A stretch of 64,000 bases of DNA from Alphaproteobacteria bacterium (GTDB lineage Bacteria > Pseudomonadota > Alphaproteobacteria > SP197). The notes beneath the pieces were generated by a model. It was given only the letters and a program-made list of their open reading frames with translations. It did not search any database and was not told the DNA's origin. Below, one piece after another: positions 1 to 64,000 of the stretch; the stretch's first letter is position 1, and each line of letters begins with the position of its first letter. The translations under genes and the position numbers were made by a program. The stretch lies in NCBI GenBank assembly GCA_965228895.1, contig OZ245842.1, positions 3,392,001 through 3,456,000 on the forward strand, written 5' to 3'.

Positions 1-694
1 TACGGGGAACGTTGTTTCGCGGGTCAAAGGTGTACCAGCTGCCGCCGAGATAGGCCTCGAACCAGGCAGCAAAGTCGCCGGGCGCATGGGGCGGCGGCGT
101 TCCGACATCGCCGAGATAGCCCGTGCAGTATCGCGCGGGGATGTTCAATGCCCGGCAAAACGCCACGGCCAGATGGGTGAAGTCGCGGCATACGCCGTGG
201 CGCTCCTCATAGGCTTCGAAAGCTGTCCGGGTCGCCCGCGCGCGTTGGTAATCGAACGTGATGTGGTCGTGGACAAAATCGCAAATTCCCTGGACACGCG
301 GCCATCCCGGCTCCAGCGAACCGAACAAGGTCCACGCCAAATCAAGCAGCCGGTCGCTTTCGCAATAGCGGCTCCCCAGAAGAAACACCAAGGCCTCCTC
401 GGGAAGATCCTCGACCGGGATTTGTCTGGCCCCCGCCACGACCGGATCAGCCTGACCGGTGTCTCGGATGATGGAATCCGATGAGATCGAGACATGACCG
501 GCCGGGGCGACAATTCTGGTGCACCAGTTGCCGAACACATCGCGATAGCCTGCAACGGGAACGGTCGGGTTGACCACGATATGGTCTGGCGACAGGAGAT
601 CGGAAGCGCGCGTGAAATGAACGTTCAGCATCAGGATAACCGGCGTCGGCTGGGGGAAGACGTAGCCGATCTTGTAGCCGACACGCAGCTTCAT
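1..694 (-). CDS. Transglutaminase-like family protein (runs off window edge)
   Basis: Not in ORF track. Manual minus-strand translation gives MKLRVGYKIGYVFPQPTP...GVCRDFTHLAVAFCRALNIPARYCTGYLGD...FAAWFEAYLGGSWYTFDPRNN, the typical transglutaminase core. Confidence 0.88.
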   Translation of the reverse strand, partial: MKLRVGYKIGYVFPQPTPVILMLNVHFTRASDLLSPDHIVVNPTVPVAGYRDVFGNWCTRIVAPAGHVSISSDSIIRDTGQADPVVAGARQIPVEDLPEEALVFLLGSRYCESDRLLDLAWTLFGSLEPGWPRVQGICDFVHDHITFDYQRARATRTAFEAYEERHGVCRDFTHLAVAFCRALNIPARYCTGYLGDVGTPPPHAPGDFAAWFEAYLGGSWYTFDPRNNVPR

Positions 695-729
695 CTCGCT
701 CCCCTGCGGCGACAGGCCGTCCGGTGACA

Positions 730-930
730 TCACGGTAGCGCGCATTGATCACCTGCTTTCTTGTACGGCCGATCGCATTCCCAACCGGTACCGAGACTAT
801 CGGAACTGGCGTTGGCGGGGATCTCGGCTGAGGCAACTTGAGCGCTTACGGAACCAGGCGTTGCTACGACAAGGATCAAGAACAAAAGTTGGGCTCCGAA
901 AGTCGTCAATAGCCTTCGTCCGTTAGGCAT
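730..930 (-). CDS. Small secreted Cys-containing protein (66 aa)
   Basis: GAGGA RBS, signal-peptide-like N-terminus, mature part IPANA...GWECDRPYKKAGDQC. Confidence 0.55.
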   Translation of the reverse strand: MPNGRRLLTTFGAQLLFLILVVATPGSVSAQVASAEIPANASSDSLGTGWECDRPYKKAGDQCALP

Positions 931-1133
931 GATGGGTTCCTCGTTGTTTTCTGGCCCGCTTCCGACGGATCCACAGGGCTCCTTCGGCGCGACTAAGTGT
1001 TTGGCCGCGCATCATCACGACTGACGCCGCATCGCGGCCAAGCATCAACGCAACGATTTGACCGGCTGATTATCCTGTGCGCGGTCACGAGGGCCTTCGG
1101 CACCACATGGGGCGACGTTCGCTGCCTTGTCTA

Positions 1134-1245
1134 CTACGTAAATAATATTTCGTAGATATTTGCCTTGTTGCAACAATCATTGCTGCAACAATAATTAGCG
1201 TGACATCTTTACTATATACTAGAAAATTGCCGTATACAAACGGCA
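1134..1245. promoter_or_regulatory. AT-rich regulatory region with several palindromes
   Basis: TTGTTGCAACAA (1165-1176), near-copy TTGCTGCAACAA (1180-1191), TGCCGT-N6-ACGGCA (1228-1245), CTACG...CGTAG (1134-1155). Confidence 0.5.
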
Positions 1246-1409
1246 TCGATAAATTTTGATAAACACCTTTCTATGTTTGTATTCAGGCCATTACCAGGTC
1301 TTTCGGATCGACGGATTTCAACAGCGCGCCGGGCCTATCGGTAGGGTCCGTGAAACCGACCTTCCGGCGACCGCCGGAATCCTATGACAGCATTCCGCGA
1401 CATCGCGCA

Positions 1410-2351
1410 CTAGACGTCAAACAGCTCTAACGCGAGTTCGTCGAGTGATCCGACATCATGAAGCGGAAATCGGGCGGCTATGGGTTCAAAGACATCCATC
1501 GTTCGGTGCTGTTCTAATCCGATTGCCTGGCGATAGAGCGCCATGCCCAATGCCTGGCGGGGGAAACTGCCAGTCACCGGCCAGTCGCTGGCATCCAGGA
1601 ACGTCCGAAACAACGCCTTGTCGCATGCGAACATGTCGCGATAGAGCTGGATCAACTCGTAATGACGGTCAGTCGCCAACGCATCGCCCCAATCGATGAT
1701 CCCAGTCAAACAGCCCTGGTCGACGAACACGTGATTGGCGCAGAGATCGCCACGCACAAATACGCAATCAAAGGACTCCATCTGTGCGATGAACCGGTCG
1801 ACCTGCGCGACCAGATGATGCGGCAGAGAGCTTTGTTCGGCGGCAGCCGCAACATCCAGCGGATGCCAGTCTTGGCTCGATTCCATGCCTGCTGGAGATA
1901 GGGCGTGGATGCGGCGCACCTGTTTGCCCAAGTCTTCAGCGAGCGTGTGCCATGCCTGTTTGGACAGTGCCGCATCGCATGACGCGACCCCAGCCACACG
2001 TGACGTGACCAGGTAAGGCCAGGCAGCGTCCGGGTCATCGAACAACCGGCCTTGGGCCAAGAGGCCCGGCGCCGCAATCTCCCGTTCGTCGGCAACAGCT
2101 GTCATGGCCGCGCGTTCGCCGGCAAAACTTCGACGCCAAGCGCTGGCGTATCCGAACAGCTTCACGACCACATCGCCACAAAGAAACGTCGGATAGGTCG
2201 GGTTGGACCCCGCCCATAGCACTGCGCGGTCGTCCAGATCATGGCGCCTGAGAACCTCTGTAATATACGGGGACCAAAAAGTATCATCGCCAAGACGCAC
2301 AACATAGTCGCTATCTGACACGAAACCGGGTGGCGTCATCATCGACTGCAA
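1410..2351 (-). CDS. Aminoglycoside phosphotransferase (APH/choline kinase-like) family protein
   Basis: VVVKLF, WPYLV, Brenner-type (R)GDLxxNH and GIIDWGD motifs. Confidence 0.8.
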   Translation of the reverse strand: MQSMMTPPGFVSDSDYVVRLGDDTFWSPYITEVLRRHDLDDRAVLWAGSNPTYPTFLCGDVVVKLFGYASAWRRSFAGERAAMTAVADEREIAAPGLLAQGRLFDDPDAAWPYLVTSRVAGVASCDAALSKQAWHTLAEDLGKQVRRIHALSPAGMESSQDWHPLDVAAAAEQSSLPHHLVAQVDRFIAQMESFDCVFVRGDLCANHVFVDQGCLTGIIDWGDALATDRHYELIQLYRDMFACDKALFRTFLDASDWPVTGSFPRQALGMALYRQAIGLEQHRTMDVFEPIAARFPLHDVGSLDELALELFDV

Positions 2352-2547
2352 CTCCTGGCGTCTGCTTGCGCGTCAAGAGCGCGGACTGATACCCGATTGA
2401 AACATATTTGGTCGTTCAGCGCTAAATCCCGGGGTTGATCCGACATAGACGGCCCTTATCTTTACGCCACATTTGCCGCCATTCATCTCGAACGGCCGCT
2501 TGCCACGCCATGACGCCGTGGCGGCGACACAGTCAAAGGGGGTTTTT

Positions 2548-3627
2548 ATGACGTCTTCAGGTATTCGCACGACCAATGGCCGCGGCCGGCGGTTCGACAG
2601 CGTGCTCGACACCATCGGCGACACGCCGGTCATCCGGGTCAACAATCTGGGACCCGATCACGTCACCATGTATGTGAAGGCCGAGGCCTTCAACCCGGCC
2701 GCGTCGGTCAAGGATCGCCTGGCCGTCAACATCATCGAAGCCGCCGAGCGCGACGGCACATTGAAACCCGGTCAGACCGTCGTTGAGGCGACCAGCGGCA
2801 ACACCGGCATCGGTCTTGCCATGGTGTGCGCGCAGAAAGGTTATCCGCTTGTCGTCACCATGGCCGACAGTTTCTCGATCGAACGGCGCAAGCTGATGCG
2901 CATGCTGGGCGCCAAGGTTGTCTTGACGCCGCGCGCCCAAAAAGGCTTCGGCATGTACCAGAAGGCGGTCGAGTTGGCCGAAGCCAACGGCTGGTTTCTG
3001 GCCCGCCAGTTTGAGACAGACGCCAACGCCGACATTCATGAAACCACGACCGCGCGCGAGATCATCGCCGATTTCGACGGCGAGCGGCTCGACTATTTCG
3101 TCACCGGTTACGGCACCGGCGGCACCGTCAGCGGCGTCGGCCGCGTCCTGCGCAAGGAGCGCCCGGAGACCAAGATCATCCTGACCGAACCGGCCAACGC
3201 CCAGCTTGTCGGCAGCGGCCACGCCCAGGAACGCAATGCCGAAGGCGCGCCGGCAGCAAGCCATCCCGCGTTCGAGCCCCATCCGATCCAAGGCTGGACG
3301 CCGGATTTCATCCCGCTGGTGTTACAGGAATCCCTCGACAACAAATTCCACGACGATCTGATCCCCGTGCCCGGCCCCGAAGGCATCAAGTGGGCGCAGG
3401 AACTGGCGGCCAAGGAAGGCATCTTCACCGGCATTTCCGGCGGATCGACCTTTGCCGTCGGTGTCACGGTCGCCGAGGCGGCCGAACCCGGCTCGGTCAT
3501 CCTGTGCATGCTGCCCGATACCGGCGAGCGCTACATGACGACGCCGCTGTTCGACGACATTGCCGAGGACATGGACGAGGAAGAACTGGCGTTGTCGAAA
3601 TCGACGCCCGGTTTCCAGATGGACTAA
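2548..3627 (+). CDS. cysK: PLP-dependent cysteine synthase family protein
   Basis: FNPAASVKDR (PLP Lys), EATSGNTG, GYGTGGT, PDTGERY; ATG 2548 follows AAGGGGG. Confidence 0.9.
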   Translation: MTSSGIRTTNGRGRRFDSVLDTIGDTPVIRVNNLGPDHVTMYVKAEAFNPAASVKDRLAVNIIEAAERDGTLKPGQTVVEATSGNTGIGLAMVCAQKGYPLVVTMADSFSIERRKLMRMLGAKVVLTPRAQKGFGMYQKAVELAEANGWFLARQFETDANADIHETTTAREIIADFDGERLDYFVTGYGTGGTVSGVGRVLRKERPETKIILTEPANAQLVGSGHAQERNAEGAPAASHPAFEPHPIQGWTPDFIPLVLQESLDNKFHDDLIPVPGPEGIKWAQELAAKEGIFTGISGGSTFAVGVTVAEAAEPGSVILCMLPDTGERYMTTPLFDDIAEDMDEEELALSKSTPGFQMD

Positions 3628-3658
3628 GCGAACATTCGCCCGCTGGAGTGGCGCGGCG

Positions 3659-4225
3659 TCAGTTCTGCGCTTTTTCGTGATAGAGGCGGCGGGCTTCGCC
3701 AATCTCGTCGATCGACATCTGAAGCGACAGCGTCTCACGATGGTCGACGGCGGCGCTGAAGCCGCCCGCCGCGGCCAGGTCGAACCACATATAGGCGCGC
3801 ACCAGATCCTGCGGCACACCGTCGCCGCGTTCGTACATCAAGGCCAGCATGTGCTGGGCGCGCGCGTTGTTCTGTTCGGCAGCCAGTTCGAACAACCGCG
3901 CAGCCTCGACGAAATCATGCTGCGGGCTTGCGCTGTTCAAATGCATGGTTGCCAGTTTGAACTGCGCCTCGGGAACGCCACGTTCGGCGGCGGACTGGAA
4001 CAGCGCGACCGCCTTGGCATGATCGAGCGGCATGCCGCGTCCGGTATAGTACTTCATGGCGAGGTCGTATTGGGTGCGCGGGTCGACATCGTCGTGAACG
4101 ACCGTATCGCTGACGGCGGCCTGTACCGTACCGGTGCCGGCGACATCGTTGCGCGTACCCTGTGGATCGGCCCACGCCGGCGCCGCAATACAACCAAGTA
4201 AGATCATCAGAGCCAACCGCTGCAT
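3659..4225 (-). CDS. Secreted Sel1-like repeat protein
   Basis: Signal peptide MQRLALMILLGCIAAPAWA; three Sel1 repeats (AQFKLATM, AQHMLALMYERGDGVPQD, AYMWFDLAA). Confidence 0.85.
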   Translation of the reverse strand: MQRLALMILLGCIAAPAWADPQGTRNDVAGTGTVQAAVSDTVVHDDVDPRTQYDLAMKYYTGRGMPLDHAKAVALFQSAAERGVPEAQFKLATMHLNSASPQHDFVEAARLFELAAEQNNARAQHMLALMYERGDGVPQDLVRAYMWFDLAAAGGFSAAVDHRETLSLQMSIDEIGEARRLYHEKAQN

Positions 4226-4419
4226 GCCGGCCTCGTGATTTCTGCGCGACCCCTCGAAAGAGCCGCCTAGCGCCCGCAACTGTTGTCTAACGCACGGCCC
4301 GATTCGTCTGTGACGGGCCGCACGATCGTGTCGAATCGAGAGGCCTGTGGCTCGTCGAACATCGCGCAAAGCCTCGATTTCACGGATTCCGGCGTTGATT
4401 GTCTGGTAATGGCAATCGA

Positions 4420-4911
4420 TCACATCGCCAGGACGATCAGCGTCACGATGCCCCAGATGGCGGCCAGGAAGTGGGTCATCTGGCCGTGGGTGCCGTGCCA
4501 GTACTGGAACCACTGACCGCCGATCAGAAAGGCTGCCCAAATCATGATGAAGCCGAGCACGGCAAGGATGGCGAGCGTGCTGGCCCCATTCTGAGTGACC
4601 ACACCGGTCATCGCCAGCAACAGCCCAAGACCGCCCAGCCAGAGCGCCAGCGCGACCATACATTCGCACGCAACGATCAGGGCGAAGACCCGGCGTACGG
4701 TCTGCGGGTTCTCGATACGGCGCCACGCGACCATCTTGTAAATCTCGGGTTCGTGCTCGGCGAGTGTCTCCAGCCGCAACACCCGGCCGACGTCGTCGCG
4801 GTTGATGGACGGATAACGCAAATTGTCGAGCGCGCCCAGGCTCAGCCACGCGGCCTGCGCCAGTACCAACACCATCTGCGCGATCTCGATCGCCAGTCCC
4901 TGCATCGCCAT
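4420..4911 (-). CDS. DUF2165-family membrane protein
   Basis: Four hydrophobic segments; WRRIENP and IGGQWFQYW motifs. Confidence 0.7.
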   Translation of the reverse strand: MAMQGLAIEIAQMVLVLAQAAWLSLGALDNLRYPSINRDDVGRVLRLETLAEHEPEIYKMVAWRRIENPQTVRRVFALIVACECMVALALWLGGLGLLLAMTGVVTQNGASTLAILAVLGFIMIWAAFLIGGQWFQYWHGTHGQMTHFLAAIWGIVTLIVLAM

Positions 4912-4980
4912 CCCCTGCAGCCTTCAAGGCAACGTTCGGCGATGGTGCCCAAGTCGGCTGACAGGGACAACCGGCTTTGA

Positions 4981-5439
4981 TCAGACAATTTTCTCCGGCA
5001 GCCCGCGTCCGTCGTTCCACCAGCGATGGGGGTTGTCGCTGTTGGGATCGTACGCGGTCCGGCTCGCCCAGTCCTCGCGCACGAAAATGGCCGGCTGTTC
5101 GTAATGATGCACATAAAGGATGGCATCCATGACCCGCTCCAGCGCCGCACGGTCGCGCTCGATCGAAATCTTGAGCTCGACCATCGGATAGGTTTCGGTC
5201 TGGCCCGCCTGGAACCCCGCGACATGGGTCGTGGTTGTCGAACCGGCTGCCGGCTGCGTCGTCTCCTTGCCGGTGGCCGAGATGCTGGCAGTACGCTGGT
5301 AGCGGCCATAACTCAGCGGGTGGACCGCCATGACCGCGTCCAAGATGCGGTCGGTATCGTCGGGCCGCGTCTGGATCTCAAGGGTCCAGACCGGGATCAG
5401 CGTTCCCGATTGCGCCTTGTAGTCGGCAAGTTCGCTCAC
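4981..5439 (-). CDS. Conserved hypothetical protein (PII/NIF3-insert-like fold)
   Basis: PLSYGRY and HHYEQPAI motifs; GTG start follows AAGGA. Confidence 0.65.
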   Translation of the reverse strand: MSELADYKAQSGTLIPVWTLEIQTRPDDTDRILDAVMAVHPLSYGRYQRTASISATGKETTQPAAGSTTTTHVAGFQAGQTETYPMVELKISIERDRAALERVMDAILYVHHYEQPAIFVREDWASRTAYDPNSDNPHRWWNDGRGLPEKIV

Positions 5440-5517
5440 GGCAGTCGTCCTTAAGTCGTGACGTCGAACGAGCATCCTGCCACGAACCTCCTGACACCCC
5501 TGTGTCAGGAATGGATG

Positions 5518-5988
5518 TCAGTCTTTGGCGCGCAGGGGCGACCCGTCGCGATGGGTGAAGCTGTGGCCGGACTTGGTCTTGGTCAGCAGCAGATCGAGAT
5601 CGCTATAGTAACAGTGGCCCTCTGGCGACCGCGTGCCGACGACAAGGTAAGTCGCCGGTTTGTCGCTTTTGTTCGTGACATGATGGCCGTTCGGGTCGCC
5701 GGCCTTGAAGGCGGCGGCGTCGCCGGGCTGCATCGTGTGCTCGCCGTCGTCGTCGACCAGCACCAGTTCGCCTTCCAGCAGATAGAGGAACTCGTCCTCG
5801 TCATCGTGCCAATGGCGGTGCGACGACGTCGAAGCCGGGTAAAGCACCTCCAGGGTGACACCGAACTGGGTCAAGCCGCCCGCATCGCTAAGCGGCCAAC
5901 CTTGATAGCGGCCCAGTTGGCCGTCAAACGGTGCGGGATAGTCGCCGCCTTCTTGTACCTCGACATCGCGTTGTCGAATCACCGGCAT
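5518..5988 (-). CDS. Cupin domain protein
   Basis: GGLTQFGV, SSHRHWHDDEDEFLYLLEGE, FKAGDPNGHH. Confidence 0.9.
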   Translation of the reverse strand: MPVIRQRDVEVQEGGDYPAPFDGQLGRYQGWPLSDAGGLTQFGVTLEVLYPASTSSHRHWHDDEDEFLYLLEGELVLVDDDGEHTMQPGDAAAFKAGDPNGHHVTNKSDKPATYLVVGTRSPEGHCYYSDLDLLLTKTKSGHSFTHRDGSPLRAKD

Positions 5989-6156
5989 AAGGTATCTCCA
6001 GGACTGAGGGCGCGGCAGCGCCGGCATAGGTGCGCTTCCGGCACCGTTCTGTCAACGCGCGCGCCAAGGCGCCTGGGCGCGGCGATTACAGACGGCCCTT
6101 GCTCCACGACGCCATGTTTGTTTAGGTCTGAACCACGCAACAGACGAGGGTGGGCC

Positions 6157-7002
6157 ATGACCGACTCCAAACGCTTTGATCAGGTGACGGATTTTTACGA
6201 CACCCACCCGATCAACGAGCATCAGATCATCGAAAAACTTGAACGTGACGGCATCAATCTCAACGCTCTAAGCGAAGACGAGCTTCAGGCCTACGACCAG
6301 GACCACTATGGCGGCCTTGCGGCCAACGACAGACTGGCCGAACTTGCTGATATCACGGCATCAACGCACGTTTTGGACGTCTGCTGTGGTATGGGCGGGC
6401 CGGCACGCTACCTCGCCCACAAGTACGGCTGCCGCGTCACGGGAAACGATCTGACCCAGAGCCGGGCCGACGGTGCGACCAGGCTGAGCGCGATGGCAGG
6501 TCTCGACGACCGTGTCACCTTTCGCCAAGGCAACGCGCTCGATCTGGCGTTCGCCGACGGCACCTTCGACGTTGTGATCAGTCAGGAATCGTTCTGCCAC
6601 ATCCCCGACAAGGACCGGCTGATCGCCGAATGCGTGCGCGTTTTGAAACCCGGCGGGCGCATGGCTTTCACCGATATCCTGACGACCGCCACCACCAGCC
6701 CGGCGGCGCTGGAACGCGTTTCAAGAGAGCTGATGTTCGCCGAACTCAGTTCGCTCGACGCCTATCGTCGACGCTTCACCGAGAACGGCTGTGAGATTGA
6801 GTCCGTTGAGGACCTCAGCGACGAGTGGCACGCCATCCTCGTCGACCGTCTGGCAATGTACCGCAGCCTGGAAGACCAGACCGTCTCCAGTTTCGGTCAG
6901 GCGCATTTTGATAAATGGGACAGCGCCTACGCCTTCTTTGTCGGACTCTATGAGACCGGCGACTTGGGTGGTGGCCGCATACTCGCCCGTCGCGGTCAGT
7001 GA
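6157..7002 (+). CDS. SAM-dependent methyltransferase (sarcosine/dimethylglycine N-methyltransferase-like)
   Basis: DQDHYGG, VLDVCCGMGGPARYLA, RVLKPGG; start reassigned to MTDSK. Confidence 0.85.
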   Translation: MTDSKRFDQVTDFYDTHPINEHQIIEKLERDGINLNALSEDELQAYDQDHYGGLAANDRLAELADITASTHVLDVCCGMGGPARYLAHKYGCRVTGNDLTQSRADGATRLSAMAGLDDRVTFRQGNALDLAFADGTFDVVISQESFCHIPDKDRLIAECVRVLKPGGRMAFTDILTTATTSPAALERVSRELMFAELSSLDAYRRRFTENGCEIESVEDLSDEWHAILVDRLAMYRSLEDQTVSSFGQAHFDKWDSAYAFFVGLYETGDLGGGRILARRGQ

Positions 7003-7229
7003 CAGTCGCGGCAGCGCTTTTGGCGCATCCGATCCGGCTTTTCTGTGGAACCCGCGTTGGCCGGCAGGTCGAAAGCATCCTGCGGCACCAGATCGTCGCG
7101 CGCCACACCGAGCGGCGCCGTGATGCCGTCGAGACCGTCGGCCCAAGGCGAACCATCGCCATCCACATTGGCCGAGGCAGGGAAAGCCACCAGCAGTGCC
7201 ATCAAGGGCCAACCTGCCAGACGGTTCAT
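6996..7229 (-). CDS. Small secreted protein with C-terminal CxxCH (77 aa)
   Basis: AGGAGG RBS just upstream of ATG; signal peptide ending PASA; C-terminus KRCRDCH-stop. Confidence 0.6.
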   Translation of the reverse strand: MNRLAGWPLMALLVAFPASANVDGDGSPWADGLDGITAPLGVARDDLVPQDAFDLPANAGSTEKPDRMRQKRCRDCH

Positions 7230-7302
7230 GAACGCCTCCTGTCCGATGCCAATGCCATCCCCATCACTACGCCCTACGCGGCCGAACGGATGAGGCCATC
7301 GT

Positions 7303-8154
7303 TCAGTCGCCTTCCGCCGGGCGGCGGCGCAGCATGATGGTCGCGACCACCGCCATGTAGAGGCCCGACAACAAGAAGGCGGTCACGGCACCCCAATACA
7401 TGCCCAGCGAATCGAAAACGTAGCTCCCGGCAAGCGCAAAGATCAGCAGGCTGCCGATACCGAACGGGAAATTCTTGATGATCCCGTGCACCTGCCGTTC
7501 GGAATAGGTCACGTGCACGATCAGCAACACCGGGTAGAGCGTGATCGGGAAACCGGACAGCAGGCCCGACCAGGCTTCACCGATCACGTCCGCAAGCCCG
7601 GTTATCGCCAGCACAATGGCCGAGGCGATCGCCGCGCGCACAACCAGCATCAGAGGCGTCACTGTCACCGCGGCCGCCGTATCAACCTCGACATTTTCGA
7701 TGCCGCGGAAAACCACAATGGCCATGCCCATGACGACCAGTGTCACCACGGTCAGAACCCAGCGGTCCTGTGGCAGGAGCGCCAGGATGCTCGCGAACAC
7801 CAGGAAGGCCACCATCGACAGCAGTGACGTCAAAAAGGCGTTCCACAACACCGGCGCGCCCCGGACTTTCCAATAGGAAAACCAGTGAACCAGCGACCCG
7901 CCGAGGAACTTCGAGATCTGCCAATAGGCGAAACAAAAGACCAGGGCAGCACTCAGGCCGCCGATCGTCGAGGTCGACGCGACAGCGGCAAACTCCGGTC
8001 CCTGCTCGATCCCGATGAAAAACAGGCTGACGGCGATGCCAAGCGGAAGACCTGCCAAAACACCTGCAGTCTTCGGCCCGGCCCGCTCGCTGAGCCACGC
8101 CAGGCCCAGCACCATGGCCGACGTCACAGCGACCTTGATCGCGACCATCAGCAT
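7303..8154 (-). CDS. Multi-pass membrane protein, internally duplicated
   Basis: About 10 hydrophobic helices; repeated motif GPKTAGVLAGLP / GEAWSGLLSGFP. Confidence 0.8.
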   Translation of the reverse strand: MLMVAIKVAVTSAMVLGLAWLSERAGPKTAGVLAGLPLGIAVSLFFIGIEQGPEFAAVASTSTIGGLSAALVFCFAYWQISKFLGGSLVHWFSYWKVRGAPVLWNAFLTSLLSMVAFLVFASILALLPQDRWVLTVVTLVVMGMAIVVFRGIENVEVDTAAAVTVTPLMLVVRAAIASAIVLAITGLADVIGEAWSGLLSGFPITLYPVLLIVHVTYSERQVHGIIKNFPFGIGSLLIFALAGSYVFDSLGMYWGAVTAFLLSGLYMAVVATIMLRRRPAEGD

Positions 8155-8279
8155 CGCGACAGCCCCCTAACCTTATGTCGCCGCCATACTAGTGCGGATT
8201 TGCACCACGTGGCGATTGGGTTACGCCCGTCTCTGTGCGATCACTTACCACCGCCCGTTGTAGCCTGAGGACGTTGATC

Positions 8280-8651
8280 ATGGATCTTGGAAATTTCTCG
8301 GTCAGCCTTGCCGTCAAGGACCTCACGGCATCGCGGACGTTCTACGAAAAACTCGGTTTTCAGGTTATCGGAGGCGACGCCGACCAGGGCTGGCTCATCC
8401 TGCAATGTCCAAGCTGCGTGATCGGCCTGTTCCAAGGCATGTTCGAAAAGAACACGCTCACCTTCAATCCAGGCTGGGACACGGCGGGACAAACGCTCGA
8501 CACGTTTACCGATGTGCGCGACATCCAGAAATCGCTGAAGGCGGACGGCATCACGCCGCTCAGCGAGGCCGACGAAACGACTTCGGGACCCGCGAGCTGC
8601 ATGGTCATTGATCCCGACGGCAACCCCATCCTGATCGACCAGCACGTCTAA
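8280..8651 (+). CDS. VOC/glyoxalase family protein
   Basis: [20 protein letters not shown]; [13 protein letters not shown]. Confidence 0.9.
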
Positions 8652-8660
8652 GCCGTCCCT

Positions 8661-9818
8661 CTAGGGCGACGATTCCAAAGGCGACAGCGAAGCGCGGAAG
8701 CGCCCCACGAAGCCCGCGACATCGGGCTCCATGCAAACGATGACCCAGGCGCCGCTTGCCATGTCTCTGACCAACTCGCCGGCATTGGCGGTTGCCAGGT
8801 GACGGCGCGGCTCGCCACGCCAGTTCGTCGCCGGAAAGTCGCCTGCTGTGCCGGGATAGGACCAGCCGGTGTCCGACATGTCGGCCACGACGCGAAGCGG
8901 CAGAAGCGCGAAGTCGCACACCGACGCGTCCAGCGCCACGCTCGCCGTCAGCGGATCCCAGAAATAGAACCCACCGGATTGGATGTCGCCACTCAGCACA
9001 TCGTGCGCCCACCGCGCCGGCGCCGTTTCGATGCCATCGAAGATCTCTCCGGCGAGCGTCGCATCGACCGGCACATGATTGGTCGCGTCCAGCGGCACCA
9101 GGCGGATCGACACTCCGGAGGAAAACACCGCATCCGCCGCGACCGGATCCAGAAAGATGTTCCACTCCGCAACGCTGTTTACTGGCATGGCGCTGTCACT
9201 GGGATCACTGACATTGCCGGACACATAGACCGCGCCGCCCATGACGACGATCTGGCGCACCTTGTCGACCATGTCGGGCGCCTTGTCGAAGGCGAGCGCG
9301 ATGTTGGTCAGCGGTCCAATAGCGAGGATCGCAATAGGTTCGTCGGCCCCGCGCAGCGTCTCGATGATCAGGTCGACGCCGCCGCGCGGATCAGGCATCG
9401 CCGATGACATCGGCAACGGCTCGAAGTTCTCAGGCGCCGACGCGTCGCGCCATGCCGGCGGCATGGCATGGAACCCGTCGAGCGGACTGGTCGCCCCGCA
9501 CGCGACGGGAATGGCGCCGTCCTCGCCGGTGGCGAACATCACCAGCGCCAGCGCCGTCGCCTCAACCTCGGGACACCGTCCGACACCGTCGCCGACGATG
9601 CTGATCGCCAGGACATCAATATCGTCATGACCCAGGACATACAGCAGCGCCATCCAGTCTTCCGGGCCCATATCGGTATCGATGATCCAGGTCTCGGCGG
9701 GTCGCGCATCCCCATCGCTCGTCTGGGCCGCCGCTTCGCCGATGAGGCCTATGGCCGCAACCCACAGACAGACGAGAACAACCGCGACTGCGCTGCGCTG
9801 AAGGTGCTTGTCGGCCAT
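8661..9818 (-). CDS. Nucleoside hydrolase (IU-NH family), probably exported
   Basis: IIDTDMGPED, GPLTNIALA, MGGA, AEWNIFLDP, VPLDAT, WDPL; N-terminal signal peptide. Confidence 0.88.
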   Translation of the reverse strand: MADKHLQRSAVAVVLVCLWVAAIGLIGEAAAQTSDGDARPAETWIIDTDMGPEDWMALLYVLGHDDIDVLAISIVGDGVGRCPEVEATALALVMFATGEDGAIPVACGATSPLDGFHAMPPAWRDASAPENFEPLPMSSAMPDPRGGVDLIIETLRGADEPIAILAIGPLTNIALAFDKAPDMVDKVRQIVVMGGAVYVSGNVSDPSDSAMPVNSVAEWNIFLDPVAADAVFSSGVSIRLVPLDATNHVPVDATLAGEIFDGIETAPARWAHDVLSGDIQSGGFYFWDPLTASVALDASVCDFALLPLRVVADMSDTGWSYPGTAGDFPATNWRGEPRRHLATANAGELVRDMASGAWVIVCMEPDVAGFVGRFRASLSPLESSP

Positions 9819-9999
9819 CGCGGCCTCCTCCCCCGGTGCACGACAATGTGCAAGACCCTGTTGCGATGCTGACGCACACGTTATCGTCATTCAACCGGCA
9901 AGAAGATTGATGGGGCGCCGGCAGCCAGACCCTTGGTCGGCGTGGCGCGCGCCCCCATTCTTCTCATGCGCGGTAGTCAAGGCGCGCTTTGGATCTGCC

Positions 10000-11550
10000 A
10001 TGTCCGATACCGTCCGTTCCCCAAAACCCAAACGCGGTGAACGCTCGTCGCGACGTAAGCGCGCCGCCGAGACATCCGCGCCAGCCGTCATCGCCGGGGT
10101 TCGGCGCGAAATCCCGCCTTATGCCCTGATGGGCGAGGAAGGGCTCGACCTCATCGAGCGCCATACCGACAGGATCCTGAAGGAGGTCGGCATCGAGTTT
10201 CGCGGCGACGACGAGGCGCTTGCCCTGTGGCGAAACGCCGGCGCAAGTGTCGACGGCAACCGCGTGCGTTTCGACGAAGGACACTTGAAAGCGATCATCG
10301 CTGAGACCTCGCCCAAATCCTTTACCCAGCACGCACGCAATCCCAAGCGTTCCGTCGTCATCGGCGGCGACCACGTCGTCTTCGCGCCGGCCTATGGCGC
10401 GCCTTTCGTGCACGACATGGATAACGGACGGCGCTACGGCACACTCCAGGACTTCCAGAACCTGATCACGCTGGCCTACGCCTCACCCTGGCTGCACCAT
10501 TCCGGCGGCACAGTGTGCGAACCCGTCGACATCCCCGTCAACAAACGCCATCTCGACATGGTCTACGCGCACCTAACCTGCGGCGACAAACCGTTCATGG
10601 GCTCGGTCACCATGCCGCAACGCGCCGAGGACTCGATTGACCTCGTGCGCATCGCGTTCGGCGAAACGTTCGTCGATCAGAACTGCGTCATCATGGGCAA
10701 CATCAACATGAACTCGCCGCTGGTCTACGACGGCGCCATGTCCGGTTCGCTGCGCGCCTACGCCCGCGCCAACCAGTGCCCGGTTGTCGTGCCGTTCATC
10801 CTGGGCGGTGCGACGGGGCCTGTCACCATGGCCGGCATGATCGCGCAATCCATGGCCGAGGTGATGGTCGGCGTCGCGCTCGGCCAGCTCGAACGGCCGG
10901 GCTCGCCCGCCGTCTTTGGCAACTTCCTGACCACCGTCGATCTGAAGACGGGATCACCAACCTTCGGCACCCCCGAACCGGCGCTCGGCTCCTATGTCGC
11001 GGCACAACTGGCCAGGCGCATCGGCCTGCCGCTTCGTTGCAGCGGCGCGTTCTCGTCATCCAAGCTGCCGGACGCCCAGGCGATGCAGGAAAGCGTCAAC
11101 TCCATGAACACGGCGATCCTGTGCGGCGCCAACTTCGTCCTGCACGCCGCCGGCTGGCTCGAGGCCGCGCTGACCATCGGCTACGAAAAACTCATGCTCG
11201 ACGCCGATTATCTGGGCGCGCTCCACACCTTCGTGAAAGGCCTGCCGATGGACGAGAATGCGCTCGCCATGGATGCCTTCACCGAGGTCGGTCCCGGCAA
11301 CCACTTCTTCGGCTGCCAGCACACGCTGGCCAACTACGAGACCGCCTTTCACACGTCGGACCTTGCCGATACCGCAGCCTACGAAAACTGGCTCGACGCC
11401 GGTGCCACCGACGCCACCACCCGCGCCAACGCCGCCTGGAAGAAGGTCTTAAAGGAAACCGAACCGCCGCCGCTCGACCCCGGCATCGACGACGGGCTCA
11501 AGGACTATATCGCGCGCAAGAAAGAGACCCTGCCGGACATCTGGCACTAG
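10000..11550 (+). CDS. Trimethylamine methyltransferase MttB-superfamily protein (non-pyrrolysine)
   Basis: GGTVCEPVDIPVNKRHLDM, NMNSPL, GSPTFGTPE, HAAGWLE; no in-frame TAG. Confidence 0.92.
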   Translation: MSDTVRSPKPKRGERSSRRKRAAETSAPAVIAGVRREIPPYALMGEEGLDLIERHTDRILKEVGIEFRGDDEALALWRNAGASVDGNRVRFDEGHLKAIIAETSPKSFTQHARNPKRSVVIGGDHVVFAPAYGAPFVHDMDNGRRYGTLQDFQNLITLAYASPWLHHSGGTVCEPVDIPVNKRHLDMVYAHLTCGDKPFMGSVTMPQRAEDSIDLVRIAFGETFVDQNCVIMGNINMNSPLVYDGAMSGSLRAYARANQCPVVVPFILGGATGPVTMAGMIAQSMAEVMVGVALGQLERPGSPAVFGNFLTTVDLKTGSPTFGTPEPALGSYVAAQLARRIGLPLRCSGAFSSSKLPDAQAMQESVNSMNTAILCGANFVLHAAGWLEAALTIGYEKLMLDADYLGALHTFVKGLPMDENALAMDAFTEVGPGNHFFGCQHTLANYETAFHTSDLADTAAYENWLDAGATDATTRANAAWKKVLKETEPPPLDPGIDDGLKDYIARKKETLPDIWH

Positions 11551-12095
11551 GGCCCGTAGTGGTGTGGCTGCTTGAACCGCACGAACGCCAGCGTCACCGC
11601 GTGGGCATAAAGCGTTGCCCGCGTCACCGCGCCATCGGTCAGCGCCCCGATCGTGCCCTCGGACAATCGTTCATCAGACAATCCGAACACCCTACGGTCT
11701 GCCTCGCCCAGGTTGACGCCGGATCGAACCAGCTGCGCGAGCGAGTCAGGCAAGATAAACGTTCCCGTGCGCGCCCTGCTTATGGTGCCGTCTGCGGCGC
11801 GCACCACGACCCAGGCAAACGAGCTCATCTCGTTGCCGTCGTCATGAACGCCGCCCTCCAGACCAACGCCAAAGTCAAAACCGGGATGCCGTTCATGCGC
11901 GCGCGTTGCCCTGTTTAGCGCCCCTTCCAACGTTTCGGCATCGCTCGTTGGCTGTTCGCTGACACCGGACGGCACCATCACGCCGACAAGCTTCGGCGTA
12001 ACATCGGAGAACAGCAGATGGACGCTCTGCCTGACCGCATCAAGTTTGACGGGATTGCCCGACGCGACAACGATGTTCACGGCATCACGTCCCAT
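11547..12095 (-). CDS. yjjX: Inosine/xanthosine triphosphatase (DUF84)
   Basis: VASGNPVK, PSGVSEQP, GALNRA, VGLEGG, GTIGALT; start may instead be GTG 12080. Confidence 0.85.
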   Translation of the reverse strand: MGRDAVNIVVASGNPVKLDAVRQSVHLLFSDVTPKLVGVMVPSGVSEQPTSDAETLEGALNRATRAHERHPGFDFGVGLEGGVHDDGNEMSSFAWVVVRAADGTISRARTGTFILPDSLAQLVRSGVNLGEADRRVFGLSDERLSEGTIGALTDGAVTRATLYAHAVTLAFVRFKQPHHYGP

Positions 12096-12603
12096 GCGGG
12101 CGACGCTCAAACGCATCCAGGAACGACGCAACCGCTGACGGATTCGAAAGCACGACACGCTCGCCGCCGAAATCCTTTAGTACGTCCATCAGCCGTAGCC
12201 GTTGGTCCCTCGGGAAGTGCCAGACGTAGACCAGGAACTCCCAGTTGAACCGCTCCGGGCAACCGGGCGTCATGTCCTCGCGCGTGCGGCCGTAGTCGCG
12301 CAAGACGCGTTTGACAACACGCCACAGGCAACGCCACCGTGGCATGTCGAGCCACACGACCGTGTCGGCCCGCTCCAACCGCTGCGGCAAGGTGCCACCG
12401 TAGTTGCCGTCCATGACCCAGGCGGGTTCCGCGATAAGGTCCTTGACCTGTTGCGTCCATGTCGCCTTATCCGGCTCGACCCAACCTGTCCGCCAGTACT
12501 GCCGGTCCAAATGCACCAGCGGCAAGCCGGCAACTGCCGCCAAGCGCTGCGCGAACACTGACTTACCCGCGCCGGGCGAACCGATGACAAGAACGCGTTG
12601 CAT
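12085..12603 (-). CDS. Adenylate-kinase-like P-loop protein (FlaR/topology modulation family)
   Basis: GSPGAGKS, HLDRQYW, WVMDGNY, GCPERF. Confidence 0.88.
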   Translation of the reverse strand: MQRVLVIGSPGAGKSVFAQRLAAVAGLPLVHLDRQYWRTGWVEPDKATWTQQVKDLIAEPAWVMDGNYGGTLPQRLERADTVVWLDMPRWRCLWRVVKRVLRDYGRTREDMTPGCPERFNWEFLVYVWHFPRDQRLRLMDVLKDFGGERVVLSNPSAVASFLDAFERRPHGT

Positions 12604-12627
12604 TGAGGCCAGTTACGTGCGCCAACC

Positions 12628-13086
12628 TCACCCTTCCAGCGCCTCAATATCGATCGGGTCGGCCAGGACGCCGGTCTTGCGGAAGGCCGCCGGCGCATCG
12701 GTACCAGGGTCGAGGGTCGAGAAATAGAGCTCGATCGTGTGGCCGTTGGGGTCGAGGCAGTAGATGCCATAGGCGACGCCGTGGTCGACCGTGGCGGTGA
12801 TCGAGACGCCGTCCTCCTTCAGCTTCCTGAGGGCCGCCTTATACGCATCAAGCGAGCCATCGAACTCGAGCGCCAGGTGGTGCACCTCGCGCCCAGCAGT
12901 CTTGCCGACATCCTTGCATTCCATCAGCGCGATATCGTGGTCGCGGGCCCCGAAGGAGAGGAACACGGCCTTAAACCGCTCGGACTCGCCGACGACCTCC
13001 ATATCGAACATGTCGCGGTACCAGGCAGCCGACTGGTCGAGATCCTCGACACCCAGCACGATGTGCGCAAGCTGCTTGATCTTCAT
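12628..13086 (-). CDS. VOC family protein
   Basis: LAHIVLGV, HDIAL, HHLALE, DHG...IYCLDPNGHTIEL. Confidence 0.88.
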   Translation of the reverse strand: MKIKQLAHIVLGVEDLDQSAAWYRDMFDMEVVGESERFKAVFLSFGARDHDIALMECKDVGKTAGREVHHLALEFDGSLDAYKAALRKLKEDGVSITATVDHGVAYGIYCLDPNGHTIELYFSTLDPGTDAPAAFRKTGVLADPIDIEALEG

Positions 13087-13191
13087 GGCCTTCCCCCTCT
13101 TCCATGAGCCGCGCCATCATAACGTGCCGGGGTGGGTACGCCGCAAGAAGGGGGTGACATCGGCCCCTGATCTCTGTATCTACCCTGCCCC

Positions 13192-13278
13192 ATGACCTCG
13201 ACAAGCCGCCATACCGCGTACTTTTGGTACTTCGGCTATCCGACGCCCCCGGCGCCGGCAGAGGATCGTTCGGCCTAA
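13192..13278 (+). CDS. Putative attenuator leader peptide (28 aa, Tyr/Phe/Trp cluster)
   Basis: Manual translation MTSTSRHTAYFWYFGYPTPPAPAEDRSA-stop; lies directly before a terminator and DAHP synthase. Confidence 0.8.
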   Translation: MTSTSRHTAYFWYFGYPTPPAPAEDRSA

Positions 13279-13306
13279 GACCCAACCACCGCCGACCTCC
13301 CCGAAC

Positions 13307-13335
13307 CGCCGCCAGGGACCTTGGCGGCGTTTTTT
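13307..13335 (+). terminator. Intrinsic terminator (attenuator) upstream of DAHP synthase
   Basis: CGCCGCCAGG-gac-CTTGGCGGCG stem followed by T6, ending 36 nt before the ATG. Confidence 0.85.
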
Positions 13336-13371
13336 ATGGCCGCCGGTCACCCAACACCCCGGAGCCACACG

Positions 13372-14436
13372 ATGAACCCCAAGAGCCAGTTGACCGACGA
13401 CCTTCGTATCGAGCGCATCGATACGCTGAGCCCGCCCGCCGAGGTGATCGACGAGGCGCCGTCCAACCCGGCCATTGCGCAGACTGTGGATGGCGCCCAC
13501 CAGGCGATCCACAAGATCCTGCACGGCGAGGACGACCGCCTGGTCGTCATCATCGGGCCGTGTTCGATCCACGATCCCAAAGCCGCGATGGAGTACGCCA
13601 ACCGCCTCGTCGCCGAACGCGAGCGCCATGCCGGCGACCTCGAAATCCTGATGCGCGTCTATTTCGAGAAACCGCGCACCACGGTCGGCTGGAAGGGGTT
13701 GATCAACGACCCCCGGCTCGACGACAGCTTTCACATCAACGACGGCCTGCGCCTGGCACGCCGCCTGCTGCTTGACATCAACGCGCTCGGCCTGCCGGCG
13801 GCCTGCGAGTTCCTGGACGTCATGACGCCGCAATACATCGCCGACCTCGTCGCCTGGGGCGCGATCGGCGCGCGCACCACCGAAAGCCAGGTGCACCGCG
13901 AGATGGCCTCCGGCCTCTCCTGTCCCGTCGGTTTCAAGAACGGCACCAACGGTGACGTGAAGATCGCCGCCGACGCCGTACAAGCCGCCTCCAACCCGCA
14001 TCATTTCCTGGCGATCACCAAGGAGGGCCGCGCCTCCATCGCGACGACCACCGGCAACGCCGATGCCCACATCGTGTTACGCGGCGGCGCGGCGCCGAAT
14101 TATGACGCCGCCGGGATTGAGTCTGCCGCCGCCCAGCTCGCCAAGGCGGGCCTCACCGAAGCCATCATGGTCGACGCCAGCCACGGCAACTCCGGCAAGG
14201 ATCACACCAAGCAGCCTGGCGTCATCGCCGATATCGCGGGCCAGCTCGCCGGCGGCGAACGGCGCATCATCGGCGTCATGATCGAAAGCCATCTCGTCGC
14301 CGGCCGCCAGGACATGGTGCCAGGCCAGCCGCTAACCTACGGCCAGTCGATCACCGATGCCTGCATGGATTGGGAGATGTCGGTCGCGGTGCTGGGTGAG
14401 CTTGCGGCCGGCGTGCGCGCGAGGCGCGGCGCATAA
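13372..14436 (+). CDS. aroG: 3-deoxy-7-phosphoheptulonate (DAHP) synthase, class I-alpha
   Basis: GPCSIHD, RVYFEKPRTTVGWKGLINDP, GARTTESQVHR, VDASHGNS, YGQSITDAC; GGAG RBS; isozyme type not resolvable. Confidence 0.95.
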   Translation: MNPKSQLTDDLRIERIDTLSPPAEVIDEAPSNPAIAQTVDGAHQAIHKILHGEDDRLVVIIGPCSIHDPKAAMEYANRLVAERERHAGDLEILMRVYFEKPRTTVGWKGLINDPRLDDSFHINDGLRLARRLLLDINALGLPAACEFLDVMTPQYIADLVAWGAIGARTTESQVHREMASGLSCPVGFKNGTNGDVKIAADAVQAASNPHHFLAITKEGRASIATTTGNADAHIVLRGGAAPNYDAAGIESAAAQLAKAGLTEAIMVDASHGNSGKDHTKQPGVIADIAGQLAGGERRIIGVMIESHLVAGRQDMVPGQPLTYGQSITDACMDWEMSVAVLGELAAGVRARRGA

Positions 14437-14456
14437 CGAAAACGCTGAACGTCCTG

Positions 14457-14562
14457 CCTCTCCCCCACTGACGCGGGGGCGAGGGGGAAAGGTCGGCGAT
14501 GGTTCCCTTTTCCTGTTTCGGGAGAGGGAGGGGCCCGATACGAAGCGTTAGGAGGGTGAGCG
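14457..14562. repeat. Degenerate REP-like palindromic element (CCTCTCCC...GGGAGAGGG type)
   Basis: CCTCTCCCCC..GGGGGCGAGG and CCCTTTTCC..GGGAGAGGG...GGGTGAG hairpins between convergent genes. Confidence 0.45.
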
Positions 14563-14595
14563 TCGGCCGGTGACACGAACGACACCGGAGATGCG

Positions 14596-15390
14596 CTAAC
14601 CACCCGCGTAACGTTCCAGAAACGCCGTCATCCTGTCGTAGGCGTCTTCCGCTGCAATGGGGTCATAGGTCATGCCCTGGATCGGCGGTCCGTCCAACAG
14701 CTCCTCCAAGTCGAAGCCGTGGGAGGCGCCGGGATAGATGACGAGCGCGTATTCGTGGTCGGGCTCGCGCGGCATGCGCATGGCGATGCAACGGTCGGCC
14801 GGCGTCCAGATATCGGCGTCGCCGATCATGACCAAGAGCGGCGAGTCCAGTTCCAGCATGCTGGGCGCGCAGCCGGGATAGATCGCGATAGCCGCGGCGA
14901 ACGGGCGTTGCCGGTCGGGCTGCGCACTCTTGATGCTCTCGATCGCCGCCAGCACCGCCGAGCCGCCATGGGACCAGCCGATGACGGCGATGGCCTCGGG
15001 GTCGACATAGGGCAAGCTTTGCAGGAACGTCTTTCCGGCATGGGCGTCGCGCGCGCGGATCGCCGGGCTCGCGACCGCGCGGTCGCCCCGGCACACGCCG
15101 TCAATGCCGCGCGGCCCGTAGCTGTCGATGCGCAGCGACACATAGCCGAGCGCGCCGAAGAAACGTTCCGCCCACGCCACGGTCGGATAGGTCCCGCCGC
15201 AGCCATTCAACAGCACCACCGCCGGGAACGGGCCCTCGCCTTCCGGCCGCGTCAGCGCGGCCGACAACACGGTCGTCTCGCCGGTAAACTCGGTCATCGG
15301 AAACTGAACGGTCTCGCTTTCGGCGCGCGCCGCGGCGGCGCTGAACACAACAGCCAGCGCGGCCATGACGCCGACGGCTATCAATCGCAT
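14596..15390 (-). CDS. Secreted dienelactone hydrolase family protein
   Basis: Signal peptide; GPFPAVVLL, GWSHGG nucleophile elbow, YPGASHGFD. Confidence 0.88.
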   Translation of the reverse strand: MRLIAVGVMAALAVVFSAAAARAESETVQFPMTEFTGETTVLSAALTRPEGEGPFPAVVLLNGCGGTYPTVAWAERFFGALGYVSLRIDSYGPRGIDGVCRGDRAVASPAIRARDAHAGKTFLQSLPYVDPEAIAVIGWSHGGSAVLAAIESIKSAQPDRQRPFAAAIAIYPGCAPSMLELDSPLLVMIGDADIWTPADRCIAMRMPREPDHEYALVIYPGASHGFDLEELLDGPPIQGMTYDPIAAEDAYDRMTAFLERYAGG

Positions 15391-15406
15391 GCCCCTTTCC
15401 TCCCCT

Positions 15407-15542
15407 AGAGCGGATCGTTGTTAGGTGGAGCCGATGAACGGTTCGACCTGACAACGTGAATCCGCTCTTTATCTGTGAGGAGAGCAGATTCACCTGCCTT
15501 GATGCTATCGCGGAGCGATTCCATCAAAACCGGATCGGCTCT
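15407..15542. repeat. 136-bp RIME/MITE-like double-palindrome element, copy 1
   Basis: Two 62-bp hairpins (15407-15468, 15481-15542) separated by 12 bp; homologous copy at 45451-45586. Confidence 0.85.
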
Positions 15543-15660
15543 ACGCGCCCAGCGTATCGCGCGAGAACGTGCGGAAGGAAGGGGGAGCCTCTGAAAAGAG
15601 CGTGTAGACCGCTTGGGACGGCGTTTTCGTCAGACGCCGTCCCTCACCAGCGATCCCGGT

Positions 15661-16062
15661 CTAGGACTCGCTCGGCTTGCGCGCCGGTTTGTCGCCAGCA
15701 CCCTCGTCACCGGCCATCGCGGTGCCGTTCGCCCAGCTTTGCGAGGCCGCCTCCATGCAGATGCAATAGAGTTTGGTGGTCTCGGCGAGATAGTCGCTGG
15801 ATGCCGCCTTCATCCAGTCCTGTTGCAATGAGACCGCGTCCTCCACATGCTCGGCGGACGACAGCTTCTGGCCGAAACTGACGTCTTGTTCCAGGCGGCG
15901 GCGCATGAAATCGGCCATTTCCTGGTTAAGCTTTAGGGCGCCTTCCATGTATCCCTGGCAGGCTTGGGACATCATGACCAGCGCCGTGCCGTATTGCTGG
16001 GGGAAATGGTCCGCGAAGGCCGATACGGCCTCTAACTCACTCGTCTTTACTTGATCTGGCAT
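15661..16062 (-). CDS. Phasin-family protein
   Basis: NQEMADFMRRRLEQD...LQQDWMKAASSDY..E pattern of Phasin_2 proteins. Confidence 0.72.
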   Translation of the reverse strand: MPDQVKTSELEAVSAFADHFPQQYGTALVMMSQACQGYMEGALKLNQEMADFMRRRLEQDVSFGQKLSSAEHVEDAVSLQQDWMKAASSDYLAETTKLYCICMEAASQSWANGTAMAGDEGAGDKPARKPSES

Positions 16063-16287
16063 GTCTTGCTCCACTGTCACGTTGGTTGCTGCGATAACCG
16101 CGCGATCCGCGCCGCGCGCGGATACGCCGTACACATGCCCCCTTTGAAACATCGAATCGTTGCAACATTGATCTGGCGGTCGCCCGCCACGTCGGCGCTC
16201 GCCTGGGCCACCATGGATAGCGTGCGTTCTGCGTCGCGCACATGAACCCGACAATGGGCAATGCTACCGCATCAGTGCGGCTGCGCA

Positions 16288-16301
16288 TTGATTTGGATCA
16301 T
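16288..16301. promoter_or_regulatory. FNR/FixK-type box upstream of phasin
   Basis: TTGAT-TTGG-ATCAT, one mismatch to TTGAT-N4-ATCAA. Confidence 0.5.
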
Positions 16302-16348
16302 GACCTGCCCGGAAAAGATCGCGCCGCGCCGCCGGAAGGGCGATTGCG

Positions 16349-16816
16349 TCAGCCCGCCTTGGGCAGCCGCCCGTTGATCGCGTAGTCCAGGATCTGCACG
16401 ACCTGCTCGGGTTCTTCGGCAACGGCAAGCGCGGCGGCATCGACCTCTTTCAGCGCGTGCTGGTGTTCGGGCGGGTGCAGCACGATCAGGGGTTTGCCGA
16501 GCGCCGCCGCGTAACCGGCGTCGAAGGCGGCGTTCCATTGTTTGTACTTTTCGCCGAAGCGCACGACGACCAGGTCGGCGTCGCCGATCATGGTGCGGGT
16601 GCGCAGCGCGTTCACCTTGGCGCCCTTGTGGTCGTGCCAGAAGGCATCGTTTTCGGCGCCCAGGATACGCACGCCGCAATCGTCCGACGAATCGTGATCG
16701 GTGACCGGGCTGGTCAAGGTCACCGGCAGGTCGGCTGCCTTCACCGCGGCGTCGATACGCTCGCGCCAATCGGAGTGAATCTCACCCGACAGATAGACGT
16801 TCCAGATCTGGCCCAT
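16349..16816 (-). CDS. ytoQ: YtoQ family protein
   Basis: VYLSGEIHSDWR, VVRFGEKYKQWNAAFDAGYA, HALKEVD. Confidence 0.9.
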   Translation of the reverse strand: MGQIWNVYLSGEIHSDWRERIDAAVKAADLPVTLTSPVTDHDSSDDCGVRILGAENDAFWHDHKGAKVNALRTRTMIGDADLVVVRFGEKYKQWNAAFDAGYAAALGKPLIVLHPPEHQHALKEVDAAALAVAEEPEQVVQILDYAINGRLPKAG

Positions 16817-16910
16817 GGTTCAGGTTCCCTTGCGTTGCATACGAACCTGTCCCTAACACGCCAGGCTCCTGATGTCCTGCGCGTGGCGAGAGACCTTGGC
16901 AGCCGGTTAT

Positions 16911-17177
16911 CTAGAGCGGGTAGTCGCGCGCCGGATCGATGCCGGCGCTTTCCAGGAACTTTCTGATCTCGCGTACATGCGCGGGCTTCAGCGAGTGGCT
17001 GTCGTGGGCGATCTCGACGAAGTTGCTGTTCAGATGCAAACCGACCCGCCCGCCGTGGCGCTGGTCGACCTCGCCGCCCAGCTCCTTGATGACCGACTCC
17101 ACCGCGCGCGGCGCGATGTTGGCGCTGACCGGATGGGCAAAAAGCGCGTGAAGAACTTTGCGATGTCTGTGGTTCAT
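16911..17177 (-). CDS. HicA-like small protein (88 aa), no adjacent HicB
   Basis: MNHRHRKVLHALFAHPVSANI...ELGGEV...GGRV...IRKFLESAGI. Confidence 0.65.
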   Translation of the reverse strand: MNHRHRKVLHALFAHPVSANIAPRAVESVIKELGGEVDQRHGGRVGLHLNSNFVEIAHDSHSLKPAHVREIRKFLESAGIDPARDYPL

Positions 17178-17293
17178 GGGCCTTCCGTTGTTGTCGCGCC
17201 GGGGTTGAGCCGCCTCGCGGCCGGGCAGGCAAGACCGGCCGATCAGGACACCGCCATCTTTCACGCTCGCGGCAGCGCACGCGTTGACGTGGA

Positions 17294-17518
17294 TCAAGCA
17301 GGCGTCGGTGCGGGAACAACAACACGCCGGTCGGTGCACCGGCGGCGCCCTACCCGGGTCCAGACGCGCTCATGAAACGCGTAGAACACGGTCTGCACGA
17401 TCGGCTCGATCAAACCGATGCCCAAAGCGATCGTCCAGCTCTGGGTCAGCGCGAAGGCGACGCCGACAGCGACGACCAGATGCATGATGGCGTAGGTGAC
17501 GGTTTTGAGGGGCAGCAT
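17294..17518 (-). CDS. DUF2061 small membrane protein
   Basis: KTVTYAIMH...IEPIVQTVFYAFHERVW. Confidence 0.85.
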   Translation of the reverse strand: MLPLKTVTYAIMHLVVAVGVAFALTQSWTIALGIGLIEPIVQTVFYAFHERVWTRVGRRRCTDRRVVVPAPTPA

Positions 17519-17545
17519 GGTGCAAGACTCAGATGCAATTGCGAC

Positions 17546-17560
17546 TTAGAATAATTATAG
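17546..17560. promoter_or_regulatory. Candidate Fur-family (PerR/Irr-like) 7-1-7 operator
   Basis: TTAGAAT-A-ATTATAG in an AT-rich patch about 30 nt upstream of the DUF2061 start. Confidence 0.4.
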
Positions 17561-17598
17561 TATTTGGCATCTTCGATGGGAATGTCAAGCTGCTGTCT

Positions 17599-18753
17599 CT
17601 ACGCCCCCTCCCCGTCGCGTTGGCGCCAGGCGACGTCCTCATTGTGTTCGCCCAGATTTGGTGCGGGGCCGTCAGGCTTATCCTCTGCCCCTTCAACCTG
17701 GAACGGCGAGCGCAAGGTGGTGAGATCACCTTCCGTCGGATGTTTCTGATCAGCAAAGAAGCCGACATCCCGTAGATGCTCATCATCTTGAAGATCGGCC
17801 AGGCCCTGGACCGGCGCGCAGGGAACGTCGAGCTCGCGCAACACCTTCAACCACGCCTCGCTGGTCCGCTCCGGCATGACGTCGGCCACGATCTCATAGA
17901 GTTCGCCGACCCGTTCGCTCCGCTCGACCATATCCTGGACCCATTCGGCCTCGGCCAGATCCTGTCTGTCGATATGGTTTAGGAACCGCGTCCACTGCCC
18001 GGCGCTATAGGGCACAACGCAGATGAAGCCGTCCTTGGTCTTATAGGGCCGGCGATAGGGCGACAGCAGCCGCTCGTACCCGATACCGCCCAGCGGCGGC
18101 GTAAACGTCTGGCCGGCCAATTGTTCGACCATCAGGAACGACACCATGGATTCGAACATCGGCGCTTCGATCAGACAGCCCTTGCCCGTCGTGCGCTGGT
18201 GGAGAGCGCCGGCCAGGACCCCAAGCGCCAGGTGTAGGCCACTCACCTTGTCGCCGACGATCGTTGTCAAAAACCGCGGCTCGCCCGCGTCGTTGGTGTT
18301 GAGCGCGGCAAGCCCCGACACCGCCTGGATAACATCGTCATAGGCGGGCCAATCGCCGTAAGGCCCATCGCTACCGAAACCGGGCGCGGCGCAATAGACC
18401 AGCCGGGGATAACGCTTCGAGAGATCGTCATAGTCCAGACCCAGCCGCGCGGCCGCCGGCATCCGCATGTTGTGGACGAGCAAGTCGGCGTCTTCCAGAA
18501 GGCCCGCCAGCACCGCCTGGCCCTCTTCGGTCTTCAGATCCAGCGTCACCGAACGTTTGTTGCGGTTGAGGTTCAGGTATCCCGCGCCCATGGTCTCCGA
18601 GCGGCCCGGCCGCACATAACGATAGATGTCGCCACCCGGCGGCTCGACCTTGATGACATCGGCGCCCAAACCACCCAGAAGCTGTGTCGCGTAAGGGCCC
18701 AGCACCACGGCCGTCAGGTCGACGACACGAAGGCCGTGCAAAAGGTCGAACAT
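17599..18753 (-). CDS. CoA-transferase family III (CaiB/BaiF)
   Basis: GLRVVDL, GPYATQLL, GADVIKVEPPGGD, NRNKRS, PAYDDVIQA. Confidence 0.93.
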   Translation of the reverse strand: MFDLLHGLRVVDLTAVVLGPYATQLLGGLGADVIKVEPPGGDIYRYVRPGRSETMGAGYLNLNRNKRSVTLDLKTEEGQAVLAGLLEDADLLVHNMRMPAAARLGLDYDDLSKRYPRLVYCAAPGFGSDGPYGDWPAYDDVIQAVSGLAALNTNDAGEPRFLTTIVGDKVSGLHLALGVLAGALHQRTTGKGCLIEAPMFESMVSFLMVEQLAGQTFTPPLGGIGYERLLSPYRRPYKTKDGFICVVPYSAGQWTRFLNHIDRQDLAEAEWVQDMVERSERVGELYEIVADVMPERTSEAWLKVLRELDVPCAPVQGLADLQDDEHLRDVGFFADQKHPTEGDLTTLRSPFQVEGAEDKPDGPAPNLGEHNEDVAWRQRDGEGA

Positions 18754-18798
18754 GGGTCGGGTGCTCCTCTCGATGCGCGGGCGCACAGCATCGCGGCG

Positions 18799-20469
18799 TC
18801 AGCGCCAGCCCGCAACCGAAAGACCCGAGCCGTAGTTTCCCGCGTCCTCCAGCACCATGGCCGCGCCCTTCATGCCGATCATCATGGACGGCACGTTCAA
18901 GCCGCCGGTAACGACGACCGGCATGATGGAGCTGTCGATCACCCGTAGGCCGTCGACGCCATGGACACGCAAGCGCGGATCAACGACCGCGTCATGGTCG
19001 ACACCCATCTTGCAGGTGCCGCAGCCATGGTGGTGGTTGGCGAAATAGGCGGCGGTGAACGCGTCGATCGCGTCGTCGCTCTGGACCTCCGGCCCCGGCG
19101 CGGTCTCCGGCCCGCGATAGGCGTCGAAAGCCGGCTGGGCATGCAGCGTGCGCGCCAGACGCAGTGCCTTGCGGTTCAGCACCCGGTCCGCCTCGTCGGT
19201 AAAGAAGTTGTTGGCGATGACCGGCGGGCTCTCCGGATCGGCCGAGCGCAGGCGCACGCTGCCCCTGCTTTTGGGATGCACCAACCCCCAGTGGATGTTG
19301 TAGCCGTGATGGCGCGGCTCATACGTTCCCTCCGCGTGCGCGTTGACCGCGACCGGAAAGATATAGAACTGCAGATCCGGCAGCGGCACACCCGGTGCGC
19401 TTTTCACAAGACCACTTGCCGCCATCGGAAAAAGCGAAAACGGTCCACGTGCGAGGACCAGCCATTCCAGCACCGCCAGCGCCGCCCAGGCGGGGTTCCG
19501 GTACCGGTAATAGGTGATGGGTTTGAGACAGTCATGCTGCACAAAGGAACCGATCTGGTCCTGCAGGTTGGCGCCGACACCCGCGAGGTCATGCACAACG
19601 TCGAGGCCGTGCTCCCGCAGATGCGTTGCCGGACCGATGCCCGACACCATCAACAGCTTCGGGCTCTGATAGGGCCCGGCGCTGACGATCACCTCGCGCC
19701 GCGCCTTCGCGATCTGCACAACGCCGCCCCAACGGTACCGCACGCCCATCGCGCGGTTGCCTTCAAACAGGAGCGTCTGGACGAGCGCGTGTTGGCGGAT
19801 CACCAGATTGCGTCGCCGCCAACGCGCCTTCATGAGGTGCGCGTAGGACGACGAACAGCGAAGCGCCGGCCAGTGATAATGGGTGTGCTGGCAGGGCGCG
19901 AAACCCTCGGGGTCTGCGCCGTTGAAGTCTGGACACAGGCGATAGCCCATCTGCCGACCGGCGTCGACAAAGGCGCTGAACAGCGGGTTGTCGTAGCGTC
20001 CGCGCGCGGTCCTCACCGGCCCGTCGGCGCCCCGATAGGCATCGCTGCCGCCCTCCCAGCTTTCCATTTGGCGGAACAGCGGCAACACGTCCTCGAACGA
20101 CCAGCCGGTGTTGCCCAGGCTCGCCCAGCGGTCGTAGTCGCCGGGGTGGCCACGGAAGCAGAGTTGGCCGTTGATGCTGGAGCTGCCGCCCAGGCACCGC
20201 CCGCGAGACAGCGTCAGCCGTTGGCCGCCCAGATGCGGCTCGGGCTCGCCGACGAAGGCCCAGTCCCAGCGCGTTTCCAGAAGCTGCGTCTCGCCGACCG
20301 GCGCGGCGATGAAGGGGTTGAGATCGCTACCGCCGGCTTCCAACAGCAGCACCGTGTACTTGCCCGAGGCCGAGAGTTTCTCCGCCAGCACACAGCCCGC
20401 GCTGCCGGCGCCGACGATGACGAAGTCGAACGCCTCCTCGGCACGGCTCTCTTGGCGCGGTAACGGCAC
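18799..20469 (-). CDS. GMC oxidoreductase (choline dehydrogenase-like)
   Basis: GAGSAG, GRCLGGSSSING, GVGANLQD, HGCGTCKMG. Confidence 0.93.
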   Translation of the reverse strand: MPLPRQESRAEEAFDFVIVGAGSAGCVLAEKLSASGKYTVLLLEAGGSDLNPFIAAPVGETQLLETRWDWAFVGEPEPHLGGQRLTLSRGRCLGGSSSINGQLCFRGHPGDYDRWASLGNTGWSFEDVLPLFRQMESWEGGSDAYRGADGPVRTARGRYDNPLFSAFVDAGRQMGYRLCPDFNGADPEGFAPCQHTHYHWPALRCSSSYAHLMKARWRRRNLVIRQHALVQTLLFEGNRAMGVRYRWGGVVQIAKARREVIVSAGPYQSPKLLMVSGIGPATHLREHGLDVVHDLAGVGANLQDQIGSFVQHDCLKPITYYRYRNPAWAALAVLEWLVLARGPFSLFPMAASGLVKSAPGVPLPDLQFYIFPVAVNAHAEGTYEPRHHGYNIHWGLVHPKSRGSVRLRSADPESPPVIANNFFTDEADRVLNRKALRLARTLHAQPAFDAYRGPETAPGPEVQSDDAIDAFTAAYFANHHHGCGTCKMGVDHDAVVDPRLRVHGVDGLRVIDSSIMPVVVTGGLNVPSMMIGMKGAAMVLEDAGNYGSGLSVAGWR

Positions 20470-20498
20470 GGCGTAGCGTCGATGTCAGCGGCGCGCGG

Positions 20499-21767
20499 TC
20501 AGCGTTTGATGATGACCTCGCGGCTCAGGTTCGAGAACCGCTCGCAGCCCGTCTCCGTCACCACGATCGATTCGGAAAACCCGATGCCGAACTCCCGGTA
20601 CTTCAGACACAGCGGCGGCATGTGAAAGGTCATGCCGGGCTCCAGCGGCCGGTGTTCCTCCTGGCGCAGCGAGATGATCTCGCCCTCGCCCCAGTCGGGC
20701 GGATAGCTGACGCCGATCGAGTAACCCAGCCGGTTGCGGTGATAGTCGCCGAAACCCGCCTTTTGCGTCACCGCCCGCGCGGCGGTGTCGGCCTCGTGCG
20801 GCGTCGCGCCCGGCTTGATCGTCTCCAGCGCGGCCTCGACCGCGCCGATGCAGGCCTCGGCCGCGCGCACCCATTCGTCCTTCGGATTGCCGACAAAGAT
20901 CGTGCGCATCAGCGCCGCGGTATAGCGGTGCTTCGACGCCGAGATCTCGAAATACATGAGGTCGTCGTCGGCGAGCCGGTTGGCGCCGCCGGTCTGGTGC
21001 GGCAGACAGGAGCGTTCGCCCGCCAGGACGAAAGGCGGCAGCCCCATGTATTCGCCGCCATTTTCGAACAGCGTCTTGTTGACGACGGCGTTGATGTCGT
21101 CGCCGCTGGCGCCGGGACGGGTCGCGTCCCAGCCCGCCTCCATAGCAAGATCGACAAGGTGCGCGGACTTGCGCATCACCGCGACTTCCTCATCCGACTT
21201 CACCATGCGCGTATCCCACAGGATCTCGGTCGCATCGACATAGGTGTTGTCCGGCAGATCGGCGAGCAGGGTCTCGTGTTCATCGACCGTATAGAAGAAC
21301 CCGTGCTTTTCGACGCCGATGCGTTTGCCGGTATCCAGACCCAGTTGGCGCAGCACGTTGACCGTGACGCTGGGCGGGTGGTCCCAGTCATAGACCTTGG
21401 CGATCTTCGTGCTCCAGGCGAACTCCGGCGAGTTGATCCATTCGAAGTCGCGCAGCAGAAACACCGGTTCGCCGTCCTTCGGCACGACGACGCAGTGGTA
21501 CTTGTAATAGCCCGGCGTCTCGTAGCCGCTGAAATACGTGATGTTTTCGGGGCTGCGGACGAGCAGAGCGTCCAGATCGTGCTTGGCCATCGCCGCGCGG
21601 ATGACGTCATAGCGGCGGATGTATTCCTCCGGCGAAAACGCCAGGCGGTCGTGCACGATCATCGGCAGCTCGTAACCGGACTCCGTCCGCCGCGTCGTCC
21701 TCTGGAACGTGACGTGTTCGGTGTGGTCGGCGACGTCGAAAATCTCGCGGTCATTGTCGAGAGCCAT
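20499..21767 (-). CDS. M24 family hydrolase (ectoine hydrolase EutD/DoeA / creatinase-like)
   Basis: ENITYFSGY, VKSDEE, LPHQT, FEIS, GYSIGVSYPPDWGE, GMTFH. Confidence 0.85.
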   Translation of the reverse strand: MALDNDREIFDVADHTEHVTFQRTTRRTESGYELPMIVHDRLAFSPEEYIRRYDVIRAAMAKHDLDALLVRSPENITYFSGYETPGYYKYHCVVVPKDGEPVFLLRDFEWINSPEFAWSTKIAKVYDWDHPPSVTVNVLRQLGLDTGKRIGVEKHGFFYTVDEHETLLADLPDNTYVDATEILWDTRMVKSDEEVAVMRKSAHLVDLAMEAGWDATRPGASGDDINAVVNKTLFENGGEYMGLPPFVLAGERSCLPHQTGGANRLADDDLMYFEISASKHRYTAALMRTIFVGNPKDEWVRAAEACIGAVEAALETIKPGATPHEADTAARAVTQKAGFGDYHRNRLGYSIGVSYPPDWGEGEIISLRQEEHRPLEPGMTFHMPPLCLKYREFGIGFSESIVVTETGCERFSNLSREVIIKR

Positions 21768-21897
21768 GGCGGTGCACTCCGTTCTCCAGGTGATCCGGCC
21801 ATGCTAGGCGGCTGCCAGCCCGCCACGTATTGCCATCGGTCTACATTTACTTTTAGGATTCTCAAACTAACAGGGTCATTCAAGGAAGGTTTCCGCC

Positions 21898-22812
21898 ATG
21901 CAACGGGTCTCCGATGTCGACCTGCGTCTTCTGCGCGTCTTTGTCGCCGTTGCCGATGCCGGCGGTTTCGCGGCGGCGAGCGCGCATCTCAACGTCTCCG
22001 TTTCGACCATCTCGATTCACATGACGAATCTGGAAACCCGGCTGGGCATGCGCCTGTGCGAGCGCGGGCGCGGCAGGTTCAAGCTCACCGAGCGCGGCCG
22101 GCTGGTCTACCGCGAGACCATGTCGATGCTGAAGTCGCTCGATGACTTCGCCGGCACGCTCGCCGGCGTCAAAAGCATGCTGGCGGGCCGGCTCGCCATC
22201 GGCATTTCCGATGCGCTGGTCAGCCACCCCAACTTTTCGATCAGCGACGCCATCCGCCGCTTCAACGCGATCGACAACGACGTCCAGGTCGAGCTGGTCG
22301 TCGCCGCCAAGCAGAACCTGGAGCACGACGTGGTCGACGGGCGCATCCACATGGCGATCGGCCCCTTTGTGCGCAACAAATCGGGCCTTGCCTTCACGCC
22401 GCTGTTCCGCGAAGCCCACGACCTCTACTGCGGCACCGGCCACCCGCTCTTCAAAGCCACCAAACGCCAGGCCGAAAAGGCCGACCTTTCCCAGCACCGC
22501 GCGGTCGTGCGCCTCTATCATCAGGAGTTCGACCTCGCCCGGCTCGGTGTGGTGCGCGAAGCGGCGACCGTCAACAGCATGGAAGGCATGCTCTCCCTGC
22601 TGTTGTCGGGCGGCTATATCGGCTACCTGCCGCACCACTACGCCGGCCCCTGGGTCGAGGCCGGCCGTCTGGCGCCCGTAAGAAAGAACGATATGACCTA
22701 TGAGTCCCAGCACGGCCTGATCACCAAGCCGGGCAAGCGTCATTCGCTGGCCCTCGACACCTTCGTGGCGATCGTCCGCGACCAGCCGGCGGCCAAAACC
22801 AAGGCCGCGTGA
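21898..22812 (+). CDS. LysR family transcriptional regulator
   Basis: DLRLLRVF..GGFAAAS..LETRLGMRLCERGR HTH; divergent from the M24 gene. Confidence 0.93.
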   Translation: MQRVSDVDLRLLRVFVAVADAGGFAAASAHLNVSVSTISIHMTNLETRLGMRLCERGRGRFKLTERGRLVYRETMSMLKSLDDFAGTLAGVKSMLAGRLAIGISDALVSHPNFSISDAIRRFNAIDNDVQVELVVAAKQNLEHDVVDGRIHMAIGPFVRNKSGLAFTPLFREAHDLYCGTGHPLFKATKRQAEKADLSQHRAVVRLYHQEFDLARLGVVREAATVNSMEGMLSLLLSGGYIGYLPHHYAGPWVEAGRLAPVRKNDMTYESQHGLITKPGKRHSLALDTFVAIVRDQPAAKTKAA

Positions 22813-22897
22813 GGGCTCGCGACCCGTCCGTCAACTTGGTTTCAGAGGTGTAGAAGTAAGAAGGCAAAGGTATCGCTCTCCCGCCCTCGCCTTCCGC

Positions 22898-23938
22898 TTG
22901 CCCGAGGTCGGCGTTAGACTGGTCTTCACACTGCCGGATGGAGTCGTCGTGGTTGCCAACACCCAGGAAACGTCGCCGGAGCCCGCGAACACGAACCAGG
23001 CCGCCGGCCTCACCGTCGAGCCGCTCGACAGCGCGGCCTTTGGCGCGATGGTGCGTGGCCTTGATGCGGGCGCCATCACCAACGACCAGAAGGCGGCGAT
23101 CTGGCAGGCCTATAAGGCCGCGCATGGGCTCTTGTGTTTTTCCTTCGACCGGCTCCTGGAGCGCGAGGAGTTGCACGCGCTGACCGCCATCTTCGGCGAG
23201 AACGAGTACGCGCCGGGCGTCGTCAACGGCATCGGCAAGCGCGCCCTGCCCGGCGAGGAAGACCAGTCCGTCGAGGAACAGCTCGCCGCCGTGCGCGCCC
23301 GCGGCGAGGACCCGTTCATCTCCTATATCGGCAACCTGAACCCCGCGACGCTGAAGCGCGAGGCGACTGACCCGAACTTTTTCGGCGAATGGGAATGGCA
23401 CACCGATATGTCCTATATCGACGTGCCGCCAACCTTCAGCCTGCTGCACGCACGCCAGATTCCCGCTGAGGGCGGCGATACCGGTTTCTGCAGCCAGGTC
23501 ATGGCCGCGCGCCACCTGCCCGACGATCTGCGCCGCAGGATCGAAGGCCGCCGGCTGAAACACGATTCCACATACAGCAGCAACGGCACGTTGCGGCCGG
23601 GCATGACGGTGCCCGCCTCACCCATCGAGGCCGAGGGCGCAGTCCATCCGATTCTGCGCACCGTCCCCAGCACCGGCGAGGAAGCGCTCTACCTCGGCCG
23701 GCGCACCAACGCCTATATCGTGGAGATGCCGCTTGCCGAGAGCGAGGCGCTGATCGATGCGCTCTGGGCGCACGCAGCCCAGGACGCGTTCTGCTACCGC
23801 CACCACTGGCGCGAGGGCGAGGTCGTCGTCTGGGATAACCGCATGCTGCTGCACAAGCGTTTTCCCGTCGACGAGAGCCTCGACCGCTTCATGTGGCGCA
23901 CCCAGACCAAAGGCGAAGCCGTCGTCGCCGCCGGCTGA
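22898..23938 (+). CDS. TauD/TfdA family 2-oxoglutarate dioxygenase (start uncertain)
   Basis: WHTDMSY, GGDTGF, HPILRT, WDNRMLLHKR. Confidence 0.9.
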   Translation: MPEVGVRLVFTLPDGVVVVANTQETSPEPANTNQAAGLTVEPLDSAAFGAMVRGLDAGAITNDQKAAIWQAYKAAHGLLCFSFDRLLEREELHALTAIFGENEYAPGVVNGIGKRALPGEEDQSVEEQLAAVRARGEDPFISYIGNLNPATLKREATDPNFFGEWEWHTDMSYIDVPPTFSLLHARQIPAEGGDTGFCSQVMAARHLPDDLRRRIEGRRLKHDSTYSSNGTLRPGMTVPASPIEAEGAVHPILRTVPSTGEEALYLGRRTNAYIVEMPLAESEALIDALWAHAAQDAFCYRHHWREGEVVVWDNRMLLHKRFPVDESLDRFMWRTQTKGEAVVAAG

Positions 23939-23962
23939 CCCACGCCGGCATCAAGCGCAAAC

Positions 23963-24994
23963 CTAACGTACGATCAAACAGCTGCACGGCGCCGTGTGGT
24001 TCACCTTGTAGGACACGCTGCCGGCGAAGACGCCTTCGACGGCGCCCAGGCCGCGGCTGCCCATGGCGATCATGTCGACCTTGCGGCGCCGGGCGACGTT
24101 GACGATCGTGCGCGCGGGATCGCCCTCGCGCAGCACCAGCTTCGGCACCGGCGCGCCCTTGGCCTCGGCGGCACGGCGCGCACTCTCCAGGACATACTCG
24201 CCGACCTCCTTGAACGTGCGTTTCGACACGACCGGCGGAAACAGACCGCTGCTCAAGCTCTCGGCGACCGGATGGCGCGCGGGGTCGAGTTCCTCGCGCG
24301 CGATGGCGCTCAGCTTGTCGATGTCGACCGAGGCGCGTAGGTGTTCCAGCGATGGGCCGCGCCAGATCGCATAGAGCACGACCAACTCGGCGCCGTACTT
24401 GGCGGCGATGTCGCTTGCCAGATCGACCGCCCTGCCGGCCGCGTCCGAACCGTCGGTCGGCACCAGGATGGAGCCGACACCGTCAAGCGGCGGTTGGCCG
24501 GCGCGCCGGTTGACGGTGACGCACGAACACGGCGCGGTGTGGAAGACCTTGTGTGACACGCTGCCCAGAACCAGGCCCTTCAGGGTGCCAAAACCGCGGC
24601 TGCCCATGACGATAAGATCGGCGGACCGCTCCCTGGCGAGCTGTATGATCCGATCACCGGGATCGCCCGCCTCAAGGACCGTCTCGGCGCGCTTGACGCC
24701 CTTGACCTCGGCCGCCTCGCGCGCTTTGCGCAACATGACGTGCCCCATGTATTCGAGGCCGCGCAGGAACTGCGGCTGATAGGTCGGGATGCCCGTCACC
24801 TCGCCGCTCGCCTCGACCTCCTCAAGCTCGCGCTCGGCTTCATTCAAAAGGTCCTCCGGCACGTCATCGTTGCCGTCGCCGACATGCAGCATAAGCAGTT
24901 CGGCGTCGTAGCGCGCGGCCAGATCGATGCCCAGGTCCAGCGCCATCTCGGCGTGTTTCGAACCGTCGATCGGTGTGACGATGGTGCGGATCAT
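23963..24994 (-). CDS. Tandem universal stress protein
   Basis: Two USP domains, each with P.DGS and MGSRG..G...GSVS.KV. Confidence 0.93.
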   Translation of the reverse strand: MIRTIVTPIDGSKHAEMALDLGIDLAARYDAELLMLHVGDGNDDVPEDLLNEAERELEEVEASGEVTGIPTYQPQFLRGLEYMGHVMLRKAREAAEVKGVKRAETVLEAGDPGDRIIQLARERSADLIVMGSRGFGTLKGLVLGSVSHKVFHTAPCSCVTVNRRAGQPPLDGVGSILVPTDGSDAAGRAVDLASDIAAKYGAELVVLYAIWRGPSLEHLRASVDIDKLSAIAREELDPARHPVAESLSSGLFPPVVSKRTFKEVGEYVLESARRAAEAKGAPVPKLVLREGDPARTIVNVARRRKVDMIAMGSRGLGAVEGVFAGSVSYKVNHTAPCSCLIVR

Positions 24995-25187
24995 GCAAGT
25001 CTCCAATCCTGACGTGTTGGCAACGAACGTCTGCGGCGCCCGGCATCGGATCAAGACGTCCGCGCGGCGCCATGGCAGAATGGCGCGACCGACCAGACAT
25101 CGACGCGGTCGCAGACGCCCAGGCGTTTCCAACAACGCCTATCCCAACAGAACACGACAAGCTTAGGACGCCGAGGCCGCGGTTACG

Positions 25188-25201
25188 TTGATCTACGTCA
25201 A
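25188..25201. promoter_or_regulatory. FNR/FixK binding site
   Basis: TTGAT-CTAC-GTCAA between divergent USP and ADH genes. Confidence 0.7.
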
Positions 25202-25316
25202 CACCGCACGGGCCGGCCACTCTCTCGCTTTTCCCGGTTGACCCTGCCGATCGATGTTGTTTGTGTCTGATCTGCTACAAACATGCGCGGCCTCAAGCGG
25301 ATAGAGGGTGACCATC

Positions 25317-26303
25317 ATGCGCGCCATGCGACTCCACGAGAAAGGCAGCGGCCAGGTGACCGCCGATGAGGTGCCGAGGCCAGACCCCGAGCCCGGTCAG
25401 GTTCGCGTCCGGGTGAAAGCGTGCGGCGTATGCCGGACCGACCTGCATGTCGTCGACGGCGAACTGCCCGATCCAAAACTGCCCATCGTTCCCGGCCACG
25501 AGATCGTCGGCACGGTCGACAAGAAGGGCGATGGCGTCGAGGACCTCGACATTGGTCAGCGTATCGGCATTCCCTGGCTCGGTTTTTCGTGCGGAAAGTG
25601 TCCGTACTGCCGGCGCGGCCAGGAGAACCTGTGTCCCGACGCCCGCTATACGGGCTATCAGATCGACGGTGGTTATGCCGACTACTGTGTCGCCGATGCG
25701 CGCTACTGCTTTCCGTTGCCTGACGGTTATTCGGACGAGGCCGCGGCGCCGCTGCTGTGCGCCGGCCTGATCGGTCATCGCGCCTACCGCATGGCGGGCG
25801 ACGCGACGCGGCTCGGCGTCTACGGTTTTGGCGCCGCCGCCCACATCATGTGCCAGGTCGCCTGTTGGGAGGGCCGGCAGGTCTTCGCCTTCACTCGGCC
25901 GGGCGACAATGAAGCGCAGGACTTCGCCCGCGATCTCGGCGCAGTCTGGGCCGGCGGCTCCGGCGAAGCGCCGCCCGAGCCGCTCGACGCCGCCATCATC
26001 TTCGCCCCCGTCGGGCCACTGGTACCCGAAGCCCTGACCCGCGTCGCACCCGGCGGTGTCGTGGTCTGCGCCGGCATCCACATGAGCGACATCCCGAGCT
26101 TTCCCTATCGCATTCTCTGGCAGGAACACATCGTGCGATCGGTCGCCAATCTGACCCGGCGCGATGCCGAGGAGTTTTTGGCGCTCGCACCAAAGGTGCC
26201 GGTCAGGACGCACACCAAACCCTACCCGCTGAGCGAGGCCAACCAAGCGCTCGACGATCTGCGCAGCGGCCGCCTGCAAGGCGCGGCCGTTCTTACCACC
26301 TAG
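25317..26303 (+). CDS. Zinc-binding alcohol dehydrogenase family protein
   Basis: CGVCRTDLH, GHEIVG, structural CxxCxxC...C, GFGAAAH. Confidence 0.93.
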   Translation: MRAMRLHEKGSGQVTADEVPRPDPEPGQVRVRVKACGVCRTDLHVVDGELPDPKLPIVPGHEIVGTVDKKGDGVEDLDIGQRIGIPWLGFSCGKCPYCRRGQENLCPDARYTGYQIDGGYADYCVADARYCFPLPDGYSDEAAAPLLCAGLIGHRAYRMAGDATRLGVYGFGAAAHIMCQVACWEGRQVFAFTRPGDNEAQDFARDLGAVWAGGSGEAPPEPLDAAIIFAPVGPLVPEALTRVAPGGVVVCAGIHMSDIPSFPYRILWQEHIVRSVANLTRRDAEEFLALAPKVPVRTHTKPYPLSEANQALDDLRSGRLQGAAVLTT

Positions 26304-26467
26304 GGTGCGTGTCCATTCGCCCGTTCGAACGACCAACGCAAGAAGATGCAGTGCGTACAGGCGGACCATGCGCGATCAGCCTTTCTAGCGCACGACAAGG
26401 ACTGGTCCGACCCTGTGCGGCATCAGGTTACGACCTTGGCCTCGCCACCGGTCGTGGCCGTCAACAC

Positions 26468-27886
26468 TTAACCTGGTGGTTGGGCGTCATCGGCATCGGG
26501 CGGATCGCCGATGACCAAGCGGTCGGCCTTGCCCATGCGCGCTGCCTTGCGCTCCAAGTTGGCAACGAAACGCACGTCGATGGCTGGTTCGCGCGCGCCC
26601 ATGCGCGCGAACATACCGCCATAGGCGTCGCGCAGCCGTGCAGCGAGCTGCTGTTGATCGACACCCGGTTCCGGCACCACATCCAGAACCAGCCTGTCAG
26701 CGTCGAAGGAGACGCGCGACTCGCGTAGCTGTGTATCGCCGTCGATCAGGTTCAAGAGCACCATGGGGGAAACACGCACCCAGCCGCCATCATGCGCCGG
26801 CACATCGATGATATCGCCACTGCGTCCGTCAATCCGTTCGATCAGAGGAAAGGGTCTGCCGCATGGACAGGGATCGGGACTGACGACCAGAAGATCCGAG
26901 GCCTCATAGCGGATCAGCGGCTGAACACGATTGTACAGGTTGGTGATCAGGACCCTGGAACCGGTTCGCCCCGGTTCGACCGGCTGATAGTCATCGTCGA
27001 CCACCTCGATGATGGCCTCGTCACTCAGGACATGCAGACCCTTGTGCGCACTACACTCGATGGCGGCGTTCGGCAGCTCGGTCAGGCCGTAGTGATCATA
27101 AGGCCTGCTGTGCCAGGCATCGTCGATGGTGTCGGCCATCGCCGGCGTCAGCAGCTCGCCATGGGTGCTGATGCATCGAGGCGCGATCTTGAGTTCGCCC
27201 GCCGACTGCGCACGGGCCAGGAGCACGGCCAAGGTGGGATAGGTTATCAGCACGTCGGGGCGGAAGACGTTCAGCGCGTCGACAAGATCGCCCAGCGGCT
27301 GAATCGCGCGCAGCCGCAGGAATGGAAACAGGCCGACATTGCTGGATTCGGTCATGCGCGCGGACACATGAACCGGGCCCGGCGCATCGATGGTGCAGAA
27401 ACGCAGGCTGCGCGGCCAGGTCGGCCAAAGCCCCATAAACGCCTGCCAACGAACCGCGCCGGCCAGCACATGACGCCAGGCCGGCCGGTCGAAGACAAAA
27501 ATACCGCGCCGGCCCGTCGTGCCCGCGGTGACCAGCGCGCGATAGTCGCCCAGATAGTAACGGTCGCTGGAGAGCTCTTTGAGATGCGCCCTCAGGTCGG
27601 CGAGCCGCAAACGCGAGTCGGTGACGATATTGTCGAAGTTTTCCATCACCCTGGCCTTGCCGATCACCGGAAGATCGGTCAGATGGATTTCGCCCGACAA
27701 GTCGAGCGGCGCGTAAAGCTCGCGATAAAAGGGCGCGTGGGCCGCCGCATGGCGCACGAGCGAGGCCAGCAGCCGCTGCTGGTGGGCGGCAAGGCGCGTG
27801 GGCGTCCACCGGTCATGGCGCAGCAGCGACGTCGCCAGCACCACGGCAAGCGCGATATCGACTGCGCGTTTCAGGCCACCCAGAAT
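26468..27886 (-). CDS. Phenylacetate-CoA ligase / coenzyme F390 synthetase-like adenylate-forming enzyme (start uncertain)
   Basis: APFYRELY, TAGTTGRRG, YGLTE, ITNLYNRVQPLIRYE..D, CPCGRPF..IDGR. Confidence 0.85.
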   Translation of the reverse strand: MLGGLKRAVDIALAVVLATSLLRHDRWTPTRLAAHQQRLLASLVRHAAAHAPFYRELYAPLDLSGEIHLTDLPVIGKARVMENFDNIVTDSRLRLADLRAHLKELSSDRYYLGDYRALVTAGTTGRRGIFVFDRPAWRHVLAGAVRWQAFMGLWPTWPRSLRFCTIDAPGPVHVSARMTESSNVGLFPFLRLRAIQPLGDLVDALNVFRPDVLITYPTLAVLLARAQSAGELKIAPRCISTHGELLTPAMADTIDDAWHSRPYDHYGLTELPNAAIECSAHKGLHVLSDEAIIEVVDDDYQPVEPGRTGSRVLITNLYNRVQPLIRYEASDLLVVSPDPCPCGRPFPLIERIDGRSGDIIDVPAHDGGWVRVSPMVLLNLIDGDTQLRESRVSFDADRLVLDVVPEPGVDQQQLAARLRDAYGGMFARMGAREPAIDVRFVANLERKAARMGKADRLVIGDPPDADDAQPPG

Positions 27887-27988
27887 GAGCGATCTCCTTC
27901 GCCGCCATGGCCGGTCGTACTGGCAATGGTCACTGCCGCGACCGCGGCCAAGCAGCCGCCACACTCAGGCTGGTGCAACGGTCATGCA

Positions 27989-28002
27989 TTGACACAACGC
28001 AA
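27989..28002. promoter_or_regulatory. Candidate FixK2-type box
   Basis: TTGA-CACAAC-GCAA matches TTG(A/C)-N6-(T/G)CAA between divergent genes; the TTGACA could alternatively be a -35. Confidence 0.45.
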
Positions 28003-28092
28003 TTCAAACGCAACTTGAGACGGTGAGGCGCCGGCAAGACCGGCGATTTCCTGGGGAGTTTCCCCCTTGAAACCGCGGAGGCAGGCCCATTG

Positions 28093-30708
28093 ATGCACGG
28101 GATGACGCAACAGGATTGGACGGTCCAGACCCTGCTCGCCGAGATGGCCAAGCGCGGTGACCATCCGGCCGTCATGGCGTTTCAGGACGGCAAGGCCGCA
28201 ACCGTGTCCTACGGCACGCTCGCCCAGGACGCCCTGGCGCTGGCGTGTGGTCTGCGCCGGGCCGGTGCCGAAACCGGGCAGCGCGCGCTGTTGATCGGCC
28301 CCAATGGCAGTGATCTCATCACCGTACGTCTGGCGCTCGCCGCCGCCGGCCTCATCAGCATGTCGGTCGACGACCTGTCGCCACCCGACGAAGTCGAGGT
28401 TTTGGCCACCGCCGCACCGCCCGACTGGGCAATTGGTGCGGCGAAACACCTGGAGACGTTGAGGCCACTGTCGCCGCCCGGTCGCCTCTTCTGTCTGGAC
28501 GCCGACGACCAGGACGGTGCGCCGCCTTGGCAGAGCCTGCTAGGCGAGGTGACAGAGCTGCCGCCGGTCGATCCCGCCGCACCGACGGCCCTGCTCCAAA
28601 CTTCCGGCACCACCGGCACACCGAAGCTCTTCACCCTCAGCCATCGTCATATCGGCGCCAATGTGCTGGCCATCGCGGCCGAGGGCTTGATCGCCGAAGA
28701 CGACCGGCTTGTCCTGCCGCTTCCCCTGCACCACGCCTATCCCCAGGTCGTCGGTCTCCTGACGCCGCTCACCGCCGGTGCCGTCATCGTGCTGCCGGAA
28801 ACCGTGACCGGACCGTCGCTGGTCGAAGCGCTCAAGGGCAGCGAGGCGAGCGGCATCATCGGCGTGCCACGGCTTTATGAAGCCATCATCGTCGCTATCG
28901 AGCAGAACATCGCGCGCAAGGGCGGCTTTGCCCGCATCCTCTTTAACACGATGATGGCGCTGTCGATCGCCGCACAGCGTCATCTCGGCATCAAGCTGGG
29001 CCGCGTCCTGTTCCGTCCCTTGCGCGGTCGCCTCTCGAACAAGCTCCGCCTGCTCGTCTCCGGCGGTGCGAAACTTGATCCCAACCTGACCTGGAAGCTG
29101 GCGGCGATCGGCTTCAACGTGCATTCGGGTTACGGCCTTGCGGAGACCGCGTCGACGACCACCGGCAACCTGCCCGGCCGCGACCGTCTGGGCAGCGAGG
29201 GGCGCCCGTTCCAGGGCGCGGAAGTCAGGATCTTTGAGCCCAACGAGGAAGGCGTCGGCGAGGTCCAGCTGCGCGGCCCCAACGTCTTCGACGGCTACTT
29301 CGATCCCGAGGCGACCAAGGCCGCGTTCACCGAGGACGGCTGGTACCGCACCGGCGACACCGGCTATCTGGACACCGACAAGTTTCTTTACATCACCGGG
29401 CGCATCAAAGAGACGATCGTGCTCGGCGGCGGCAAGAAAGTGAGCCCGGAGGACGTCGAAAAGGTCTATGGCCAAAGCCCCCTGATCGCTGAGATCGCGG
29501 TTCTGGAAAAGCAAGGCGGTCTGGTCGCGTTGGTTCGACCGGACGAAGCCGAGATCGCCGCGGCCGGCCACCTCAAACCCGACGATGCGATCCGCGTCGC
29601 CCTGAGCCAGGCAGGCGAGAACCTGGCGCCTTACCAGCGTCTTGCGGGTTACGCGCTGACCCGCGAGCCGCTGCCGCGCACGCGCCTTGGCAAGTGCCGC
29701 CGTTTCATGCTGCCGGAGCTCTATGACGAGGCCAAGCGCGGCCCGGCCCGGCGCACGGCGCGGCGTGAGCCGGTCAAGGAGCCCCGCTTCGACGATCCAC
29801 GGGACGCTGCGACCTGGCAGGTTCTGCGTGAACATTGCCGCGATCAACTCCAGGGGCTCGACGACCACCTGGCACTCGATCTCGGCATCGATTCGCTCGC
29901 CTGGATCACGCTGTCGCTGGAGATCCAGCAGAAGACCGGCGTCGATCTCAGCGACACCGACACGACACGGCTGATCACCGTGCAGCACCTCCTGGACGCC
30001 GTGCGCGAAGCGCCCGCCGCCACGCCACTCTCCGGTGAGGAGGTCGCGGCCCAATGGCTGCGCCCAGCGAAGCCGCTCTACCAAACGTTTGCCGGCCTCC
30101 TCTATGGCGCCAACCGCATGCTGATGCGGCTGGTATTCCGGCTGAAGGTGAACGGCGCCGACAACCTGCCGTCATCCGGGCCGTTTGTCATCGCCTGCAA
30201 TCACGTGAGCGATCTCGATCCGCTGGTGGTCGCCGCGGCGCTGCCCACCGCCATCCGCCGTCAGACGCGCTGGGGTGCCGCCCTCAACCGGCTGTTCGAA
30301 GGCCCCCGCTGGAACGCGCTCTATCTTGGGCTGCGGCTGTTCCCCTTGTCGGACGCCCAGCCGGCCCAAGGATTGGCCTGCGCCCGCGCGACGCTTGATC
30401 GCGGTGACGTCCTCGTGTGGTTTCCGGAATCCTGGCGCAGCCCCGACGGCAACCTGCAGGACTTCCAGTCCGGCATCGGCCATCTGGTCGCCGGCACCGA
30501 GGTGCCGATCGTACCGGCCTGCATCAAGGGGACATTCGAAGCCCTGCCACGCACGCGGCGGTGGCCCCGACCGACAGGCGTCGCCATCCGCTTCGGCGCG
30601 CCCGTGACACCCGGCGGTCTCGCGGCACGCGGCGAGGGCGACGACGACATCGCGCGGATCGTGCATGCCCTGCGTCCCGTGGTCGCCGACGTCTGCGCCA
30701 CGTCTTAA
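28093..30708 (+). CDS. Long-chain acyl ligase-ACP-PlsC acyltransferase fusion
   Basis: TSGTTGTPK, GYGLAET, WYRTGD (adenylation); DLGIDSL (carrier Ser); NHVSDLD and FPESWRS (acyltransferase). Confidence 0.92.
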   Translation: MHGMTQQDWTVQTLLAEMAKRGDHPAVMAFQDGKAATVSYGTLAQDALALACGLRRAGAETGQRALLIGPNGSDLITVRLALAAAGLISMSVDDLSPPDEVEVLATAAPPDWAIGAAKHLETLRPLSPPGRLFCLDADDQDGAPPWQSLLGEVTELPPVDPAAPTALLQTSGTTGTPKLFTLSHRHIGANVLAIAAEGLIAEDDRLVLPLPLHHAYPQVVGLLTPLTAGAVIVLPETVTGPSLVEALKGSEASGIIGVPRLYEAIIVAIEQNIARKGGFARILFNTMMALSIAAQRHLGIKLGRVLFRPLRGRLSNKLRLLVSGGAKLDPNLTWKLAAIGFNVHSGYGLAETASTTTGNLPGRDRLGSEGRPFQGAEVRIFEPNEEGVGEVQLRGPNVFDGYFDPEATKAAFTEDGWYRTGDTGYLDTDKFLYITGRIKETIVLGGGKKVSPEDVEKVYGQSPLIAEIAVLEKQGGLVALVRPDEAEIAAAGHLKPDDAIRVALSQAGENLAPYQRLAGYALTREPLPRTRLGKCRRFMLPELYDEAKRGPARRTARREPVKEPRFDDPRDAATWQVLREHCRDQLQGLDDHLALDLGIDSLAWITLSLEIQQKTGVDLSDTDTTRLITVQHLLDAVREAPAATPLSGEEVAAQWLRPAKPLYQTFAGLLYGANRMLMRLVFRLKVNGADNLPSSGPFVIACNHVSDLDPLVVAAALPTAIRRQTRWGAALNRLFEGPRWNALYLGLRLFPLSDAQPAQGLACARATLDRGDVLVWFPESWRSPDGNLQDFQSGIGHLVAGTEVPIVPACIKGTFEALPRTRRWPRPTGVAIRFGAPVTPGGLAARGEGDDDIARIVHALRPVVADVCATS

Positions 30709-30819
30709 GGGCGTCAAAACGGCGACGCACGCACGCGCCGCTGCATTGCGTTCGGCGGCGCCACATGAGCTGGTGATAGGCGCGTTATCAATACTGGCTG
30801 TAGAGATGGAGGCGCAAAG

Positions 30820-31068
30820 GTGACAAACAGCGACTTAGAAGAGTGGCGCAAACTGGACGCGAGAGCGAGGGCCTACTGGCCCGCAAGCGGAAAGACGCAT
30901 ACCTCGGCGCAATACGAGGTGACGTTGCGTCTACCGCAGGAGCTCGTCGACTGGGTCGTCGAGAACGTCGTCGGACGAAGCAGCCATACAGGCGACTTAG
31001 AAGAGACGACACAAACCGCACTCAATGCGTTTTGCGGCAGCCTCGGTTTTGAACCACGCAAAGACTGA
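30820..31068 (+). CDS. Hypothetical protein (82 aa)
   Basis: GGAGG RBS before GTG; atypical codon usage. Confidence 0.5.
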   Translation: MTNSDLEEWRKLDARARAYWPASGKTHTSAQYEVTLRLPQELVDWVVENVVGRSSHTGDLEETTQTALNAFCGSLGFEPRKD

Positions 31069-31126
31069 AGACACCGTCTGCGCCAGACCAAAACGGTACG
31101 GATGCGGCAAACAGTCCGCGCGCCGA

Positions 31127-31627
31127 TTAGGAGGGTGAGCCGTTAACGGCGTAGACAATGCTCGCGATGACAATGCCGATGATGGCAAGAACAAGTAAAA
31201 CTCGTAGCAGACTGACAAGGGCCTCCAGCGCTTCGCCGATTATCTCTACAATTAACGCGAGGACTTTGAACAAAGGTGGGCAGGCACAAGCAGCCGCAGC
31301 CGCGAGGCTCGTGATCCACGTCCATGCTGGCCAGGTTGTGTAGGTGAAAATCAGCCACGCGGTCGCAAGAAAGGCCGCGGTCAGCATCACAAGCTTTGTC
31401 GTTGTGAGCCCTCGCCGGTCCCGCACCGCCACCGTCGGTAGCCCGCCGGGAGGCGCGGTGTGGACAGGCTCGCTGACGACATCGGGCTTGCGCGGCGGTA
31501 AGGTCTCAGGCTTTAGGTCCTCAGCCTGCTGGCGTTCGAGCGCCCCAAGAGCCCCCGCCGTGCCACTGCCAACGCCGGTCAGTTTCCCATCGTTGTAATC
31601 TCTCGACCAATCAGAGCTATCAGACAT
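31127..31627 (-). CDS. Hypothetical membrane protein
   Basis: Low-complexity N-terminus followed by hydrophobic helices. Confidence 0.6.
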   Translation of the reverse strand: MSDSSDWSRDYNDGKLTGVGSGTAGALGALERQQAEDLKPETLPPRKPDVVSEPVHTAPPGGLPTVAVRDRRGLTTTKLVMLTAAFLATAWLIFTYTTWPAWTWITSLAAAAACACPPLFKVLALIVEIIGEALEALVSLLRVLLVLAIIGIVIASIVYAVNGSPS

Positions 31628-31801
31628 AACACCAGCCTTGGCTCACTATCGAAAAGCAAGATTTCAATCATTGTAGCGGCGCGACGACAGCCAATGAAGA
31701 ACAGATCGTGTGAAAGTCGCGGTCGGCATTGCCAGACGCCGTCTGTGCGGGCAACATCGCCTCGGAACGCTCGTTGGCGGATGAATGGGGGCTTTGACGT
31801 C

Positions 31802-32119
31802 ATGCAGTTTCGAACCGCAGTCTTGGCGTCAGCCATTGTGGCTGTTCTCTCTGCAGGCACCCAGGCATCAGACGAAGACGCGGCAAGGCCAACCGATCTC
31901 TCACCTGAAGCATTGGACATCTACGATCGGTGTGTCGCTGATCCGATCAGCTTTCACCGGCTCGAGCTCGAAGATCCACCCACATTTTGCGCTTGCCTCG
32001 CAACGGGGTTTGACAAGAGACGCACTGAGATATTGGACGCCGGGCTCGTCTACTCTGAAGACTACGCTCTGTTTACGGTAGGGCGGCTTTGCGCTCCCGA
32101 GGCCCAGTCACTCCGATAG
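31802..32119 (+). CDS. Hypothetical secreted Cys-containing protein
   Basis: Signal peptide MQFRTAVLASAIVAVLSAGTQA; C...CAC...C. Confidence 0.6.
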   Translation: MQFRTAVLASAIVAVLSAGTQASDEDAARPTDLSPEALDIYDRCVADPISFHRLELEDPPTFCACLATGFDKRRTEILDAGLVYSEDYALFTVGRLCAPEAQSLR

Positions 32120-32217
32120 AATTGTCCCGGCATGTCCATGCCGTCAGATGCCTGTCGACACACGTGAGACTGTGGGCGGACCGCGGCACAAATGACCCCC
32201 GACGCAACCGCACTTCG

Positions 32218-32820
32218 TCACTCAGCCGCCGAGGCGCCGTCGTAAACGGGGAGATCGCTCGCGGCCTGGCGCGCCGCGTCGCGTTGCTCGTCGCTTAGAG
32301 CGATCAGTCCCCTGAAATCGGGCAAGTAGCCGAAGTCGCCAATGGCAACCTCATCCGTCGCCGACTGCAAAAGACTGCGGTAGGCGTCGATGTTCTCGTG
32401 GTCGCGCTTGACATAGAGAAGAATCGGCGACGAGTCCTCCGTGACTTCGTAGCCGAGCGCCCCGTAGTTCAGGTATCCGAGAAAAACCTCTGTCAGCTCG
32501 CCGGAACCGGCGGAACGGCACACTTCAAGTTGCGACGGCGTAAGCGGCACCTCGATGGACAAGACGCCCGGCGCGCCGGCTGCTAAACCCGATGCACAGA
32601 ACGCCGCAACCGGATCGGTCGGCTCCGCGGCCTGCAGATCGATACGCTCGCCCGTTTGACCTGTATGAACCTCGACAACGGCGCTCATAAGTGACGAACT
32701 GACCTCTGTCGCAACAACGTCCGCTGCCAAGGCAGCAGCCGAGCCAAGAAAAAAACTGCACGCCGCCACACCGCAAGCCCACTGGTGCGATCGACGTGCC
32801 AGATATCCGAGAAACCTCAT
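32218..32820 (-). CDS. Hypothetical secreted protein
   Basis: GGAGG RBS; signal-like N-terminus ending AALA. Confidence 0.55.
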   Translation of the reverse strand: MRFLGYLARRSHQWACGVAACSFFLGSAAALAADVVATEVSSSLMSAVVEVHTGQTGERIDLQAAEPTDPVAAFCASGLAAGAPGVLSIEVPLTPSQLEVCRSAGSGELTEVFLGYLNYGALGYEVTEDSSPILLYVKRDHENIDAYRSLLQSATDEVAIGDFGYLPDFRGLIALSDEQRDAARQAASDLPVYDGASAAE

Positions 32821-32925
32821 GGCGCCCCTCCTCCAAGCGTCGTTGGCAAAGACAAAGACCAAAAGAGTGTCATGTCACGAGCATCACAACCTTAACAGCG
32901 GAACCGTCGACAGCGCGATGGCGCT

Positions 32926-32955
32926 GGAGACCGCGGGTGTTGGGCACACCTGGGA
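32926..32955 (-). repeat. Degenerate direct repeat of tRNA-Val 3' end and trailer
   Basis: 25/30 identical to 33014-33043. Confidence 0.65.
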
Positions 32956-33025
32956 GCGAGGGCGCCAAAACGGCTTTGACGGCCGAGCCAGGGGCCCGGT
33001 GTCTGATGCTATCGGAGACCTTGGG

Positions 33026-33100
33026 TGGTGGGCGCAGCTGGGATTGAACCAGCGACCCCTACGATGTCAACGTAGTGCTCTCCCGCTGAGCTATGCGCCC
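33026..33100 (-). tRNA. tRNA-Val(GAC)
   Basis: GGGCGCATAGCTCAGCGGGAGAGCACTACGTTGACATCGTAGGGGTCGCTGGTTCAATCCCAGCTGCGCCCACCA; full cloverleaf, encoded CCA. Confidence 0.98.
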
Positions 33101-33333
33101 ACACCAAGGGGCGACGGTCTTACCGCCGCTGGCGCGATTTTGCAACAGGTTCGCTGGGCCTAAACCAAAGGTATAGAGCCCGGAATATAAGCCTTTCGCC
33201 GATGGAGCGGGGCCGGTCCGCCCCCACCTGCCGCTCACCGTCAGCGCACCGGGGGTGCAAGCCTCAATCCAGCCCCTCCCCGGCGCCTGGCGGCCCAAGC
33301 AACCGCAAACCATCATCTGAAAGGATCTTACCC

Positions 33334-33615
33334 ATGAAAATCCCCGCCATGATCGCCCTTGCCACCGGTATCGCGCTGCCCGCCTATGCCATGGCGAGCG
33401 AAGCCGACCACGAGCTCAACGGCCAGTTCCTCGGCCATTCCGAGGCCGAGATCGTTCAGACCCTGGAAGGCCAGGGTTATGCCATCGACGAAACCGAGAT
33501 GGAGGACGGCGAACTGGAGGTCGAGATCGCCCGCGACGGCAAGTCGTTTGAGGTCGAAGTGGACCTGGAGACCGGCAAGGTCACCGAGGTCGAGAACGAA
33601 GACGACGACGACTAA
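33334..33615 (+). CDS. PepSY domain protein
   Basis: Signal peptide; LEGQGY..E.EDGELEVE..DGK.FEVEVD..TGKV. Confidence 0.85.
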   Translation: MKIPAMIALATGIALPAYAMASEADHELNGQFLGHSEAEIVQTLEGQGYAIDETEMEDGELEVEIARDGKSFEVEVDLETGKVTEVENEDDDD

Positions 33616-33726
33616 ACCGGCGTCACCTGAAGCAACTGGCGCCCTGCGATCCCAGAGGTCGCGGGGCCCGGCCTTCCCGGTGTAGCATGGCCGCCAACCT
33701 CCCTTTCCCAGCCCCCGACGGTCCCG

Positions 33727-34245
33727 TTGTCCAACCGCCCTCTCCTGCTCTGGTCACTGCTCGTGCTGCAAGCCGTCTGCGCGGCGATCTTCCTCTATGA
33801 CGCGCTGGGCGACATCGTCTTCAACCTGCCGGAAACCGAGACTGAGACGAACCAGGACGACTATGTGGAGTTCGCCATCGTCATCGCGCTGGTCGCGGGG
33901 CTCAGCGTCACCGCGCGCGAGGTTTGGCGCATGCAGGTGCGCCAACGCCGGCTGGAGACACAAATGAAGCTCGCCTCCGGCGCCTTCGGCGAAATCGTCG
34001 AAAGCCATTTCGACCAGTGGGCGCTGACCCCGGCCGAAGCCGATGTCGCGCTGCTTCTGATCAAGGGTCTTTCGATGGGCGAAATCGCTAACCTGCGCGA
34101 GACCAAGGAAGGCACCATCAAGGCGCAGGGCAACGCGATCTACCGCAAGGCCGGCGTCAACGGCCGGGCCCAGTTGGTCAGCCTCTTCATCGAGGAACTG
34201 ATGGGCGACGGCGTCATGCCGCCCAATCCTTCCACCCAAACCTAA
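33727..34245 (+). CDS. Membrane-anchored LuxR-type HTH regulator
   Basis: Two N-terminal TM segments; WALTPAEADVALLLIKGLS..EIA.LR.TKEGTIKAQ. Confidence 0.88.
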   Translation: MSNRPLLLWSLLVLQAVCAAIFLYDALGDIVFNLPETETETNQDDYVEFAIVIALVAGLSVTAREVWRMQVRQRRLETQMKLASGAFGEIVESHFDQWALTPAEADVALLLIKGLSMGEIANLRETKEGTIKAQGNAIYRKAGVNGRAQLVSLFIEELMGDGVMPPNPSTQT

Positions 34246-34249
34246 ATCG

Positions 34250-34370
34250 CATCCCGGACGACCATCGGGAGGTCCGGGATCCAGGAACACGGACGCCCAT
34301 CAGGACGAACGCCATCGTCTTTTGAATCGGGGAATGTGTTCATGGGTCCCGGCTCAAGGCCGGGGCCCGG
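34250..34370. repeat. REP/RPE-like palindromic element
   Basis: ATCCCGGAC...GTCCGGGAT and CCCGGCTCAAGGCCGGG hairpins between convergent genes; related to 59449-59477. Confidence 0.65.
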
Positions 34371-34388
34371 CAGATTTGCGTGGCGCGC

Positions 34389-35564
34389 TCAGTCCTCGCC
34401 GCCGGCGACCATCTCGACCGGCTCGCCGGCATAGGTGAACGGCACCTTGTCGGTGATGGTGAGGCCATAACCGTCGATGTGACGGTACTTCGCCGGGTTG
34501 TTGGTCAGGATGCGGATAGAGCGTAGCCCGAGATCATAGAGGATCTGCGCGCCCGTGCCGTATTGGCGCCAGTCGCCGGCGTCCAGCTTGTCGGCGGCGC
34601 TTTCGTCACCCTGGGCATAGATGCGCTTGCGGTTGATGCCGAGGCCCCAGCCTTCGGACCCCCGAAGGTAGATCAAGACGCCCGCCGGTTCCGCCGCCAG
34701 GCGCTCCAGCGCCAGATCGACCAGGCTCCTCCCGTTGCCGCGCACCGAACCGAAGACGTCGTCGACGACCGACGCCGAATGCACGCGCACCAAAACGTCG
34801 TCGTGGCGTTTGAGGTCGCCGTGAACAATCGCCAGATGTTCGGTGTCGTCGACGAGCGAGCGGTAGATGCGCGCCTCGAACGGGCCGTGGCGGGTATCGA
34901 ACGGTTTTGTCTCGACCAGCTCGACCAGCTTTTCGTTGCGCCGGCGATAGGTGATGAGGTCCTCGATCGAGATCAGCAAGAGGTCGTGCGCGGCAGCGAA
35001 CTCGATCAGTTCCGGCAGCCGTTTCATGGTGCCGTCATCGTTGACGATCTCGCAGATCGCGCCTGCCGGGTAACCGCCGGCGAGCCGGGCCAGGTCAACC
35101 GCGGCCTCGGTGTGGCCGGCCCGCGTCAAGACGCCACCGTCGCGCGCCAGCAGCGGAAAGATATGGCCGGGTTTGGCGAAATCGGTGGCCGCGACCTCCC
35201 GGTTGTCGCCTTGGTCGGCCAGCGCGCGGATCGTCTTCGCCCGGTCGGCTGCGGAAATCCCGGTGGTCGTGCCGTACTTATAGTCGACGGAGACGGTGAA
35301 CGCGGTGCCGTGGCTTTCGGTGTTGTGCTGCACCATCTGGGGCAGGTCCAGCTCGCCGACGCGCTCGGCGTTCATCGGCACGCAGATGACGCCGGAGGTA
35401 TGGCGCACCATGAAGGCGATCGCTTCAGGCGTCGCCCGGTCGGCCGCCATAATCAGATCGCCCTCGTTCTCGCGCGTCTCGTCGTCGACGACGACGACCA
35501 TCTTACCGTCGGCAATAGCGCGGATCGCCTCGTCGATGGAGGCAAAGATCGGTTTCTCACTCAT
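34389..35564 (-). CDS. ribB: 3,4-dihydroxy-2-butanone-4-phosphate synthase fused to degenerate GTP cyclohydrolase II (RibBX-type)
   Basis: [32 protein letters not shown]; C-terminal RVHS region lacks the Zn-binding cysteines. Confidence 0.92.
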
Positions 35565-35676
35565 GGCGGCCAATATGGTCCGGAAGGCGGATCACGGCAA
35601 GATTCCCGTCGAGCCGTGGAATTGGGGCCAAAGAGGTCTAAGATTGCTTGGGCGAGAGCTTCGCGCGGCGCGACCC

Positions 35677-36000
35677 ATGAGCTATTACGGCATTCTTGAG
35701 ACCTTGTCGCAATGGGCGGCGATCCTGACCGCGGTCGTCGCGGTTCTGGCGTCGGCCTGGTACGTCATGGAGCGCCGCCGCAAACGCCGCCGTCTCGAAC
35801 AGTACCTAAAGGATGAGTATGAAGCCCGGCGCGACAAGGGACAGCGCACGCTTTTGCACCTTGCGGCCAATCTTGGCATGACGGAGACCGAGATCATGGA
35901 CGCGGCTTTTCGCAGCAAGCGCATCGACCGCGTGGTCGTGACCGACTCGGCGGGCCGGGCCGACCGCATGATGTTGGTTTACCTGCCCAGGAAACGCTGA
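35677..36000 (+). CDS. Hypothetical single-TM protein
   Basis: N-terminal TM, basic stop-transfer RRRKRRR, small soluble domain. Confidence 0.7.
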   Translation: MSYYGILETLSQWAAILTAVVAVLASAWYVMERRRKRRRLEQYLKDEYEARRDKGQRTLLHLAANLGMTETEIMDAAFRSKRIDRVVVTDSAGRADRMMLVYLPRKR

Positions 36001-36103
36001 ACCCAGACGTTTTCTGACGTCAGGAACCGGCCCTGGGACTCCGCCGCCAAGCTGTTATGATCGCCGACCAACGCGCGCCGCCGCGCTAACGCAGGAGGAC
36101 CTC

Positions 36104-37504
36104 ATGGCAACGAACGTTCCCCAGGACATCCAGGAAATCTGGCAGATGGACCTGGATCACGTGATCCATCCCTTCCAGGACTTCGAGAGCTTCAAGGAAA
36201 CCGGCTCCGACATCATGTCGAAGAGCGAGGGGTCCCACATCTTCGATGCCTACGGCAACAAGCTGCTCGATGGCTGCGCCGGTCTGTGGTGCGTCAACAT
36301 CGGCTATGGCCGCAAGGAGATGGCCGCGGCGATCGCCGAACAGGTCGTCGACCTCGCCTATTATTCGACCTTCGGCCAGTTGACCACGCCGCCGACCGCG
36401 AAGTTCGCCGCCAAGCTCGCCGAATACGCGCCGGGCAAGCTGAACCACATCATGTACAGCACCGGCGGATCGATGGCGAACGACACCGCCATCCGCATGG
36501 TCCACTACTATTGGAACGCCAAGGGCCAGCCGAACCGCAAGAAGATCATCAGCCGGGTCGACGCCTATCACGGCATGACCTATCTGGCCGCCGGCCTCAC
36601 CGGCATCGAGTTCGACCGCATCGGCTTCGATCAGGAAGACGAGATCATCCATCACGTCTCCGTGCCCAACGTCTACCGTCCGCGCGACGGCATGAGCCCG
36701 TCGGAACTCTGCGACTTCCTGGTCCAGGAACTCGACGACAAGATCCAGGAGCTGGGCCCGGAAAACGTCGCGGCCTTCATCGCCGAGCCGATCATGGGCG
36801 CCGGCGGCGTGCTGGTGCCGCCGGAGGGTTATCACAAGCGCACCCAGGACGTGTGCCGCAAATACGGCGTCCTCACCATCTCCGACGAGGTCGTCACCGG
36901 CTTCGGCCGTCTGGGCCACATCTTCGCGTCCGAGCCGGTGTTTGGTCTGACGCCCGATATCATCACCTCGGCCAAGGGCATCTCGTCCGGTTACCTGCCG
37001 CTCGCCGCGACCATCGTCACCGACGAGATCTATGACACCATCTCCGCGCCACGCGACGATGGCGGCATCTATTCGACCGGCTTCACCTATGCCGGGCACC
37101 CCGTGTGCTGCGCCGCCGGCCTCAAGAACCTCGAGATCATCGAGGACGAGGATATCTGCGGTCACGTCCTGAAGGTCGGCCCGTATTTTGAGGAGCAGCT
37201 CAAGACGCTGATGGATCTGCCCCTGGTCGGCGACGTGCGCGGCAAGTGCTTCATGATGTGCGTCGAGAACGTCGGCAACAAAGAGACCAAGGAAGTCCTG
37301 CCGCCCGAAGCGCGCGTCGGCGACCGGATCGCCAAGCACGCCCAGGAACGCGGCGCGCTGGTGCGCCCGATCGGCCACCTGAACGTCTTGTCGCCGCCGC
37401 TGATCATGACCACCGACGAGATCGACTTCCTGGTCTCGACGCTGCGCGCCTCGATCGAAGCGACCCAGGACGACCTCACCCGCGAAGGCATCTGGAAGGG
37501 CTAA
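36104..37504 (+). CDS. Class III aminotransferase
   Basis: GLWCVNIGYGR, YHG, AEPIMGAGG, DEVVTGFGR, SAKG. Confidence 0.95.
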   Translation: MATNVPQDIQEIWQMDLDHVIHPFQDFESFKETGSDIMSKSEGSHIFDAYGNKLLDGCAGLWCVNIGYGRKEMAAAIAEQVVDLAYYSTFGQLTTPPTAKFAAKLAEYAPGKLNHIMYSTGGSMANDTAIRMVHYYWNAKGQPNRKKIISRVDAYHGMTYLAAGLTGIEFDRIGFDQEDEIIHHVSVPNVYRPRDGMSPSELCDFLVQELDDKIQELGPENVAAFIAEPIMGAGGVLVPPEGYHKRTQDVCRKYGVLTISDEVVTGFGRLGHIFASEPVFGLTPDIITSAKGISSGYLPLAATIVTDEIYDTISAPRDDGGIYSTGFTYAGHPVCCAAGLKNLEIIEDEDICGHVLKVGPYFEEQLKTLMDLPLVGDVRGKCFMMCVENVGNKETKEVLPPEARVGDRIAKHAQERGALVRPIGHLNVLSPPLIMTTDEIDFLVSTLRASIEATQDDLTREGIWKG

Positions 37505-37527
37505 GCGGACCTCAGCGAGGAACCCTG

Positions 37528-37561
37528 GCGGCGGCGCGGCGAAAGTTGCGCCGCCGCTTTT
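37528..37561 (+). terminator. Intrinsic terminator
   Basis: GCGGCGGCGCGGC-GAAA-GTTGCGCCGCCGC followed by TTTT. Confidence 0.75.
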
Positions 37562-37589
37562 CTGTGCATCAATGTGCTAGCCTATCCAG

Positions 37590-37985
37590 ATGACACCGGA
37601 GCGCGCAGCCTACGATCTGGCAGAGGCTCAATACACCAATCTCGATCTGGGCATCGGTTGGTGGGAAGAACTACCCAGCATCCTGGAGAAACAATGCGTC
37701 GATCGCGGTGATGACAAAGGCTTCGCCTTCTGGGTGACCGTGCACACCGAATACCTGATGCTGGACACCCACTTCACCGTTACCGGCGAACTGCCGCCGA
37801 TCGAACGGGACGATCCCCAGCACTATCTGGCCATGATGCTCTGGGACGAAGGTTGGGGCACGCCGGACCTGGCTTTGTGGACGGCCCGGCGCTATGGCCA
37901 CGATCGCGCGATCCAGTACCTCCAGCGCATGGACGACATCTGGCGACAAGCCCATGACGACGTCGAGGCCCACCGGCTAGCCTAG
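37590..37985 (+). CDS. Hypothetical protein
   Basis: 131-aa ORF with host-like codon usage filling an intergenic gap. Confidence 0.6.
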   Translation: MTPERAAYDLAEAQYTNLDLGIGWWEELPSILEKQCVDRGDDKGFAFWVTVHTEYLMLDTHFTVTGELPPIERDDPQHYLAMMLWDEGWGTPDLALWTARRYGHDRAIQYLQRMDDIWRQAHDDVEAHRLA

Positions 37986-38030
37986 GCGCCGCCCGGCCAA
38001 ACTAATCAGCTAAGGACCCCAGCCTTGACG

Positions 38031-38378
38031 TTATCCGGGCACGGCCGGAACGGTCCGCCTTAAGTCGGGCTCGTCATGAATGAAGGTGATGTTGAGCGAA
38101 ACCGTGATCTCCGCTTCCCCATCATCGTCGGGCGCTATCGAATGGGCGGGTTCGGGGCTGGCATCGTCGAGCCTGACACCGGCCTCACCTAGACGCTGCC
38201 TAAAGTCGTCGAGCTTACCCATCGGCAGCGACAGCCGAAGGGTGATCGCAATGTTCGAGAACAACGTGTGATCGACGACCCAACCCTCGAACCCCAGGAT
38301 CACCCTATCGACGGCCGCGGTAACCTCATGGCGGTCGGCGCTGGTGACACCGTTCATGGCGAGGGATCGTCGCTTCAT
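38031..38378 (-). CDS. Conserved hypothetical protein (ACT-like)
   Basis: GWVVDHTLFSN; LNITFIHDEPDLRRTVPAVPG C-terminus. Confidence 0.7.
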   Translation of the reverse strand: MKRRSLAMNGVTSADRHEVTAAVDRVILGFEGWVVDHTLFSNIAITLRLSLPMGKLDDFRQRLGEAGVRLDDASPEPAHSIAPDDDGEAEITVSLNITFIHDEPDLRRTVPAVPG

Positions 38379-38584
38379 GGGCCGACCTTGTGACGCCAAC
38401 GACCGGCCCCGTCCAGGCACTGCTGCTTTTTTGTGACGGCAAGACAACAAAAGCCTGTCGCAGCATCCAATTTTGAGCCCGCTTCGAATATGATCCATGA
38501 CACGGGCCAAGGTGCCGCGCGCGGGCGTGCGCGTGGCCCACGACCGGGCAACAGCCGGGAGCCCGCCATAACAAGGGGGAAGGC

Positions 38585-39475
38585 ATGACAAACGACGGCA
38601 ATGCAACGGCGAAGGTAACGATGCTCGGTCTGGGCAGAATGGGCGCGGCGCTCGCCAAGGCGTTTCACGAGGCCGGTCACGACACCCACGGCTGGTCGCG
38701 CAGCGACGCTACGCGCCAGGCCGCTTCCGGGTTCTGCGCCACCCACGACACCATCACTGATGCGGTCGCCGCCGCCGATCTGATCGTCGTCTGCCTGCCC
38801 GACTACGATACCAGCCTGGCCGCCTATGCCGGCGTGCCCGACGGCGCCTGGGCCGGCAAGACCATGGTGCAGCTCTCGTCCTGCGCGCCGGAGGAAGCCC
38901 TGACCATGCAGGCCTGGGCCAACGAGCGCGGCATCGCCTATATCGATGGCGCCATCGCGACATTCCCCAGCCGCATCGGCGCGCCCGCGACAGCGATCTT
39001 CATGTCCGGCGACCGCGCGGCCCACGACAAGGCCAAGCCGGTCCTCGATGCGCTGGGCGGACGCAACGTCTTCGTCTCCGACAAGGTGACCGGCGCGGCC
39101 GCCATGGACCTCGGGTGGCTCAGCCTGCTTTACGGCGTCTCGTCCGGCTTGCTCCAGGGTGCTGCGTTCTGCAGCAGCCTGGGCATCGACCCCAAGGCGT
39201 TCTTCGCCGCGATGCCGTCCTTTGATCCGGAAATCAAACACGCGGCCAAGGAATACGACGAGATGATCGCCAAGGATTGCTACGAAGGCGATCAGGCGAC
39301 GCTCGAAGTCCACGTCGCCGCCATGCAGCATCTTCTCGGTTGCGCCGAGCAGAACGGCCTGGATACCCGCTTCACCAAGATGCTGACCTCGCTTTATGGC
39401 GATGCCGTCGAGAACGGCCTCGGCGACAAGGAGTTTGCCGCCTCGATCAAAGTCTTCCGCGGCGAAACCAAGTAA
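38585..39475 (+). CDS. NAD(P)-dependent oxidoreductase (imine reductase / beta-hydroxyacid dehydrogenase family)
   Basis: GLGRMG, WSRS, VQLSS, YIDGAI..P..IG. Confidence 0.88.
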   Translation: MTNDGNATAKVTMLGLGRMGAALAKAFHEAGHDTHGWSRSDATRQAASGFCATHDTITDAVAAADLIVVCLPDYDTSLAAYAGVPDGAWAGKTMVQLSSCAPEEALTMQAWANERGIAYIDGAIATFPSRIGAPATAIFMSGDRAAHDKAKPVLDALGGRNVFVSDKVTGAAAMDLGWLSLLYGVSSGLLQGAAFCSSLGIDPKAFFAAMPSFDPEIKHAAKEYDEMIAKDCYEGDQATLEVHVAAMQHLLGCAEQNGLDTRFTKMLTSLYGDAVENGLGDKEFAASIKVFRGETK

Positions 39476-39488
39476 GCGGGGCATCGAG

Positions 39489-41135
39489 ATGGCGAGCGCA
39501 CGCGAGTACGACTATGTGATCATGGGCGGCGGTAGTGCGGGATGCACACTGGCCGCCCGGCTTTCCGAAGACCCTGAGGTCACAGTGTTGTTGTTGGAGG
39601 CCGGACCGCCGCGTGGCGTGCCGTTCGACAATTGGCGCGTCGACATGCCGGCAGCCTTCGGCGGCCTGTGGAGCAGCCCCCGCTACAACTGGAGTTTCGA
39701 CGGCGAGCCCGAGCCAACGATGCATAACCGCAGCATCTTCCAGCCGCGCGGGCGTATCCTGGGCGGCTCGTCCTCGATCAACGGCATGTGTTTCATCCGC
39801 GGCCACGCGCTCGACTTCGAACGCTGGGTGTCCGAAGGCGCGAACGGCTGGTCGTGGCGCGAGGTCCTGCCCTATTTCAAACGACTGGAAACCTGGCAGG
39901 ACGGCGAAAACGCCTATCGCGGCGGCTCCGGCCCCGTGCACGTCCGCAAGGGTGACTACCCCTCGCCGCTCTATGAAGCGTTCCTGCAATCCGGTGAACA
40001 AGCGGGCTACCAACGCACCGACGATATCAACGGCGAACACCAGGAAGGCGTCGGTGCGTTTCAGATGAACGTCCACAACGGCGTGCGCGCCTCGACGGCG
40101 GAAGCGTACATCAAGCCGAATGCGGGACGCGCCAACCTCACGGTCGAGACCGGCGCCATGGTGACGCGCGTCGCGATCGAGGGCAACCGCGCCGCCGGCA
40201 TCGTCTGCCGCAAGAGTAACGGCGAGGCCGAAACCGTGCGCGCCGCCCACGAACTAATTCTTTGCGGCGGCGCCATCGGTTCGCCCCACATGCTGATGCT
40301 GTCGGGCATCGGCCCGGCGGACGAGCTCAAACAGCACGGCATCGACGTCGCGGTCGACCTGCCCGGCGTCGGCCAGAACCTGCAGGACCATCCGCTGGTC
40401 TACATGAAATGGCGCACCGACAAGCCGGTCTCCATGAGCCGCTACACGCGCAAGGATCTGATGCTCTATACCGGCGCGCGCTGGCTCGCGAGCCATACCG
40501 GACCCGGCGCGTCGAACAACGTGGAGACCTGCGCCTGGCTGCGCAGCGATCCCACGGTCCAGCACCCGGACATGCTGATCCAGTTCCTCGCCGTCCTGAT
40601 CAACCATGAAGGGGACGTCATACCCGGCGAGCACGGCTTTACCTATTGCATCGGCCCGACTCGCGTGAAGGGGACGGGCTGGGTCAAGCTGCGTTCCGAC
40701 AATCCGGACGACAAACCGCGCATCCTCTCCAACTTCCTCGCCACCGATTACGACCTCGACCTGATGCGCCGTTCCCTGGAGATCGGCCGCGAGATCGCCG
40801 CTCAACCGGCACACCAGGCGCACGGTGTCACCGAGGTCGACCCCGGCCCCGCGATCAGCAGCCGCGAGGAGATCGACGATTACCTGCGCGACAATGTCGC
40901 CGGCGACTTCCATCTGGCCTGCACCTGCAAGATGGGCGGTGACGCGATGGCCGTCGTCGATCCGACGCTGAAGGTGCATGGCATCGAGGGGTTGCGTGTG
41001 GTCGACGCCTCGGTCATGCCCAGCATCGTCAACGCCAACACCAACGCGACGACCATCATGATCGCCGAAAAAGCCGCCGACATGATCCTGGGGCGCACAC
41101 CGCCCGCTCCTGCCGAAGTGGCGCTACCGGCCTAG
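39489..41135 (+). CDS. GMC oxidoreductase (choline dehydrogenase-like)
   Basis: GGGSAG, PRGRILGGSSSINGM, GVGQNLQDH, HLACTCKMG, NANTNA. Confidence 0.94.
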   Translation: MASAREYDYVIMGGGSAGCTLAARLSEDPEVTVLLLEAGPPRGVPFDNWRVDMPAAFGGLWSSPRYNWSFDGEPEPTMHNRSIFQPRGRILGGSSSINGMCFIRGHALDFERWVSEGANGWSWREVLPYFKRLETWQDGENAYRGGSGPVHVRKGDYPSPLYEAFLQSGEQAGYQRTDDINGEHQEGVGAFQMNVHNGVRASTAEAYIKPNAGRANLTVETGAMVTRVAIEGNRAAGIVCRKSNGEAETVRAAHELILCGGAIGSPHMLMLSGIGPADELKQHGIDVAVDLPGVGQNLQDHPLVYMKWRTDKPVSMSRYTRKDLMLYTGARWLASHTGPGASNNVETCAWLRSDPTVQHPDMLIQFLAVLINHEGDVIPGEHGFTYCIGPTRVKGTGWVKLRSDNPDDKPRILSNFLATDYDLDLMRRSLEIGREIAAQPAHQAHGVTEVDPGPAISSREEIDDYLRDNVAGDFHLACTCKMGGDAMAVVDPTLKVHGIEGLRVVDASVMPSIVNANTNATTIMIAEKAADMILGRTPPAPAEVALPA

Positions 41136-41264
41136 CACAGCAACCGTCCGCTTTGTTTCAAGGCGGTAACCGTTAACACCGTTACCCTTGAAAGTGGCCG
41201 TGCTCAACCCAGGTCATCATACTGGCGTTGCGAGGATATCGAGGTGGGCGCAAGGCGGCTCAAC

Positions 41265-42170
41265 GTGTCCCATTCGAAGGGCAAAGAAACCGGCAATTCG
41301 GCCGCGCGTTTTGTCGCGGCCGCATCCTATCCCGCGATCATGGTGCTTGGTTTCGTGCTTTATGGCGTCGCGACCGGCCTCGGTGTTTCCGTGACGCTTG
41401 CCTCCTATGGTGCGGTTCTCGTGTGCGCCATTCTGATTACCCTGCACGAAGTCACGCTGCCGTATCGCCAGGACTGGAAACCGGAGCGCGGCGAGCTCGG
41501 CACCGATGCCGTCTTCATGGTGCTGGTCCAAATCGCCCTGCCCTTGCTGCTGGCGATCACCGTGGTCGTCGCGCTCGCAGACTACCTGGATCAGAACGGC
41601 TTTTACGTGCACGGCATCTGGCCCCATGACTGGCCGGTCGTCCTGCAGGTCATCGTGATGCTGCTGGTCGCTGACTTCTTCCGCTACTGGCTGCACCGCG
41701 CATTCCATAAGTTCATCCCGATGTGGCGCTTTCACGCGGTCCATCATTCGCCGCACCGACTCTACTGGGTCAATGTCGGGCGCTTTCATCCGATCGAGAA
41801 GGCGATTCAGTACGCCGTCGATGCGCTCCCCTTCGCGCTGCTGGGCGTGTCGCCTGAGGTGCTTGCCGCCTACTTCGTGTTCTTTGCGATCAACGGCATC
41901 TTTCAGCATTCCAACTGCCGCGTGCGTCTGGGTCCCCTCAACTACATCGTCGCGGGGCCGGAACTGCATCGCTGGCATCACTCGGTGCTGCAGAAGGAAT
42001 CCGACAACAACTTCGGCAACAACCTGATCGTCTGGGACCTCTTGTTCGGCACCCGCTTTCTGCCGCGCGAACGCGAAGTCGGCCCGCTCGGCCTGACCAA
42101 TCGGAACTACCCAACCGGCTTTGCCGCCCAGATGACGACACCGTTTCGCCGAGGCGTCGAGAACGGCTAA
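41265..42170 (+). CDS. Sterol desaturase / fatty acid hydroxylase family protein
   Basis: His boxes HRAFH, HAVHH, QHSN, HRWHH; NFG...WDLLFGT. Confidence 0.9.
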   Translation: MSHSKGKETGNSAARFVAAASYPAIMVLGFVLYGVATGLGVSVTLASYGAVLVCAILITLHEVTLPYRQDWKPERGELGTDAVFMVLVQIALPLLLAITVVVALADYLDQNGFYVHGIWPHDWPVVLQVIVMLLVADFFRYWLHRAFHKFIPMWRFHAVHHSPHRLYWVNVGRFHPIEKAIQYAVDALPFALLGVSPEVLAAYFVFFAINGIFQHSNCRVRLGPLNYIVAGPELHRWHHSVLQKESDNNFGNNLIVWDLLFGTRFLPREREVGPLGLTNRNYPTGFAAQMTTPFRRGVENG

Positions 42171-42172
42171 GA

Positions 42173-43840
42173 TTGGCCGTGCTTCCACTCCCCCATTCCC
42201 TGACTCATGCCGCCTTGAAGGCGGCGCTGGCGGCGACCCAGCGGCGTAACCACCGCAACCTGCTGAACGCTTCGGTATCGCCGCGTGACGCCCAGTGGTC
42301 GGCACTCAGCCGGATCCTGGCGGCCAATGCCGAGACGTCGTTCGGCCGGCAGCATGACTTCGTCAAGATTAGCGGTATCGACGCCTACCGCAGCGCCGTG
42401 CCCGTACAAAGTTACGAGGACCTCAGGCCCCTCATCGCCCGCCAGGAACTGACCGGCGAACGCTGCTTGACCCAGGCCCAGCCCGTCTTCTATCACCGCA
42501 CCAGCGGCACCACCGGCGTGCCAAAGGACATTCCGATCACCCAGCCCGGGCTGGATCAGATCAAACAGCACCAGAAGATCTTCGCCTATGCGGTCTCGCG
42601 CGGGTCAAACGCGCTTCGCGGCAAGATGTTCACCGTCAGCGGCCAGGCCGTCGAAGGCACCATGCCCGGCGGAACACCCTATGGCTCCGCATCGGGCCTG
42701 CTCTATCAAAGCCAGTCCGGTCTGGTGCGCTCACGCTATGTCCTGCCGCCGGCCTGTTCAGACATTCCGGACTACAGCGCCCGCTATCTCGCCATGGCGA
42801 CCTTCGGTGTCGCCGATCCCGCGGTCACCGGCACCGCGACCGCGAACCCGTCAACCCTGGTCAGGCTGCTCGGTGTCATCAACGAGCAGCCGGATACGAT
42901 CCTCCGCGCCATCGCCGACGGCCGCCTGCCGGATGCGGTGAGAGACCACATGAAGGCTCAAGCTGGTTTGACGCCCAACCGTGCTCGCGCAAGCGAACTG
43001 ACGCAAAAGCTGAATGCATCGGGCAAACTGACCTATACCGATATCTGGCCCGACCTCGACGCCATCATGTCCTGGACGGGCGGCAGTTGCGGCGTGTCGC
43101 TTCGCAGCCTCGCGCCATCAATGCCAACAGGTTTCAAAACGATCGAACTCGGTTATGTCGCCAGTGAAGTGCAGGGCACCATCAACATCGACACCACGCG
43201 CAATCTCTGCCTGCCGACGCTGGTCGATACGTTCTTCGAGTTTGCCGAGCGCGACGCCTGGGAGGATGGCGCGGCTGATTTTCTTTCGCTGCACGAGTTG
43301 GACGAAGGCAAAGAGTACCACGTGTTCGTGACGACGACGGACGGGCTCTATCGCTACGCCATGCACGACATCGTGCGCGTAACCGGTAAGCTCAACCAGA
43401 CGCCGGTCCTGGACTTCGTGCAGAAGGGCAAGGGCGTCACCAGCATCACCGGCGAAAAACTCTATGAGGCCCAGGTGCTGGACGCGGTCACGACGGCGCT
43501 CGCCGATCGGGGCATAGAGGCGGACTTCTTCATCATGCTCGCCGATCAGGAAAAGGCCGGCTACGCGCTCTATGTCGAGGGCGCGCCTGTCAGCACCGAT
43601 CCGGACCTGGCGGCGGATATCGAAGCACGCCTTCGCGCCCTCAATATCGAGTATGACGCCAAGCGAGCCAGCGAGCGACTGCACCCGCTGCAGCTAAGCT
43701 GGCTGCGTGACGGCGCCGGCGCGGCCTACCGGGCCGACCGCGTCGCCGGCGGACAACGCGACGCGCAGTTCAAGTATCTGCATTTGCAGTTCGCCCACGA
43801 CTGCGGGTTCGATTTCAGCGCTCATGCAGCTGCCGTCTGA
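42173..43840 (+). CDS. GH3-family acyl-adenylate amide synthetase
   Basis: VPVQSYEDL, TSGTTGVPKDIP, YVASE, FFEF, TTTDGLYRY, ITGEKL. Confidence 0.9.
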   Translation: MAVLPLPHSLTHAALKAALAATQRRNHRNLLNASVSPRDAQWSALSRILAANAETSFGRQHDFVKISGIDAYRSAVPVQSYEDLRPLIARQELTGERCLTQAQPVFYHRTSGTTGVPKDIPITQPGLDQIKQHQKIFAYAVSRGSNALRGKMFTVSGQAVEGTMPGGTPYGSASGLLYQSQSGLVRSRYVLPPACSDIPDYSARYLAMATFGVADPAVTGTATANPSTLVRLLGVINEQPDTILRAIADGRLPDAVRDHMKAQAGLTPNRARASELTQKLNASGKLTYTDIWPDLDAIMSWTGGSCGVSLRSLAPSMPTGFKTIELGYVASEVQGTINIDTTRNLCLPTLVDTFFEFAERDAWEDGAADFLSLHELDEGKEYHVFVTTTDGLYRYAMHDIVRVTGKLNQTPVLDFVQKGKGVTSITGEKLYEAQVLDAVTTALADRGIEADFFIMLADQEKAGYALYVEGAPVSTDPDLAADIEARLRALNIEYDAKRASERLHPLQLSWLRDGAGAAYRADRVAGGQRDAQFKYLHLQFAHDCGFDFSAHAAAV

Positions 43841-43845
43841 CACCG

Positions 43846-44967
43846 ATGCGCATCGAACGTCTGGACGTCTTCAGCTTTCCCGTTCCGTTCAAGGTCGTCT
43901 TTCGCCACGCGTCGGCGAGCCGCGCCCATGCCCAGAACATTATCGTCACGGCGACATCCGAATGTGGCGAGGTCGGCTATGGCGAAGGCTGCCCGCGCGA
44001 CTACGTCACCGGCGAAACGGTCGCCGGCGGCATCGCCTTCATCCGCACCACCGCCGAGGCGCTCAAAGACGGGGTACACGACGAACAAGACCTAAAGACC
44101 TGGATCGATACCCATCAGAACATGATCGACGACAACCCCGCCGCCTTCTGCGCGGTCGAAATCGCAATCCTGGATCTGATCGGCAAGGTCAAAGGGCAGC
44201 CGATCGAAGAGATCGTTGGTCTCCCCAGACTCAGCGGCAGCTTCTCCTATTCGGCGATCCTGGGCGACGCACCCTATCTGGCCAATCGCTGGCAGCTCTT
44301 CCGCTACTGGTCGAACGGTTTCCGCGATTTCAAGATCAAGGCGTCCGGCGACCTCATGCGCGATCAACGAAAGCTCCGCGCTTTCAAACGGAAAACCGAC
44401 CCCGCGCTGCGCCTTCGCCTCGACGCCAACAATCTCTGGGCGTCCGCCGAGACCTGCATCGGCCATGTCGAAGCGCTCGACCACGACATCTTCGCCATCG
44501 AGGAACCGCTTCAGCAGGGCGATCTCGACGGCTTCAAAAATGTCGGCGAGAACTGCCGCACCAAGATTGTTCTCGACGAAAGCCTCGCCCGCCCCGATCA
44601 GCTGGCCACACTCGACGACGGCCCGTGGCTCATCAACCTCAGGGTCTCGAAGATGGGCGGCATCATCCGGTCGTTGGACGTCGCCGAGAAAGCGGCAGCA
44701 CGAGGGATCGGCATCATCGTCGGCGCGCAGGTTGGCGAAACCAGCATCCTGACCCGCGCCGCCTTAACGGTCATGAACGCGCACCGCGCCAATCTCGTCA
44801 CCAGCGAAGGCGCCTTCGGCACCCATCTGCTCAAGCGCGACCTCACCACGCCAAGCCTGATGTTCGGATCCGGCGGCGTGCTCGACACCAGTCAAACAAT
44901 GGACCCGAGCGCTGCAGGACTTGGACTAACGATTCACGAAACCGAACTCGTCATCGCGTCGTCGTGA
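43846..44967 (+). CDS. Enolase-superfamily enzyme (MLE / dipeptide epimerase-like)
   Basis: GYGEGCPR, FKIK, metal ligands LDAN / IEEP / LDES, NLRVSKMGG. Confidence 0.88.
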   Translation: MRIERLDVFSFPVPFKVVFRHASASRAHAQNIIVTATSECGEVGYGEGCPRDYVTGETVAGGIAFIRTTAEALKDGVHDEQDLKTWIDTHQNMIDDNPAAFCAVEIAILDLIGKVKGQPIEEIVGLPRLSGSFSYSAILGDAPYLANRWQLFRYWSNGFRDFKIKASGDLMRDQRKLRAFKRKTDPALRLRLDANNLWASAETCIGHVEALDHDIFAIEEPLQQGDLDGFKNVGENCRTKIVLDESLARPDQLATLDDGPWLINLRVSKMGGIIRSLDVAEKAAARGIGIIVGAQVGETSILTRAALTVMNAHRANLVTSEGAFGTHLLKRDLTTPSLMFGSGGVLDTSQTMDPSAAGLGLTIHETELVIASS

Positions 44968-45449
44968 GTGCGTCCATGCGCGGATGGCTGTGCGAACGCT
45001 TGATCGGGACCGGGAAAGCGATCCAGATAGGCGTAGGCACGCGGCATGGCGTCATGCAGAAACTGCTTGGGTTCACGCAGCCATAGTCCTTCATAGGTTT
45101 TCGACGTGGCTTCCGAAACCAACACGTCTTGCGGCAACGCGATCAACGTCGCATCCCATCCCGGCCAAAAGTGGCGCGCACGTTTAAACGTGTGTTTGAG
45201 AAAACGTTCGCGGTCGGCATAGCCGTGATAGTCGAAGACCCAGCTATCGGTTGCGACAAAGATATGGTTGCCGGTGAACCCCTCATCCGGTTTCAGCCAC
45301 AGCGCCTGCCGGCCGCCTGCGCCGTAGCGCTCCAGAAACGCAAAGGCCAGGATGTGGCAGGCGCCGCAGGCGAAGAACACGCGCTCGGGCAAGGTCCACC
45401 GCATGACCGGGTCGTGTTTCGAGTAATTCTTGGTGCGCGGTACGTACAC
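44934..45449 (-). CDS. Conserved hypothetical protein (Cys-His-Asp, possible papain-like)
   Basis: FFACGACHILA, GNHIFV, VFDYHG. Confidence 0.7.
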   Translation of the reverse strand: MYVPRTKNYSKHDPVMRWTLPERVFFACGACHILAFAFLERYGAGGRQALWLKPDEGFTGNHIFVATDSWVFDYHGYADRERFLKHTFKRARHFWPGWDATLIALPQDVLVSEATSKTYEGLWLREPKQFLHDAMPRAYAYLDRFPGPDQAFAQPSAHGRTHDDAMTSSVS

Positions 45450-45450
45450 A

Positions 45451-45586
45451 AGAGCGGATCGTGTTTAGGTGGAACCATTCACTGGTTCCACCTAAACACG
45501 TGAATCCGCTCTCCATCAATAGGTAGAGCACCTTCACCCCCTATGATGGAATCGCCCCGCGATGCCATCAAAGGAAGATCTGCTCT
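45451..45586. repeat. 136-bp RIME/MITE-like double-palindrome element, copy 2
   Basis: Hairpins 45451-45512 and 45525-45586; 50/62 and 45/62 identical to the copy 1 halves by manual alignment. Confidence 0.85.
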
Positions 45587-47258
45587 AGGCCGCGTGCTGC
45601 AGGCGACAGTAGCACGACGCCTTGATTGGCACGTCGGCGCGGGCGCTGGCCAAATCAAGGCGCTGTTTGATCATCGCGGCCTCTGCCGTTTCGCCCCGGC
45701 GCACCAAGCATTCATGGATACCATGCAGGCTCCACACGTTGTCGGGATGCTGGCTGGCGCGGCTCAAGGAATTGTCCAGGCCCAGGTCCGCGCGGTAGAC
45801 GGCCTCCGCTTCTTCAACGCGACCCTGCTCCAGCATCAACGCGCCCAGTGCGTGGCGCGGCGGCTGCATCCAGCCCCACGGCTCGTCATAGGGTAGCGCG
45901 TCGTCGCGCGCGACAGCCTCGCGCAAATGCTCGAACGCGATATCGTAGTTCTCGCGCCGGTACTCCAGCTCGCCTTCCAGCATCGCCTCGGCGACACCCA
46001 GGATGTCGCGGCAGGTGTTGTTGTGCACCCAACGGTTTTCGGGGACGCGTTTGTAGGCGGCCTGGAACAGTTCCCGCTCGGCCTCGGCGCCGGCGATATC
46101 TTCCGACGCCGCGTGCGCCACCGTTTTGGCATAATGGATCATCGCCGTTGTCGAACAGTAGAGTTCCTGATCGGCTGGCAGCTCCTGGGCAATGATCTCC
46201 TGCCACTTGCCGAAGCGCACGAGCGCGTGCTGCTTCATCGGGATATAGCCTTCCAGGAAGTCGCCCATGGGCGGCGACTCCATGCGCAACAGCTCCTCCG
46301 GCGTCGTCGCGATCAACTCCTCGGCCGCCTCGATCGCCGGTTGGTACTGGCCCAGGAACATCGCGCCATAGATCTTGAAGTGATAATCGTGAATCCGGTA
46401 ACCGGAATAGAAGTTCATGAAACCCCGGTGTTCGAGGTACTTGCGATCGGCCACGATCGCCTTCGAGTTGCCGTCGACCACCGCGTGGTAGTGGCCGCAC
46501 AACACGTCGATATGCGTCGGCATGTGATCGAGATGGCCGGCATCGGGCACCAGGCCGCGCAGGTTGTCGCCTGCTTTCAAGGCGCGCTCGGGAAACGGCG
46601 ACATCTCCATCAGATGTACATAAAGGTGCAGCAGGCCAGGATGCTGGTTGGCACCCAAGTGATCGAGTTCTTGGAATGCCTTCTCCATGACCTCCATCGC
46701 CTCTTCGGTACCGGCGTTCTCGGCGATGGCGCCGGTCGGCAGATCCCATAGCCGCCACGGCGTGCGGTTCAAAATAGCCTCGACAAAGACCGTGCAGACT
46801 TCGAGATCGTCAGGGAAGGCGCGAAACACCGTACGCATGGCGTCCGCGAAGGCGTCGTTCCACGGCTGGTAGTCATCGACCGGTTCGCGTGATTGATAAC
46901 GCGCCGGCAACGCCTCGATCAGCGCCTGCTCAACCAGCGAGACCTTGGGCGACAACGCCTGGGCGGCTTCGATAGAGTCGGCGGCGCGCTTGAGCGAATT
47001 CTGCAGGTCCGCGGGATCGAACTTGTCCCACTCCTTGTTGTAGTTCGGGCCGACCGCATAGGCGATGCCCCAGTGCGCCATGGCGCACTGGGGGTCGTGT
47101 TCCAGGGCGGTTTCAAAACACACGATCGCTTCTTCGTGGTTGTAGCCATAGGTCCAGATCAGACCGCGATCAAACCAAAGCTGCGCGTCGGCCGAGCTCG
47201 TCGTGATCGGCCGCGAATAGGTGCCGAGATCGTAGTAGCCGTCATCCATGTCGCCCAT
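45585..47258 (-). CDS. TPR-containing protein
   Basis: AQLWFDRGL..YGYNHEEA, HPGLLHLYVHLME, HMPTHID, LPYDEPWGWMQPPRHALGA. Confidence 0.88.
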   Translation of the reverse strand: MGDMDDGYYDLGTYSRPITTSSADAQLWFDRGLIWTYGYNHEEAIVCFETALEHDPQCAMAHWGIAYAVGPNYNKEWDKFDPADLQNSLKRAADSIEAAQALSPKVSLVEQALIEALPARYQSREPVDDYQPWNDAFADAMRTVFRAFPDDLEVCTVFVEAILNRTPWRLWDLPTGAIAENAGTEEAMEVMEKAFQELDHLGANQHPGLLHLYVHLMEMSPFPERALKAGDNLRGLVPDAGHLDHMPTHIDVLCGHYHAVVDGNSKAIVADRKYLEHRGFMNFYSGYRIHDYHFKIYGAMFLGQYQPAIEAAEELIATTPEELLRMESPPMGDFLEGYIPMKQHALVRFGKWQEIIAQELPADQELYCSTTAMIHYAKTVAHAASEDIAGAEAERELFQAAYKRVPENRWVHNNTCRDILGVAEAMLEGELEYRRENYDIAFEHLREAVARDDALPYDEPWGWMQPPRHALGALMLEQGRVEEAEAVYRADLGLDNSLSRASQHPDNVWSLHGIHECLVRRGETAEAAMIKQRLDLASARADVPIKASCYCRLQHAA

Positions 47259-47380
47259 GCCCCCATCGCCCCAAAGACAACCATCGTGAAGACGCCAACT
47301 ATCTTGAAGGTCGCGCGGCGCTGCAACCGGAACCTTGTCTCTCGGCTGACGCCGCGTGTGTTCCTGGGATGCGGGCTGGC

Positions 47381-47740
47381 CTAGGCCGCGAGCAGGTTGT
47401 CGATTTCGTCGGCCAGGCGGTTCAGGTGGAAAGGCGGCTCTAAAGCCTCGTCCTCCAGCCTCGGCAACGCGCCTTCCTTTAGGGGCGCAGCGGAGAAACC
47501 GTGGCGGAACAGGATCCTTAGACCTGGAATCGCGGCGCCTGCGCGGCGTGCCAGTTCCGGCCCGCCAATACCCGGCAAATCCGTATCGGCGATCAGGATA
47601 TCGAAGGCGCCAGGCAGAAGATCGCCGAACGCTTCGTGGGCATCGGCCACCGCCATAACGGCGTGGCCCTGGCGTGACAAGGCGCGCACAAGATAACAGC
47701 GCATGACATCGTCATGCGCTGCTAGCAGGATACGCGCCAT
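47381..47740 (-). CDS. cpdR: CpdR-like single-domain response regulator, atypical
   Basis: 119 aa: MARILLA..DD.MR.YL.RAL..., G.ELARRA, GF.A, PFHL..L..EI..LLAA; divergent from N-formylglutamate amidohydrolase. Confidence 0.75.
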   Translation of the reverse strand: MARILLAAHDDVMRCYLVRALSRQGHAVMAVADAHEAFGDLLPGAFDILIADTDLPGIGGPELARRAGAAIPGLRILFRHGFSAAPLKEGALPRLEDEALEPPFHLNRLADEIDNLLAA

Positions 47741-47866
47741 GGCTTGCTCTAAACGCCCGGAGCCCGCCGGCCCCTTGCCGGCGCCGCTGGTCCTGTCGGG
47801 GTCAACTTTATGACCCCTGTTGATCGAACTGGTGACATAACCATGACCATAGTCTAAATCGCTGCC

Positions 47867-48766
47867 GTGACCGCTGTAAACGACAAGGACGAGTCCAACG
47901 TGCCGGAACCGGTCCGAATCCGCCGCCCGCGCCGACAAACGCTGCCGCTGGTCATCTCATCGCCCCATAGCGGACGCGACTATCCGCCTGAATTTCTGGC
48001 GCTTTCCAGGCTCGACCGGCTGGCCATACGCCGCTCGGAAGATGCCTTCGTGGACGAATTGGCGGCCGGTGCCGTCGCGCTTGGCGCGCCGATGGTCGCC
48101 GCGACCTTCCCGCGCGCCTTCCTGGATCCCAACCGCGAACCCTATGAACTCGACCCCCGCATGTTCGATTCGCCCCTGCCGGGCTGGGTCAACAGCCGCA
48201 GTCCCCGGGTGCGCGCCGGCCTCGGCACCGTGCCACGCGTCGTCGCCGGCGGCGCCGAGATCTATGCCGGCAAGCTGGAGCCCGGCGTCGCCGAAGAGCG
48301 GATCAAGCGCTACTACATGCCTTATCACGATGCGATTGTTGCGCTGCTGGACGAAACCCGGGCCAATTTCGGTATCGCCGTGCTTTTGGACTGTCACTCG
48401 ATGCCGTCGGGCGAACGCGGCGGCCAAGGTGCCAAATCGCGCGCCGATATCGTGCTGGGCGACCGGTTCGGCCACGCCTGCGACGCCGACATCATGCGCG
48501 TCGCCGCCGAGACCCTGCGCGCACGCGGCTACCAGGTGCGCCGAAACGATCCCTATCCCGGCGGTTTCATCACCGAACACTATGGCCGCCCGGATATGGA
48601 CATCCATGCGCTACAGATCGAACTGAACCGCAGCCTCTATATGAACGAGGCGCGCATGACGCGCGGCGCCGGCATGGCGGCGCTGAAAGCCGACCTGGAG
48701 CATCTGTTCGGCGTTGTCGCCAACCAAACCCTGCTGCTGGCGCCGCCGGCCAACGCCGCGGAGTAA
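47867..48766 (+). CDS. N-formylglutamate amidohydrolase family protein
   Basis: SPHSGRDYP, RRSEDAFVD, DPNREP, DCHSMPS, LGDRFG, HALQIELNR. Confidence 0.93.
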   Translation: MTAVNDKDESNVPEPVRIRRPRRQTLPLVISSPHSGRDYPPEFLALSRLDRLAIRRSEDAFVDELAAGAVALGAPMVAATFPRAFLDPNREPYELDPRMFDSPLPGWVNSRSPRVRAGLGTVPRVVAGGAEIYAGKLEPGVAEERIKRYYMPYHDAIVALLDETRANFGIAVLLDCHSMPSGERGGQGAKSRADIVLGDRFGHACDADIMRVAAETLRARGYQVRRNDPYPGGFITEHYGRPDMDIHALQIELNRSLYMNEARMTRGAGMAALKADLEHLFGVVANQTLLLAPPANAAE

Positions 48767-48774
48767 CCGACGCC

Positions 48775-50454
48775 ATGGCCGCTCCGGACAAGCGCCTGGC
48801 TGAAGCTCTCTCCCACCATCGCGCGGGGCATCTGGATCAAGCGTTGCTTGGCTATCGCGCGGTGCTCGAAGATCAACCCCAATCCGCCGACGCCCATCAT
48901 CTAATGGGACTGGCGCTCGACCAGAAGGGCGATCACGAGGCCGCCATCGCCGCCATCGAAAAGGCGGCCGCCTTGAAGCCGGCAAGCGGACTCTTCCACT
49001 TCAACCTGGCGCGCGTCTTAAGCGAAGCAGGCCATGATGACCGCGCACGCAGGGCCTATCGCGCCGCGATCGACATGAAGCCCGGCGATGCGGACGCGCA
49101 CAGCAATCTTGGACTTTTGGAGGAACGCGCCGGTAAACCGGACGCGGCCTTGGCGGCGTTCGAGGCCGCGCTCGCTGTCGATCCCGGGCACCAGAAGGCG
49201 CGCGTCAACCTGGCGCGGACCTTGATTGCGCTGAAGCGGTTCGATGACGCCACAGCGCACCTCAAACACCTGACCGACCTGCCCGACGCGCCAGCCGAAG
49301 CATGGTTTCTGACCGGCACGTTGGCCGAGGATACCGAGCATTTCGATGACGCTATCGCGGCCTATCGCCGAGCGTTGGCGATCGCGCCCGATTTCGAGAA
49401 GGCGCGCAACAACCTGGGTACCGCCTTGCTCGGCGCCCAGCGTTACGGCGAGGCGCGGCAGGTGTTCAACGCCATGTTTGCGGTCAAACGCGGTGACGCC
49501 GGTTCCGACGCCGGAACGTTTACCGACGAGCGTTTCCCGGCTCGAGAGCACACGCGGCTTAGAACCTGCCGCTATCGGCTGACGGACAGCGCGGATCAAA
49601 TCGACTATCTGATCGCAAACGATCTGCTGGACCCAAGCTGGGCGGCGGCGGCGGGACGTTATCGCGACGCCATCGCGGCCGTCGACCGCAGTCATCCCGC
49701 CGACAAGCCGGTCGTACTGGAAGGACTGGAGGCCGACGCGCTTGCCGACCTACACGACCGCGCCATTCGCGTCGCCGACACCACACCGCTCGCCGGACCC
49801 GCAATCGGGCAGGACAACGACTACGGGGCGATCGAAGACGCCTACCTCGCCGCCGCCACGTCGATCACCACGATCGATGGTTTTTTGAGCACCGAAGCCT
49901 TGAACGCGCTGCGCGACTACTGCCGCCAGTCGACGATCTTCTTCGGTCATAACGCGACCGGCTACGTCACCTCTTACATGGCCGACGGTTTCGCCTGCTC
50001 GTTGCTCTACACGATTGCCGAGGAATTGCAGGCGGCCATGCCGCGCGTTCTGGGCAGCCGCCCGCTGCACAACATGTGGGTCTACCGTCACGCCAATCAC
50101 GGCGGCGGTGTCGATGCCCATACCGATGACGCGTCCGTCACCTTCAACTTTTGGATCACCGAAGCCGACGCCAACTTGGACAGCGATCACGGCGGCCTGA
50201 TCGTCTATCAGCGCGAGCAACCGCTGGACTGGGACTGGGTCGACATGAACTTGCGCAAGAACGAACCGGATGTGAAAGCCAAGTACACGGCCTTTCTGGC
50301 GGAGGCGCCGGAGGTGCGCTTACCATACGGCGAGAACCGCGCGATCCTGTTCCACTCCAACCTGCTGCACAAGTCCGACCGCCTGACCTTCAAGGAAGGG
50401 TTCGATCAGCGGCGCATGAACGTGACGCTGCTGTTCGGCGAGCGCGGCACCTGA
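48775..50454 (+). CDS. TPR repeat protein with C-terminal 2OG-Fe(II) oxygenase-like domain
   Basis: About 6 TPRs; HTD...LLHKS...RRMNVT. Confidence 0.85.
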   Translation: MAAPDKRLAEALSHHRAGHLDQALLGYRAVLEDQPQSADAHHLMGLALDQKGDHEAAIAAIEKAAALKPASGLFHFNLARVLSEAGHDDRARRAYRAAIDMKPGDADAHSNLGLLEERAGKPDAALAAFEAALAVDPGHQKARVNLARTLIALKRFDDATAHLKHLTDLPDAPAEAWFLTGTLAEDTEHFDDAIAAYRRALAIAPDFEKARNNLGTALLGAQRYGEARQVFNAMFAVKRGDAGSDAGTFTDERFPAREHTRLRTCRYRLTDSADQIDYLIANDLLDPSWAAAAGRYRDAIAAVDRSHPADKPVVLEGLEADALADLHDRAIRVADTTPLAGPAIGQDNDYGAIEDAYLAAATSITTIDGFLSTEALNALRDYCRQSTIFFGHNATGYVTSYMADGFACSLLYTIAEELQAAMPRVLGSRPLHNMWVYRHANHGGGVDAHTDDASVTFNFWITEADANLDSDHGGLIVYQREQPLDWDWVDMNLRKNEPDVKAKYTAFLAEAPEVRLPYGENRAILFHSNLLHKSDRLTFKEGFDQRRMNVTLLFGERGT

Positions 50455-50647
50455 CTTGCCGGTCACCACGGCCTACCGGTTTCTTCCACAAGCAGCCGGG
50501 GCGGGTAACAAAACCGTCACGGCGCAGAGCCTGACCCGTCACACTCGAGCGCTAGAACATGGCCTGACGGCGCATACGCGGACCTACACCCAGAGCCGGC
50601 GTCGTCACGATCGCCTCCCGGCGATTTAGAACCCCGCCTGCACGCTT

Positions 50648-50683
50648 GGAGGGGCCGTGACAACGGCCCCTCCTTTCTTTTTT
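50648..50683 (+). terminator. Strong intrinsic terminator
   Basis: GGAGGGGCCGT-gaca-ACGGCCCCTCC followed by TTTCTTTTTT. Confidence 0.88.
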
Positions 50684-50838
50684 ATAGTGTCTCTAAAGGT
50701 TAACCATCTGTCGGGATTTGCCGATTTCGTGCAATTGCGTAACAATTCAATTCTGTGCTTTCGTTTGCGACGGCAGGCGGGCACCTGTGTTTGGTCACGA
50801 CAGTCGCGGCATGCGACATCATTCGGGGGTACATCACG

Positions 50839-51276
50839 ATGACTACTTGGCACCAGATCCGGCGCTTCGGACTTGCCCTGGCCGTTGTCCTCGCCGCGAG
50901 CGTTTGGGTCACGGAAGCGGCGCGGGCCAATATGACGATTTGCAACTATTCTCGCGGTCCCGTCGATGTTGCGATCGGCTACTACGATCATGAGTTCGAC
51001 GAATGGGTCTCCAGCGGCTGGTACGAAGTGCGGGCTGGCAAATGCGACACGCTGTTCGTCCTGCATGAGTATGGCCCCGAGGAGTACGTCTATATCTACG
51101 CCGAGAGCCAACTCGGTGACGGCGAATGGTCGGGCGAGTACAACATGTGCGTCGACAACGATGCCTTCGAGATCTTCGGATGGGAGAACTGCAAGGCGCG
51201 CGGATTCTATTCCTACGGATTTGTCGAACTTGATGTGAGAAACGCCTCCACGTTCACCTACGACCTCATCGAGTAA
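50839..51276 (+). CDS. DUF1036 secreted protein
   Basis: Signal peptide; ICN....VAIGY..W.S.GW.....C, YIYAE, WSG...C, FEI.G...C..RGF. Confidence 0.85.
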   Translation: MTTWHQIRRFGLALAVVLAASVWVTEAARANMTICNYSRGPVDVAIGYYDHEFDEWVSSGWYEVRAGKCDTLFVLHEYGPEEYVYIYAESQLGDGEWSGEYNMCVDNDAFEIFGWENCKARGFYSYGFVELDVRNASTFTYDLIE

Positions 51277-52190
51277 GCGGCTGCTATGACCGGATTGTCG
51301 AAGGCGGCGTTGTCTTGGACGGACGCCGACTCCGCGATAATCCAGTCACGAAATGCACGACAGCCCGAATCGCTCAAGGTGCCCTTGGGATAGGCCAGGA
51401 AGTAGCCGTAGTCCGATAGCACAACCGGCGAAATCTGCACCAGACGCCCCGCGGTGAGATCGTCGGCGACCAGATCATCGTTGAGCGCCAGGCCCTGGCC
51501 GTCGATGACCGCTTGCACCCGAACGTTCGGATCGGGGATCACAAGATCGTTCCGCGTCAATGGATAGGTGCGGCCGGCCGCTTCAAACCAGTCAAGCCAT
51601 GCGCTGCTGCCGTCGCGATCGTGCAGCAACGGCGTCTGCATGAACACCGCGTCCAGACCTTGATCAACGACCTGCTGTGCAATCGAAGCGCCGGCGGTCA
51701 CAAACGCCGGGCATCGGAATAACCGTTCGATCTCCAGGTCTGACCAGTCGCCGCGGCCCCATCGTATCGCCATGTCGATGTCGTGGGATCTCAGATCGAT
51801 CAAATCGACCAGCGGCTGCAGACGCAACGCCAGGTCTGGATGGTCGGCCATGAACATCATCAAACGCGGCGACAGCCAACGCGATGCGAAATACGTCGAC
51901 AGGCCGATGGTGATGCGCGCCGCCGTTTCGCCGCGCAAGCCATCGATCGTGCGGTCGAGATCGCCGAACAGCGCCTGACATGTGTGCGCCAGCGTCAGCC
52001 CCTTCTCGGTCAGCGCAACGCCGCGATGCTGGCGGGTGAAAAGCTGGAAACCGAGTTCGGCCTCCAAGCGTTTGATCTGATAGCTGATCGCGCCTTTGGT
52101 CAGATGAAGCTCGTCGGCCGCCGCCGTAAAGCTCAGACAGCGCGCCACGACACCGAATACATGAAGGCTGTCATAGCTTCGAAAGGCCAT
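51258..52190 (-). CDS. LysR family regulator (GcvA-like)
   Basis: SFTAAADELHLTKGAISYQIKRLE; FASRWLSPRL; AIRWGRGDW. Confidence 0.93.
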   Translation of the reverse strand: MAFRSYDSLHVFGVVARCLSFTAAADELHLTKGAISYQIKRLEAELGFQLFTRQHRGVALTEKGLTLAHTCQALFGDLDRTIDGLRGETAARITIGLSTYFASRWLSPRLMMFMADHPDLALRLQPLVDLIDLRSHDIDMAIRWGRGDWSDLEIERLFRCPAFVTAGASIAQQVVDQGLDAVFMQTPLLHDRDGSSAWLDWFEAAGRTYPLTRNDLVIPDPNVRVQAVIDGQGLALNDDLVADDLTAGRLVQISPVVLSDYGYFLAYPKGTLSDSGCRAFRDWIIAESASVQDNAAFDNPVIAAAYSMRS

Positions 52191-52327
52191 CCTTTGCGTT
52201 TAGTAAAATTGAACGCAAAGTGCAAATCTTTTCAATTGTAGGGTGGATACATACGTCGTCTTCTGGCGTTCTGCTGGCACTTTCCTGATCGGGTGGCGCG
52301 CAGCGAATTTGATCGCAGGCGAAGGAC

Positions 52328-53896
52328 ATGCTGGGCTCGGACGGCGCGCATCACGCTTCAACCAACGCTGACGGACGCCGGCGCGCCGGCGGGCGTTCGG
52401 GTCGCGTCGCACGCCGACGGAACAGCGCCTTCGCCAAACCGGTGACCGTCACGCGCCGGATCCCAATCTATGACCTTCTCGACGAGGAGGCGCTTCAAGC
52501 GCTTGAGGCTCACACCGACTGGATCCTCAAAGAGATCGGCATCGAGTTTCGCGGCGATGAGGAAGCGCTTGGCTTGTTCAAAGATGCCGGCGCAACCGTC
52601 ACCGGCGAACGCGTGCGCTTCGATGCCGGCCACGCCCGCGCTCTGTGTTCGACGGCGCCGGCAACGTTCCGGATGGAAGGCCGCGACTCCACCTCGTCGA
52701 TCACGCTCGGTGGCAACGACACGGTCTTCATGCCGTCCTATGGCCCGCCCTTTGTCAGCGATCTCGAATACGGACGTCGCTATGCGACGATCGACGACTT
52801 CCGCAATATCGTGAAGCTCACCTATGCCACACCCTGGCTGAACCATTCGGGCGGCACCGTGTGCGAGCCTGTCGACCTGCCGGTCAACAAGCGCCACCTC
52901 GATATGGTCTATGCGCACCTCTGCTATTCGACCAAGCCGTTCATGGGCGCCGTCACCGCGCCGGAACGGGCCGAAGACTCGATCGCCATGGCGCGGCTCG
53001 TGTTCGGTGACGCCTATCTGGAAGACCACTGCGTCATTCAGGGCAACATCAACGTCAACTCGCCCTTGGTCTACGACCACATCATGTCCGGCGCGTTGAA
53101 GGCCTATGCCCGCGCCAACCAGAGCGTCGTCGTGTCGCCGTTCATCCTGGGCGGCGCCATGGGGCCGGTGACCCAACCTGCCCTGCTGGCCCAGGCGCAT
53201 GCAGAAGCGATGGCCGGCATCGCGCTCAGCCAGCTCGTGCGCAAAGGAGCGCCGGTCGTCTATGGCAACTTCCTTACCACCATGGATCTGAAGTCGGGTG
53301 CGCCGACATTCGGCACCCCGGAAGCCAATCTCTCGACCTTCGCGATCGGCCAGCTCTGCCGCCGTCTCGGCCTGCCGCTGCGCTGCGGCGGTCATCTGAC
53401 CGCATCGAAGGTAGCGGACGGCCAGGCGATGCAGGAATCCGCCGCCAGCATGATGGCCGGCATCATGGCCGGCTCCAACTTTGTCTTCCATGCCGCCGGC
53501 TGGCTCGAAAGCGGTCTCACCTTCGGCTATGAAAAGTTCGCCATGGACCTCGATCACTGCGGCATGATGTGGCGCTTGCTGGACGGCCTTTCGATCACGC
53601 CCGATGAACTCGCGGCTGACGCCTTTCGCGAGGCTGGACCGGGTAACAATTTCCTGGGCACCGCCCACACGCTCGCCCATTTCGAGACCGCGAACTACCT
53701 CTCCGATCTCGCCGACACGAAGTCCTACGAGCAGTGGGACGAAGACGGCCGGCGCGACATCGAACGGCGCGCCCACGACCGCTGGAGACAGATGCTGGCC
53801 GACTATCAGGCACCGCCGCTGGATCCCGCGATCGATGAGGCGTTGCAAGACTACATGGCGCGCAAAAAGGCCGCCGAACCCGATCAATGGCATTGA
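52328..53896 (+). CDS. MttB-superfamily methyltransferase (non-pyrrolysine), second paralog
   Basis: GGTVCEPVDLPVNKRHLDM, NVNSPL, GAPTFGTPE, HAAGWLE. Confidence 0.92.
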   Translation: MLGSDGAHHASTNADGRRRAGGRSGRVARRRNSAFAKPVTVTRRIPIYDLLDEEALQALEAHTDWILKEIGIEFRGDEEALGLFKDAGATVTGERVRFDAGHARALCSTAPATFRMEGRDSTSSITLGGNDTVFMPSYGPPFVSDLEYGRRYATIDDFRNIVKLTYATPWLNHSGGTVCEPVDLPVNKRHLDMVYAHLCYSTKPFMGAVTAPERAEDSIAMARLVFGDAYLEDHCVIQGNINVNSPLVYDHIMSGALKAYARANQSVVVSPFILGGAMGPVTQPALLAQAHAEAMAGIALSQLVRKGAPVVYGNFLTTMDLKSGAPTFGTPEANLSTFAIGQLCRRLGLPLRCGGHLTASKVADGQAMQESAASMMAGIMAGSNFVFHAAGWLESGLTFGYEKFAMDLDHCGMMWRLLDGLSITPDELAADAFREAGPGNNFLGTAHTLAHFETANYLSDLADTKSYEQWDEDGRRDIERRAHDRWRQMLADYQAPPLDPAIDEALQDYMARKKAAEPDQWH

Positions 53897-53922
53897 ACCT
53901 TCAACCCGCAAGGAGACCGATC

Positions 53923-54297
53923 ATGAACAAATGCCTGCGTATTCCCACCGGCGCCGTACCGGGCCTGGAGCCGACCGACTATATTCCCGCCGACGGCTTG
54001 CAGTCGGGCGAACCGAACGAACGGGGCTTGAGTTTCTACGCCGACCAGACCGGCCAGCTCGACGCCGGCGTGTGGGAATGCGAGCCCAACAAACACGTCA
54101 TCGAAGCCGCGCCCTATGATGAGTTCGTCTATCTGATCGAGGGCCATATCGACGTCATTGACGAAGACGGCGGCGTCGAGAGCTACAAGGCCGGCGACAG
54201 CTTCATGATGCCAAGGGGCTGCAAGTGCACCTGGGACGTCAAGGCGCCGGTGCGCAAGCTCTATGTCGTGCTGACGGCGGAAGACTATAAAGGCTGA
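53923..54297 (+). CDS. Cupin (DUF861/EutQ-like)
   Basis: GVWECEP, EFVYLIEG, AGDSFMMPRG, VRKLY; AAGGAG RBS. Confidence 0.88.
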   Translation: MNKCLRIPTGAVPGLEPTDYIPADGLQSGEPNERGLSFYADQTGQLDAGVWECEPNKHVIEAAPYDEFVYLIEGHIDVIDEDGGVESYKAGDSFMMPRGCKCTWDVKAPVRKLYVVLTAEDYKG

Positions 54298-54431
54298 ACC
54301 GCCGGTCACACGCAACTGAAACGATAAACCGCCGCGGCGGAAACGCGATAGAAACTCGCCGGGGTCATATCTGACGAACGCCAACACGCGTGACGAGATC
54401 GTTGATCGCCACGCGCCACAGGAGTTTGCCA

Positions 54432-54857
54432 ATGACCCCGGAACAAATCATCCTTGTCCAGAACAGCTTCGGCAAGGTACTGCCCATTCAGGAGACTGCG
54501 GCGCAGTTGTTCTACGGGCGGCTTTTCGAACTGGACCCCAGCCTGGAGCACCTGTTCCACACCGACATGACCGAACAGGGCCGCAGGCTGATGGGAGCCA
54601 TCGACAACGTGGTGCGTCACCTCGAAGACCTGGAAAGCATCCTGCCCACAATTCGCGACCTCGGCCGGCGCCACGCCGGTTACGGTGTCGAGCCCCGGCA
54701 CTACGACACCGTGGCCGCGGCCCTGCTATGGACACTGGAACAGGGCCTGGGCGACGATTTTACCGACGATACCAAACAGGCGTGGGCGACAGCCTATGGC
54801 CTCTTGTCCTCGACCATGATGGATGCCGCGCAGTCACAGACCGCGCAACCGTCCTGA
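54432..54857 (+). CDS. Single-domain globin (flavohemoglobin-type globin domain)
   Basis: FYGRLFELDP..LF, LGRRHAGYGV...HY..V..ALLWTL, AW..AY. Confidence 0.92.
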   Translation: MTPEQIILVQNSFGKVLPIQETAAQLFYGRLFELDPSLEHLFHTDMTEQGRRLMGAIDNVVRHLEDLESILPTIRDLGRRHAGYGVEPRHYDTVAAALLWTLEQGLGDDFTDDTKQAWATAYGLLSSTMMDAAQSQTAQPS

Positions 54858-54971
54858 CGCAAACGACAGCGCCCAGATGCGGCGCTGGTCTTCTTTGGCT
54901 TCGGATTCGCGGCGGGACTGCACTAGATTGGTGCGTCACCGCGTCTACCCGAGAAAGCCAAGGAGACCAGC

Positions 54972-55703
54972 ATGCCACAACCCATCTGCGCCATCGTCGG
55001 TGCCGGCGAAGGTCTCGGCCGTGCGCTGGCCGCCAGATTCGCGCGCGAGGGTTTTGATATCGCCCTGGTGTCGCGCACCGAGATGGGCAGCAACGCGGCC
55101 GCCGAAGCCGCAGCGCTGGCTCGCGCGCAAGCCCGGGTCGAGTTTCAGGCCGCCGATGCGCACCAACCGGAGAGTATCGAGAAGGCGCTTGGAACAATCG
55201 CCGCCGACATGGGTGCTATCGACGTCCTTATCTATAACGTCCGCGACACGTTCACACGGTGCGAGCCGCTTGCCATGACCTATGCCGATCTTGAGGCAAC
55301 CCATCGGATCGAGGTTGTCGGCGCGTTCGCGGCCGCCAAGGCGGCGCTGCCCGCCATGCGCGAACGCGGCCACGGCAGCGTGTTTTTCTCAAGCGCGACG
55401 GCGGCCTATCGCGGCTCGGCAACCCATCCGCTCTATGCCATCGGCAAGTTCGGCCTGCGCGGCCTCTCACAAAGTCTTGCGAAGGCCTACGCCAAGGATG
55501 GCGTACACATCGTTCATGTCCGGCTCGACTGCGATCTCGACGTGCCGCTGATGCAAGAAGCCTATGGCGACACCTACGATCCCAAGAACCTCGCCAACAC
55601 CGACGACGTTGCGGAAACCTATTGGTGGGTCCACCAGCAACCGAAGTCCGCTTGGACCAACGAGGTCGAACTCAGGCCCTATACGGAAACGTGGACATAT
55701 TGA
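54972..55703 (+). CDS. SDR family oxidoreductase
   Basis: GAGEGLG, YAIGKFGLRGLSQSLA. Confidence 0.9.
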   Translation: MPQPICAIVGAGEGLGRALAARFAREGFDIALVSRTEMGSNAAAEAAALARAQARVEFQAADAHQPESIEKALGTIAADMGAIDVLIYNVRDTFTRCEPLAMTYADLEATHRIEVVGAFAAAKAALPAMRERGHGSVFFSSATAAYRGSATHPLYAIGKFGLRGLSQSLAKAYAKDGVHIVHVRLDCDLDVPLMQEAYGDTYDPKNLANTDDVAETYWWVHQQPKSAWTNEVELRPYTETWTY

Positions 55704-55734
55704 GTGAAATCGACCCGAAAAAAGCCAGGCAGAC

Positions 55735-56370
55735 TCACTCCTCGCCCTGAATGTGCTGGCGTACGGGATCGAGCCAGTCGGCGGTTTCGACCACGCCCCA
55801 CACCGTGGCCGCCGTGACGGCCAGGGAAACCAGCGCGGTCAGCAACGCGATGAGCAACGCGACACCGTCCTCCTCCAGGTAGGCGAGCGCCAGCAGCATG
55901 ACGGCGATCGCGGGTAGATACTGGCTGAACGGCACCGGCGAGACGATCGTCAGCCCCAGCAACAGCATGATCAGCCCGGTCACGCGTTTGGTGGTCTGAA
56001 ACGGTGTCGGCCAGCGCGGCCAAATCAGACGCTCGACCCAACGAAGCCGGGGCGTGATGAAATTGATGACCCGCGCCAACCGGTCGACAGCAATCTTGCG
56101 CCGCGCGATGACACGCGGCAGCACCGCGACATCGTGACCCAGGATCATCTGGACCGCGGGCCAGGCAATCAGCACACCAACAACGAATGACGCACCGGGT
56201 ACGAATGCGATGACGGCCATGATGAAGAGAATCAGACCGAACGAACGCGCTCCGAGCTGTTCTATCAACCAGCCGACGGACACCTCCGCGCCATCAGCTT
56301 CGTCGAGCAACCCCGACAGATGAGCCGAGGTCGGAATGTATCCCGGCGGTACTGAATGTTCTTTCGCCAA
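55735..56370 (-). CDS. exoD: Exopolysaccharide synthesis protein ExoD
   Basis: LGARSFG, QMILG, PVPFSQ..P, LEEDG. Confidence 0.85.
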   Translation of the reverse strand: MAKEHSVPPGYIPTSAHLSGLLDEADGAEVSVGWLIEQLGARSFGLILFIMAVIAFVPGASFVVGVLIAWPAVQMILGHDVAVLPRVIARRKIAVDRLARVINFITPRLRWVERLIWPRWPTPFQTTKRVTGLIMLLLGLTIVSPVPFSQYLPAIAVMLLALAYLEEDGVALLIALLTALVSLAVTAATVWGVVETADWLDPVRQHIQGEE

Positions 56371-56406
56371 CGCCCCTCCCTTGGAGCCGATGCATGTCGT
56401 TACCAG

Positions 56407-57228
56407 TTAGTCGAACAACTGGCTCCAGGTGCCGCCGCCCTTCTGCGTCTCGGAATAACGCCGGCCCCAGATCAGGCCGCCGTCAATGACGATGTCTTCG
56501 CCGTTGATGAAACTGGCCTCGTCGCTGGCAAGGTAGAGCGCCGCCGAAGCGATGTCGTCGGTGACGCCTGCGCGTGGGATCGCCTGGATGCCGGCCAGGA
56601 CCGTCTTCACCTTCTCGACCGTCTTTTCCGCGTCCTCGATCTCCATGCCCATGGACTTGCCGAATATGCCGGTGGCGATACCGCCCGGTGAGATCGAGTT
56701 GACGCGCACGCCGTCTTCGCCCAGCTCCATGGCCGCTGAGCGCGTGAAATGGATGACCGCCGCCTTGGCGATGCCATAGATCATCGAACCGCTGTAACCC
56801 GCGCGGTGGCCGGCGACCGAACCAACGTTGATGACACTACCGGCGCCTTGCGCGCGCATCGCCGGTGCGGCGAACTTGGTATGCGCGATGGCGCCGCGCA
56901 CATGGACCTGGATCGCCGTATCGAACGCGTCAAGCGGCAGGTCTTCCAAACGCGCCGCCGGCGCCGGCGCGCCCGCATTGTTCATCAAGACGTCGATGCG
57001 GCCGTGCGTATCCAGCGTCTGTTTGATCGTACGTTCGGCATCCGCCACGCTACCGGCGTCGGCTTCGATGAATGTCGCGCCGGTCGCTGCGGCGACCTCC
57101 TGGCCAAGCGCTGCCCGGCGACCGGTGAAGACGACCTTGGCGCCCTCCTCGATGAACCGTTCGACAACGCGATGGCCGATGCCGGTGGTGCCGCCGGTGA
57201 CGACGGCGATTTTGCCTTCAAGCCTCAT
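56407..57228 (-). CDS. SDR family oxidoreductase
   Basis: TGGTTGIG, NNAG, YGIAK, VRVNSISPG. Confidence 0.93.
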   Translation of the reverse strand: MRLEGKIAVVTGGTTGIGHRVVERFIEEGAKVVFTGRRAALGQEVAAATGATFIEADAGSVADAERTIKQTLDTHGRIDVLMNNAGAPAPAARLEDLPLDAFDTAIQVHVRGAIAHTKFAAPAMRAQGAGSVINVGSVAGHRAGYSGSMIYGIAKAAVIHFTRSAAMELGEDGVRVNSISPGGIATGIFGKSMGMEIEDAEKTVEKVKTVLAGIQAIPRAGVTDDIASAALYLASDEASFINGEDIVIDGGLIWGRRYSETQKGGGTWSQLFD

Positions 57229-57312
57229 AAATCGACCCTTTCCCCTCCGCATACATCCTTAGAGCGAGTGTCCGGTACGACCTCGATACCGTCAAACTCT
57301 TCCGTTGGTTTA

Positions 57313-57331
57313 TGGTCAATCGCATTGACCA
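57313..57331. promoter_or_regulatory. Perfect palindromic operator candidate overlapping a -35
   Basis: TGGTCAAT-CGC-ATTGACCA between divergent SDR and CocE genes. Confidence 0.55.
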
Positions 57332-57387
57332 GAGCTTGTCCGCCCGGCTAGCGTCCCGCCACACAATCAAAAAAGGACGCAAACGCC

Positions 57388-59427
57388 ATGGCTGCCGACG
57401 ACATCGAAACCGTGACCCAGTTTCCACGCGAGGTCGTGGAGCTTCCCAACGAGTGGATCACCCTGTCGGATGGCACGCGGCTGGCAGCGCGTATCTGGAT
57501 GCCGAAGGATGCCGAAGACGACCCGGTACCGGCAATCCTGGAGTTTCTGCCCTATTGCAAACGCGACGGCACCGCCGAGCGCGACGAACTGACACACCCC
57601 TATTACGCCGGCAACGGTTATGCCTGCGTGCGCGTCGACATGCGCGGATCCGGCGAATCCGATGGCATCCTGGAAGATGAATACCTGAAGCAGGAGCAGG
57701 ATGACGGTCTGGAGATCCTGGAATGGATCGCCGCCCAGCCCTGGTGCACGGGCAAGACCGGTATGATCGGTATCTCGTGGGGCGGCTTTAACGGGTTGCA
57801 GATCGCCGCGCGCCGGCCGCCGTCCTTGAAGGCCATCGTCACCATCGCCTCGACCGACGACCGCTACGCCGACGACATCCACTACATGGGCGGCGTCATG
57901 CTGAACGACAACATGTCGTGGGCCGCCACCATGTTCGCCTTCAACACCCGCCCGCCCGATCCCAACCTGGTCGGCGACAAGTGGCGCGATCTGTGGATGC
58001 AGCGTCTGGAAGCCAACGACCCCTGGATGATCAAGTGGCTCGACCACCAGCGCCGCGACGAACAGTGGCAGCACGGTTCGGTGTGCCAGAACTATGACGA
58101 CATCGAATGCGCCGTCTACGCGGTTGGCGGTTGGGCCGACGGTTATTCGAACGCCGTGCCGCGCCTGCTCGCCAACCTCAAGGCGCCCGCCAAGGGCATT
58201 GTCGGCCCGTGGGCGCACAAGTATCCCCATTTCGCCGCGCCGGGCCCGCGTATCGGCTTCCTGCAGGATACGTTGCGCTGGTGGGACTACTGGTTGAAGG
58301 ATGTAGAGACCGGCATCATGGACGAGCCCGCCTATCGCGTGTGGATGTCCGACCACGTGCCGCCGCAGACATACTATGACGAGCGGCCCGGCCGCTGGGT
58401 CGCCGAACCGTCATGGCCCTCCGACAACGTGGAGAACCGCACGTTCCACCTAAACACAGGCGGTCTGGGCGATAGCGCCGGCGACAACAGCGCCGTCGCG
58501 ATCAACACGCCGCTCACCATGGGCGCCGGTCAGGGCGAGTGGTGTGGCTACGGCCTGGTGCCGGACGCGCCGGTCGACCAGCGTTTCGACGACGGTTGCG
58601 CCGTCGTGTTCCAGACCGAACCGCTGGACGAAGCGGTTGAAATCATGGGCGCGCCGGTACTGAACCTCACCGTCAGCGCCGACAAACCGAACGCGTTCAT
58701 CGCCGCGCGCCTGTCCGACGTCGCGCCCGACGGATCGGCGACCCGCGTCACGTATGGTGTCTTGAACCTGACCCACCGCGACAGTCACGAAAAACCGGAA
58801 GCGCTGGAGCCCGGCAAGACCTATCAGATCCGCTTGCAGTTGAACGATGCCGCACAGCGGTTCGAGAAAGGCCATCGCATCCGCGTCGCGCTTTCGAACA
58901 CAATGTGGCCGTTGTTCTGGCCGTCACCGGAACCGGTGACCGTTACCTTGACCGCAGGCGCCAGTACGCTCGACCTGCCGGTGCGCCCGCCGCGCGACGA
59001 GGACGCCAAGCTCGCACCGTTCGGCCCTCCCGAGGCGGCCGAGCCCTGGGACTTGAGTGAGGTCGAACCGGACCGGCCTTACGCACGCCGCGTCGAACGC
59101 GACGATGTCACCGGCGAGCTCGTGCAAAGCGTATCGAGCGGCGGCGGCATGTACCGCCTCAACAAACTCGGTTGGGAGTTCGGTTCGTCCTCCGACCATC
59201 GCTTTTCCGTGCGCGATGGCGACCCGACAACGGCGCGTATCACTATCGCCTGGACGGTCCGCTTCCGACGGCCCGATACCGGTTTCGACGTCAGTGCCAA
59301 GACGACGTCCACGATCACCTGCACCAAGGACAGCTTCATCTTTTCCGCCGACCAGGAGGCCTTCGAAGGCGATAAGCGCATCCAGGCCAAGACCTGGAAT
59401 ACGGAAGCCAAACGCGATCTGAACTAA
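57388..59427 (+). CDS. CocE/NonD family hydrolase
   Basis: DGTRLAARIW, VDMRGSGESDG, GISWGG, GWADGY, GPWAH. Confidence 0.94.
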   Translation: MAADDIETVTQFPREVVELPNEWITLSDGTRLAARIWMPKDAEDDPVPAILEFLPYCKRDGTAERDELTHPYYAGNGYACVRVDMRGSGESDGILEDEYLKQEQDDGLEILEWIAAQPWCTGKTGMIGISWGGFNGLQIAARRPPSLKAIVTIASTDDRYADDIHYMGGVMLNDNMSWAATMFAFNTRPPDPNLVGDKWRDLWMQRLEANDPWMIKWLDHQRRDEQWQHGSVCQNYDDIECAVYAVGGWADGYSNAVPRLLANLKAPAKGIVGPWAHKYPHFAAPGPRIGFLQDTLRWWDYWLKDVETGIMDEPAYRVWMSDHVPPQTYYDERPGRWVAEPSWPSDNVENRTFHLNTGGLGDSAGDNSAVAINTPLTMGAGQGEWCGYGLVPDAPVDQRFDDGCAVVFQTEPLDEAVEIMGAPVLNLTVSADKPNAFIAARLSDVAPDGSATRVTYGVLNLTHRDSHEKPEALEPGKTYQIRLQLNDAAQRFEKGHRIRVALSNTMWPLFWPSPEPVTVTLTAGASTLDLPVRPPRDEDAKLAPFGPPEAAEPWDLSEVEPDRPYARRVERDDVTGELVQSVSSGGGMYRLNKLGWEFGSSSDHRFSVRDGDPTTARITIAWTVRFRRPDTGFDVSAKTTSTITCTKDSFIFSADQEAFEGDKRIQAKTWNTEAKRDLN

Positions 59428-59448
59428 CTCGCGGCGCAAAGAACGTTA

Positions 59449-59477
59449 CCGCGCCCCGGATCAAGTCCGGGGCGCGG
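59449..59477. repeat. REP-like hairpin
   Basis: CCGCGCCCCGGA-TCAAG-TCCGGGGCGCGG. Confidence 0.7.
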
Positions 59478-59576
59478 ATGTGACGTCACAACACCGCCAG
59501 TACCGCGCCGCAACAACCTGGACAGGCGGTCAAAAGGGTTGACACCGGGCGCGATCCATCGCCCGATGTTCAGACT

Positions 59577-60521
59577 ATGTGGCTATACACATTACAGCGC
59601 CTGGGGCTCGCTGTTCTCATCGTTTGCTTGGCCTTGTTGATCCTGTTGAGCGCCATCCATATGGTGCCCGGCGATCCGGCCGGCATAGCGCTGGGCCCCC
59701 GTGCGACGCCAGAGATGCGTGAGGCGTTCAAGGCCAAGATGGGCTTGGACAAGCCCTTTGTTATTCAATACGTCACCTTCCTGGGCAACGTCGTCACCGG
59801 CGACCTTGGTTCCGATGTCTGGTCCAACCGCCCAGTCAGCCGGATCATCGGCGAACAGCTGCCGCACACCTTGGCGCTGACGTTCATGGGTCTGGGCTGG
59901 GCCGTGTTGATCGGCATCCCCATGGGTTGTTTTTCCGCCGTCAACCGCAACAGTTGGCTCGACAAACTGACCGGTGTCCTGTCGGTCGCGGTTATCGCGA
60001 TACCATCGTTTGTTGTCGCGCTCTACGCCTTGCTGCTGTTCGCGGTCGAGCTTCGATGGCTGCCGGCGATCGGCGCCGGCGAACCCGGCGATCTTTGGGA
60101 CCAGTTCCGCCATCTGATACTACCGTCGATTGCAGTCGGTCTGGGTTGGGTCGGTTATTTGGCGCGTATCGTGCGCGCCTCGATGCTGGAGATCCTGGGC
60201 GAGAACTTTATTCGCATGGCGCGCGCCTATGGCTTGCCGAAAGCCCGCATAACCTATGTCTACGCGTTGAAGCTCGGCATTTTGCCGACGGTGGCGCTTC
60301 TGGGCGTTGGTATCGGCGCGCTGCTGTCAGGCGCCGTCTTCGCCGAGATCATCTTTGCGCGGCCCGGCATCGGCAAGATGGTCTATGACGCCGTGCAGAC
60401 CCGCAACTATCCCATTGTCATGGGTGGCGTTTTGGTCACCACCGTTCTCTTTGCCTTGGCGACCTTGATCGCCGATCTCATCACCGCAACCCTGGATCCC
60501 CGTGTCCGTCAAAGCCTCTAA
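59577..60521 (+). CDS. Peptide/nickel ABC transporter permease (DppB-like)
   Basis: PGDPA, GDLG, ARAYGL, EIIFARPGIG, LDPRVR. Confidence 0.94.
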   Translation: MWLYTLQRLGLAVLIVCLALLILLSAIHMVPGDPAGIALGPRATPEMREAFKAKMGLDKPFVIQYVTFLGNVVTGDLGSDVWSNRPVSRIIGEQLPHTLALTFMGLGWAVLIGIPMGCFSAVNRNSWLDKLTGVLSVAVIAIPSFVVALYALLLFAVELRWLPAIGAGEPGDLWDQFRHLILPSIAVGLGWVGYLARIVRASMLEILGENFIRMARAYGLPKARITYVYALKLGILPTVALLGVGIGALLSGAVFAEIIFARPGIGKMVYDAVQTRNYPIVMGGVLVTTVLFALATLIADLITATLDPRVRQSL

Positions 60522-61413
60522 CATAAGCGCCGCCGAACCGTCGGCCGACGCGGACGCCCCGATCCGGCGCGATCCGCGCTTCGCGTGGCTGTGGCAGCTT
60601 CTGCGCGAACCGCTGGGTTGTTTCGGTCTGATCCTGGTGTTGCTGATCGTCTTCAGCGCCGTCGGCGCCGATTTCCTCGCACCTTATGACTATAAAGCCC
60701 TAAACGTGCAGGCTCGGTTGGAGCCGCCCAGTTGGGCGCACCTGATGGGCACCGACAACCTGGGCCGCGATACGTTCAGCCGCATCCTGTATGGCGGACG
60801 CATTGCGCTGGTGGTGGCTTTTGTCGCGGTCGGCGGCTCGCTGGTCATCGGCCTGATCCTCGGCATGCTCGCCGGTTACGGCCCGCGCTGGCTCGACAAC
60901 CTCGTTCTCCTGGTCTTCGACGCCGTCCGCTCGTTCCCCTACATCATGTTCGCGCTGGCCGTTATCACCGTGGTCGGCCCCAGTCTCTACACCATCATCT
61001 TTGTCGTCGTGGTGACGTCGGTGCCGGGCTATGGGCGCATTGTGCGTTCCGCGACGCTATCGATACGCAATACCGAATTCATTCTGGCCGAACGATCGCT
61101 CGGTGCCGGCACCATGCGCGTGCTCGGTCAGCACGTTCTGCCGAACGTCGTCGCGCCGCTTCTGATCCTGGGCAGCATGGATATTCCGGTTGTCATCACG
61201 TTCGAAGCCGGCCTCTCCTTCCTCGGCCTCGGCGTCAAACCGCCGACGCCAAGCTGGGGTTCGATTCTGAACGACGGTTTCGGTTTCATCCGCAACACGC
61301 CGTGGCTGGTGGTCGCCGGCGGCATTCCGCTGATCCTGACGACACTGGGCTTCACCTTCTTAGGCGAAGCGTTGCGCGACGTCTTCGATCCCAAACTCAA
61401 GAAGGACCGATGA
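60502..61413 (+). CDS. Peptide/nickel ABC transporter permease (DppC-like)
   Basis: GTDNLGRD, HVLPN, EAGLSFLGLG..PP..SWG, GEALRD. Confidence 0.94.
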   Translation: MSVKASNISAAEPSADADAPIRRDPRFAWLWQLLREPLGCFGLILVLLIVFSAVGADFLAPYDYKALNVQARLEPPSWAHLMGTDNLGRDTFSRILYGGRIALVVAFVAVGGSLVIGLILGMLAGYGPRWLDNLVLLVFDAVRSFPYIMFALAVITVVGPSLYTIIFVVVVTSVPGYGRIVRSATLSIRNTEFILAERSLGAGTMRVLGQHVLPNVVAPLLILGSMDIPVVITFEAGLSFLGLGVKPPTPSWGSILNDGFGFIRNTPWLVVAGGIPLILTTLGFTFLGEALRDVFDPKLKKDR

Positions 61414-62414
61414 GCGACCAGGGGAGCACATCGGCCAACGGCGGCGGCGCGAACGTCCTTGATATCAAGGATCTTTCGATCAGCTTCCGTACCGCGCGCG
61501 GCACCGTGCGTGCGCTGCGCCACGTCAACCTGCAGGTACCAAGAAACAAGGTCGTCGGCATCGTCGGCGAGTCCGGTTGCGGCAAGTCGACGCTGATTTG
61601 GACGGTCCTGCAACTGCTGGCGCCTAACGCCATGGTCGATTCCGGCGAGGTGTTGTTCGAGGGCGAAGACCTGCTGACCAAGCCTGAGTCCGAGCTCACC
61701 AACATTCGCGGCCAGCGCATTTCAACGATCTTCCAGGATCCGATGACGGCCTTGAACCCGGTCATCTCGATCGGCACGCAGATGACGGATATCCAATACC
61801 GTCTGAAGTCGTCGATGGCGGAAAAGCGCAAGCGCGCCGCCGATATGCTGGCAAGTGTCGGCATTCCCGATCCGGCTGAGCGGTTGAACGAGTACCCCCA
61901 TCAGTTCTCCGGCGGCATGCGCCAGCGTATCTGCATCGCCATGGCACTGATGATGAACCCGCCGCTGTTGATCGCCGACGAACCGACGACGGCGCTCGAT
62001 GTCACGCTGGAAGCGCAGATCATCCATCTGATGCGCGAACTGCAGCGTGACTTCGAATGTTCCATGATGTTCGTCAGCCATAATCTCGGCCTGATCGCCG
62101 AACTGTGCGACGAGGTCGTCGTCATGTATGCCGGCGAAGTCGTCGAACAGGGCGAGGTGCGCGACCTCTTTCACAACGCCCAGCATCCCTATACGCAGAT
62201 GCTGCTGGAATGCGACCCCGCCCGTATCGAAGAGCGCATGCGTAACCTGCCGACCATTTCCGGCAGCGTGCCCGACATGATCGACCTGCCGCCCGGCTGC
62301 ATCTTCGCGCCACGTTGTCCGAAGGCCTATGAGCCGTGCCTGCAGGAACCGCCGGCGACCTATGACGTGCGTTCCGATCACGGCGCCCGCTGCTTCCTGG
62401 TGCGCGATGCCTGA
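61410..62414 (+). CDS. ABC transporter ATP-binding protein (DppD-like)
   Basis: GESGCGKS, SGGMRQR, IADEPT, GCIFAPRC. Confidence 0.94.
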   Translation: MSDQGSTSANGGGANVLDIKDLSISFRTARGTVRALRHVNLQVPRNKVVGIVGESGCGKSTLIWTVLQLLAPNAMVDSGEVLFEGEDLLTKPESELTNIRGQRISTIFQDPMTALNPVISIGTQMTDIQYRLKSSMAEKRKRAADMLASVGIPDPAERLNEYPHQFSGGMRQRICIAMALMMNPPLLIADEPTTALDVTLEAQIIHLMRELQRDFECSMMFVSHNLGLIAELCDEVVVMYAGEVVEQGEVRDLFHNAQHPYTQMLLECDPARIEERMRNLPTISGSVPDMIDLPPGCIFAPRCPKAYEPCLQEPPATYDVRSDHGARCFLVRDA

Positions 62415-63417
62415 GCTTCTTGAAATCGATGACCTGCGCGTCAGGTTCCGCGTCGCCGGCTTCATCAAGAGCCTGATCAGCCAGATCGACGACCCCTTTA
62501 TCGACGCGGTCATGCATGTCAGTTTTCACCTGAAGCGCGGCGAGACCTTCGGACTGGTCGGCGAATCCGGTTCGGGCAAAACCACGCTGGGCCGCGCCAT
62601 CATCGGTCTGGTCGATGCTCAGGAAGGCAGCATCCGGTTCGAGGACAAGGAACTCGTCGGCCTGGCGAGCGGCGCCTACAAACATGTTCGGCGCAACATC
62701 GCCATGATGTTTCAGGATCCCATCGCTTCGCTCAGCCCGCGTAAAAAGGTACGCAGCCAGCTTAAAGAACCGTTCAAGATTCACGGCGTCTCCGACAACA
62801 ACCTGGATCAGGAAGCCCGGCGCCTGCTGAACCTGGTCGGCCTGCACGAAGGTTTCCTGGGCGCTTATCCACACCAGCTTTCCGGCGGTCAGGCGCGCCG
62901 CGTCGGCGTTGCCCGCGCGCTCGCGCTGAACCCGAAGATGATCATCGCTGACGAACCGACCGCCGGCCTCGACGTGTCGGTGCAAGGCGAGATCCTGAAC
63001 CTGATGAACCGGCTACAGGACGAAATGGGCCTGAGCTATCTGGTCATCACCCATAACCTGCCGGTCGTGCGTCACATTTCCGATCGGTTGGCCATCATGT
63101 ACCTCGGCCGTTTTGTTGAAACCGGCCCGACCGACGTCATATTCAAAAGGCCTGCGCATCCTTACACCCTGGGCCTGCTGTCGGCGGTACCGGAGCCCGA
63201 CCCGGACAAGAAACGCGCGGAGGTCGAGCTGAAGGGCGAGGTGCCGTCGCTGCGCCGCCGCCCGTCCGGCTGCGAGTTCAACACCCGCTGTCCCTTCGCC
63301 CAGGCCAAATGCCGCGAGGTCGTGCCGGCCTATACCGAGATCGAACCCGGTCGCTGGACAAGCTGCCACTTCCCCTTCCCCGACCCCGCCGACGCCAAGG
63401 AAGCCGGGACGATTTAG
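62407..63417 (+). CDS. ABC transporter ATP-binding protein (DppF-like)
   Basis: GESGSGKT, LSGGQ, IADEPT, GCEFNTRC. Confidence 0.94.
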   Translation: MPELLEIDDLRVRFRVAGFIKSLISQIDDPFIDAVMHVSFHLKRGETFGLVGESGSGKTTLGRAIIGLVDAQEGSIRFEDKELVGLASGAYKHVRRNIAMMFQDPIASLSPRKKVRSQLKEPFKIHGVSDNNLDQEARRLLNLVGLHEGFLGAYPHQLSGGQARRVGVARALALNPKMIIADEPTAGLDVSVQGEILNLMNRLQDEMGLSYLVITHNLPVVRHISDRLAIMYLGRFVETGPTDVIFKRPAHPYTLGLLSAVPEPDPDKKRAEVELKGEVPSLRRRPSGCEFNTRCPFAQAKCREVVPAYTEIEPGRWTSCHFPFPDPADAKEAGTI

Positions 63418-64000
63418 CGCGCGGCGCTGCCACGTCTGCTGGCAATGGGAACCTCATACCCCCGCTGTTCGGGTTCATGATCAACCAGAAATTCTGGAAA
63501 ACCCGCGGCGCGCAGATCTTCGCCACAGTCATCTTCCAATCGCTTGACCACCATGGATGACCAGACCCGCGGACCATAGCGTTTGAGGCCGTCGCGCATG
63601 ATCTCGACACATAGCGGCGACAATTCGAGCGGCACCGAAAGGCTCTTGCCGAGTTGATCAAACAGGGTCAGATCCTTGACTTCGTGGTCCATGGTAAAAT
63701 TGATGTTGTAACTGCCGTTCAAGATGAGCTGACCTTCCGTCTCATGAACAAAGGAGTTGCCGGACGAGACGCGAATGGCCTCATAGGCTACGCCAAGATC
63801 AATGCCGGCTTTCTTGGCCACCATGAAAGCCTCACCGGTCGAGATGAGCTGCACGCCGGCCAGATAGTTCGTGATGACCTTCAAGACAGATGCGGATCCA
63901 AGCGAACCCGTGTGGACGATCTGGCGGCCCATGACGGTCAGCAGCGGCAGCACCGTCTCGAAGGCTGCACGCTCGCCACCGGCGAAGATGGCGATGTTAC
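63414..64000 (-). CDS. NAD(P)-dependent oxidoreductase, 3-hydroxyisobutyrate dehydrogenase family (5' part outside window)
   Basis: IFAGGE, GSASVLKVITNYL, SSGNSFVHETE. Confidence 0.85.
   Translation of the reverse strand, partial: NIAIFAGGERAAFETVLPLLTVMGRQIVHTGSLGSASVLKVITNYLAGVQLISTGEAFMVAKKAGIDLGVAYEAIRVSSGNSFVHETEGQLILNGSYNINFTMDHEVKDLTLFDQLGKSLSVPLELSPLCVEIMRDGLKRYGPRVWSSMVVKRLEDDCGEDLRAAGFPEFLVDHEPEQRGYEVPIASRRGSAAR

Follow-up and report, generated by a model that had tools for sequence, protein, structure and literature searches.

In the window, the whole 64,000-nucleotide stretch of alphaproteobacterial DNA that we analysed, the gene at 13372–14436 (+) encodes AroG, a class I-alpha 3-deoxy-7-phosphoheptulonate (DAHP) synthase, and is the proposed regulated gene of the element described here. 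DAHP synthase represents the carbon commitment to all three aromatic amino acids, and to our knowledge its regulation is poorly mapped beyond enterobacteria and Corynebacterium. The protein matches NCBIfam TIGR00034 (aroFGH) with 525 bits (cut-off 173), which confirmed the aroG-type gene that an initial annotation had placed past a terminator; it scores 540 bits against NF006723 (AroG), under the cut-off of 568, and 502 bits against NF009396 (AroH-type), over the cut-off of 463. The start codon is the ATG at 13372, not 13373, and lies 93 nt past a short leader ORF. A GGAG at 13361–13364 (+), 7 nt 5′ of this ATG, is the likely aroG ribosome-binding site. The notion of aroG as the only entry to the pathway had to be abandoned: the genome also encodes a second, class II DAHP synthase, upstream of which we found no aromatic uORF and no run of five or more T. 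Corynebacterium glutamicum, included as a control, likewise carries both PF00793-type and PF01474-type enzymes.

An aromatic-rich leader ORF and a terminator upstream of aroG

The aromatic-rich small ORF noticed initially was found at 13192–13278 (+); it comprises 28 codons plus TAA and encodes MTSTSRHTAYFWYFGYPTPPAPAEDRSA. Six codons per seven are aromatic (three Tyr, two Phe and one Trp) in the cluster Y F W Y F G Y at 13219–13239 (+; TAC TTT TGG TAC TTC GGC TAT), and we propose these codons as the sites of ribosome stalling. Reading the 5,528,408-base genome stop-to-stop in all six frames gave nine frames with at least six aromatic residues in seven, this cluster being one of them, and the other short aromatic-rich frames that were checked (n = 6) were without leader-like context. 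Past the leader stop codon lies the GC-rich hairpin with T6 (13307–13335) that the initial annotation had also recognised, directly before aroG. Its stem (13307–13329) has 10 pairs, 8 of them G-C, around a loop of 3, with a calculated energy of −18.6 kcal/mol. The 5′ arm forms region 3 (13301–13317, +; stem 13307–13316 with CCGAAC in front), and the 3′ arm (13320–13329) together with T6 (13330–13335) forms region 4 (13320–13335, +). Genome-wide, 23 of 759 runs of six or more T, the one here included, sit next to a hairpin with an energy of −15 kcal/mol or lower; by chance, the 93 nt that separate the uORF stop from aroG would hold about 2e-4 such terminators. A loose terminator scan returned one site against a shuffle mean of 1.2, so that scan alone is not significant. 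The upstream gene is divergent, therefore the terminator at 13307–13335 does not end an upstream gene. The uORF, its aromatic cluster, the terminator and aroG all lie on one strand within at most 245 nt.

Upstream of the leader, a −35-like hexamer GTGACA (13154–13159, +) and a −10-like element TATCTA (13177–13182, +) would constitute its promoter. In an ATG-anchored alignment, most alpha-type leaders have a GTGAC/TTGAC-like word 35–38 nt 5′ of their ATG, and many relatives a CTAnA/TATA-like word about 12–17 nt 5′ of it; a strict sigma-70 promoter scan of 12600–14700 returned no consensus site. No Shine-Dalgarno sequence precedes the leader ATG at 13192, and a similar word within 16 nt 5′ of the ATG is present in 8 of 81 unique leaders. 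Since the −10-like element lies so close to the ATG, the motifs suggest that the mRNA is leaderless or nearly so. Among 23 runs listed, none contained raw RNA reads from this organism. Two sets of RNA contigs were mapped to the locus: one gave a single contig of 151 nt (13132–13282) and the other only conserved parts of aroG at less than 95% likeness, and neither set marks a start, an end or read-through.

Conservation of the leader and its co-occurrence with aroG

Related loci, with AroG 66–100% identical, were drawn among the matches listed (80 of about 557 confirmed relatives), and a locus was counted when aroG was preceded by a uORF with at least four aromatic residues in seven and by a hairpin with a run of four or more T. 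Among these matches, uORF and terminator precede aroG in 84 of 87 loci of Alpha-, Beta- and Gammaproteobacteria, from Caulobacteraceae, Oxalobacteraceae, Burkholderia, Pandoraea, Pseudoxanthomonas and Rhizobium. The initial annotation had proposed that aroG orthologs be searched for conserved Y/F/W-rich uORFs and covarying stems upstream; the uORFs indeed proved conserved, but covariation in the predicted antiterminator is thin, as detailed below. In a class-level sample of 401 genomes aroG occurs in 11, and all 9 new alphaproteobacterial loci carry uORF and terminator (8 with at least five aromatic residues in seven, one with three in seven); among the 29 best new loci from a phylum-level sample, 24 have both elements. 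Of 41 relatives, 7 have aroG, and in each of these the covariance model R1 matched once, directly 5′ of the gene; it gave no match in the 34 relatives that lack aroG.

These distributions bear on whether uORF and terminator could be an independent small-protein or small-RNA gene, with a separate promoter driving aroG and nothing but synteny behind their adjacency. Such a gene would fit the strength of the terminator and the fact that Caulobacter orthologues of the leader peptide, that of Caulobacter vibrioides among them, have been deposited as stand-alone CDSs for a 'hypothetical protein'. However, the element occurs solely in genomes that carry aroG, a single time in each and immediately 5′ of the gene, and the T-run is 36 nt from the aroG ATG here and 20–100 nt in relatives. 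Furthermore, the tail of the peptide is constrained at the RNA and not the protein level, and a mutually exclusive antiterminator is conserved (both described below), which together make an independent gene very unlikely.

The way in which the leader codons vary suggests that the aromatic run is read by a ribosome. All 45 alpha-type leaders have the ATG unchanged, with ATG, TGG and stop remaining in alignment across them. Within the cluster, Tyr and Phe codons swap synonymously among relatives (TAC 19/TAT 25; TTC 10/TTT 32) and TGG is retained in all 45 leaders; since the codons toggle synonymously, selection appears to act on codon meaning. Phe and Tyr codons are both present in 81/81 unique leaders and are joined by Trp in 58, namely in 45/45 Caulobacter-type leaders versus 13/36 others. 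The PTPLAP codons that follow the aromatic run behave differently: the third position is G in 44–45 of the 45 leaders and, in the sixth codon, only C or T, compared with a mean top-base frequency of 0.73 and 1 invariant site of 47 for the four-fold sites of AroG at the same loci. These frozen third positions place the stretch under RNA-level constraint.

Four leader peptides searched against NCBIfam and Pfam (E up to 10) matched 0 families. A cmscan of 12900–13600 against 4227 Rfam families, also with E up to 10, returned chance-level matches far below gathering scores, with the covariance models of the leader (Trp, Phe, His, Leu, Thr), T-box and riboswitch families unmatched. As nothing in Rfam, NCBIfam or Pfam corresponds to it, the leader is a candidate new RNA family. 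Large parts of it are nucleotide-invariant, as in ligand- or protein-binding RNAs, and one could imagine that a protein or small ligand decides the fold (TRAP-like, T-box-like or riboswitch) and that the aromatic uORF is incidental. We consider this exceedingly unlikely given that Rfam offers no matching family at E values as high as 10, that the aromatic codons vary synonymously with meaning, frame, ATG and stop all preserved, and that unrelated-looking beta/gamma leaders keep the aromatic run and the fold logic alone.

Alternative folds of the leader RNA and the position of the ribosome

Folding of the leader RNA predicts alternative pairings between regions 1 to 4. Region 1 (CCGACGCC, 13240–13247, +), with its frozen third codon positions, is the 5′ arm of a predicted anti-antiterminator hairpin, and region 2 (CCCCCGGCGCCGG, 13246–13258, +) can pair either with region 1 or, as an antiterminator, with the terminator 5′ arm. 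The 1:2 hairpin consists of 13240–42:13256–58 and 13244–47:13251–54. In the pre-terminator fold, region 2 is paired with region 3 through 13246–48:13315–17, 13250–54:13307–11 and 13256–58:13301–03, and the inner antiterminator helices (13261–13299, +; 13261–64:13296–99 and 13270–74:13291–95) span the leader stop codon. The calculated energies in the window are −27.1 kcal/mol for the antiterminator, −18.6 kcal/mol for the terminator and −9.4 kcal/mol for the 1:2 hairpin.

The predicted antiterminator, in which 13246–13254 pair with the terminator 5′ arm, is conserved and mutually exclusive with the terminator. In region 3, GCCGCCAG is unchanged in 45/45 alpha-type leaders. The conserved 2:3 register is 98.0% paired across 45 sequences, falling to 32–58% when slid, and 97.1% paired in the other set of 34 sequences; in this window it contains a C-A mismatch. 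Because the 2:3 helices are nearly invariant, they show little covariation, with 2 covarying pairs for the alpha set and none for the beta set. RNAalifold returned the 1:2 hairpin and the terminator for the 45 alpha-type leaders, with almost no covariation, and the terminator alone for the 34 others. The beta/gamma-type leaders follow the same logic through other sequences: their OFF structure comprises 8 pairs, with compensatory changes in 27 cells, a level that 0 of 500 shuffles reach. RNAduplex energies of region 2 against the terminator 5′ arm, compared with mononucleotide shuffles, gave a mean z of −1.5, with 24 of 81 leaders below −2 and a z of −0.17 for this window's own leader. Separately, GCCGCCA at leader codons 4–6 (13205–13211), which may be a further copy of region 3, pairs with region 4 in one Caulobacter-type full-length fold.

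The antiterminator predicted here is not the one first put forward, which joined GTTCGG (13268–13273) to CCGAAC (13301–13306) and extended this helix through GGC..GG. The two words are present and complementary, but they do not hold as an antiterminator: the fold reaches −10.1 kcal/mol against −27.1 kcal/mol, and the helix appears in none of the constrained folds, where 13270–74 pairs with 13291–95 instead. Across 45 relatives 73.3% of its cells are paired, no better than in shuffles (176/500 reach this value), and its two central pairs are broken in 38/45 and 41/45 sequences. We therefore rejected this weak, non-conserved helix, together with its extension, as a working part of the switch.

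We then turned to a thermodynamic-only model in which a ribosome masks part of the RNA, applied to 81 unique leaders with the pairing probability of the terminator 5′ arm as the readout. The mean probability was 0.83 with the ribosome at the aromatic codons versus 0.28 with the ribosome at the stop codon; the stalled value exceeded the stop value in 81/81 leaders, and pairing of at least 0.6 was reached by 77/81 leaders when stalled and by 0/81 at the stop. For this window, placing the ribosome at the stop codon (13276–78) lowered the pairing of the 5′ arm from 0.77 to 0.34. The shuffle control of the model gave 0.85 versus 0.60, and 3 of 30 dinucleotide shuffles reached the observed sequestration (0.77 versus 0.56). 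Ribosome-constrained folding, as suggested at the outset, produced a stall/stop switch in the model, but without the GTTCGG:CCGAAC helix. With no ribosome on the RNA, the antiterminator already prevails in the pre-terminator fold (0.77 for this window, 0.64 on average), so that default termination must rest on a translating ribosome or on kinetic trapping by the 1:2 hairpin.

Directly 3′ of the T-run lies a further conserved segment, 'region 5' (ATGGCCGCCGG, 13336–13346, +), which is complementary to the terminator 3′ arm and forms with it a duplex of −15.0 kcal/mol in this window. A CCGCC-like word within 22 nt past the T-run is present in 39/45 alpha-type leaders and 0/36 others. We considered the ATG at 13336 as an alternative aroG start; of 45 alpha-type loci, 12 have no ATG at this place, and only 7 of the other 33 keep it in the aroG reading frame, hence it is not a start codon. 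The conserved GCCGCCGG past the T-run of alpha-type leaders, being able to pair with the terminator 3′ arm, hints at structure near the aroG start in the full-length mRNA, as would be expected if control were translational or Rho-dependent, acting on aroG translation or Rho access with the T-run hairpin secondary. Nevertheless, among the matches listed 84 of 87 loci, from three classes, retain a hairpin followed by at least four T (six in this window), and the aroG GGAG (13361–64) lies outside every predicted helix of the full fold, leaving control of this kind highly improbable.

Proposed mechanism and relation to known attenuators

It is very likely that the element is a ribosome-mediated leader-peptide transcription attenuator of aroG of the classical type. 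Conservation, codon-level evidence and structure modelling all support this core of the original reading, a mixed-aromatic leader-peptide attenuator before DAHP synthase. Transcription would probably begin at the ATG at 13192 or just before it, and the 28-codon leader would be translated as RNA polymerase advances. With ample Phe-, Tyr- and Trp-tRNA, the ribosome would reach the stop codon (13276–78) and cover the inner antiterminator helices, the hairpin at 13240–58 would re-form behind it, and the terminator (13307–29 plus T6) would fold, ending transcription 36 nt 5′ of aroG. If an aromatic aminoacyl-tRNA runs low, the ribosome would stall at 13219–39 and cover region 1 (13240–47); the freed region 2 (13246–58) could then pair with the terminator 5′ arm (13301–17), and this 2:3 pairing would block the terminator and allow aroG to be transcribed. 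More tentatively, it is tempting to speculate that the leader is a leaderless 28-codon OR gate over the Phe, Tyr and Trp tRNA pools, placed on an accessory aroG, that it may represent an undescribed family of Alpha-, Beta- and Gammaproteobacteria with inputs tuned by lineage, and that it may do a job like that of TyrR and TrpR in enterobacteria.

In E. coli trpL-trpEDCBA and pheL-pheA, an ORF with codons for the product, a four-region RNA and an intrinsic terminator precede the regulated gene. The existence of trpL and pheL is confirmed in PMC11802643, and PMC5343134 describes the control of E. coli DAHP synthase through TyrR and TrpR. Like trpL and pheL, the element described here has a product-codon ORF, 1:2, 2:3 and 3:4 alternatives, a terminator just before the gene, region 1 right after the regulatory codons and a stop codon within the antiterminator. 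Unlike them, its codons mix three amino acids, its target is the first common step, its leader is apparently without a Shine-Dalgarno sequence, and it matches no Rfam leader family.

The closest characterised case is the aroR-aroF attenuator of C. glutamicum, reportedly the work of Neshat et al. in 2014. According to PMC11802643 and PMC7356990, ribosome stalling at a Phe-Tyr-Phe leader peptide enhances transcription, with a response to Phe limitation and not to Tyr (PMC11802643). The two systems share a mixed-aromatic leader before a DAHP synthase gene, a likeness that is functional only: aroR-aroF is actinobacterial, has no reported Trp codon and has been experimentally tested, whereas the present case is sequence-based. 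According to PMC6614838 and PMC7298713, the Sinorhizobium meliloti trpL (rnTrpL) attenuator of trpE(G) is likewise alphaproteobacterial and ribosome-dependent with a uORF, but it reads Trp only, serves a Trp-branch gene, and its released RNA and peptide act in trans. The mycobacterial leaderless short-ORF attenuators, described in a preprint (bioRxiv 10.1101/834739), are Cys-rich and belong to Actinobacteria; as in the present leader, the ORF lies at the mRNA 5′ end and is rich in the amino acid of the pathway, the leaderless state here being suggested by promoter-like spacing.

No account of an aroG leader in Proteobacteria turned up in our literature searches, in line with the initial annotation, which knew of no characterised alphaproteobacterial example; an earlier computational prediction may exist. 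Naville and Gautheret 2010 (PMC2965389) do not use the words aroG, aroF, aroH, aromatic, DAHP or heptulosonate anywhere in their main text (0 occurrences). Schrader et al. 2014 (PMC4117421) name leader CDSs ahead of trpS and ilv in the main text, with 0 mentions of aroG or DAHP, and the supplementary datasets of that study may list the uORF. The kind of attenuator is thus known (the textbook trp type), and the aroG leader family seems to be undescribed in these bacteria.

The element would explain the control of aroG in many soil, water and plant-associated Proteobacteria, and would provide a natural system in which to test if a single attenuator can respond to more than one amino acid. The Caulobacter 'hypothetical protein' entries would become leader peptides. 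In Ralstonia, deletion of either aroG copy is reported to derepress the remaining one 10–20-fold (PMC6379268), and the leader may also account for this effect. Removal of an attenuator is already known in the engineering of strains for aromatic compounds, PMC7356990 describing the replacement of aroR.

The aroG leader and its setting in the genome

The leader ORF upstream of aroG (13192-13278, + strand) has 28 codons and encodes the peptide MTSTSRHTAYFWYFGYPTPPAPAEDRSA, in which the aromatic codon cluster Tyr-Phe-Trp-Tyr-Phe-Gly-Tyr can be read at 13219-13239. A terminator hairpin of 10 pairs (13307-13316 with 13320-13329, -18.6 kcal/mol) begins 28 nt past the leader stop codon and is directly followed by a T6 run (13330-13335), the end of which lies 36 nt before the start of aroG (13372-14436, + strand; class I-alpha DAHP synthase, 354 aa, TIGR00034 525 bits). 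The aroG gene is preceded by GGAG at 13361-64. As the divergent upstream gene (12628-13086) is on the opposite strand, the terminator ends no upstream gene. The coordinates and counts of the initial annotation were correct except for the aroG start, which is 13372.

Both elements are rare in the organism's own genome (5.53 Mb, 62.4% G+C). At least six aromatic residues in seven occur in only 9 stop-to-stop frames over all six frames, and by chance about 2e-4 hairpins of -15 kcal/mol or lower adjoining a run of six or more T would fall in the 93 nt that separate the uORF from aroG; the loose terminator pattern alone was not above chance (1 found, shuffle mean 1.2). Canonical strong intrinsic terminators are found at only 23 of the 759 T6+ runs of this genome, and some of the other 22 may belong to further attenuators.

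In most of the 45 Caulobacter-type (alpha-type) leaders, a GTGAC/TTGAC-like word lies 35-38 nt before the leader ATG, on which the alignment was anchored, and about 12-17 nt before it stands a CTAnA/TATA-like word. A Shine-Dalgarno-like word was found in only 8 of 81 leaders. Because the promoter-like words are so spaced from the ATG, the sequences suggest that the leader would be translated from an mRNA that is leaderless or nearly so. A single low-depth metatranscriptome contig of 151 nt (4 other letters, 2 gaps) spans the leader ORF together with its promoter region (13132-13282), beginning 60 nt before the leader ATG and stopping at 13282; it reflects either DNA carry-over or an upstream start, and shows neither.

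Conservation with a subclade of AroG

The initial annotation had proposed conservation in relatives as a check on the aromatic cluster, and the cluster proved to be conserved. Of 41 genomes (the own genome and 40 relatives) 7 carry aroG, each time with the uORF and terminator (7/7). Adding, from named genome records, the best 80 of 557 confirmed relatives (AroG 66-91% identical) gave 87 aroG loci, of which 84 carry a uORF with at least 4/7 aromatic residues followed by a hairpin and T-run. The exceptions are L038, with a uORF and no T4 run found, L080, with 3/7 aromatic residues and a terminator, and L079, where neither element was found. The 84 leader loci comprise 81 unique sequences. By record, the hosts are Caulobacter, Phenylobacterium, other Caulobacteraceae, one Hyphomonadaceae MAG, Rhizobium, Oxalobacteraceae (Massilia, Duganella, Pseudoduganella, Herminiimonas, Herbaspirillum), Pandoraea, Burkholderia and Pseudoxanthomonas.

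Of 401 genomes sampled evenly across the class, only 11 carry aroG (E <= 1e-80); each of the 9 new loci has both uORF and terminator, with at least 5/7 aromatic residues in 8 and 3/7 in one. Of 401 evenly sampled genomes of the phylum, 235 have AroG-like genes. Among the best 29 new loci of this sample (62-68% identity), 24 have at least 4/7 aromatic residues and a terminator; the remaining five comprise one with 3/7 and a terminator, one with 5/7 and no terminator, and three with nothing. At 20 further hand-picked loci (59-63% identity) the uORF and terminator were present in 3 and absent in 17. Judged from these sequences, the leader belongs with an AroG subclade and not with all class I-alpha enzymes, because it is frequent at 62-68% identity and mostly absent at 59-63%. 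A covariance model built from the 45 alpha-type leaders gave one match each, directly upstream of aroG, in the 7 relatives with aroG, and none in the other 34 of 41; because the model had been trained on these 7 as well, what it adds is the absence of matches elsewhere.

Constraint on codons, alternative folds and the ribosome

Across the 45 alpha-type leaders the ATG, TGG and stop codon are aligned and kept. The aromatic codons vary synonymously (TAC 19/TAT 25; TTC 10/TTT 32; TAT 33/TAC 3), so that selection acts on the meaning of the codon. The six codons that follow, Pro-Thr-Pro-Leu-Ala-Pro, have G at five third positions in 44-45 of 45 leaders and only C or T at the sixth. As a control, AroG at the same loci has 47 invariant four-fold-degenerate residues, with a mean top-base frequency of 0.73 and one base-invariant position. 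The Pro-Thr-Pro-Leu-Ala-Pro stretch is therefore constrained as RNA, and the peptide tail looks conserved because of this constraint on its codons.

When folded without the terminator 3' arm, the window's leader forms a long interrupted helix (-27.1 kcal/mol) that takes up the terminator 5' arm. The predicted antiterminator pairs 13246-48 with 13315-17, 13250-54 with 13307-11, 13256-58 with 13301-03, 13261-64 with 13296-99 and 13270-74 with 13291-95, and contains the leader stop codon. A competing local hairpin (1:2; 13240-42 with 13256-58 and 13244-47 with 13251-54, -9.4 kcal/mol) begins 1 nt past the last aromatic codon and is also predicted by RNAalifold from the 45 alpha-type sequences. 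In the alpha set, the antiterminator (2:3) register CCYYGGCG with CGCCAGGG has 98.0% of cells paired, versus 32-58% when slid, and includes two compensatory pairs; the window's own copy has one C-A mismatch. In the beta/gamma set, GGCGGU and ACCGCC form the 2:3 helix, which is 97.1% paired and invariant in sequence, and the OFF structure, consisting of an outer stem around the aromatic codons, the 1:2 hairpin and the terminator, shows compensatory changes in 8 pairs and 27 cells, a cell count or score reached by 0 of 500 shuffles.

The antiterminator put forward initially, GTTCGG with CCGAAC, did not hold. The two words are complementary, yet the proposed structure amounts to only -10.1 kcal/mol and appears in no fold. 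In relatives it is 73.3% paired, no better than shuffles (matched by 176/500), with the two central pairs broken in 38/45 and 41/45, in a test somewhat weakened by the variable alignment around these words.

In a simple ribosome model, in which the RNA is masked up to 12 nt beyond the A-site codon, the terminator 5' arm had, over the 81 unique leaders, a pairing probability of 0.83 when the ribosome sat on the aromatic codons and of 0.28 when it sat on the stop codon. The stalled value was the higher in 81/81 leaders, and 0.6 was reached by 77/81 leaders when stalled and by 0/81 at the stop. When the intervening sequence was dinucleotide-shuffled, the value was 0.60 versus an observed 0.85, and 79/81 leaders were above their own shuffle mean; the window's leader alone gave 0.77 versus 0.56, a value matched by 3/30 shuffles. 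Even when no ribosome is present, the antiterminator is the favoured pre-terminator fold (0.77 in the window). The OFF state therefore needs either a translating ribosome that has advanced to the stop codon or the 1:2 hairpin as a kinetic trap. As modelled, the leader is of the classical trp/pheA design in mechanism. Conservation, selection at the codon and RNA levels and the alternative folds agree that the original reading, a leader-peptide attenuator, was right in kind.

Two further RNA features were observed. The word (ATG)GCCGCCGG stands straight after the T-run (window 13336-13346; L002-L047, L065, L072) in 39/45 alpha-type and 0/36 beta/gamma-type leaders, and is complementary to the terminator 3' arm (duplex -13 to -15 kcal/mol). 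Since only 7/33 loci have this ATG in the aroG reading frame, the word is no start codon; it is an RNA element, which may pair with region 4 (13320-35) and so lock the mRNA made by read-through. In Oxalobacteraceae-type leaders (L045-L087, alignment A2; e.g., L051:1337-1480) the Phe run is broken by Thr-Gly (FFTGFFYF), the ACCGGC of these two codons pairs with GCCGGU past the stop codon, and the aromatic codons are enclosed by the outer stem. Compensatory versions of this stem occur in other lineages (column pair 25:75 is GC in 17, UA in 8).

Possible amino acid inputs and relation to known systems

Phe and Tyr codons are present in 81/81 unique leaders, and a Trp codon as well in 58/81 (45/45 alpha-type, 13/36 others); several further alphaproteobacterial leaders from the class sample have no Trp codon. 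From this codon content, a multi-input aromatic sensor (an OR gate) is plausible. Phe is encoded by TTT 196 times and by TTC 58 times in the 81 leaders, although TTT accounts for just 26% of the Phe codons that the own genome uses in long ORFs. This preference may reflect a rarer codon that sharpens stalling, or a tendency to keep G+C low where the ribosome covers the RNA. Outside the window, the genome encodes a class II DAHP synthase (L088, G000:C1:1796668-1797981; PF01474 722 bits), and the 450 nt upstream of it contain no aromatic uORF and no T5+ run; aroG is thus a second point of entry to the pathway, under separate control. Control rows showed both classes in Caulobacter vibrioides and Corynebacterium glutamicum also.

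The closest characterised system is aroR-aroF of C. glutamicum, in which a Phe-Tyr-Phe leader is reported upstream of a gene for DAHP synthase, with derepression by Phe, not Tyr, limitation (PMC11802643, PMC7356990). No Rfam family matches the leader, no NCBIfam or Pfam model matches its peptide, and a full-text literature search found no description of a proteobacterial aroG leader. The 27-aa Caulobacter leader peptides (L014, L019, L013, L009) are deposited in NCBI/UniRef, including an entry for strain NA1000, only as 'hypothetical protein' or 'uncharacterized protein'; the window's peptide and the beta-type leaders have no entry in the protein collection searched. A ribosome-profiling paper on NA1000 mentions new leader CDSs, the aroG one being absent from its main text (PMC4117421). 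The aroG leader is apparently undescribed and widespread. In Ralstonia solanacearum, aroG1 and aroG2 reporters carrying about 600 bp of upstream DNA rise 10-20-fold when the other copy is deleted; the paper names no mechanism for this rise and uses 'leader' and 'attenuat' 0 times (PMC6379268). By analogy, an aromatic leader attenuator of the kind proposed here would account for it.
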